A DNA stretch of 64,000 nt, from contig JAVKEN010000012.1 in NCBI GenBank assembly GCA_040221415.1, positions 2,198 through 66,197 on the forward strand. The letters run 5' to 3'. Made by a program: the position numbers and the translations under genes. Position 1 is the stretch's first letter; each line of letters opens with the position of its first letter. The notes below the pieces were generated by a model. It ran no database searches and had not been told where the DNA came from. It saw only the letters and a program-made list of their open reading frames with translations. Below are positions 1 to 64,000 of the stretch, piece after piece. Source of the stretch: Rickettsiales bacterium (lineage in GTDB: Bacteria; Pseudomonadota; Alphaproteobacteria; Rickettsiales; JABSSG01).

Positions 1-8187: not shown

Positions 8188-11100
8188 AGTATTTCATAGT
8201 TGGTAACGAAACTATTATAGAAAATAGTCATTTTGGACCTCACCACAGTTTTTACCTAAAGATTTCAATAGGCTCTCTATCAAGTGAACATCTTGCAGTT
8301 GTATGGAATAGTGACTCTGGAATATATACGAAAACTATTTCAGATTTTGGGCAGACGATGAGCTCAACAGCTCTAATTAATCCAACTAAATCTGGATACT
8401 ATCCTAAAATATCATCAAGCCAAAATGGTGAGTTCTGTATAGTTTGGAGAAGTAATGATCTTGATGGTAGCGGAGTATGGGGTCAAACCTTTAAACAAGG
8501 AGGTGACTTTTCAACCCATTTCCGTGCCAATACACATTTTCAAGATGATCAGGAGGATTCAGATGTTTCATATCTCCCAAATGGTAATTTTGTTGTTGTA
8601 TGGATGAGCTATTATCAGGATGGGGATGATGGGGGTGTTTATGGGCAGATTTTTGATCAATCAGCTAACAAAATAAGTTCTGAGTTTTTGGTTAATACAA
8701 ACACTAAAGGGATACAGTACAGACCGGCTGTCACTTCCCTACCAAACAGTAAGTTTGTAGTATCATGGCAAAGTGACCCTCTTGATGGAAACCCAACAAA
8801 CATATATGGACAGGTTTTTTCTGAGGGTGGCATCAAGATTGGATCGGAATTTAAAGCTAGTAACGTTTCAAATACAAATGAACAAGAGTCTACAATTACA
8901 TTTTTGACTGACAATAAATTTGTATTGGTGTGGCAGACTTATGGGAGAGGTGAATTCGCTGACATATATGGACAGGTTTTTGACCAAGTAGGCAATAAAA
9001 TAGGAAATGAATTTTTAGTTAATTCTGATATTAAAGGTTCGCAGTCTTTACCTTCAATATCCACACTCATGAATGATAATTTTGTTGTTGTGTGGTTAGA
9101 CAACGTTGGGGGTAATGAATATTACAGCATAAAAGGTCAGGTTTTTGATCAAGTTGCTAATAAATTAGGTGGTGCTTTTGAAGTCAAGAATTATCATGGT
9201 AGATTTTTATATTCTCCATATGCAGTTGTCTCAGCTATAGGAGCAAATGACTTTGCTGTAGTCTGGGGAGTAAAAGAGGTAGATCAAATTACTAATGATA
9301 GATATAGCTCTCTAAACATTCAGTTCTATGGAGCGTGTGATAATTTACAAAAGGTAACAGACCAAATAGACGTATTTGATTTCTCCGTATTAAGCTTCAA
9401 AGTATACGATAACCCAGAAGACATTCATATATCTTTACCTGATGGTTGGAAGGAGGTAATAGATACAAGAGATGATGGAGTTTTAGAAATAGAAGCAAAT
9501 GGCTATTTTGGTAGGTTGTATGTAAATGGAGAGACAGCAGTAGTATCCAATAGAGGTGCGGAAAGTTTTGACTGGAAAGATTTGGCTGCTGATTTTGCAT
9601 TATATAAAGGAGAAGTAAGTAAGCAATTCACTCCTGCAAAAGCATTTTATGAATATTCGATAAATTATCTTTGTGAGCATAATCCTGAGGTTAAGTATGT
9701 GGCTTTCACAGGTCATTCTTTAGGGGCAGCATTAGCAGAGATGTTGAGTGCTAAATATCAATATCCAGCTGTTACATTTGAAAGTCCTGGTGTTAAGAAG
9801 ATTTTAAAAAACAATCCAGATGAGTTTACCGCAGAAGATATTATCTATGCAGATGATAATGTGGTTACATATAATGCAGCGCCAAATTTGGTCAACACAA
9901 TGTCAGAGCATGTAGGAGAAGTTAAGAGGGCATATCCAGAGGTGGATTCGATTACTTTCAATGAAATTGATCTATTAGCATATGGAAAATCTAAAGATGT
10001 TTTACCTAAGCCTATAAAGCTACTCAAGCTAGTTGGATCTTTATTTTATCAAGTTATAAAAATTTCTGCAGAAGAAGTACTCGAAGATGTATCTAACTAC
10101 TTAAGCTATACCTTTTATAGTCAGCACCTAATTAAGAATATGATAAGTGAATTCAATTTAGAAACATCAAACCTAAAAGTAGAAGGTGAATATAAATCAT
10201 GGCCTAATGGAATTCTTGAAGGATTTGCACATTATAGACTATACGATAACAACCCTTACTACTGGAATAATGTTCTGAAATCTCTCTCCATTGGTGAATA
10301 TACAAAGAAATGGCTAATCAATGAAGTTATTAGCAAGGTAGCAGATTTAACAAAAGAAGGGGTAGTTATTAGAGGAGACGATAGTGGTAATAAGATATGG
10401 GGAACAACTAACTTTGATGACACTATAAGTAGTGGCATAGGAGATGACATAATATATTTGCATTACGGAAATGATCAAGTTGAAGATGGTGGAGGTTTTG
10501 ACAAATACATTATTCCTGCTGATATTGGTGGTAGGAAAGAGATTATAGATAATGATGTTAGAGGTATTATTAATCTCTATGATGGCAATTTAGTTGGAGA
10601 TGCAATACCCGTTATACATTCTTTATGTCCAACAGTAACGGTAAATAAAACTTACTTCCTGCATTTAGGAGAAGTTGGTTCATATTATATTACTAAAGTA
10701 GGTAATAGTGCTGAGATTACTAATGAGTGTGCCGATTCCCAACCTGAGCTAAGTAACCTAGTGACAATAGCTCCATTTACTTGGAGTAATTATGGAATAG
10801 ATAAATATGAGGGTAGCAACAAAATAGTACTTGTTGGTTCTAACGAAGATGATTATTTAGATTGTTCTGAGTGGAATCCATTAAATTTGTTTAGAGATTG
10901 TTTTATAGATACCCTAAAAGGAAATGATTTAGCCGTAGTAACAATTGGAAATAATAATGTAAGAGTTATAGGTAACGATGCTGGTATCAAAACCATAAAA
11001 CTAATAAAGGAAGAATTGGGATATAGAAGATTAAGTGAGTCTGGTAGTGGTTCTATAGATATTGTAGGAATTAAGGAAGGTGATGTATTAGACCTTACTG

Positions 11101-11606
11101 AAATACAAGATGAAATAGATGGTATAGGAAGTCAAAACGGCAGTCACTTAACAATTGCGCTAAGATCAGGATACCAGCTAACTGCTCAGATTACTTTGGG
11201 AAATCAATTTGTTAGTTTTAATATTGAAGATGGAAATATTACGACTACTGGTCAGAATATGACTGAAATGCTTGAGAATATCCAAGTAGAAATATCAAAT
11301 GCTACAATTGTGCATTTACATGCTCCTAGTCCAACTCCATCACCTAGCGCAACCGCCTCTCCTTCACCTAGTATCTCAGCCTCTGTTATACCTAGTTCTT
11401 TATCAGAAGCAGAAAGCAATGATCAAACTTTTATAGATGAATATGGAATTTATTTATATGCCGGAGTTGGAGTGCTAGGAGCAATTATGTTTATGGGTTG
11501 TGGATATATGGCATTTAGAAGTTATTGCACACATAAAACTTCAAATGACATTACAGATGCTATTCCTGCTGGGGCAACAGATCATCATGATGCAGAAATT
11601 GCTTGA
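8184..11606 (+). CDS. Multidomain protein: propeller-like repeats, class-3 lipase, RTX-like Ca-binding repeats, Pro/Ser/Thr linker and C-terminal TM anchor
   Basis: Domain evidence along the 1140 aa protein: (1) five to six ~55 aa repeats ('VW.S...DG....IYGQVFDQ.GNKIG.EFLVN'); (2) lipase elbow 'VAFTGHSLGAALAE' (~nt 9699), with 'VTFESPGVKK' and 'APNLVNTMSEHVGEV' paralogous to the 1-2197 lipase domain; (3) 'SGIGDDIIY' and 'GGGFDKYII' nonapeptide-like repeats; (4) 'PSPTPSPSATASPSPS' linker; (5) TM helix 'GIYLYAGVGVLGAIMFMGCGYMAF'. No signal peptide is visible. Confidence 0.8.
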   Translation: MKYFIVGNETIIENSHFGPHHSFYLKISIGSLSSEHLAVVWNSDSGIYTKTISDFGQTMSSTALINPTKSGYYPKISSSQNGEFCIVWRSNDLDGSGVWGQTFKQGGDFSTHFRANTHFQDDQEDSDVSYLPNGNFVVVWMSYYQDGDDGGVYGQIFDQSANKISSEFLVNTNTKGIQYRPAVTSLPNSKFVVSWQSDPLDGNPTNIYGQVFSEGGIKIGSEFKASNVSNTNEQESTITFLTDNKFVLVWQTYGRGEFADIYGQVFDQVGNKIGNEFLVNSDIKGSQSLPSISTLMNDNFVVVWLDNVGGNEYYSIKGQVFDQVANKLGGAFEVKNYHGRFLYSPYAVVSAIGANDFAVVWGVKEVDQITNDRYSSLNIQFYGACDNLQKVTDQIDVFDFSVLSFKVYDNPEDIHISLPDGWKEVIDTRDDGVLEIEANGYFGRLYVNGETAVVSNRGAESFDWKDLAADFALYKGEVSKQFTPAKAFYEYSINYLCEHNPEVKYVAFTGHSLGAALAEMLSAKYQYPAVTFESPGVKKILKNNPDEFTAEDIIYADDNVVTYNAAPNLVNTMSEHVGEVKRAYPEVDSITFNEIDLLAYGKSKDVLPKPIKLLKLVGSLFYQVIKISAEEVLEDVSNYLSYTFYSQHLIKNMISEFNLETSNLKVEGEYKSWPNGILEGFAHYRLYDNNPYYWNNVLKSLSIGEYTKKWLINEVISKVADLTKEGVVIRGDDSGNKIWGTTNFDDTISSGIGDDIIYLHYGNDQVEDGGGFDKYIIPADIGGRKEIIDNDVRGIINLYDGNLVGDAIPVIHSLCPTVTVNKTYFLHLGEVGSYYITKVGNSAEITNECADSQPELSNLVTIAPFTWSNYGIDKYEGSNKIVLVGSNEDDYLDCSEWNPLNLFRDCFIDTLKGNDLAVVTIGNNNVRVIGNDAGIKTIKLIKEELGYRRLSESGSGSIDIVGIKEGDVLDLTEIQDEIDGIGSQNGSHLTIALRSGYQLTAQITLGNQFVSFNIEDGNITTTGQNMTEMLENIQVEISNATIVHLHAPSPTPSPSATASPSPSISASVIPSSLSEAESNDQTFIDEYGIYLYAGVGVLGAIMFMGCGYMAFRSYCTHKTSNDITDAIPAGATDHHDAEIA

Positions 11607-11700
11607 TTAAACTCTTAATAAAATTCTTTTTTAGTCTTTTTTATTGCCTCATAAACGGTCGTTTTATAAACAGTGCGGATTTTGTTTTTAGTAAACTAAA

Positions 11701-12543
11701 TTACTTGTGGAAATACATCTCAATATCAGTACTTCTTGGTATGGTTTTACGATTATTTAAATCTTGAACTTCGTGGTAATCCCCTTTTTCCTTTCTTACA
11801 AAAAACTCTTCAGCAACATATTCCTCTTTGCATTTTGGACAGCGCATTAAAGTAAATTTAATTTTAGCTTTACAATCACCTTTTGCCGTTATTTGTAAAG
11901 CTTCTTTATACTCACTGATTAAATCACTATTAAGTTTATTATAAATTAAATTTAAGTCATTAATACTTTCGTGAAACGTATTCTTACTCGCTATTTTCTT
12001 GTAATAAAGATTGCATTTTTTACACATAGCTAACGACTCTAAAGTAATGAAAAGTGCCCACCCTCCCAGCAAAACACCTACAAATTTAATGACTAATAGA
12101 AAGTAACCAAATCCTCCTACTTCACCCATGTCTTGCCATTTACCACCACGCATATGTCCAACACTACTATGTGATTTCGTTACAATTACGTCTAAGTAAG
12201 TTGTGAAATCAATATAATCTGCAACTCTATTACCGCTTTCTAAAACAAAAGTTGTGTAATCCAAGTAGTAAATAAGGTACATAGTCAAAGCAGCGACCGC
12301 TGCTAATGCTATAGCATCTAAACGATCTGGCTTGATGTGGAAATACTTACAGGCTAAAAACCCTCCACTTGCACCACCCATGCCAACTAGAAATGCACCT
12401 ATTGGCAAAACAAACCAAAACATCAATGAAAAAACATTAAAATCAAACCAATTTTTTATTAATAAATTAGCTAGTGCTGTTATTACTGACGTTAATAACG
12501 CAAAAAAGATAATTTGTGTATGTTGTATTTTATTCTTATTCAC
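11701..12543 (-). CDS. Polytopic membrane protein with a C-terminal CxxC...CxxC zinc-ribbon-like domain
   Basis: 280 aa with 4-5 hydrophobic helices, followed by 'CKKCNLYY' and 'CPKCKEEY'. It overlaps the upstream rhomboid gene by 1 nt, indicating an operon. Confidence 0.5.
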   Translation of the reverse strand: MNKNKIQHTQIIFFALLTSVITALANLLIKNWFDFNVFSLMFWFVLPIGAFLVGMGGASGGFLACKYFHIKPDRLDAIALAAVAALTMYLIYYLDYTTFVLESGNRVADYIDFTTYLDVIVTKSHSSVGHMRGGKWQDMGEVGGFGYFLLVIKFVGVLLGGWALFITLESLAMCKKCNLYYKKIASKNTFHESINDLNLIYNKLNSDLISEYKEALQITAKGDCKAKIKFTLMRCPKCKEEYVAEEFFVRKEKGDYHEVQDLNNRKTIPRSTDIEMYFHK

Positions 12544-13226
12544 TACACGCTCTCAGCAAGTTTTACCAACTTTCTATCTGTATCTGCTGCCAATTCTTTC
12601 CAAGCCATAGCTGCAATTACTCCTAAGATAAAACCAAATATATGAGTCGCATTTGCTACTCTACTGTGACCATTTTCTATGAGTAAATTATATAACTGTA
12701 AAGCAATCCAAAACAATAAAAAAATATAAGAAGTAACAGATAGTTTTCTATAAAAAACTTTGGTGGTGATTACTAGATAAAGCTTTGACTTTGGAAAAAG
12801 CATTAAATATACCCCCATTAAAAATGAAATTGCACCACTGCTGCCAATAGTAGGTGTTATTGAGTTTGGGCTTAGCAGCCAGTCTCCTATAAATGCCAAT
12901 GCGCCAATAAAAATATATGTACCAACAAATAATAAAGTTCCAAACAGTCTTTCTAATGTTCTTGCAAATGTTAAAAAGAACATTACATTTCCAAATAAAT
13001 GCCAAAAATCCGCATGTAGGAATGAAGCAGTAATCAAAGTATATGAATAGACCACGGGTTTTAAGCTAAACAACATAGGTACAAATTGAAGTGGGTAATA
13101 CTCCCCAAAACTTAAATTGCCATATATTTTGTACAAAAGAAATAGCAATAATTGCAGAGAAATTAATAACACTACTCCAAATTGTATCTTCCCATGTCTT
13201 AGATTGTCTCCATATGTCAAAAACAT
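12543..13226 (-). CDS. Rhomboid-family intramembrane serine protease
   Basis: Motifs are in canonical order in a polytopic 227 aa protein: 'HADFWHLFGN' (HxxxN), 'GSSGAISFLMG' (GxSG catalytic Ser) and 'ATHIFGFILG' (catalytic His). Confidence 0.8.
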   Translation of the reverse strand: MFLTYGDNLRHGKIQFGVVLLISLQLLLFLLYKIYGNLSFGEYYPLQFVPMLFSLKPVVYSYTLITASFLHADFWHLFGNVMFFLTFARTLERLFGTLLFVGTYIFIGALAFIGDWLLSPNSITPTIGSSGAISFLMGVYLMLFPKSKLYLVITTKVFYRKLSVTSYIFLLFWIALQLYNLLIENGHSRVANATHIFGFILGVIAAMAWKELAADTDRKLVKLAESV

Positions 13227-13345
13227 TATTTATCCAGCAGCTTATTATTAAATTAGTATCTCTGCTATAAATGAAAATCAAGCTATTTGTGTAGTTATAG
13301 ACGGTGGTTTTAGATACTCATCACATAAACAACTTTTTTTGACGG

Positions 13346-13819
13346 TTAATTTATTTTTCCCAGATCTTCAATCAAATCGTCCAGAGATAACCGCTGATAT
13401 CTTCCAATCGCTAAATTAGGTAGATAAGGTTGTATACGACCTAATAACTTTTTATCTTTTGACCACACTTCTAATATACCATTCCCTATCAATTTCCTAA
13501 TAAATTTAGCTTGTTTCAGAACCATTGCTTTACAGCCGCTATGGGCATTAAAGCTTGTTTTAGTATCAAATTGGATACGATCTTCTTCAAAATTTAGACA
13601 AACAGAAACCATAACTGACTTGTTTTTTGAGCGATACTCAATTTGAATTTTTCCTTTACTATAATTAAAGGAAGAAAAGCGTAAGCTTTCATTGATATCA
13701 TTGTCGTATCCACGAATACGAAAAGATAAAACTGAGAAATCTTTAGAGAATTTCTCAAACAGTAAGTTGTTTATATTACTTAGATCCTTGTTTTTTACCC
13801 AAAATCTCTCTGAAACCAC
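13346..13819 (-). CDS. Hypothetical 157 aa protein
   Basis: Its start directly abuts the stop of the upstream 277 aa ORF (13819/13820). I recognise no motif. Confidence 0.45.
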   Translation of the reverse strand: MVSERFWVKNKDLSNINNLLFEKFSKDFSVLSFRIRGYDNDINESLRFSSFNYSKGKIQIEYRSKNKSVMVSVCLNFEEDRIQFDTKTSFNAHSGCKAMVLKQAKFIRKLIGNGILEVWSKDKKLLGRIQPYLPNLAIGRYQRLSLDDLIEDLGKIN

Positions 13820-14653
13820 CTAATTCATGTTTATGTTCTCTAAATTTGTCTTATCTGATTGAATCTTAAACTCAGACTCTATCAAATGTTCTGCCAGTAC
13901 TTTAATTAGTAGTAAAGTTTCCGTTATCCTGTGTTTATCTCTAGGTTCATCAGGATTAACTAATTTTGATTTATCATAGGCATGCGCTATAGCACACCTA
14001 CCCATTTCATATAAGTGATTACCATAATCGCTAATACCTATTGTCTTTAGATATTTAAAAGAATCTCGTGCTTCTGGTAGTTTATCCAATGATGCTTTAA
14101 TATGATCATTGATCCATTCTATTTGCTTTATACTTGAATCGAATCTTATATTTATAATTTTAAAGAACCCCAGAAACTTATAAAACACGTTATTATTTAT
14201 TAATGCCTCTCTATATAAAGCAAGAGCTAAACGGGCTTTGTGAGCTTTAGGCAATGGAATATAATCATTCTCATCAATTAGAAGAATGTGTCTGAATCGT
14301 TCTTCAGGAAGAACAAGGTTTGTTGTTGGAGGAAAAGCAGTTCTTGCGATTTGAACAAAGCCTTCTTCGTATCCAAAGTCCTCTAGCCATGAAATTGCTG
14401 ATAAAAATCGTAATGCTAGTCTCTCATTCTCTTCTTTTTCTGCAATGTCCATAGTTTTACAAGGAATAATTATTGCAGGTAAATTATTTTCTGTAATTGG
14501 CCACAAAAAAATAAGCTTGTTCTCCAAACGAAGTTTAGTCAATTTATACGGCCAACTGGCAAACTTTATATCCAGCCTTACTTCCATAATAAAGTAACAA
14601 TTATGCTCAGAAGAGGATTGATGAATTTCACGTGCTAGCTCTTCATGTTTCAT
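13820..14653 (-). CDS. Hypothetical 277 aa protein, possibly MauJ-like
   Basis: The segments 'ALALYREALINNNVFYKFLGFFKIINI' and 'GRCAIAHAYDKSKLVNPDEPRD' recall, from memory only, the MauJ-like family of unknown function. This was not verified. Confidence 0.45.
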   Translation of the reverse strand: MKHEELAREIHQSSSEHNCYFIMEVRLDIKFASWPYKLTKLRLENKLIFLWPITENNLPAIIIPCKTMDIAEKEENERLALRFLSAISWLEDFGYEEGFVQIARTAFPPTTNLVLPEERFRHILLIDENDYIPLPKAHKARLALALYREALINNNVFYKFLGFFKIINIRFDSSIKQIEWINDHIKASLDKLPEARDSFKYLKTIGISDYGNHLYEMGRCAIAHAYDKSKLVNPDEPRDKHRITETLLLIKVLAEHLIESEFKIQSDKTNLENINMN

Positions 14654-14839
14654 TTCTATAATTTTTTTATCAAATTACTTTTTCTTAAAATACATAACAT
14701 AGTCAGCAACACAAAGTATTAATATATGAACGTTTTGAAGACTGTGTAAGTATTAATATTTAAGAAGCTAGAATTTCTTATTGAAATAATTTCCAAGAGT
14801 AGTATTGCTTAAATTAAGAACTAAATAATGAGGTGAGGT

Positions 14840-16468
14840 ATGAGTAGTTATTTAAGAAGCATTAATCAAGACAGTAAAGTGGGTTTTACACCGCCAACAC
14901 CAGTACTAGGTCAAGGTTGGTCAACAGATAAACAAATGGCATCTAGCCTTAATTGTTTTGTTCCTGGTAATGTTACAACTACAGGAGGTGGAAGTAACAT
15001 AATTGAATTCAGTAACAGTCAAACTTTTGTAAAAATTCAGGAAGAGTTAAATATAGATGTATCTGAGAAAGACTCATTTGGACCATTTTCTTCTTCAGAA
15101 TCAGCTCAATATGCTCAGACAGTCCAAGATGATTTTTATTCTCAATCATTTTATTACTACGAGAAGATCTTTTTACCTACTCAAGTATTTAATATTCCAG
15201 GATATGGAAACGAATTACTAAGTCCTTTAGGAGCGGGAATGCATAATGCAAGTGTTGAAACATTCAGATTAGAGTGTGGTGATCAACTAATAACCCAAAT
15301 ACAACAAGGTATTAGTTTTTATGCTAGCTTACAAATTCAATTCGCTAGTTTGTATTATAAACAAACTTTCTCTGAACATGCTGGGGCAAGTTTTGGTAGT
15401 ATTGTAGATGTATCATCTTCTGTTAAAGAAATGGTATCTGATTATGGTCTAGAAGGATCAGTTCAACTAACAGCCTTTCAACAAGGTGGTGATCCATCTC
15501 AATTAGCTAAAACATTTAACAAAGACCCTTCTGGGGGATATTATATTACCTCATGCTCACTTAAAGATTTAGATGCATGCCAGGGAGTAGTAAATGGTAT
15601 TTTATCTTATGCACAGAATAACATACCAGGACAATCACAAAGCCCTTCACCGCTGAACTATCAGATGATAGATTTGGGTGATCTTGGAATCACTACAGGC
15701 AATACAACTGTAACTCCTGAAGTTGAAGCTGCAAGGGTATTATTAGGTGGAGTATACTTAATTCAATCAGTACAAAAAGCACAAGCTGATCATATAATAA
15801 GTTCACCATATGCGCAGTACATACCAATACTTGATCAAGTCAAAACTATCGATAGCAATCTTGATTACAATCTAGATATTATGCAGGATGATAAAACAGG
15901 TATTGCTGCTTGCTATACTAGCCCACCCACCTGTCCAACAACTGCAGCAACTATCATGAGTGAACTTAAATCCATCGATACTAACACACTAGCTATATTC
16001 ACTAACCAAAGTAGTTATGAAGTGACTGCACAATTAACCCTAGTCTATTCAAAAGATTTAGATGTACCGGAGTTTTGTAATGTTGTTCCACAATATTCAG
16101 AGGATAGCAAAAAATCAACTGCACTTATTTCTATAAATACCAATTTGTACCTAAACACAGGAGATCCAACTCAGCAAATTTCACTAACATCAGACAGTAA
16201 AGAGGTTGATTTTGATTGGGAACATTGTTATTCATCTCCCCTAAATGCTCCATTGACCAAGACTTCTCCAACAAATGTTTTTCAGTACTCTTCGCCAGAG
16301 GACAAAAATACATTTCCTGATATAGCTCCATGCTTCAAGATTGTTGTAAATGATTATAAAGAATACTGTTCTCATACCCCTATTCCTGGAGTTGGATGCA
16401 GCTTTTTTGCAGAAACAATTTATTGTGGAGGAGATATAACATTCACAGAAGTGGATAGTATGATTTGA
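14840..16468 (+). CDS. 542 aa protein, possibly a MACPF/perforin-like pore-former with a Cys-containing C-terminal domain
   Basis: A good RBS (aggtgagg) precedes the ATG. The order of elements resembles the MACPF core, but the canonical Y/W-G-T-H...GG signature is not intact. Those elements are a Ser-rich 'FGPFSSSESAQYAQ' segment followed by 'FRLECGDQLITQIQQGISFYASLQIQF'. Confidence 0.6.
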   Translation: MSSYLRSINQDSKVGFTPPTPVLGQGWSTDKQMASSLNCFVPGNVTTTGGGSNIIEFSNSQTFVKIQEELNIDVSEKDSFGPFSSSESAQYAQTVQDDFYSQSFYYYEKIFLPTQVFNIPGYGNELLSPLGAGMHNASVETFRLECGDQLITQIQQGISFYASLQIQFASLYYKQTFSEHAGASFGSIVDVSSSVKEMVSDYGLEGSVQLTAFQQGGDPSQLAKTFNKDPSGGYYITSCSLKDLDACQGVVNGILSYAQNNIPGQSQSPSPLNYQMIDLGDLGITTGNTTVTPEVEAARVLLGGVYLIQSVQKAQADHIISSPYAQYIPILDQVKTIDSNLDYNLDIMQDDKTGIAACYTSPPTCPTTAATIMSELKSIDTNTLAIFTNQSSYEVTAQLTLVYSKDLDVPEFCNVVPQYSEDSKKSTALISINTNLYLNTGDPTQQISLTSDSKEVDFDWEHCYSSPLNAPLTKTSPTNVFQYSSPEDKNTFPDIAPCFKIVVNDYKEYCSHTPIPGVGCSFFAETIYCGGDITFTEVDSMI

Positions 16469-16619
16469 TACTCTTTTATAAGAATAAAAGTTCAGAATCT
16501 TAAACTATCTCATAAACGGTCGTTTAAAATACTGTTACCCCTTGTAAGTAAATAGTTAAAATAAATTGAAATTCTATTAACTATATGTTATCTTGGAACC
16601 AAATGAGTGAGAGGCCACA

Positions 16620-17174
16620 ATGCCAACGAAAAAACCACCATCCAAAGATAAACTTCTAGCTGATGCAATTGATTTCGCAACAGATGAAATGTGGGTTCTA
16701 ATTGAAGATCCAGAAATTGATTTCACAAAAGAGTTTGAAGGGTATACTCCTGCACAGAGAGCAGCAATCTATGGGAGAATCGAGTTTCTTAAAAAATTAA
16801 AAGAGAAAGGAGTTGATGTAGTATCTAGCAAAGATGACATTAGCTTCACTCCCTTGCAGAGCATAGTTATACAAATACTTTCTGAGAGTTTCGATATTGA
16901 ACAATTCCATGACATAATATGCTTCTTGCTAGAAAATGGAGCAAGTATTGATGAAATTAAAGAACTCCTTGAAGGTTCATCCTCACATGATATCTCTGTT
17001 ATTGATAAGGTTCTAGAAGAAGCAGAGAAATGCTTTTCTAGTGAAAAACAAATGGTAGTAGATGATACCCTCCCAACAACACTAATAACGGATACTTCTG
17101 ATCTACTGCTTTCATCTAAAGCAGATCTATTGGGTTTAGAGTCTTCTTTTTCTACGGGGTTATTGCTCTACTAG
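16620..17174 (+). CDS. Ankyrin-repeat-like protein
   Basis: 'GYTPAQRAAIYGRIEFLKKLKEKGVDV' fits the ANK consensus (G.TPLH.AA..G....V..LL..GADV). A second, degenerate repeat ends in 'LLENGASI'. Confidence 0.55.
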   Translation: MPTKKPPSKDKLLADAIDFATDEMWVLIEDPEIDFTKEFEGYTPAQRAAIYGRIEFLKKLKEKGVDVVSSKDDISFTPLQSIVIQILSESFDIEQFHDIICFLLENGASIDEIKELLEGSSSHDISVIDKVLEEAEKCFSSEKQMVVDDTLPTTLITDTSDLLLSSKADLLGLESSFSTGLLLY

Positions 17175-25263: not shown

Positions 25264-27152
25264 TAGAACGACTTCCCTTCAGGTTGCAGTAAATCTTGTG
25301 TGTTCTCAAAAAACTCATCAGATAGATCTTTATCAGTCTTTATTTTGGAAGCTGGTTTTGTTATGACCGTTTCAAGCTCTCTCTTTCTTTTTTGAGTGTC
25401 TTTGATCACTTTCATTAAATGATCTTTTAATGCACCATCCTCTATATATGGTGCATTCTTGCTTTGTAGATAATAATCATCAAAGCTTATCATTGCTGTA
25501 TTAAAACCTGGCAGTCTTAAATAACCCTGTCCTGTCATTAATTGTGAGAATTCAGCAGGAAGCACTGCACGTTTCATTACTTTAGTTTTATTTGCACTAA
25601 CACCATCACGCATTTGATGCGCTCCGTAAGAAATTCCCTCATGCCATTCTTCTAACTCACCTTCTCCAATAAGCTCAGAACACCAACGAGCTGTGTAATT
25701 ATCATCAACATTCATAATAAGCTTATTACGGCAGTTATTAGCTATTACTCGTGACAAATCCTGACCATATATCTTACTTAGAGAAGACATATCTTGAGTA
25801 CCAAGAACAAATGCTCCTCCAAAAGATCTGGCTGTAGTTAGACCATCTTTTAAGTTAGGTAATGATTTATCAAAATAAGGAAGCTCATCTAATATAAACC
25901 ATACTGGTTTTTTAGATTTCTTGCGTGATGAACATAGAGCATTAATAGCTAAATCAACTTGCATCTGCACAAGTGGATTTAAGCTTTCTTTAGCTTCAGA
26001 GGATGTAGATATAAATAGGAAGTTATTTTTACTATCATCATTTATCCATTCATTAATAGAAAATACTTTATTCTTCTTTGTATAGAGCTTTAATGGAGCT
26101 AGATAAGTTGTTAGCATCATCATTACACATGCTACTGTCTTATCTGCTTTTTGATCTACTAAATGCTTGGCAGGTGTATCAGCTAGCACCTTCTCTAAAA
26201 AAGAAATATCTGAATATAGAATCTTGTCTGCAAACTCTGATAAAGATAGATCTTCATCCCAGTATAATTTAGCTAACTCACTAAATATTCTTCTAGCTGC
26301 ATTAACCCAGAACGGATCTTTGCCAGCATCAGGCATAAGGGTTTTAGCAATAGTATCAAATCCTGCTAAAACATCAGTTTCTTTAAAGAAACTCCAATTT
26401 GAACCTCTTTTATCTAAAGGATTTAGAATTATATCTCCTTTAGATTTATCATAAAAGTGACTTATGTAGTCACCCTTAATATCAACTATTATAGCCTTGC
26501 CACCCCTACTATGGATTTGTTTTACTAAATCTTGAATAATTTTAGTTTTACCTGACCCTGTTGCACCAAGTACTAGAGTGTGAGCTTGCTCTCCTGGGGT
26601 ATATGCTCTACCTCTACCAGTTGCTACATACTGAACCCCAGATAACGTATATGGTTTAATACCTTTGAATTTCTTGTTGTGTTTCTTTGCTTGTTTCTTA
26701 AGTTCTTTCTCAGATAATAAGAAACTACCTCGCATCTTTTTTTTCTTTTTTAAATTCCTTCCTTTAAAGCAAAAGAAAATAAAAGGTATAAATACTGCCC
26801 CTGCCACAACATATAGAGATCTTTGAACACTTAAAAAGAATACGCTCTCAAAATTCTTCTCTGTTAATTTTACTAATCTATTATTCTTAAAATAATTTAC
26901 CTTCTCTATTACTGGCCTATTCCATCTATTGCGATATTCCACTGTCTGATTGGGATTAAAGTCTTGGAACACATACATCTTTATCATAGCTGGCAACAAT
27001 CTCCACTCTTGCAAGCTGATGTTAGCTTTAAATGTGAAAATGAAATTAAACACTATAGCAATTAAAGTAGCCCTAAATATTATACGGACTACTTGGCCAA
27101 ACATTCTAAATCTATGTGCGGTTACTTGACCACCAGTAAGAAAGTCACTCAT
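25263..27152 (-). CDS. traD: Type IV coupling protein, F-type TraD
   Basis: The N-terminus 'TGGQVTAHRFRMFGQV' resembles F TraD. N-terminal TM helices are present, along with Walker A 'GATGSGKT' and Walker B 'FILDE'. Confidence 0.9.
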   Translation of the reverse strand: MSDFLTGGQVTAHRFRMFGQVVRIIFRATLIAIVFNFIFTFKANISLQEWRLLPAMIKMYVFQDFNPNQTVEYRNRWNRPVIEKVNYFKNNRLVKLTEKNFESVFFLSVQRSLYVVAGAVFIPFIFFCFKGRNLKKKKKMRGSFLLSEKELKKQAKKHNKKFKGIKPYTLSGVQYVATGRGRAYTPGEQAHTLVLGATGSGKTKIIQDLVKQIHSRGGKAIIVDIKGDYISHFYDKSKGDIILNPLDKRGSNWSFFKETDVLAGFDTIAKTLMPDAGKDPFWVNAARRIFSELAKLYWDEDLSLSEFADKILYSDISFLEKVLADTPAKHLVDQKADKTVACVMMMLTTYLAPLKLYTKKNKVFSINEWINDDSKNNFLFISTSSEAKESLNPLVQMQVDLAINALCSSRKKSKKPVWFILDELPYFDKSLPNLKDGLTTARSFGGAFVLGTQDMSSLSKIYGQDLSRVIANNCRNKLIMNVDDNYTARWCSELIGEGELEEWHEGISYGAHQMRDGVSANKTKVMKRAVLPAEFSQLMTGQGYLRLPGFNTAMISFDDYYLQSKNAPYIEDGALKDHLMKVIKDTQKRKRELETVITKPASKIKTDKDLSDEFFENTQDLLQPEGKSF

Positions 27153-27492
27153 CTAATTTATCAATTCTTTTGTAATTATAAAATTTATCGAGAGCTGCCT
27201 CGGTTAGCTCATATGATTTGCTGTATAAGCTTTTATATTCTTCACCATAAGCTTTCTTCAGAAGCAGAAGTAAAAGCTCCTGATTTTGCCTCTCAAGAGC
27301 AGTCTGTATATAGTTTAATTTGTCATTATTCGGACAATAATAAATTTTTCTTATCTCTCCACAGTCTGGGTTATCTTCAAAGAGCTTCTTTTTCATATAA
27401 GAAGAAACTGTCATTGCACTGCTTTTAGCTGTTTTTTCTAAAAGCGATCTTTCTTTTTTACTTAGTCGTAAAGTTATACGTTCATCATTCAT
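27145..27492 (-). CDS. MobC/ribbon-helix-helix relaxosome accessory protein
   Basis: 'RITLRLSKKERSLLEKTAKSSAMTVSSYMKKKLF' is a typical MobC-family RHH N-terminus. The gene sits between traG and traD. Confidence 0.65.
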   Translation of the reverse strand: MNDERITLRLSKKERSLLEKTAKSSAMTVSSYMKKKLFEDNPDCGEIRKIYYCPNNDKLNYIQTALERQNQELLLLLLKKAYGEEYKSLYSKSYELTEAALDKFYNYKRIDKLDE

Positions 27493-27502
27493 ACTTATTG
27501 CC

Positions 27503-30256
27503 TTATTTGTTATTAGTATTTGTCACTCTGCCTAATAAAGATGAAGTAGCAGATTTAGAGGTCATGCCCTCTATATCATCAGACCTTTGCGAAGATTTTT
27601 TACTCATATTCTGCTCTGCGGTCGATATAGAGGTTTCTCTTTGACTCATTGCCTTTTCAAAACCTGAAGTATTATTTTTAAATTCCTCTGAGAGTGAGGA
27701 GTTGAATTTCTCACGCTGCATATCTATTTGATTATTGTTAGAAACATTGTTTGTTAATACTGGTTCAACAAAATCTTTGTTTTCTTCTAATTTAGTTGGA
27801 TTAATTGGTTTAAAACTATGCTGTGAAACATCCATATATTTAGCAGTTAAAAACTCATTGGATAACTCTTGCAGCTTATCAGGATTAGATCGTACAATTT
27901 CTTCAAACCCTCCAGCACCAAACCTCGACATACCAAATTGAGAGAACTGCTGCGTCAAACCTATATCTACACTGCTAGAATTGTTCTCATAATTGCTTCT
28001 ACTCTCTTGCAATGATCTTGATTTTTCTAAAGCATCACTGTGCCTAATACTTGCTGAAGTAGAGTGACTAAAGTCACTTCTCATAGAATCAAGTAGAGAC
28101 TCTGTTTGACTATCAGAAGAGTGAATAGATGAATTTTTTCCAATCCTTTCCATAGTTGAAAGAGATTCGCTAAACTTTTTATCCTTAGCTGCATCTTGCA
28201 TCATATCCCAAGCCTGCTTTACATGAGTGTTTGTAGAAGCATCAGCAGACAAAGAGGCACCCATTTTTCCCCAACCTATACCTGCCTGCGCACCAACAGC
28301 TAATTTTATTGAATCGTCGTGAGATAAACCAGTACTCTTAGACACTCTTTCTACTAGACCTTTTGTATAATCATAAGCTGATCTTTGTTCTGAAGATAAG
28401 CCCCTCTCAATGGCCTCATTAGCGCTTGTTCCTTTGCTGAATGATTTATCATATCCATATAATTTACTCATTCCACTAGAAGTACTATCAATATAATCTC
28501 TAGAAGAAGATTCCATCTCTCTTTGAACAAGAGCCTCACTCTCATCAAACCTATTCCCAATAGCTTTATTCCAGTTAACATTAACTTGACTTCCTAAGTT
28601 ACTAAGACCACTAGAAACATCTAACATCTTCTGACCATTAGCAGCTTCTCTATATGTTGAGCCACTTGGCATAGCAAAATTCTTCATGCCACTCATCCAT
28701 GAGTAATTATCATCATGTTTATGAGCTGAGGTAGTATCGTATGAATGATTGTCCATGCTAGTACTGCCAAATTGATAATTACCTTTTACAGATTGATCTG
28801 AAGTCTGAACAGCAGCAGTTTGTGGAATATACATCATACTGGTAGCCATATTACCAACACTTGCAACTAAACCTTTTGTTACAAACATTGATAAAACAGG
28901 AATAAGGGCAAGCATGTAGCCTGATACCATTGAGATATCCTGATTAATTGCTTCTATCTGAGGTAATGATTCCATTGTGTGGTTTAGGCCGTCAGCACTA
29001 AATCTGCTCCAGCTCTCCATTACTGTATAAAGAATTGCATACATTGGAGTCCACATCTGTAGATATACAAAACTAAATGCATAGTTCTTTAATACTTCTA
29101 GTCCAATTGGAGTTACCATTAGAATTAAAACAATTGGGAATACTCCGTAGAATAAACACTCAAATACAGACCTAATAATAGGTATGAACTTTTGGAATAC
29201 TTGTGAGACAGAATAAAAAGATGACTTTGTCATCTCTTCTGTAGCTATCTGAGCATATGTATTAGATACTGTAGCCGATGCATCTCTTAAAGAGTTGATC
29301 ATGACATTCTGCTTTAGTATTTCACTAGCATCTTTTGATGACTTTAGAAATGCTCCGTACGTATCTCTCAAGACTGACTCATAAAAAAGATTCTTTTCTT
29401 GGGGAGAATGACCACCACCCAAAAACTGAGAAACAAAACTAGATGATATTTTTGATTTATTATGCGAAAGCTCACTATCGATCATATCAGATATATAGCT
29501 AGCAGCTGTATTACAGGTTACATAGCCATCTAAGGTAGATGTTTGATCTTCAGTTTGTCCTAAGATTTCTCCTAAAAACCCTTGTTTTTTAACTGTTCTG
29601 GTAACTGTACCGTTTAAAAAGATTCTTCTAGCTTTTGAAGCATGGTTCTCTAAGAATTCAGCTATATCATCAGCTTTTGATAATTCTGACAAAGTATATC
29701 CATTCTTTCTGGTGTGACCCATTTTAAGATCAGGAATAATACATTGCTTGTAGAACTTATTTATAAAGCCTCGTAGATCTGAGTTAGAGACTCTTAACCT
29801 ACCCGCATCTTCAATAATCTTGCTTCCAAACAATATTCCGTATCTACGATATGTTGAGTTATTAGTTACTCCTGAAAATGCTGATTCGAACTTATCCATC
29901 ATATCTTTTCCTACACTAGATGTAACAGAAGCAAGTTTTGCTAATCCCCAAGGAACTTCATCGACAATATAACTAGCCTGAATTCTGCCGTTTTGGTCTG
30001 GCAACTGATCGTGTATTACTACTCTCGCCTTAGCAGTTAAAAATAATCCTGTAATTGCTGCAACACCAAATAACCACTTTGCAGAAGTTTTGAAGTCATT
30101 CGTCACAGAAGCTTTAGATACTATTAAAAACAAAGAAATAGCTGATGCTACCTTAAGTACTGTTGTTAAATCAGAAGCAAAGATTATCTTAATAGCATTA
30201 AATATCTTATCTAAGAAATAAGCATTACCAATAGTATAGATCTCCATTGTTTCCAT
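27503..30256 (-). CDS. traG: F-type TraG (mating-pair stabilisation / pilus assembly)
   Basis: 917 aa with a polytopic N-terminal half and a hydrophilic C-terminal half. It occupies the position after traH in F gene order. Confidence 0.85.
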   Translation of the reverse strand: METMEIYTIGNAYFLDKIFNAIKIIFASDLTTVLKVASAISLFLIVSKASVTNDFKTSAKWLFGVAAITGLFLTAKARVVIHDQLPDQNGRIQASYIVDEVPWGLAKLASVTSSVGKDMMDKFESAFSGVTNNSTYRRYGILFGSKIIEDAGRLRVSNSDLRGFINKFYKQCIIPDLKMGHTRKNGYTLSELSKADDIAEFLENHASKARRIFLNGTVTRTVKKQGFLGEILGQTEDQTSTLDGYVTCNTAASYISDMIDSELSHNKSKISSSFVSQFLGGGHSPQEKNLFYESVLRDTYGAFLKSSKDASEILKQNVMINSLRDASATVSNTYAQIATEEMTKSSFYSVSQVFQKFIPIIRSVFECLFYGVFPIVLILMVTPIGLEVLKNYAFSFVYLQMWTPMYAILYTVMESWSRFSADGLNHTMESLPQIEAINQDISMVSGYMLALIPVLSMFVTKGLVASVGNMATSMMYIPQTAAVQTSDQSVKGNYQFGSTSMDNHSYDTTSAHKHDDNYSWMSGMKNFAMPSGSTYREAANGQKMLDVSSGLSNLGSQVNVNWNKAIGNRFDESEALVQREMESSSRDYIDSTSSGMSKLYGYDKSFSKGTSANEAIERGLSSEQRSAYDYTKGLVERVSKSTGLSHDDSIKLAVGAQAGIGWGKMGASLSADASTNTHVKQAWDMMQDAAKDKKFSESLSTMERIGKNSSIHSSDSQTESLLDSMRSDFSHSTSASIRHSDALEKSRSLQESRSNYENNSSSVDIGLTQQFSQFGMSRFGAGGFEEIVRSNPDKLQELSNEFLTAKYMDVSQHSFKPINPTKLEENKDFVEPVLTNNVSNNNQIDMQREKFNSSLSEEFKNNTSGFEKAMSQRETSISTAEQNMSKKSSQRSDDIEGMTSKSATSSLLGRVTNTNNK

Positions 30257-30257
30257 A

Positions 30258-31646
30258 TCAATTACTCCTCATGCTGTATAATTTAGATATTTCTTGAGCG
30301 ATGGACTTCTCATAGTTCTCAGCCCTGTTGACTAAGAATAACTGCATCTTATATCTGTTGAGATCCTTCATCTCTAGATCAGTTAACATCTTCTGAGCGT
30401 GAAGAAGAGACTCTCTAAACTCTTTTAATTGAGGGCCTGCTGCTATTTTTAGATTATTTGCAGCTTCAGTTACTTCTTTTAAAGTGTCAGATAAGTAATT
30501 GTATAAAATATTCCATGCAACAACCTCTACAAATACCCCCTGCTCATATTCAGGGTTAGAGTGAGTATATTGATAGATAACATCATAGATTTTATATACA
30601 GGGAGACCTGAACTAGATAGAAAATTATGAACATCACTTCCTTCAGCTATTTCTTCATCAGCTTGAATAGCTGCACGGAATTTCTCGAAATATTCCGTTA
30701 CTTTAAATTCAAAACTTTCTTTTCTATCAATTGTTTTTTTATCATCCAAAACATGTAAACATTTTTTAGACTCACCACATTTAAGAATAGGTAAATCATT
30801 ACCGCCCTTGAGAAGGGTCTTTAACATATCAGGGCTTGTTATATTAGGTGAGATATACTGAAACTCAGGCTGCTGTTCATCACTCTTCGGCGCATGAATG
30901 ATAATAGTGCCACTTACAGACATCATAAATTCTTTGATGTCTTTGTCTTTTCCAAGCTTATCTAATGCTTTCCATGCAAGGTTAATATCTTCTAATATTA
31001 GAGACTCATCTTTTTGTGCTGCCTTCTCTAACGTTTCTTTTCTACCTCTTGGATAATCCTTATAAGCAGAAGATAAGTCACTCTTTTCTCCTTTACTTTG
31101 ACCAAATCTTGAAGAAATAGACTGTGCTAAGGAAGAATGACCAGTAAACACATCCCCAATCATTCCATTAAGAGCTTTAGCAGCCTGGCACTCATCAGCT
31201 AAGAACCCACCTACTTCTTGTAATTTACTGTATACCTCTTGAAGAGTTTCACCAATAACAGGACTAATAGAACTAATTCCATTATAAACAAACATCATAC
31301 CAGCTTGGCTAACTATTCCCTGTAACTTGCTCATTAATTCTTTTCCAGAAATAAAAGACATACCGCCAAAGTTTAGAACCCCTTGCGAATAACAACTCTT
31401 ATCAAAATCAATTTCTGGAAATCTGACATTAATTAAAGGCCTGTTCTTTTTCTCACGAGCAAAATACATAGAACCCATCGTATAATGACCTGCTCTTTGC
31501 CCTTTATAGTAAGTTGGAGAGTTAGTAGAAGCAAAATTAAGCTTGCCAGACTTATTCCATAATTTACCAACATCTTTAAACCCTCCAGCGTAAGAAGGTA
31601 GTGCTAAATTAATTGCGGTGATAAATATAATTAGTTTTTTAACCAT
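30258..31646 (-). CDS. traH: F-type TraH
   Basis: 462 aa with a signal peptide, in the syntenic position between traF and traG. Confidence 0.8.
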   Translation of the reverse strand: MVKKLIIFITAINLALPSYAGGFKDVGKLWNKSGKLNFASTNSPTYYKGQRAGHYTMGSMYFAREKKNRPLINVRFPEIDFDKSCYSQGVLNFGGMSFISGKELMSKLQGIVSQAGMMFVYNGISSISPVIGETLQEVYSKLQEVGGFLADECQAAKALNGMIGDVFTGHSSLAQSISSRFGQSKGEKSDLSSAYKDYPRGRKETLEKAAQKDESLILEDINLAWKALDKLGKDKDIKEFMMSVSGTIIIHAPKSDEQQPEFQYISPNITSPDMLKTLLKGGNDLPILKCGESKKCLHVLDDKKTIDRKESFEFKVTEYFEKFRAAIQADEEIAEGSDVHNFLSSSGLPVYKIYDVIYQYTHSNPEYEQGVFVEVVAWNILYNYLSDTLKEVTEAANNLKIAAGPQLKEFRESLLHAQKMLTDLEMKDLNRYKMQLFLVNRAENYEKSIAQEISKLYSMRSN

Positions 31647-32409
31647 GAGAGTTCTCCTCTTTCTTTTCAGTAATACGGCGGTAGATCCTTCCCTCTAGCT
31701 GATCTAAAGACGTTAATCCTTTAGATACAAAAATTCTTTTCTCACTCTTAGAATCAAGCAGCATAATCGTTGGAAATGCTTTAACATTTTCATCATTTAC
31801 AGCTGATGGATCATAGACATTCTGAGATAATTCTTCATATAGTCCGCCATCAACAGAAACACCCACAACTGGTAACTTATATTTCTGCTGTAGAGACAGA
31901 AGAACTGGTAATTGTCTCTTACAATATGGACAGTTTGAAGAGTAAATAAATGCAATCGCATATTGCTTGTTTGCTTGCTTTAGAACAGCTTCTACTTTAG
32001 CTGCTTCTATATATTCATCTGATGTTTTTTGATAATAGCTCTCTGTAACTGAATGTATTGGACTCTTCTCTACGATATTCATCATCTTACGAGCATAATC
32101 TACCCCAAGTTTTGCAATATATTTCTGGGTAACTAATACTCTCTCTAAATCTTCTTCTTTTCCTGTAATGACAGCTCTTTTTCTCTGTAACTCCCATAGA
32201 TTATTTAAAGCTTCAGCCTTAGCTTCTGGAGCTAAATCACTCTTCATAATATCTTTAGGGCTTTGATCTGCTGGATGCTTTTCTTTTTGCTCTTCGCAAT
32301 ACCACTGAGAACCAAGGCCATACTTCTCACAAACTTCTTTTGAGAACTTAAATGCATAAGCGTTGGTGCAAGCAAGAATGGCTAATATGAAGATGGCTTT
32401 ATTTATCAT
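31639..32409 (-). CDS. traF: F-type TraF/TrbB-like thioredoxin-fold protein
   Basis: 256 aa with a signal peptide and a thioredoxin-like 'SSNCPYCKRQLPVL' that retains its CxxC. The position is syntenic. Confidence 0.75.
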   Translation of the reverse strand: MINKAIFILAILACTNAYAFKFSKEVCEKYGLGSQWYCEEQKEKHPADQSPKDIMKSDLAPEAKAEALNNLWELQRKRAVITGKEEDLERVLVTQKYIAKLGVDYARKMMNIVEKSPIHSVTESYYQKTSDEYIEAAKVEAVLKQANKQYAIAFIYSSNCPYCKRQLPVLLSLQQKYKLPVVGVSVDGGLYEELSQNVYDPSAVNDENVKAFPTIMLLDSKSEKRIFVSKGLTSLDQLEGRIYRRITEKKEENSHG

Positions 32410-33751
32410 AAAACCTCTGCATTTTGTTTTTAACCATTCCTGCTAAGCTTTCAGGGTTACCTTGGTATGACTTTAATTTATCTTGAATAGCTTTATTAGA
32501 TGCTCCAAAGTCACTTGCAGCTTTATCTTTTAATTCTTCATAAAGCTCACTAAAATCTAACTTACTAAAATCAATTTGTTTGATTTCTTGTAAAGTTAGA
32601 GCTTTACAATCTGGATTATCAAAACTTCCCCAACCTCTACCTAACTGCCGTCTGCCTTGTTCTTGGATTATCCTTGCAAGCTTTGAATTAAAACAACAAA
32701 AAGCCTTTTTCTTTTTGAACCTTTCTAGCTTTTTACCTCTCCAAGAATCTACAAAGTGACACGCTCCTGCAAATTGTTTGGAAGCTAGTTCTTTCTCTTC
32801 TTCATTACATCCAGATATCGAACGAAGCATTCCTTTATCAGAACAACAATTAAGCTGACCTGTATATCGCCTGCAAATCTTGCTCTCACCATTGAATAAT
32901 CTGCACTTATCATCCTGAACATTTCTTACACTACAATTAGGATCAGTCTCAGAATTACAAGTACATTCACTGCTATCTTTATTTACTTGGTTTAATACTG
33001 ATAAATAGGATGCTGCTAAACCAAAATTAGTATTTACATTCCTCTCCTGCTCATCACAAACTCCACCAGCACAAAATTGACTAGCAATACAATCTATCTT
33101 CTCTGTTTTCTTATTCTCACATTCATATTCAACAATATAATGCTCACATCTTTTTTCTTCATTATGAATACAGTCCCTTTTTATCTCCTTACAACCCTTC
33201 TCTACTAAAGCCTTACACTCATTTACTTTAGTATCAGTTCTGCATTGATATTTTCTATCCCACTTCCAGCATTCTTTGAAAACATCTTTTCCGTTGATGT
33301 TTCTGGTCTCAGCTGGTTCAACGCACTCTTCACTAGTAATTTCACAATGTTTGTCTTTGATATGTGGATCACATTTCTCAAAGTCTTTTTCATCACGAAT
33401 AATATTAAACTTTGAGTTAATTAGTTTAACCTCTTCACTCTCATTAGTTGTATTGCCGCAGATAAATTTCTTATCAAAGTGATTACATAATCCTGTTGGA
33501 GATTCCTTTAAACACTTGCCCTCAACCTCATTACATCCCCTATTCTCTTCAAATGTTGAACAGTTATTCGTTTCATTGCTTGTACAACGAAGAACTTCTT
33601 TGAACTTCCAGCATTTCTTAACGCTGTAGCCTTCAATTACTCTAGTACTTTCATCAATGCATGTTTTTTGAACTTGAGGTACACATTTGACCTCTTCAAA
33701 TGCATATGAAGTATTGGTTATCAATAAAATAATTATAAAAAGGATTCTCAT
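32399..33751 (-). CDS. traN: F-type TraN (Cys-rich outer-membrane mating-pair stabilisation protein)
   Basis: It has a signal peptide and many Cys residues. The conserved TraN C-terminus is present: 'CCFNSKLARIIQEQGRRQLGRGWGSFDNPDCKALTLQEIKQIDFSKLDFSE'. Confidence 0.85.
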   Translation of the reverse strand: MRILFIIILLITNTSYAFEEVKCVPQVQKTCIDESTRVIEGYSVKKCWKFKEVLRCTSNETNNCSTFEENRGCNEVEGKCLKESPTGLCNHFDKKFICGNTTNESEEVKLINSKFNIIRDEKDFEKCDPHIKDKHCEITSEECVEPAETRNINGKDVFKECWKWDRKYQCRTDTKVNECKALVEKGCKEIKRDCIHNEEKRCEHYIVEYECENKKTEKIDCIASQFCAGGVCDEQERNVNTNFGLAASYLSVLNQVNKDSSECTCNSETDPNCSVRNVQDDKCRLFNGESKICRRYTGQLNCCSDKGMLRSISGCNEEEKELASKQFAGACHFVDSWRGKKLERFKKKKAFCCFNSKLARIIQEQGRRQLGRGWGSFDNPDCKALTLQEIKQIDFSKLDFSELYEELKDKAASDFGASNKAIQDKLKSYQGNPESLAGMVKNKMQRFYDK

Positions 33752-34977
33752 TTATCCTCCTCATAATTACATTTTGTTTCTCGCTTAACATCCCAGTCTT
33801 TACAACAATGTTGCTTAGCTCTGATCTTAATCCACCCTTCACCACAACCAGAGACAATTGTTCTCATAAATAGAACATTCTCGCCTTCTTTTAAGAAAGG
33901 TCTTAAATCTTTATTTAAATTGCCAAAACGCCAGTTAGTTCCTCTTTCGCAACTATCAGTTCCAGTACCAAAATCTACATGACCATTTCTTACCTCAAGT
34001 TTATTACCCCCATTCGGTCCAATATAAATTATATTGTCATTAAGCTTGACCATTAGGTGATCATCATAACCAGCCTCAGTAAGTAAAAACTCACTGATTT
34101 TTTCTTTATTTCGAATTTGGAATTTTGTAACTCTGTCAACAGTCTCACAATGACCGCACCAGTAATTATCCTGGATTGTACCAATGGTTAGGTTAGGATA
34201 ATTATATACAAACTTCATGTCAGACTTGACTGAAGCTGCAATAATTCCTCCATTATCACAATCAGCCGCTTTCTTGCATGTAATAGAGGTTATTTCATCA
34301 TGACAGGTTTTAACCCTGTCCTCTCTTTTCTTGCTACATTGATATGTATATTTAGGATCAATCTCTACAACTTGATTGATATCGCAAGCATCATATTTAA
34401 CGTCATAATATTCATCGCATGTTGTTTTTTCTTTATAAGAAAACTCATTCTCAATCGGCTTACAGTCTTTATATGAACCGCTTATTGAATCTACTCCATT
34501 TGCAGCCTCTTTGAGCAGATGATTTGCTTTATCTAAATATGCTTTAGTATCTTCCGGGAATTGCTCTTTGTTTTTTCTAAAACCCAATTCTTCTAGTTTT
34601 GCCTCACGCTGATTAACAGCTTTTGTACTCATTAGCTGAGATACATTACAATCTTCAAGACTACATTCATTTGTAGAGGATTCTTTTGCTATTTCACCTT
34701 TTGTAGCTAAATCACCTAGTTCTGTAGCTTGATGATTAGCTCTTCCCTCTTTGTTTTGCAGGATATTATGTACTTCATCTATTCCTTTACCACCACCAGA
34801 TAACGCCTCAATGCTTGGATAAAGTGATGTAGCAACTTTCTTAGATTCTTCGTAAACCTGTTTAGCTTCTTGTTCTTTCAGAGCCTTCTGAGGCTTTAGA
34901 GCCTTCGATTGATCTAAGGCTAGGCTATCAAAGCTAAATAAAATAACTATTAAAGATAAAGCCAGTTTTGAAGTCAC
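33748..34977 (-). CDS. Secreted Cys-rich protein inserted between trbC and traN (function unknown)
   Basis: 409 aa with signal peptide 'MTSKLALSLIVILFSFDSLA'. The C-terminal half is Cys-rich. Its junction with traN is an ATGA overlap. It has no counterpart in canonical F gene order. Confidence 0.6.
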   Translation of the reverse strand: MTSKLALSLIVILFSFDSLALDQSKALKPQKALKEQEAKQVYEESKKVATSLYPSIEALSGGGKGIDEVHNILQNKEGRANHQATELGDLATKGEIAKESSTNECSLEDCNVSQLMSTKAVNQREAKLEELGFRKNKEQFPEDTKAYLDKANHLLKEAANGVDSISGSYKDCKPIENEFSYKEKTTCDEYYDVKYDACDINQVVEIDPKYTYQCSKKREDRVKTCHDEITSITCKKAADCDNGGIIAASVKSDMKFVYNYPNLTIGTIQDNYWCGHCETVDRVTKFQIRNKEKISEFLLTEAGYDDHLMVKLNDNIIYIGPNGGNKLEVRNGHVDFGTGTDSCERGTNWRFGNLNKDLRPFLKEGENVLFMRTIVSGCGEGWIKIRAKQHCCKDWDVKRETKCNYEEDK

Positions 34978-35654
34978 TTCTTGCCTCCAACTAGCTTATG
35001 ATTTTTTAAATCACCGCTATTTCTGATTTCTTCTAAAGCATGTTTGATACTGATAGAGCCTGTGAATTTGTCGTAAGTTTCTTTGTTAGACAGAACAATG
35101 GCTGGAACTTGATTTACTTTATATTCAGCAAATGCTTTTGGGTTTACATCAACAATGAGCTTTCTGTTGTTGTCTAGCTGCATTGCTTTGATTGTCTTTT
35201 TAAAGCTATTATCAACTAAACCCCTTATTACTAGCCTTGCGTTATGAGTTATAGCTTGCTCCATATAACTCCAAAGCATCTCTTTAGGCATAGTAAAACT
35301 TACAAAGATAAGTAGACCTGTGTTTATTTTTGGTGTTAAATCCAGTTTATGATTCTTAACGATCTGCTGAACAATTCCGCCCTTCTTATAAATAGTTACA
35401 GACTTATCTTTGTCTATTTCTAAAGCATGGCCTTTTATCGCTACATTAGCTTTTTTTACTAAATCTTTATAAAACTCTCTCTGATCCTCTATCTTCTCTT
35501 CATGCTCTTTTACTACTTCAGTATACTGAGAGCTGCTCTTAGCAATATTATCTCTAACTTGGTTTACTATCGTTTCAAGTTTTTCTGCATTAGCTTCTGT
35601 AACGCTAAAGGCTATTAATGTAGTTAACCAATACAACAATTTCTTTTTCTCCAT
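34974..35654 (-). CDS. trbC: F-type TrbC
   Basis: 226 aa with a signal peptide and the 'LLIFVSFTMPKEML' motif (vFvSfSMP-type). The position after traU is syntenic. Confidence 0.75.
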   Translation of the reverse strand: MEKKKLLYWLTTLIAFSVTEANAEKLETIVNQVRDNIAKSSSQYTEVVKEHEEKIEDQREFYKDLVKKANVAIKGHALEIDKDKSVTIYKKGGIVQQIVKNHKLDLTPKINTGLLIFVSFTMPKEMLWSYMEQAITHNARLVIRGLVDNSFKKTIKAMQLDNNRKLIVDVNPKAFAEYKVNQVPAIVLSNKETYDKFTGSISIKHALEEIRNSGDLKNHKLVGGKK

Positions 35655-36589
35655 ATTAAATATCCAAAATCTTCGCCTACATAAGGAACTTCCTTATTCG
35701 ACTCAAATGTCATTGTAGTTTTGCCAAATGGTTGGCATTTATCAGGGTTAGGATTAACCATCTGATATCTGTAAGTGCTTTTCTTCATGATAAAAGCCTT
35801 TCTTTTCTTGCAAGTACCCTTCATGTTTGTTGCAGCTGTTTCATCTGCAAGCCCTACTCTATGCATCTTATATAGAAGTTTCTCAGCTACGTTTGTTGAA
35901 GCCTGAACTCCACCAATATGAGCTGTTACATTGTTATTAATTGGATACATACTTCCCTGACACCCACTACACCAATGAAGTAAATCTCTTGGAAGTCCTA
36001 TATTTGCTGACAAGCAATCAGCACTACAAGCAGTTTGAGCTAAAATATTGTTATATAAAAAAGCCTCTGGATGAATAACCATTGATAATTCATCATCTAG
36101 AGCTAGCGGATCTAACTCACTAATATACGCAACATCAAAACTAGTCTTTTCTAGACAAACAAAATCTGTAAATAACTCAAGCCAGTAAAGAAGTGGATAC
36201 ATATAGTAATGTGAATACCACCTAGATATTTTGGCGCTCGAAGACTTAGAACGAGTTGCCTGATTACGACTCAAGCCAACATCTATCTTCATTCCACCCA
36301 TATTAACAAAACAATATGGCTCATGAGATACATCAACCATCCTAACTGGTTCCCAGAATCCACCAATTAATCCAACCCTAAATGGATCTTTACACATACA
36401 AACAGGCTCAGATGGATTTTTAGTGTCCTTAGCGATTCCTGAATCGTATAATTCCATAGAACCAAGAGTCATTGGGAATAAGCATTCCCAGCAAACATCT
36501 GTAATAGGATTTACAAATCTACCCTTACATTCTTTAGCAGTAGCTTGAACTGATATTATTAGAACTAAAACAGATAGAAGGATTCTCAT
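35624..36589 (-). CDS. traU: F-type TraU
   Basis: The TraU signature 'CKGRFVNPITDVCWECLFPMTLG' is present in a 321 aa protein. Confidence 0.9.
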   Translation of the reverse strand: MRILLSVLVLIISVQATAKECKGRFVNPITDVCWECLFPMTLGSMELYDSGIAKDTKNPSEPVCMCKDPFRVGLIGGFWEPVRMVDVSHEPYCFVNMGGMKIDVGLSRNQATRSKSSSAKISRWYSHYYMYPLLYWLELFTDFVCLEKTSFDVAYISELDPLALDDELSMVIHPEAFLYNNILAQTACSADCLSANIGLPRDLLHWCSGCQGSMYPINNNVTAHIGGVQASTNVAEKLLYKMHRVGLADETAATNMKGTCKKRKAFIMKKSTYRYQMVNPNPDKCQPFGKTTMTFESNKEVPYVGEDFGYLIWRKRNCCIG

Positions 36590-37212
36590 AACTTAACCTC
36601 TTCTATCTTTAGTTTTAATTTTTCCTGCGACACAATAGCTGGAACATGTTCTATCCCAAACTTCTTTGTAAGTACGCCCGATTGATCAAAATATATCCAG
36701 ATTCTATGTTCTTTCTGAAGCTCTATTGGAGAGCCATTAATTAAAACAATCTTGGCTCTACTATCTCTGTCCTTATAAGCTTTAAGAGCAAACTCAACCT
36801 GTTCTTTATCATCGCCGTTAATAAAAATAAGTGCATTTCTAAATGGTACTTTCTCAAGTGGGTTAATAGTTGTGCCAATTGGATGAATAAGCCTACCCTC
36901 ATGGTCATATATATTGTCATTTAGGACGTATGTTGGATCAAAATAATAAGACTTATTCTCTGTAGCCTTCGTAATATTTTCTACAGGTAGAGGCCTATTA
37001 ACCCTTTTTCTAACGGCTTCTTTGGTCTTTTCTTCTAGTTCCACAAGATCAGTCTCTTTTAGCTGAGCCTTTATATACTCAACAATATCTTGCTCTTTAA
37101 TCTCGTAAGTATGACCAACAACTCCAAAATCCTTGGCAGCAGAGTCAAAACTTAAAAACAGTCCAAGAGCAACCAAAATTATCTTAAGAATGTTGTGCCT
37201 ATTTCTTTCCAC
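36586..37212 (-). CDS. traW: F-type TraW
   Basis: 208 aa with a signal peptide and an 'ALIFINGDDKEQV' motif. The position before traU is syntenic. Confidence 0.8.
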   Translation of the reverse strand: MERNRHNILKIILVALGLFLSFDSAAKDFGVVGHTYEIKEQDIVEYIKAQLKETDLVELEEKTKEAVRKRVNRPLPVENITKATENKSYYFDPTYVLNDNIYDHEGRLIHPIGTTINPLEKVPFRNALIFINGDDKEQVEFALKAYKDRDSRAKIVLINGSPIELQKEHRIWIYFDQSGVLTKKFGIEHVPAIVSQEKLKLKIEEVKL

Positions 37213-37598
37213 CTTTTCTCTCCTATAACTTTAATGATTAAATCTTCGGTAATATCCACTCTCTTAGAATTTCCATAAATACCGTAATAACCTTTTGGTA
37301 TTCTGTTCTTGCTCAGAGGAGTAATAAGCATTGGATGATTTTTATAATCATCATTAATAACTAATTTTAACTTCTTCATTTTCTGACCTAGAGATTCCTT
37401 CGCTTTATTATCAGGATCAGCCATTACTCTTTTAGGATCAGGATTTTCTAGAGCTACCCCCATAGCTACTAGCTTGATAAACCTCTCCTGATCAAAGATA
37501 TAAATAGAATTCTTATCACGTGATTCGTAGTATTTACCACCGCTAAATCCAAAAATTAGCGCTACTAGCAGTGCGGATATAATTTTATAGTTTTTCAT
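37179..37598 (-). CDS. TrbI-like small bitopic tra protein
   Basis: 139 aa with one N-terminal TM helix. It occupies the traC-[trbI]-traW slot of F-like operons. The assignment rests on position only. Confidence 0.45.
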   Translation of the reverse strand: MKNYKIISALLVALIFGFSGGKYYESRDKNSIYIFDQERFIKLVAMGVALENPDPKRVMADPDNKAKESLGQKMKKLKLVINDDYKNHPMLITPLSKNRIPKGYYGIYGNSKRVDITEDLIIKVIGEKRWKEIGTTFLR

Positions 37599-40156
37599 GA
37601 GTTTTCCTCATTTGTTAAATGATTAATTGCTTCAGCTAAGCTTAGACCCTGTTTTTGTAATCTTTGAATCTCAACAACGTCTGAAGCCTTAGATGAATAT
37701 AATTTGGCAGAGAATGGATCGAGTATTAGTCTTCCTATCTGCCAAGATCCTGATGAATGACGAATCATCATCTCAGAATATCTTCCCCTCTCTCCTTTTA
37801 AATCTTTTGCTATTCCTATTTCTGGCTTTTCCATCCCCAACTGATCTTTCAAGATCTTTTCATCTTTTCCTTCAGCAGATAGTAAAACACGCCAGTCTGA
37901 CTGAGATAGAACCGCAGCAGCAGCTGCTGACTTACCCTCTTCAAAATCTGAAATACTTTGCGTAGCTACAACAAGATTGCCATTATATTTTCTAGCACGT
38001 CTAGCAATACCCTCGATAAAGCCTTTTATTGCGTCATGCCTAAGTAATCTCCAAGCCTCATCAATAACTAAAGAAGTTCGTTTGGTTCTACCTTGCATCT
38101 TTACATAAACAAGAAATACAACCATTAAAAGAACACTAGTTTGTAATACCTCATTAGATTCAAGACTACTTAACTCAAAAATAGTCAGTAGATTCTCAAT
38201 AGATAAATTAGCTTGGTTGTTGTAGTAGTCAGAATATCTTCCTTCTGCATATTCTCTTAGAACATAAGCAAGACTATCAGCTATATCTTTAGTTTGAGGT
38301 GTCCTAAGCTTAGTAGAAGTTGATAACACTTCGTAAACATCCTTAACCCCCCCTTTACTACCCTTCTCAGAGAGAACAATCTGAACAGATTTCTTAAGAA
38401 CATCTCTGTACAAACCAACATCAAAGTTTTTTGTGTTGTTCTTATCGATATTTGTAACAATACAAAGAATAGAAACTATTAGATCAATTAAAGGCTCTTC
38501 AAAGTCTACTTTGAACTTTTCATCTTTGATTGCGTTGTCTTGATATAGAGAAAATGGATTAATACATAATTTCTCACCACTAAAATCAATAAAGTCACCG
38601 CCGATAATCTTACAACTATTCTGAAAGCTTCTACCATCATCAATTACAACAACCTGTCCGCCTTGTCTAAGTATTGAAGTCATATACTCTTGTAAAAATA
38701 CTGATTTACCACTACCAGACTTACCAACTACAACCATATTGTAGTTACCATTTACATCTGCTGCATAATTATCAAAGAAAAATACCTGCCCTCTTCTGCC
38801 AACTAGCATCATAAGCGGAGTAATATCATTCTGAGCATCAGAAAATATTGGCATTAAATTTAAACAACTAGATGTAAGCATCGTAGTTAATACTTTATTC
38901 CTGCTTAAATTTGGCCAAGAAGCACCAAGTGATAGTGGAAGTGTGTTTATAAGATTATTTAAACAATCATACTTAATCTGGTTTAATCTAAATCCCAGCT
39001 GATAAAAATGATCTTGAATATTCTGAGAAGCGACCTTTTCATCATCTGATTCTTGAATAATAGCTACAACATACATTGCAGCTTTAGCTAGTTTTGCACC
39101 TTTATCGATTTCTTGTGTTACAAAATGCCAGTCTTCCATCTCTTCCCTCATTGCAGGAAAGAAGGTAGCTAACTTAGAACTTGTTTGATTAGTTCTAATA
39201 ATTCTCATTTGTGAGGTTTTACGCTCAGTATTCCTCATATCTTGAGACTTATAACCAAGGCTCATATAAAAAGGATAAGGTATGCCCCTACCAGTCTGGA
39301 AGAAACCTGGATAATCAACACTGTTCATTAATGACCAGTCTTTAGGCCATTCACCAACTTCAAATATTAAATATTTATTTGCATTAATTCCATTATCTAC
39401 CTCAATATATTCAGGATGCATTACATATTCTGAATTTGACGTAGCATTTAATATGGATTCTCCATCATTTATTACTACACGTGATTGCTCAGGAAGTAGA
39501 ATCTGAGTTAGAAAGCTATTTAAGATCTCTTGATTTACTTGCTCAACAAAGCAGCCAATATTTCTAAAACCTTTTTCTAGCTTCTTTCTGATTTCGATGA
39601 TTCTTTCTTTTAATAGTAAGTTCTGATCAATTGAAGCTTTCTTAGTAAAACAAACAGAAAAATATAACTCGAAGTTACGCAAGACCACATCACTGCCCTT
39701 ACCCCATAATCCACTTCTATTACCATTCTCATAAAATTCAGCACGAAAGTGAGTAAGCATTCTATAAATTTCACTCTGAACACCTTTTACGCCCCATTTA
39801 GAAATTATCCCATCAATCTTAGGTGATGCGTAATTTATAACCTGTATGACTGCATCATCAGGTAGTTCATAAGAAATAATCTTATTCAGGGTGTTAATAG
39901 ATTTTTGATCAATCCCACTAAAAGGACTTAACTTTAAAATAAACCCTAGATGGTTCTTACTTTCTAATAGCAGAGTGTCAGGGTCAATTGCTCTAAACGC
40001 ATAACATTGTTTAATGTTATGTAATGAGGAGGCATCGTCTAAAACAATCTTCCCTGACTCCTCTGGGGAGGAATCTTGAGAACTAGAAACAGAGTCTCTT
40101 AGCTCTCGAAGATCTTTTCTGGTTTCGTTAACTAGATTAGTAAATAACTCTTTCAT
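37595..40156 (-). CDS. traC: F-type TraC (VirB4-family ATPase)
   Basis: 853 aa with Walker A 'GKSGSGKS' and Walker B 'LVIDEAW', in the syntenic position after traV. Confidence 0.9.
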   Translation of the reverse strand: MKELFTNLVNETRKDLRELRDSVSSSQDSSPEESGKIVLDDASSLHNIKQCYAFRAIDPDTLLLESKNHLGFILKLSPFSGIDQKSINTLNKIISYELPDDAVIQVINYASPKIDGIISKWGVKGVQSEIYRMLTHFRAEFYENGNRSGLWGKGSDVVLRNFELYFSVCFTKKASIDQNLLLKERIIEIRKKLEKGFRNIGCFVEQVNQEILNSFLTQILLPEQSRVVINDGESILNATSNSEYVMHPEYIEVDNGINANKYLIFEVGEWPKDWSLMNSVDYPGFFQTGRGIPYPFYMSLGYKSQDMRNTERKTSQMRIIRTNQTSSKLATFFPAMREEMEDWHFVTQEIDKGAKLAKAAMYVVAIIQESDDEKVASQNIQDHFYQLGFRLNQIKYDCLNNLINTLPLSLGASWPNLSRNKVLTTMLTSSCLNLMPIFSDAQNDITPLMMLVGRRGQVFFFDNYAADVNGNYNMVVVGKSGSGKSVFLQEYMTSILRQGGQVVVIDDGRSFQNSCKIIGGDFIDFSGEKLCINPFSLYQDNAIKDEKFKVDFEEPLIDLIVSILCIVTNIDKNNTKNFDVGLYRDVLKKSVQIVLSEKGSKGGVKDVYEVLSTSTKLRTPQTKDIADSLAYVLREYAEGRYSDYYNNQANLSIENLLTIFELSSLESNEVLQTSVLLMVVFLVYVKMQGRTKRTSLVIDEAWRLLRHDAIKGFIEGIARRARKYNGNLVVATQSISDFEEGKSAAAAAVLSQSDWRVLLSAEGKDEKILKDQLGMEKPEIGIAKDLKGERGRYSEMMIRHSSGSWQIGRLILDPFSAKLYSSKASDVVEIQRLQKQGLSLAEAINHLTNEENS

Positions 40157-40419
40157 TAATCTATTTCAACCAATTTTGTTTTGTATTTTTTAAAATCTGA
40201 ATAATGCTCTTTAATAAGAACCTTTTTCTTTTCAGTATTAGAATTTAAAACAATATGTTTTCTCGCTAGCTCATCAGCATGAAACACTGATGTACAACCA
40301 AGGCCTGTTGGGTTCTTACATGACCAATTTGACTTATAGGTTGAGCAGCTTACAACTATTGTTAGCAGCATTACTCTGCTAGAATATTGTAATATTGTTA
40401 TAGCATTACGCTTTAGCAT
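40156..40419 (-). CDS. traV: TraV lipoprotein
   Basis: Lipobox 'VVSCS' is followed by the paired-Cys motif 'WSCKNPTGLGCTSV'. The position between traB and traC is syntenic. Confidence 0.7.
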   Translation of the reverse strand: MLKRNAITILQYSSRVMLLTIVVSCSTYKSNWSCKNPTGLGCTSVFHADELARKHIVLNSNTEKKKVLIKEHYSDFKKYKTKLVEID

Positions 40420-41638
40420 TACTTACCTCTTCTTCATTTAATGAAAATCCTTCTTGGAAAACTAAATCAACACCTACTCCTTCATCTATGGAGATAACAG
40501 GTTGATATTGTTCAGCTCTTTTTATGAAATAATCTGATAGTCTGTTTGATGATTCACCAATCCCCGATCCTAGACCAGTTCCAGCTATATTCTTAAGCTG
40601 CGCACTCTGTTTAACTGCTACCCCGCCAGAAAGTGCAAAATTTGGTTGGTATAATTGTGAAGCTCCACTTCCTATTCCACCAATTAGACCAGACAAGAAA
40701 CTATTAGCAACTAAGTCACCCTCTCTGCTAATAATGTCCCCTCTAATTCCAACTTTGCCTTTAGAGGTTACATAACCTTTCACTGGTATTTCTATTATAG
40801 AATCTTCTGACTTAGCACAAGTCATAACAACTGGCTTTAAATAAGCCTTCTCACTAGATAAATCACCAACTGCCTGACATTGAACTACACACCCCATTAA
40901 TTTATTGGTTGTTAAATAATTCTTCCCAAATCCAGCTGAAATCAACTTTCCTGTAATACGTAGCAATACTTGTCTTGGATCAGCTTCAGCACTAACACCA
41001 ATTCCAGCATCCACTCCAGAAATCATTTTAGCTTCCGCGTAACTGCCAGCAGGTATGTAATCGCCTATCTTCTTTACTTTAGCTTTTTTTGGAGTCTCTA
41101 CTCGCTCAATATTAGAATTAAAAAGGCTTGCAGATGAATTTCTATCCTCTTTTAACTTCTCTGCTAGCTGTGCATCATACTTTGCAGATATTTGCTTCTC
41201 AAAATCCTCAAGAACTTTAGCAAGCTCCTGCTTAGTTAAACCATCCTTTTTAATAAAATCTTGAAACTTACCCTGTGCCTCGTTGCTAGCTTGTTGCTGT
41301 TGCTTTATTCTCTCTAACTCCTGCTCAGCACTCTCAGTCCATACCTGCTCATGAGTTGCGCCGCTTGCAAGCTTCTTAATATCAACTTTCTTGGTTGATT
41401 TAGAGGTAGTTCTATTTATTGATGAAGCTTTAGGAGATGCTGAATCAACAGAGTCACCAATAATAGCTGACAAAATCAGCAGAAATATAAATGATCCACC
41501 AAATAGAGCTGCAATCCTTTTATGCTTCTTGCGCACCTCCACAGAATCAGTGCCGCTTGCAATAAAGTAATTCTTAAACTTAGACTTCGCTAAGTAAAAA
41601 AGAGCTAATATTCTTTGTTTTAGTTTAAGATTCTTCAT
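40406..41638 (-). CDS. traB: F-type TraB (VirB10-like)
   Basis: 410 aa with an N-terminal TM helix, a coiled-coil/Gln-rich linker and a Gly-rich C-terminal beta domain. The position is syntenic. Confidence 0.8.
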   Translation of the reverse strand: MKNLKLKQRILALFYLAKSKFKNYFIASGTDSVEVRKKHKRIAALFGGSFIFLLILSAIIGDSVDSASPKASSINRTTSKSTKKVDIKKLASGATHEQVWTESAEQELERIKQQQQASNEAQGKFQDFIKKDGLTKQELAKVLEDFEKQISAKYDAQLAEKLKEDRNSSASLFNSNIERVETPKKAKVKKIGDYIPAGSYAEAKMISGVDAGIGVSAEADPRQVLLRITGKLISAGFGKNYLTTNKLMGCVVQCQAVGDLSSEKAYLKPVVMTCAKSEDSIIEIPVKGYVTSKGKVGIRGDIISREGDLVANSFLSGLIGGIGSGASQLYQPNFALSGGVAVKQSAQLKNIAGTGLGSGIGESSNRLSDYFIKRAEQYQPVISIDEGVGVDLVFQEGFSLNEEEVSNAKA

Positions 41639-41640
41639 GA

Positions 41641-42375
41641 CTATCTCCTCTTAATTGTTATTAGAACTGTCTCTTCGCCTGGATTTAGTTTTTCTTTCTC
41701 CAGGTAGACAGCATCTAGATCATCCGTTAAATAGGTTTCCCTATTTATGAAGGCTACTTGGTGGACGGAGAGGTTTTCTAGATAATACTTAGATGCTGCC
41801 ACCCCCTTTCCTTCCCAATTCGAATCGTGATATTGGGAAATGGAAGCTCGACGTTTTGAAACTGTTTTAAGAATATTTTTCTTTTTAAAGCCTACAGACT
41901 CATCATCAGCTAGAACTGCTGATATGATTTGTGATAATCTCTTTCTAAAATTGCACTCTTCCGAGAAATGACCTTCTCTTTCTTTTTTAGAAGAAGTTTT
42001 GATATCTGTATTTTTTACAAATATCTGTACTGACGGAATATCCTTAGAAGTAAGAATAACCTTATAGTTATTGCCCTTTTCTGTTTTTACAAAAAAATTG
42101 ATTGGTTTATTTACTGTTGGTTTTATATATAAATCAGAACCAGATATTTCATGGGTGAATTCTCCATTAGTTGAGAATAAACCCTCTACTACATCCCCTT
42201 CAAATATAATCCTTGTTAGTTCTTTCTCTGAAATAGTTGCAACAAAGGAAGAATTGTTACTCACACTAAACTTCTGAGATTCAGAAGCACTAGCATTTTC
42301 TCCTTTAAATGCAGCTATTGATATAAGAGATGCTATAAATATTTCTTTAAGACTCATTTTTCTCAACCTCCTCAA
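41641..42375 (-). CDS. traK: F-type TraK (VirB9-like)
   Basis: 244 aa with a signal peptide, between traE and traB. Confidence 0.75.
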   Translation of the reverse strand: MRRLRKMSLKEIFIASLISIAAFKGENASASESQKFSVSNNSSFVATISEKELTRIIFEGDVVEGLFSTNGEFTHEISGSDLYIKPTVNKPINFFVKTEKGNNYKVILTSKDIPSVQIFVKNTDIKTSSKKEREGHFSEECNFRKRLSQIISAVLADDESVGFKKKNILKTVSKRRASISQYHDSNWEGKGVAASKYYLENLSVHQVAFINRETYLTDDLDAVYLEKEKLNPGEETVLITIKRR

Positions 42376-42922
42376 ATGATACTAGCTTTACTAGCCCCGA
42401 CTGATTCTCAAAGCTAAGCCTATATGTTTTGTAATTTGTAGATAATTTCTTGTTATTTAGGTAAGTATCTAAATACCCTGAAAATGTTACATTTAGATTC
42501 CTATTATCAATCTCATACGAGTCTTTACTAAATGTATAAAAATATCTTTTTGTTTTAATGTCTTTTGCAAATTCATTTAGCTGATTACTAAATTCAGCTT
42601 TTTGCTTTGAATCTACTTGCCTTAAAAGTTGTTCTATATTGTAGCTATAGTTCTCAAGACGGAGGTTAAACAATAAGTCTGCTATTTGAGCTGCTCTTAA
42701 ATATAGATAATCTTCTGATACATAATTCGTTCCAATAACTATCTCCTTATCTACAGAAGGAGATATAACTACTATTTTATCTTGTGTGGTCATTGATATT
42801 GCCATCCACAAGTTAGTTGTTAGCAATATACCTGTTGTTACAGCTAATAAGTTGCGCTGCAACCTTGTTACAGGCAGTGCTGGTAAATTTTTAAAATTAA
42901 TCTTTGTCATATTCAGACTCAC
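42347..42922 (-). CDS. traE: F-type TraE
   Basis: 191 aa with a single N-terminal TM helix, positioned after traL. Confidence 0.8.
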   Translation of the reverse strand: MSLNMTKINFKNLPALPVTRLQRNLLAVTTGILLTTNLWMAISMTTQDKIVVISPSVDKEIVIGTNYVSEDYLYLRAAQIADLLFNLRLENYSYNIEQLLRQVDSKQKAEFSNQLNEFAKDIKTKRYFYTFSKDSYEIDNRNLNVTFSGYLDTYLNNKKLSTNYKTYRLSFENQSGLVKLVSFEEVEKNES

Positions 42923-43229
42923 TAAATTTGATTCTTCTTATATGACCAGGAACACTTGATCCTCTAGATAATTCATATGGTAAATACCAATATATTATCC
43001 TTTGAAAATTTCTAAGCAAAGTACGTGAACGAAATCTTGAGTAAATGTTGCCCACTATTATAGCAACTGGAATTCCTAAAACTCCGCTGTCACACAAGAC
43101 AAAGAGGTAATAGGTGCATAAACCCATCATTACTAAGTCAAAAGGTATACCTAACAATCTAGTTGGACGATCAAGTGTTCTTGGTATTCTCATACTTAAC
43201 TCACTGCTTTTGCTACTGGGAAAAGCCAA
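42897..43229 (-). CDS. traL: F-type TraL
   Basis: 110 aa. 'IPRTLDRPTRLLGIPFDLVMMGL' matches the TraL pattern (P..LD....i.G...De). Confidence 0.8.
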   Translation of the reverse strand: MAFPSSKSSELSMRIPRTLDRPTRLLGIPFDLVMMGLCTYYLFVLCDSGVLGIPVAIIVGNIYSRFRSRTLLRNFQRIIYWYLPYELSRGSSVPGHIRRIKFSESEYDKD

Positions 43230-43525
43230 TCAAGGAATTTAGGTATAATTTGTATAAATATCCCTACTCCGAATGGAGCTACCATAGCTATCGCACTCAT
43301 TCTAGTAGCAATAGCAAACACACTGAGTACAAAAGCTATCAAAGTCATAAGCTGACCTCCAGGACCTTTCAAGAGGCTAATTATTCTATCATATACTGGA
43401 AAACTAATCTCTGTACTGGTTGAGGTTTCAGCAATAGCCATCTCTGGCATTACTATTGTTGCAGCAAGTGCTGCTGTGCCAATTAAATGGCCTCTGTTTA
43501 ATTTAAGTTTTTTTAATATTTTCAT
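43196..43525 (-). CDS. traA: Candidate F-like propilin
   Basis: 109 aa and the first gene of the operon. It has a leader ending 'PEMAIA/ET' and two hydrophobic helices. The size and position are those of TraA. Confidence 0.55.
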   Translation of the reverse strand: MKILKKLKLNRGHLIGTAALAATIVMPEMAIAETSTSTEISFPVYDRIISLLKGPGGQLMTLIAFVLSVFAIATRMSAIAMVAPFGVGIFIQIIPKFLDWLFPVAKAVS

Positions 43526-43580
43526 TTTTGTACCTTTGTTAATTAATTAAATATTTTGTTTAGATTTTTTTGCGATATCT

Positions 43581-43838
43581 CTACATACACCCTCCTCCAT
43601 TTGTAAATTTACCCACTGACCTGTCTTTAAGATTCTTAAACACTTCTTCTAAAGTGGATGTCATCCATGTAATCAGACCTTTTGACATTTGCTTAATTGG
43701 ATCAAGAGACTTAAGAATTTTAATTAATGCACTGATTTCTCTATCAGCTGCAATAATTTCTTCTATGAGAGCATCTTTTGGATATTCTGATAATTTAGCT
43801 AAGTTCAGCTTTGGGTTATTTTGCATCTGAAACCTCAT
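43581..43838 (-). CDS. Hypothetical 85 aa protein upstream of the pilin gene
   Basis: I prefer this over the antisense 43570-43830 ORF because it shares the tra orientation. A further ~48-codon ORF (43967-43821, MINIYKYVSTPSLLRC...) overlaps its start. Both are uncertain. Confidence 0.35.
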   Translation of the reverse strand: MRFQMQNNPKLNLAKLSEYPKDALIEEIIAADREISALIKILKSLDPIKQMSKGLITWMTSTLEEVFKNLKDRSVGKFTNGGGCM

Positions 43839-43979
43839 ATGTATTAAGGTTTCTATCCATCAGTTCTTTAAAAAGACATTCAGCACTCTCTTTTGGTAAA
43901 TGATGATAATATTTAAGACACCTCAATAATGAAGGTGTACTTACGTACTTATAAATGTTGATCATAACTATCCTCGTTA

Positions 43980-44081
43980 TTGTTTTCGTTAATTATCCAG
44001 AAAACAAAACGGGGAAGATCTTGACTGATTTAGGTTATTGTAGTAACCTGAGTTTGCAATAAGAGTCTAGAGGTCTTCCCC
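43980..44081. promoter_or_regulatory. Inverted-repeat cluster in the tra/regulator intergenic region (candidate oriT and/or operator)
   Basis: A perfect 8 bp inverted repeat has arms TTGTTTTC (43980-43987) and GAAAACAA (44000-44007). An imperfect inverted repeat has arms GGGGAAGATCT (44011-44021) and AGAGGTCTTCCCC (44069-44081). Between its arms lies 'GGTTATTGTAG', which loosely recalls the MOBF nic core 'TATTGT'. Confidence 0.3.
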
Positions 44082-44193
44082 AGTGTTGACTTCTAGATTT
44101 TTTTTTGCTTTTTAGAAGCATTTCCTCTAATGTATATATAATGACTATTGTAGTCAAGTATTTTTTTCTTATAATACATATTATTTTTATTGA

Positions 44194-44634
44194 ATGAAAT
44201 TAAAAGACTATCTAACAAAATTATTTGCAGATAAAGAAAGCGGGCTGAGGCAAAGTCACGTTTCTAAAAAAGCAGGTATTTCACCCTCTATGATGCATAA
44301 AATCTTATCAGGTGATATTAAGAATCCAAGCATGGAAACTTTGGTCCGTATTGCAGATGTTCTTGAAACCAGCCTAGATGAGCTTGTTGGAAGAAAAAGA
44401 GAGTATTTACAAAATAAACAATCCACTGACCTCTCTCTGAATGAAGACTTACTTGAAGATATCGCTTCTACCTTAAAGACTTTTATAAAGAAAAATGATT
44501 TAAAAAAAATCATGTTTGATGAAGCTATTGAAATTATTTATGAAGTCTATGAGTATTGTATGGAAAAGAATAATGGTACTCTTAATAAGGATTTCACAGA
44601 GTGGTTCTTAGAGAAGTCTCTTAAGAACGCTTGA
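44194..44634 (+). CDS. XRE (Cro/CI)-family HTH regulator
   Basis: 'LRQSHVSKKAGISPSMMHKILSGDIKNPSMETLVRIADVLETSLDELVG' is a canonical HTH_3 domain. Confidence 0.8.
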   Translation: MKLKDYLTKLFADKESGLRQSHVSKKAGISPSMMHKILSGDIKNPSMETLVRIADVLETSLDELVGRKREYLQNKQSTDLSLNEDLLEDIASTLKTFIKKNDLKKIMFDEAIEIIYEVYEYCMEKNNGTLNKDFTEWFLEKSLKNA

Positions 44635-45051
44635 TTCTTAGAGAAACCCACCATTCAGCAAAATCTTCATCAAAATTGTCTTTTTTGCTGCAATATACGT
44701 AAATTTCATTAAGGGCAGTGTTGAATTCTTTAAGGGACACATCAAAAGATGATTTGTTAATGAATTTAATAAGATAATTCATTACATCTTCCATAACCTT
44801 AAGTTTCACATTAGAAGGAAGTTTAAAGTAGTTTTCGTTTTGAGTTGTTGATCTACCTGCTAATTCATCGAGAGAACAACCAATTTCATCGCATATTTTG
44901 GTCGCTGTAGATAATTTGATATCTTTCAGTCTACAAGACAAGAAACCGTAAATTGCTTCAGCAAGAACACCTGTTTTTTTTCAAGCATTCGAATGCTAAT
45001 ATGATTAACTTCGCAATATTTCTTAATAAACTCTCTTGCAGCTTCAGACAT
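44621..45051 (-). pseudogene. Paralogous XRE-family regulator interrupted by a frameshift at an A8 tract
   Basis: My translation from the ATG at 45051 gives 'MSEAAREFIKKYCEVNHISIRMLEKK' and then leaves the frame. The frame of the tracked 106 aa ORF continues '(K)TGVLAEAIYGFLSCRLKDIKLSTATKICDEIGCSLDELAGRS'. Joining the two gives an intact HTH_3 domain. The junction is the T8 run at 44974-44981 (A8 on the coding strand). Confidence 0.65.
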
Positions 45052-45056
45052 AGTTG

Positions 45057-45737
45057 TTAGCAATTTTTATTTTTCTTGTTTTGTAAATAAACAACTCTAT
45101 CTTGATTTTCTGCTTTTCTATTCTCCTTATATAGCGTGTACCTTAATCTCAAACAATTTGGTAAACCTTTTGTTGATTTAACTTCACACTTTATATTGTG
45201 CAGTCTGAAAGATTGTTTTAATTCTTTCCAACTAAGAACTAAGTCGCTTTGATTGCTCTTTGCTAGTATAGTTCTGTCATTATAACCAACTAAAGATAGT
45301 AAATAACCTTTCTCCTTAACACAAAGTTCTAAACGCTCTCCCTTCTTCTTGAAAAACAATTCAATCTTATTGTTACGTCTTGAATGCTTAACTAATAAGT
45401 TTATTAGGCTATATATTTGCTGAAAAATTACTGAATAACCTGAATTTAAAACATATGAGTTTTTAAAGGAAAGAAAGGTTGTTGTGATCGTGATATTCTT
45501 TCTGTAAATATCCAAAGCTAGTACACTCAACACTTTGTCTATCACTTCATCCAGTTTAACTGGACTATCTGAAGAATCTAAAACAATTTTGTTAAATCTC
45601 TGCTGAGTCTTTGATATTATTGAGAAAATAACTTCTTCCTTACATTTACTAAACAAATCATAAAATAACTTTTTACTTTCTGTTTTATCAAAATATTTAG
45701 TTTGATAGGCACTATTAATTACTTGCAACTTGGACAT
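45057..45737 (-). CDS. Hypothetical protein with a degenerate histidine-kinase-like ATPase (HATPase_c-like) pattern
   Basis: 'IFQQIYSLINLLVKHSRRNNKIELFFKKKGERLELCVKEKGY' follows the N-box...G1-box spacing but lacks the conserved Asn and DxGxG. Its stop lies 5 nt upstream of the frameshifted XRE gene. Confidence 0.4.
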   Translation of the reverse strand: MSKLQVINSAYQTKYFDKTESKKLFYDLFSKCKEEVIFSIISKTQQRFNKIVLDSSDSPVKLDEVIDKVLSVLALDIYRKNITITTTFLSFKNSYVLNSGYSVIFQQIYSLINLLVKHSRRNNKIELFFKKKGERLELCVKEKGYLLSLVGYNDRTILAKSNQSDLVLSWKELKQSFRLHNIKCEVKSTKGLPNCLRLRYTLYKENRKAENQDRVVYLQNKKNKNC

Positions 45738-45975
45738 TTGCTCTCCTCATTTTTATATTTACGGGAGGTAATATACACACAAAAGGTTAACGAATAGTTA
45801 ACGGAATTAAATAATTGTCATTTTTTAAAATTAATTTGAGTTTGTCAGTTCAAATACAGGTTGTGACTCATTTCTCATTCAACAAATTTATGACGTAAAC
45901 CTTACGTATTATTTAATTGTAACCCTTTTAATCCTGAATCTTTCACGGCCTTACGTAGTTTTTCAGATCCAATAA

Positions 45976-46851
45976 TTAAAAAGAAAATCTATTAAAAGCA
46001 GTTATTTTCTCTATCTTTATGTTTTTCTGGAAATTATATATCTCCTCTTGAAGAAACTTTATTTCCTCTTCACTCTTGGTAGGATCAGCATCTAAAAACC
46101 AACTTCTTTTAGCACCATCAAATTTATATCCCCTCTTCTTCAATATGTCTTTTGCTTCAAAAGGACTTCCCTCAGCCCATAGCCTATGAGTTTCTTTCCT
46201 GGCGTTTTTCAGTAATTGTTTAAGCACTAATTCTTTTGTTTTGGGTAAAGTTTGAGCCAATATGTTAATTCCAACCAAACAATCTACTTCTGCCCTATGA
46301 GCTTCATAAAAGAAATTAAACTTGTAAGCGAGATAGTCTAGTTTAGCACTCCCTATTTCTTCTTTCTTCCAATCCACTTCAGTTAATGAACAAGCCCAAG
46401 GCTTATTCTTAAATATAGAAAATCTCTTCTCTACTACTTTTCTATCAAAACTAGCATTGTGAGCTATTATTAAATTAGCTGTGTTTACTATTCTGTCTAC
46501 TTCCTGATCTTTGATTTTTTGACCTTTGACCATTTCGTTTGTAATGCCAGTCAAAGAAACTATCTCTTCAGTCAGATCTTCTTCTGGATCTTCAAAGGCG
46601 CAATAGCTATCTAACACTTTAAAGACCCTACCATCTGAAGAATACTCAAATGGAACGAGTGCTATTTCTATAATCTTATTAGTTTCTATGTCCAAGCCCG
46701 TGGTTTCTACATCCAAGAACACACCTATGTATTTTTTATCAGGTGCGTTAGAAGCATTATATTCTTTAACGCCCTCAAATTTCTTAATAACTTTATATTT
46801 TCCACTTTTCATTAATTCGTTGATCAAATTGCTGTGACCACGAACGATCAT
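45976..46851 (-). CDS. DEDDh 3'-5' exonuclease (DnaQ/epsilon-like)
   Basis: Exo motifs are present: 'FLDVETTGLD' (Exo I), 'IIAHNASFDRKVV' (Exo II) and 'HRAEVDC' (Exo III, H-x4-D). It starts directly after the rep stop (46851/46852). Confidence 0.85.
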   Translation of the reverse strand: MIVRGHSNLINELMKSGKYKVIKKFEGVKEYNASNAPDKKYIGVFLDVETTGLDIETNKIIEIALVPFEYSSDGRVFKVLDSYCAFEDPEEDLTEEIVSLTGITNEMVKGQKIKDQEVDRIVNTANLIIAHNASFDRKVVEKRFSIFKNKPWACSLTEVDWKKEEIGSAKLDYLAYKFNFFYEAHRAEVDCLVGINILAQTLPKTKELVLKQLLKNARKETHRLWAEGSPFEAKDILKKRGYKFDGAKRSWFLDADPTKSEEEIKFLQEEIYNFQKNIKIEKITAFNRFSF

Positions 46852-47988
46852 TTAACTTTCTTGACTAGCTAGGTTATAGCGTATTTTAAATCCTGAAACA
46901 TCCAAATTTTCTAACGCCTTTTGTATTTGGTTATTGTAGTTTGTTTGTATCCAATTTTTTACAAACTTACTATCACATGTTACAGAAAAGATATTATTTG
47001 TGTAATCAATATATGGTTTTGTTCTAGTTAGCCACGAAACAAAAGTTCCCTTGCCTAACAACTCACTAAGCAACAAATAAACTTCTTTTTCCTTTCCGTT
47101 TAATGAATTCAGAAATAACTCAGAGTTGTCATTTATAGATTTTGCAACGTTATCTGCATTCTCAACAGTTTCTTCTTTTCTAGCAGAATAAGCACCTTCT
47201 AAAACTTTTTTAATGTTTTCTTCCCTAGTTAACCAATCAAAATGAACTTTAAAACTAGTTACCTTACCCATTAAAAACCCACTATTTGCTATTAGTTCCA
47301 AAAATTCTTTCCATTTTTGTCTATCACAATTGAAATTATTTTTTAGAATCTGAGTAAAGGTTTCCCTTCTTTTTTTATCAAGATGAACAGGTTTGTATGT
47401 ATTATTAGGATTTATGATGTCTTCATAATCTTGTAAAAAATCACTCAAATTATTTTCTGAGTTAGTATGTGTAGTATTCTCTGTAGTATTCTCTGTATCC
47501 CTATTATATGTTCTGTTCACTTTGAACACTTGTGAATGATCAATATGCATATTTGAACTGCTCACTCTGGACAAGTCGATTTGTTCAATTTGAGTAACCG
47601 ATTTGTTCATTTTGGACTTCTCGATGTGTTCATTATGAACAGGTGAGTCTGACAATAAATCTAGCTGCTCTAGTGCATCATAATTGATAGAATACCACTT
47701 TGTTTGGTCAAAGCCTTTTATTACTCTATTAGTAGATAGCAAAAGATTATTTTCTTCTAAATTCTTTATAGTTCTTCTTAAAGTGCTTTTTGACCAAAAA
47801 GGAAATTGGGAAAGCCATTTATCTAAAGTGTTGTATACCCAGAATTTGCCATTAATGTAATTTTTATTGATTCTTGGGTCGATCCAATAATGGACCTGTT
47901 GTAATAATATAGCTTCATTCAACCCTATTTTAACTGCAAGGGTTGGCAAAACCATCAACGGGTTTTCATTGATTAACAATTTAGACAT
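46852..47988 (-). CDS. Plasmid replication initiator candidate (wHTH N-terminal domain, DnaA_N-like C-terminus)
   Basis: The N-terminus 'ILLQQVHYWI...WSKSTLRRTIKNLEENNLLLS' is a winged-HTH replisome-organiser pattern. The C-terminus 'FVKNWIQTNYNNQIQKALENL' resembles DnaA domain I. The gene is divergent from parAB. Confidence 0.6.
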   Translation of the reverse strand: MSKLLINENPLMVLPTLAVKIGLNEAILLQQVHYWIDPRINKNYINGKFWVYNTLDKWLSQFPFWSKSTLRRTIKNLEENNLLLSTNRVIKGFDQTKWYSINYDALEQLDLLSDSPVHNEHIEKSKMNKSVTQIEQIDLSRVSSSNMHIDHSQVFKVNRTYNRDTENTTENTTHTNSENNLSDFLQDYEDIINPNNTYKPVHLDKKRRETFTQILKNNFNCDRQKWKEFLELIANSGFLMGKVTSFKVHFDWLTREENIKKVLEGAYSARKEETVENADNVAKSINDNSELFLNSLNGKEKEVYLLLSELLGKGTFVSWLTRTKPYIDYTNNIFSVTCDSKFVKNWIQTNYNNQIQKALENLDVSGFKIRYNLASQES

Positions 47989-48276
47989 TACTAATTTTTT
48001 ACATAATTCAAAACTAGGCGCAAAAACACTAAAATTATTGACAATGCATCTGAATATGTATTAGTATATAACCAATTGCGAAACATAAACAGGTGCGTAA
48101 ACTTTAGGGTTTGCGCCCTTTTTTTATTTATAAACATAATTCTATAACAAAAGAAACACCCTTTGCAACAAAAAAGTTGTCTTTTTCTGTTTTTTTGTTG
48201 CGCAACCAAATAATGTGTGATTAATATATAATTAAGTTAAAACAAAATATAACAAATTTATCTATTAAGAAGGGTT

Positions 48277-49266
48277 ATGCGAAATTTAGATGCGAGGTTT
48301 AATTTTAATATGTCACAAATGGCATATTTATTAGATATGGATAAATCTAGGGTCTCTAGGTTCATAAGTGAAAACAAGATTGAGGCAGCTGAAATCTATA
48401 GTAATAGGAGGAAAAAGTTTAGTATTGATACTATGAGAGCCATAGGCGCCCATAAATTTGAATCATTTAAGCCTATAAAAGAAAAAATCAATGTATTTTA
48501 TAATTTTAAAGGTGGCACTGGCAAAACAAGTATTTGTAATCAAGTCTCTTTTCATCTTTGTTTGCTTGGATTTAATGTTTTAGTAATAGATACTGATGCA
48601 CAGGCTCATCTTACGAAAAGCGTCGGATTTGATGAATATAATGATTTTGATACGCTGTATGATGTTTTGGTTAACAACGTTGATTTAAAATCGACTATTC
48701 ATAAAGTTTATCCAGGATTTGATTTTATTCCCTCTAATTTATCAATGACTAAAATAGATCCTCAATTATCAACTCGCAACAATAGGGAAAAAATTCTCCG
48801 TAAGCAGCTTGAGCAAGTGAGGGATGAGTATGATTACATTATAATAGACACAAATCCCACAATCAGTGTTTTAAATTTTAATGCAGCTTTTGCAGCAGAA
48901 AGACTCAATATAGTTTGTGAAACTCAGCCTTATAGTTTACAGGGGTTAGACATGCTAATCACAGAGCTAACCAAATTCTCTAAAGACATGGAGTATAAAG
49001 ATATAAACTATGGAATTATACCCAATAAATACGAGTCTAAAGTAGTAACTTCTCAGGAGGCTCTAGGTAAAATAAGAGCTGACTATAAAGAAAAGTCTAT
49101 GGAATCTGTTATTCGTAGAAGTGAGGAAATGAATATATCAGCAAAAGAAGCTGTGCCAGTGCAAGTTTCTGCTAAAATCCCCTCCCCTGCTGTAGAAGAC
49201 ATAAAAGACCTGACTTTCGAATTAATTGAAAAAACATCAGGCAAGCAAATTGAAGGTATTAAATGA
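48277..49266 (+). CDS. parA: ParA partition ATPase (type Ia, with N-terminal HTH extension)
   Basis: The deviant Walker A 'FKGGTGKTS' and 'IIIDTNP' are present. The ~75 aa N-terminal extension 'MSQMAYLLDMDKSRVSRFI' is HTH-like. Confidence 0.9.
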   Translation: MRNLDARFNFNMSQMAYLLDMDKSRVSRFISENKIEAAEIYSNRRKKFSIDTMRAIGAHKFESFKPIKEKINVFYNFKGGTGKTSICNQVSFHLCLLGFNVLVIDTDAQAHLTKSVGFDEYNDFDTLYDVLVNNVDLKSTIHKVYPGFDFIPSNLSMTKIDPQLSTRNNREKILRKQLEQVRDEYDYIIIDTNPTISVLNFNAAFAAERLNIVCETQPYSLQGLDMLITELTKFSKDMEYKDINYGIIPNKYESKVVTSQEALGKIRADYKEKSMESVIRRSEEMNISAKEAVPVQVSAKIPSPAVEDIKDLTFELIEKTSGKQIEGIK

Positions 49267-50099
49267 AAATTGACCAAGCTAAAATAAGATATCCCGAGAA
49301 GAAAAAAGAGATGTCTCAAATTAAAACCACTAGAGCTAGTATATTTACAGAGAATTATCGAGAAGAAATACTCAATATTCCAATTCAGAAGTTATTTCCT
49401 TACTCTAAACAAGCTAGACAGAGTTTTGATGAAGAATCATTACAAAACCTAGCGCAAACAATCAAAAGCCATGGAATACGTCAGCCACTAACAGTTGTTG
49501 ATATTGAAGGTAATGGTGAAAAATATGAAGTTGTCAGCGGAGAAAGAAGGCTGAGAGCTGCCAAATTAGCAGGATTAGATAGAGTTCCTTGTAGAGTGCT
49601 TAAAAGCCCCAAGGATGCAGTGGAAATAGCTATTATTGAGAATTTGCAAAGAGAAGACTTGCACCCTATTGAAGTTGCGAGATCCTTGCAGTCCCTTCTA
49701 GATGAAGGAATTTGCCGCGACCAAAAAGAGATATCTGAAAAAGTTGGGATGCCAAAATCTACAGTCTCAGAATTACTATCTTTCTTAAAAATATCCCCGA
49801 AATTTTACAAAGATATCATAAATAATAAAATTCAAGCAAGGGAAAGCTTGCGCTCTATAAGAGACGCCTCTTCAGATGAAGAGAGGATGAAGTTGTTGCA
49901 GAGTAACACGCCCTCCCCTCCTCCTCTTAAAAAAGTTGAATCAGCAAACAAATCTTCTACTTCTGTTGTTAAAACTAGAAAGGTTCTATCTGTCACTTTA
50001 GAGAATGGAAATTTGAAATTTGATGTAAAAGTAAGCAAGCTTACCGAAGATCAAAAAAAACAAATTTTGAACAGAATTGAAAAAGTTTTGTTTAGATAA
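49263..50099 (+). CDS. parB: ParB/Spo0J-family partition protein
   Basis: Contains 'GIRQPLTVV...YEVVSGERRLRAAKLAGLDRVPC' (ParB box) and an HTH 'QKEISEKVGMPKSTVSELLSF'. Its junction with parA is an ATGA overlap. Confidence 0.9.
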   Translation: MKIDQAKIRYPEKKKEMSQIKTTRASIFTENYREEILNIPIQKLFPYSKQARQSFDEESLQNLAQTIKSHGIRQPLTVVDIEGNGEKYEVVSGERRLRAAKLAGLDRVPCRVLKSPKDAVEIAIIENLQREDLHPIEVARSLQSLLDEGICRDQKEISEKVGMPKSTVSELLSFLKISPKFYKDIINNKIQARESLRSIRDASSDEERMKLLQSNTPSPPPLKKVESANKSSTSVVKTRKVLSVTLENGNLKFDVKVSKLTEDQKKQILNRIEKVLFR

Positions 50100-51290
50100 A
50101 AAGCTGCAAAAACTGTGTAATCGTTGTTTATCAACGGTCCGCCGCGGCGAACCACTATATCATGAGCTATAAAACAAGCTCCTATATATTAAAAAAGATA
50201 GCGTGTTACAGGGTTTTATTGCAGGCGGTAGCGGCGTCTACCAAGTGTATCGTTATATCAAACTCAATATAGTTTTCTTAAGTGAGTAGATAATATTTGG
50301 GCAAATGAGCTGCTATATAGGTAGCTATGCATCTTCTTTTGAATTTAAATCGGCTCCCACACCTCTATATTTATTAAAAAACCTACTGTCCTTTTATCTA
50401 GTTTTTATGATGAGAAGTTTCTAGTCTTATATCTAAATACAATTATTCATACAGACCATGATAAATAATCCAAAATACAAAGCTTACCCTCTGTGATTCA
50501 GATAAACAAACGGTTCGCCGTGGCGAACTGCTGCATCACAAACTATAAAATACGCTCCATGCATATTGAGAAAATAGTGTATCGTAGCATTTAATTGTAT
50601 TTTTGGGAGCTTCTGATAAGTGTAAGATTGTATTAAAAAAATTTACTTTCTCATAAGTTAACAGAGGCTATTTAAAGAAAATCATTAGCTACTAATCTTT
50701 AGTTATGTTTTTTCTGTTGAATTGAACTCATTCCCCTACCCGCCTTTGTATTAAGTTTAGATATAAAAATAATTTGTTATCTAATATCTACATAATTAGT
50801 TTCTTGCTGTATCTCTCTATATATAATTCTTTATACAGCATGATAAAAGATCAGAAGTACAGAGCTCCCCCTCTGTAATCTAGCTAAACTAACGGTTCGC
50901 CGCGGCGAACTGCTACATCATCAGCCATAAAACAAGCTTAAACATATTAAAAAAATAGCGTGTTGCAGGGTTCTATTGCAGGCATTAGCAGTGCTACTAA
51001 GTGGATAATTATATTAAAACGCAATTAGGCTTTCTCTTAAGCGAGCAGACGCTATTTAGGAAAATGAGTTAATATATTGGCAGCTATTCTTCTTCTCAAT
51101 TTATATCGCCCTACCCTCACCTCCGTATTTATTTAAAGTTCTACTGTCCTTTTATCTAGTTTTTATAATGAGAAGTTTCTAGTCTTATATCTAAATACAA
51201 TTATTCATACAGACCGTGATAAATAATCCAAAATACAAAGCTTACCCTCTGTGATTCAGTTAAACCAACGGTTCGCCGTGGCGAACTGAA
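50100..51290. repeat. Array of four ~376-382 bp direct repeats in two alternating subtypes, each with a GC-rich 16-17 bp palindrome
   Basis: The palindromes are GGTCCGCCGCGGCGAACC (50136-50153), GGTTCGCCGTGGCGAAC (50512-50528), GGTTCGCCGCGGCGAAC (50894-50910) and GGTTCGCCGTGGCGAAC (51270-51286). Long near-identical stretches are visible, for example 50383-50535 vs 51140-51290. No ORF of 60 aa or more is present. Confidence 0.9.
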
Positions 51291-51384
51291 GAATTTAGCT
51301 ATATATACACTTAGACGAGTATACACCAAGAAGTGTGATTCTTATTGTAAGAATAAGGTTTGAAAAGTGTAAGAGAATAGCAGA

Positions 51385-52203
51385 TTGATATTAAGAGAGA
51401 AGTATATGATAATAAATATAGATACTAATAATAAAAGGTGCATAGTGGCTGAGGACGAGCAAAGTTTATCAAAGGGATATTTAAGCAAAAGAGGGCGCAA
51501 TAGATTTACTCAGAGAGAAGGGCGTATAGGTGACTTATCATCAGCTAGTTTTACTGAAGACTCAGATCAAGGTGCGTCTGAAGAAAAAAGAGAAAGAATT
51601 CAGGGTGAATTACGTGATTTGATGAGAGAATTAGCCCTAGCAATAGCAACTGGTAACTTTGATAAGGTTCGAAGACTAAAAAGTTTTATTGAGGGGATCT
51701 TCAATGAAGCTCATGAGCTTGGAATATCCATCAAAGACATACAGGATGTTATTAGAGAAATTGAAAGCGTTGAAGCTAAACAAATAGCTGAGCAGTCTCT
51801 AGAGTCAGCAATAGAAAATGATTTAGCTTGGTTTAAATCTATTGAAGAGACAGCATATAGCTTGTCAAAAGACATTGATTCTTTCATAACTCCTGCAGTT
51901 ACAGAGCAACTTAATGAGTATACAGAAAGATTAGATAGGGGAGGGGACTTAACTGAAGATGAGGCTAGAGAATTTGTAGATACCCATTTATCGCCACCAA
52001 GATTTGATGAACATGTACGTTTAATTCAAGAGAACAGTAGATTAATTGATGAACATATCGAGCGAAGGAACACGCTTATTAAAGTACATGGCGAATCTCA
52101 TGAGGCCGTCAAAAGTTTTGATGAAAAGACTAAAGAATCTGTAAAACAACTAGCTGCTAATAATAAAAAGGTAAAAACACATATGAAGCTGTTAGAGATG
52201 TAA
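51385..52203 (+). CDS. Acidic coiled-coil-like hypothetical protein
   Basis: The tracked start is a TTG. The ATG at 51406 ('MIINIDTNNK') is more likely. The protein is rich in E/D/K/R heptad-like segments. No family recognised. Confidence 0.5.
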   Translation: MILREKYMIINIDTNNKRCIVAEDEQSLSKGYLSKRGRNRFTQREGRIGDLSSASFTEDSDQGASEEKRERIQGELRDLMRELALAIATGNFDKVRRLKSFIEGIFNEAHELGISIKDIQDVIREIESVEAKQIAEQSLESAIENDLAWFKSIEETAYSLSKDIDSFITPAVTEQLNEYTERLDRGGDLTEDEAREFVDTHLSPPRFDEHVRLIQENSRLIDEHIERRNTLIKVHGESHEAVKSFDEKTKESVKQLAANNKKVKTHMKLLEM

Positions 52204-52214
52204 GTAAAAGAAGT

Positions 52215-52619
52215 GTGAAGGTTAAAAAAGAGCTAGAGAGAAGAGAGGGCTATTTAGAAGTAAATTATGAACGAAAGTTTGATGAATTGACTGCCCGACT
52301 TGAAAGCAATGAGAAAAAATTACGAACAGTGGTAACAAAAGAAGTTGAGAAAGAAACGCATATGGCTTCAACAATTGCTTCTAGGTTAGTTGATGAAAGA
52401 GCAGGGGAGGGGTATGCTCCTTCTCCTCCAAAGGTTGAAGAATATAAAAAAGAACCAGAAGTTAAGCCTGAGATAAAAAAAGAGTTAATATCAAAGGCTC
52501 AAAAAATAGGCGAGGCAGTAAGAAAAACTTCAGAAACAGAACCTGTTACACCTAAAAAACCGAAGAAAAAATTTGTAAATAGGTTTGCAAAGAAGAGGGC
52601 AGCTCAAGCAAGAAGTTAG
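52215..52619 (+). CDS. Hypothetical 134 aa Lys/Glu-rich protein with a basic C-terminus
   Basis: It has a GTG start 12 nt after the previous stop and is low-complexity. Coding status is moderately supported by operon context. Confidence 0.45.
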   Translation: MKVKKELERREGYLEVNYERKFDELTARLESNEKKLRTVVTKEVEKETHMASTIASRLVDERAGEGYAPSPPKVEEYKKEPEVKPEIKKELISKAQKIGEAVRKTSETEPVTPKKPKKKFVNRFAKKRAAQARS

Positions 52620-52715
52620 TCGTTCTCGAACCTTTTAGGTGAAAATCTCAGCTGTACAAATATTAAAAGTTATGCTATTCATTAACTATTATTTAATAAA
52701 CGAAGGGGTATCGTT

Positions 52716-53192
52716 ATGTCAGCAGGTGAAAAAACAACAAGAGAGTCTATAAAAGATTTTGGTGTTAAAGGTGCAAGAGAGTATATAGCGTCTTTAAAGG
52801 ATTCTATAACATTGATTGAGGATGAGACACACTTTCCTCCAATACAAAAAATGTACGATGGGTTAGTTAGAATACTAAATAAAACAGTTACGCATGGTCG
52901 AACGGGTTTACCATCTGATATTATTGAAGGTTTCAACGAAATCAATGAAATGTTTGCAACATTAAATGAAGATAATGAAGAAGAAATATTCAAGATCACT
53001 CCTTTATCTGAAATCACGACATCAACTAGAGAAAGCGAAGAGCATAAAGCGGAAGAAGTAGCCCCATCAGTTGGAGCGGGATATGGTCTTTTGCCTTCAC
53101 ATGAGGATGCTGTAGCTGAATTAGAAGCAGGTGCTTCAGAAGGTGGGTTAGCAGGCATGGTTTCTGGTTGGTTTGGAGGTGGATCTTCATAA
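52716..53192 (+). CDS. Hypothetical 158 aa acidic protein with a Gly-rich C-terminus
   Basis: An RBS 'aagggg' lies 7 nt upstream of the ATG, and a clean terminator follows. I prefer this over the same-size antisense ORF at 52682-53158. Confidence 0.6.
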   Translation: MSAGEKTTRESIKDFGVKGAREYIASLKDSITLIEDETHFPPIQKMYDGLVRILNKTVTHGRTGLPSDIIEGFNEINEMFATLNEDNEEEIFKITPLSEITTSTRESEEHKAEEVAPSVGAGYGLLPSHEDAVAELEAGASEGGLAGMVSGWFGGGSS

Positions 53193-53220
53193 GAAAGAAT
53201 AATTATATATAGAAATTTAG

Positions 53221-53254
53221 CGGCCTCATTGTCCTTTGAGGCCGTTTTTATTTT
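53221..53254 (+). terminator. Rho-independent terminator
   Basis: Stem CGGCCTCA (53221-53228) pairs with TGAGGCCG (53237-53244) across an 8 nt loop. TTTTTATTTT follows. Confidence 0.8.
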
Positions 53255-53367
53255 CAGGTGCTCTGGTGTAAGGAAAAAACTATAAGCATGTTAATAGTTT
53301 AGTATCAATCTGGAACATTTTCTGCAATTATTTAAAAGTCTAACTAACAAATAATAGCATTTTTACC

Positions 53368-54048
53368 ATGAATAAAATAACAGTGTTACCAGACCGTGAA
53401 TGTCCAAAATTAATAGAGTTATTGTTGTTTAATAGAGAGCCCGGTAGCTGGCATAAGATTGAAAAAATGATAGATGAAGGAACAATACCTGCATGGACAT
53501 TTTCACTACTTTATACATTCCCAATGAAAATAGTAGAAAAGTTGCTGGAGCATGAAGAATTGCACCCTTACTTTACAAATAAAGCTAAGCAATACCATGA
53601 CAGAGAGGATATCATAGCACTTCTTAAGTCCAAAAGTATAGTTGATGAATTTGTTTATCCAACAAAAGAAGAACTTCAAATGCGCTTAGGAGATAATGGG
53701 AATTTTGAAAATGTTGATGTGCAAGCAATTGGCTCAAGAAGTTTTGCCACCCATACTTACGGGAATTTTACAAACATCTTTGGAGGAGAGGGTAGAATTT
53801 TTAACCTCAAATTACAAATAAAAGAGAATCTTAATATCAGTGCAGGAGTTCTCCATTTAGACACAGCGGAAATTCTTTGTAAAGGAAATCTTTTTGTTAA
53901 CGTTAGTAGGATAGAATGTGATTCTTCAAGTAAGATCACTGCTTTCATGAAAGATGCAAGCCCAATATATATAAGACCTGATACAGAAGTAGTTGGTGAC
54001 TGCGTTCTTAAAGGTGAAATCGAGTTTTTTGATTTTGATAACTTTTAA
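53368..54048 (+). CDS. Hypothetical 226 aa protein directly upstream of the giant toxin gene
   Basis: ORF with its own start after the terminator. No motif recognised. Confidence 0.5.
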   Translation: MNKITVLPDRECPKLIELLLFNREPGSWHKIEKMIDEGTIPAWTFSLLYTFPMKIVEKLLEHEELHPYFTNKAKQYHDREDIIALLKSKSIVDEFVYPTKEELQMRLGDNGNFENVDVQAIGSRSFATHTYGNFTNIFGGEGRIFNLKLQIKENLNISAGVLHLDTAEILCKGNLFVNVSRIECDSSSKITAFMKDASPIYIRPDTEVVGDCVLKGEIEFFDFDNF

Positions 54049-54137
54049 AGATTATTAAAAAGAGTAAATCTTTTACCTTGACTCCGTAACATTAAACAAT
54101 TATTAACAGAAGTTGTGAATAAGGTAATGAGGAGTGA

Positions 54138-64000: not shown

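Follow-up and report, generated by a model that had tools for sequence, protein, structure and literature searches.

Organization of the par locus

The window analyzed in this study comprises 64,000 nucleotides (positions 2198-66197 of contig C12) from a Rickettsiales genome of 1.39 Mb, which is assembled into 26 contigs and has a GC content of 35%. Its contig carries an F-type conjugation block, including a TrwC relaxase (22486-25263), a TraD-type coupling protein, TraG_N and TraC, and the relatives that appear in protein matches are named Rickettsiales, Rickettsiaceae, Megaera, Bandiella and Arcanobacter. The end of contig C4, read as its reverse complement, matches the first 141 nt of C12 exactly, indicating that a repeat is located at the contig ends.

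The maintenance module of this replicon consists of a candidate replication initiator, parA and parB, arranged in the order rep-parA-parB. The initiator candidate is a protein of 378 amino acids with a C-terminal DnaA_N domain (Pfam, 4.8e-07), which corresponds to the 'DnaA-like' protein of Rickettsiales plasmids and is encoded on the minus strand (46852..47988), divergently from parA. The same layout is found in L027 and L028, the two loci most closely related to that in the window, and in the Megaera plasmid CP113871.1. The parA gene (48277..49266, plus strand) encodes a Walker-type partition ATPase of 329 amino acids (Pfam AAA_31, 8.9e-42; CbiA) with an N-terminal extension of ~70 residues. 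Its best NCBIfam match is RepA (TIGR03453), although the score of 81.5 bits falls far short of the cut-off of 348; with SopA, it scores 47.8 bits where 725 would be required. Its nearest solved structures are those of ParA/Soj.

The adjacent parB gene (49263..50099, plus strand) encodes a chromosomal-type, Spo0J/Noc-like protein of 278 amino acids (Pfam ParB_N, 1.1e-23; HTH_ParB, 5.1e-10), which combines a helix-turn-helix (HTH) domain with the GERRxR motif of the CTP-binding box, here in the form GERRLRA. It scores 125 bits with the NCBIfam model parB_part, and both this model and Noc score higher than RepB (TIGR03454), for which its 49.1 bits lie far below the cut-off of 201.5. Among relatives of known structure, Spo0J (1vz0, 6e-31) is the best match, and Noc, 4umk, 6t1f and Caulobacter ParB are also close. 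Across 20 homologues, there is no variation at residues S92, G93, E94, R95, R96 and A99 and little at R98 (at least 90% identical); A6 and K7 close to the N terminus are invariant as well. When repC was sought downstream of parB, the next gene (51385-52203) turned out to have no Pfam match, and the initiator candidate of the module is the DnaA_N protein upstream of parA.

A tandem array with four palindromic sites

The gene-free spacer of 1.28 kb downstream of parB contains four 16-bp palindromes of the form GTTCGCCGYGGCGAAC, which start at positions 50137, 50513, 50895 and 51271. The resulting spacings of 376, 382 and 376 nt bear out the repeat distances given in the original prediction. The first of these predicted parS sites, parS1 (50137..50152), has the sequence GTCCGCCGCGGCGAAC, with one mismatch between its arms, whereas parS2 (50513..50528) and parS4 (51271..51286) share the sequence GTTCGCCGTGGCGAAC, with a C/T asymmetry at the center, and parS3 (50895..50910) is a perfect palindrome, GTTCGCCGCGGCGAAC. 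The sites thus lie in cis beside parAB, starting 38 to 1172 nt past the parB stop codon. The original prediction had correctly recognized a sequence shared by all four units and the perfect 16-bp symmetry of the third copy; its reading of the first copy as GGTTCGCC has to be corrected to GGTCCGCC..., and the third copy occupies positions 50895-50910 instead of 50894-50910.

Shuffled sequences are expected to contain no match to the palindrome, as opposed to the four observed. A search of the 1.39-Mb genome for additional copies, which had been proposed along with the original prediction, likewise revealed none outside the array. The 8-mer half-site occurs 11 times genome-wide, compared to ~9 occurrences expected from base composition; five of the 11 fall inside the array, and there is no excess elsewhere. 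The description of the region as a GC island applies to the 16-mers, whose GC content is 75%, but not to the array as a whole, which at 33.9% GC is close to the plasmid (33.6%).

The palindromes are embedded in an array (50113-51288) of 3.2 tandem units of ~378 bp. Although Tandem Repeats Finder did not report any repeat in the array, a repeat search combined with MAFFT showed that the three full units can be aligned end to end. The first and third units, U1 (type A; 50113..50488) and U3 (type A'; 50871..51246), are 83% identical to each other, whereas the intervening unit U2 (type B; 50489..50870), an old and diverged copy, shares 62% identity with U1 and 62-64% with U1 and U3 overall. The array therefore has a super-period of 758 bp, in agreement with the two alternating subtypes that had been predicted. 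A terminal partial unit (51247..51288) comprises the upstream flank and parS4. Homology between the units starts 14 nt past the parB stop codon and ends 2 nt past the fourth palindrome, so that the array is bracketed by a site at each end.

The degree of conservation varies along the units. In comparisons involving U2, the 20-nt window that holds the palindrome is identical at 18-19 of 20 positions, its immediate flanks at 13-15 and the remainder at about 10-13. Homology is thus not limited to the ~150 bp around each palindrome, as had been suggested, but spans the whole unit, with the palindrome-holding 20 nt standing out. Between the old copies, conservation is somewhat better over ~20-40 nt to each side of the palindrome and at the 3' end of the unit, and the last ~80 aligned positions of U1 and U3 (about 51170-51246 in U3) differ by a single base. 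Another recurring element is a C-rich box (CCCCTACCC-like), found ~160 nt upstream of each of parS2 to parS4 (50354-50365, about 50733-50745 and 51109-51124). Similar boxes are located 60-110 nt upstream of the sites in L027 (3633, 4240 and 4440) and L028 (6866). However, the 1.39-Mb genome contains 426 such boxes (0.3 per kb), so that they may carry no meaning, and we set them aside as a second motif of the units.

Conservation of the site in homologous par loci

The comparison included 31 loci with parB homologues, among them that of the window (199 kb in all), which were obtained from related genomes (L025 and L026), a protein collection (L027 and L028), species genomes (L029-L032) and metagenomes (L109-L130). 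The ParB profile search of the contigs from species genomes mostly recovered the chromosomal ParB of Bacteroidota, together with four useful plasmid-type loci. Of the 31 loci, 27 have palindromes of the class NN[T/C]CGC-N4-GCG[A/G]NN either within the par locus or next to it. In 20 loci, a site is found 0-250 nt past the parB stop codon, often at a distance of just 2-15 nt; sites also recur about 250 nt ahead of the parB stop codon and at the parA-parB junction, with further sites inside parB and upstream of parA. Both the class of site and its position are thus kept together with this ParB family. The outer bases of the arms vary between plasmids, and they do so symmetrically, yielding the pairs GTTCGC/GCGAAC, GGTCGC/GCGACC, TGTCGC/GCGACA, TATCGC/GCGATA and ATCCGC/GCGGAT, with many sites being palindromic through the center. 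Symmetric arms combined with central palindromy are the signature expected of a protein dimer reading double-stranded DNA rather than that of an RNA hairpin.

The closest relative, L027, whose ParB is 69% identical to that encoded in the window, has three copies of the identical 16-mer (at +250, +852 and +1062), whose flanks are unrelated, and a BLAST comparison of the array with the region downstream of parB in L027 detected no similarity apart from the palindrome. In the next closest relative, L028 (57%), the site GTCCGCCGTGGCGGAC is located 68 nt past the stop codon, and its half-site corresponds to the odd left arm of parS1. Three or four sites are also found in L027, L120, L128 and L127, where they are irregularly spaced, at distances of 164-1220 nt, and not associated with long repeat units. 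The central sequence CCGTGG, in place of CCGCGG, is seen at positions 50513-50528 and 51271-51286 of the window and recurs in L027 (3741), L028 (6926), L112 (3400) and L197 (3263). Since this asymmetry is shared by several independent plasmids, the center of the site seems to be free to vary or prone to C-to-T changes.

The site class extends to named endosymbiont plasmids. The plasmid CP113871.1 of Candidatus Megaera polyxenophila, which encodes a DnaA-like protein, ParA and ParB, carries AGTTCGCGGCCGCGAACT 11 nt past the parB stop codon. In plasmid p_B of Candidatus Cardinium (CP101108.1; L197), sites flank parAB, with GTTCGCCGTGGCGAAC, the sequence of parS2 and parS4, located 74 nt upstream of parA (3263) and GTTCGCCATGGCGAAC located 3 nt past the parB stop codon (5113). 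The host of this plasmid is an endosymbiont from the Bacteroidota, and stretches of its parAB genes are about 76% identical in DNA to those in the window. The shared 16-mer and the similarity of the parAB stretches point to an exchange of the partition module between endosymbionts of different phyla. A single perfect copy of GTTCGCCGCGGCGAAC was also detected in each of three genomes from another genus in the order (L193, L194 and L195). The chromosomal surroundings of these copies are orthologous to one another and coding-like, neither ParA nor ParB nor Rep is encoded in the vicinity, and we judged the copies to be due to chance.

The chromosome, by comparison, has three perfect copies of the canonical parS motif, TGTTTCACGTGAAACA, at positions 51734, 93917 and 137787 of contig C1, the second of which is located about 1.4 kb upstream of the chromosomal parB gene (C1:95315-95986). 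Because the chromosome keeps its own canonical parS near its own parB, the plasmid site most likely constitutes a separate specificity, as expected for two replicons that segregate independently.

A candidate parS centromere and its relation to known systems

Collectively, these findings make it very likely that the four palindromes form the parS centromere of a conjugative Rickettsiales plasmid and serve as binding sites for the adjacent ParB. This conclusion is based on the presence of the same palindrome class at the same place in divergent par loci, the symmetric changes in its arms and its match to the published alphaproteobacterial consensus. The multi-site parS put forward in the original prediction has thus gained strong support from the comparison with other par loci. 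A parS array by itself is the expected arrangement at this position and an ordinary type of element.

The consensus reported for the parS sites of alphaproteobacterial repABC replicons is GTTNNCNGCNGNNAAC (Cevallos et al., as quoted in PMC9040568). Sites 2-4 of the array fit this sequence at all fixed positions, whereas site 1 deviates at position 3 (GTC). However, ParA and ParB are not RepA/RepB equivalogs, so that the match to the repABC consensus could be convergent, and the operon lacks repC. The closest functional analogue is the 3parS locus of the Paracoccus aminophilus megaplasmid pAMI4, which binds RepB in electrophoretic mobility shift assays, is needed for plasmid stability and the formation of RepB foci, and exerts incompatibility (PMC9040568). 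Like 3parS and related repABC multi-parS loci, the array is a long gene-free locus with several 16-bp palindromes that fit GTTNNCNGCNGNNAAC and show local similarity around the sites; in our case, four sites are contained in a non-coding spacer of 1.28 kb. As with 3parS, the replicon belongs to an alphaproteobacterial host. The two loci differ in that 3parS is located 11.5 kb from the operon and is AT-rich, whereas the array starts 14 nt past the parB stop codon, is not enriched in AT relative to its plasmid (33.9% vs 33.6% GC) and holds its four sites in true tandem units of 378 bp. Moreover, unlike in pAMI4, the operon itself does not contain an additional site, the predicted partners are a Spo0J/Noc-like ParB and a short ParA instead of RepA and RepB, and the initiator candidate is a DnaA_N-domain protein instead of RepC. 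The array may thus work like a repABC or 3parS centromere but within a distinct ParB plasmid family of Rickettsiales and other endosymbionts. As argued by the authors of the pAMI4 study for multiple sites, additional sites for the loading of ParB may be favored.

Similarities also exist to other partition systems. The chromosomal ParB-parS systems, represented by Spo0J and Caulobacter ParB with the site TGTTTCACGTGAAACA, are nearest in terms of ParB fold and motifs, and they share the 16-bp palindrome, the GTT..AAC-type arms and the common clustering of sites; the array differs from them in the sequence and register of its sites and in belonging to a plasmid-borne system. The sopC centromere of the F plasmid is made up of 12 tandem 43-bp units, each of which has one inverted repeat that is bound by an HTH protein of the ParB family. 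Like sopC and P1 parS, which are centromeres of type Ia partition systems, the array is located directly downstream of a parB-like gene, and with sopC it also shares the tandem organization with one inverted repeat per unit. However, its units, at ~378 bp x 3.2 compared to 43 bp x 12, are nine times longer, the 329-residue ParA is much shorter than SopA or P1 ParA and has a low SopA score, and ParB is nearer to chromosomal ParB than to SopB, which sets the array apart from tandem centromeres of the sopC type. The sopC centromere is mentioned in PMC3597684.

The similarity of the partner protein to Spo0J suggests how the array may act. ParB-family proteins load onto parS as clamps in a CTP-gated manner and then slide, and a basic N-terminal peptide stimulates ParA. 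By analogy, dimers of the Spo0J-like ParB would recognize each of the 16-bp sites through their HTH domain; with CTP bound in the GERRxRA pocket, they would close to form a clamp and slide onto the flanking DNA, while their basic N-terminal peptide would stimulate ParA. The four loading sites, situated within 1.15 kb, would together build one partition complex, and ParA-ATP on the nucleoid would then move this complex such as to deliver the plasmid to each daughter cell. Because the plasmid site differs from the canonical parS of the chromosome, plasmid and chromosome would be segregated independently. The array should, in addition, exert incompatibility.

In the literature on DnaA-like/ParA/ParB plasmids of Rickettsiales and other endosymbionts, our search did not find a description of a partition site, and the literal palindrome sequences were in no relevant paper that it retrieved. 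For pRM, the centromere and its binding protein were stated to be unknown in work on Rickettsia shuttle vectors (PMC9004397). With the array, DnaA-like/ParA/ParB plasmids from Rickettsiales and other endosymbionts, such as Megaera, Paracaedibacter-like bacteria and Cardinium, gain a concrete candidate for their centromere. A defined parS, whose core is TCGC-N4-GCGA and whose outer bases vary, could inform the construction of stable vectors for bacteria that are hard to manipulate, help to predict plasmid incompatibility groups from sequence and flag plasmid contigs in metagenomes.

Origin of the repeat units and alternative functions

While the palindromes can be explained as ParB loading sites, the long units in which they reside are probably not functional in themselves. 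They show no similarity to L027, related loci with several sites lack long units, the array contains one DnaA-box-like 9-mer, and the sites themselves form the boundaries of the units. The latter observation fits with unequal recombination between neighboring sites, of which the 378-bp units are most likely by-products. An older duplication may have given rise to the A and B units, and A' may have been generated later, either when the 758-bp A-B pair was duplicated or through gene conversion. Selection thus appears to be visible mainly on the palindrome.

ParB binding alone gives no account of the even spacing of 376-382 bp, the better-kept flanks of 20-40 nt and the C-rich boxes. In one conceivable scenario, each unit would be a functional centromere module in which parS is accompanied by a C-rich box and a flanking site for bending or an accessory factor, with the even spacing folding the four ParB loading sites into one higher-order partition complex, or the array would additionally serve the DnaA_N initiator as an origin or in copy control; we consider this scenario quite unlikely. 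In a related view, each unit would carry more than parS, for instance a small RNA, a promoter that ParB silences or a site for bending or an accessory protein, and the spacing would be selected for folding of the complex or regulation of the downstream gene cluster. The flanks and the 3' end of the units, which are identical at 13-15 of 20 positions between the old copies, compared to about 10-12 elsewhere, would fit with this idea, as would the C-rich boxes ~160 nt upstream of the sites and their counterparts in L027 and L028, and additional roles were also suspected for 3parS by the authors of the pAMI4 study. However, the flanks are not conserved in the relatives, the C-rich boxes are common throughout the genome, and the near-identity of A and A' at their 3' ends looks like recent conversion and not like selection. 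Moreover, promoter-like matches in the array do not exceed those in shuffled sequences (18 vs 15.5), no short open reading frame is kept between the units, and an Rfam search of the 47-53 kb region at a permissive threshold returned no family match. Such additional functions are therefore very unlikely.

Alternatively, the array could be, or contain, a replication origin or copy-control iterons, with its units bound by the divergently encoded DnaA_N initiator. The gene-free stretch of 1.28 kb adjoins the rep-parAB module, the cumulative GC skew has its minimum at about 47-50 kb, and the origin of DnaA-like plasmids in Rickettsiales has only been guessed from skew (PMC1800911). However, the skew minimum coincides with a switch in gene orientation and therefore does not provide a precise origin position. 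The 378-bp units are, in addition, not iteron-sized, and we found no iteron-sized repeats in the array beyond the palindromes and only one DnaA-box-like 9-mer instead of a cluster. No unit sequence is detectable in L027, and in L026 and L196 a single palindrome directly abuts the next gene, leaving no room for an origin there. With its units unconserved, the rep-parA spacer conserved and a single DnaA-box-like 9-mer, we rejected the array as an element whose main function is that of an origin, and we regard an origin or iterons within it as highly improbable. That the palindromes are RNA hairpins, acting as terminators or attenuators of parAB rather than as protein-binding DNA, is practically untenable, even though the first site lies just 38 nt past the parB stop codon (2-15 nt in many relatives) and a scan flagged terminator-like signals on the minus strand at sites 2-4, since there is no T-run after the sites on the parAB strand, which led us to reject the terminator reading, the minus-strand matches face genes that are transcribed away, relatives have the palindrome inside parB, at the parA-parB junction or upstream of parA, and a hairpin would need neither perfect central symmetry nor invariant TCGC/GCGA arms.

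Thus, the suggestion that the units also act as an origin, as incompatibility determinants other than parS or as small RNAs did not find support, as the unit sequences have no detectable counterpart in L027 and lack a conserved open reading frame, an Rfam match or a cluster of DnaA boxes. Even when taken together, the origin, small-RNA and accessory-site ideas remain unlikely. The conservation of non-coding DNA with the relatives instead falls on the rep-parA spacer (47989..48276), which is 82% identical to that of L027 and 73% identical to that of L028. Judged by this pattern, the spacer is a likelier seat than the array of an operator and perhaps of the origin. Its invariant blocks comprise a TTGACA promoter-like site at 48038, a hairpin formed by GCGTAAAC..GGGTTTGCGC that is followed by a run of seven T residues (48095-48126) and the 10-bp palindrome GTTGCGCAAC (48197-48206), all of which are candidates for a par operator, a regulatory RNA or terminator, or an origin.

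Variation in the ParB recognition helix

Returning to the reading of the palindromes as parS sites, the variable outer bases of the arms can be compared with the HTH domain of the cognate ParB. Among 26 homologues, residue 169 of the recognition helix (S169 in the sequence KSTVSELL, encoded at 49767-49769 in the window) is a serine in combination with T or A at site position 2 and a valine, isoleucine, threonine or asparagine in combination with G. All comparisons agree in direction, with 2-4 independent contrasts only, so that the association is not significant. The sister pairs L025/L026 and L127/L126 both switch residue 169 and site position 2 together.
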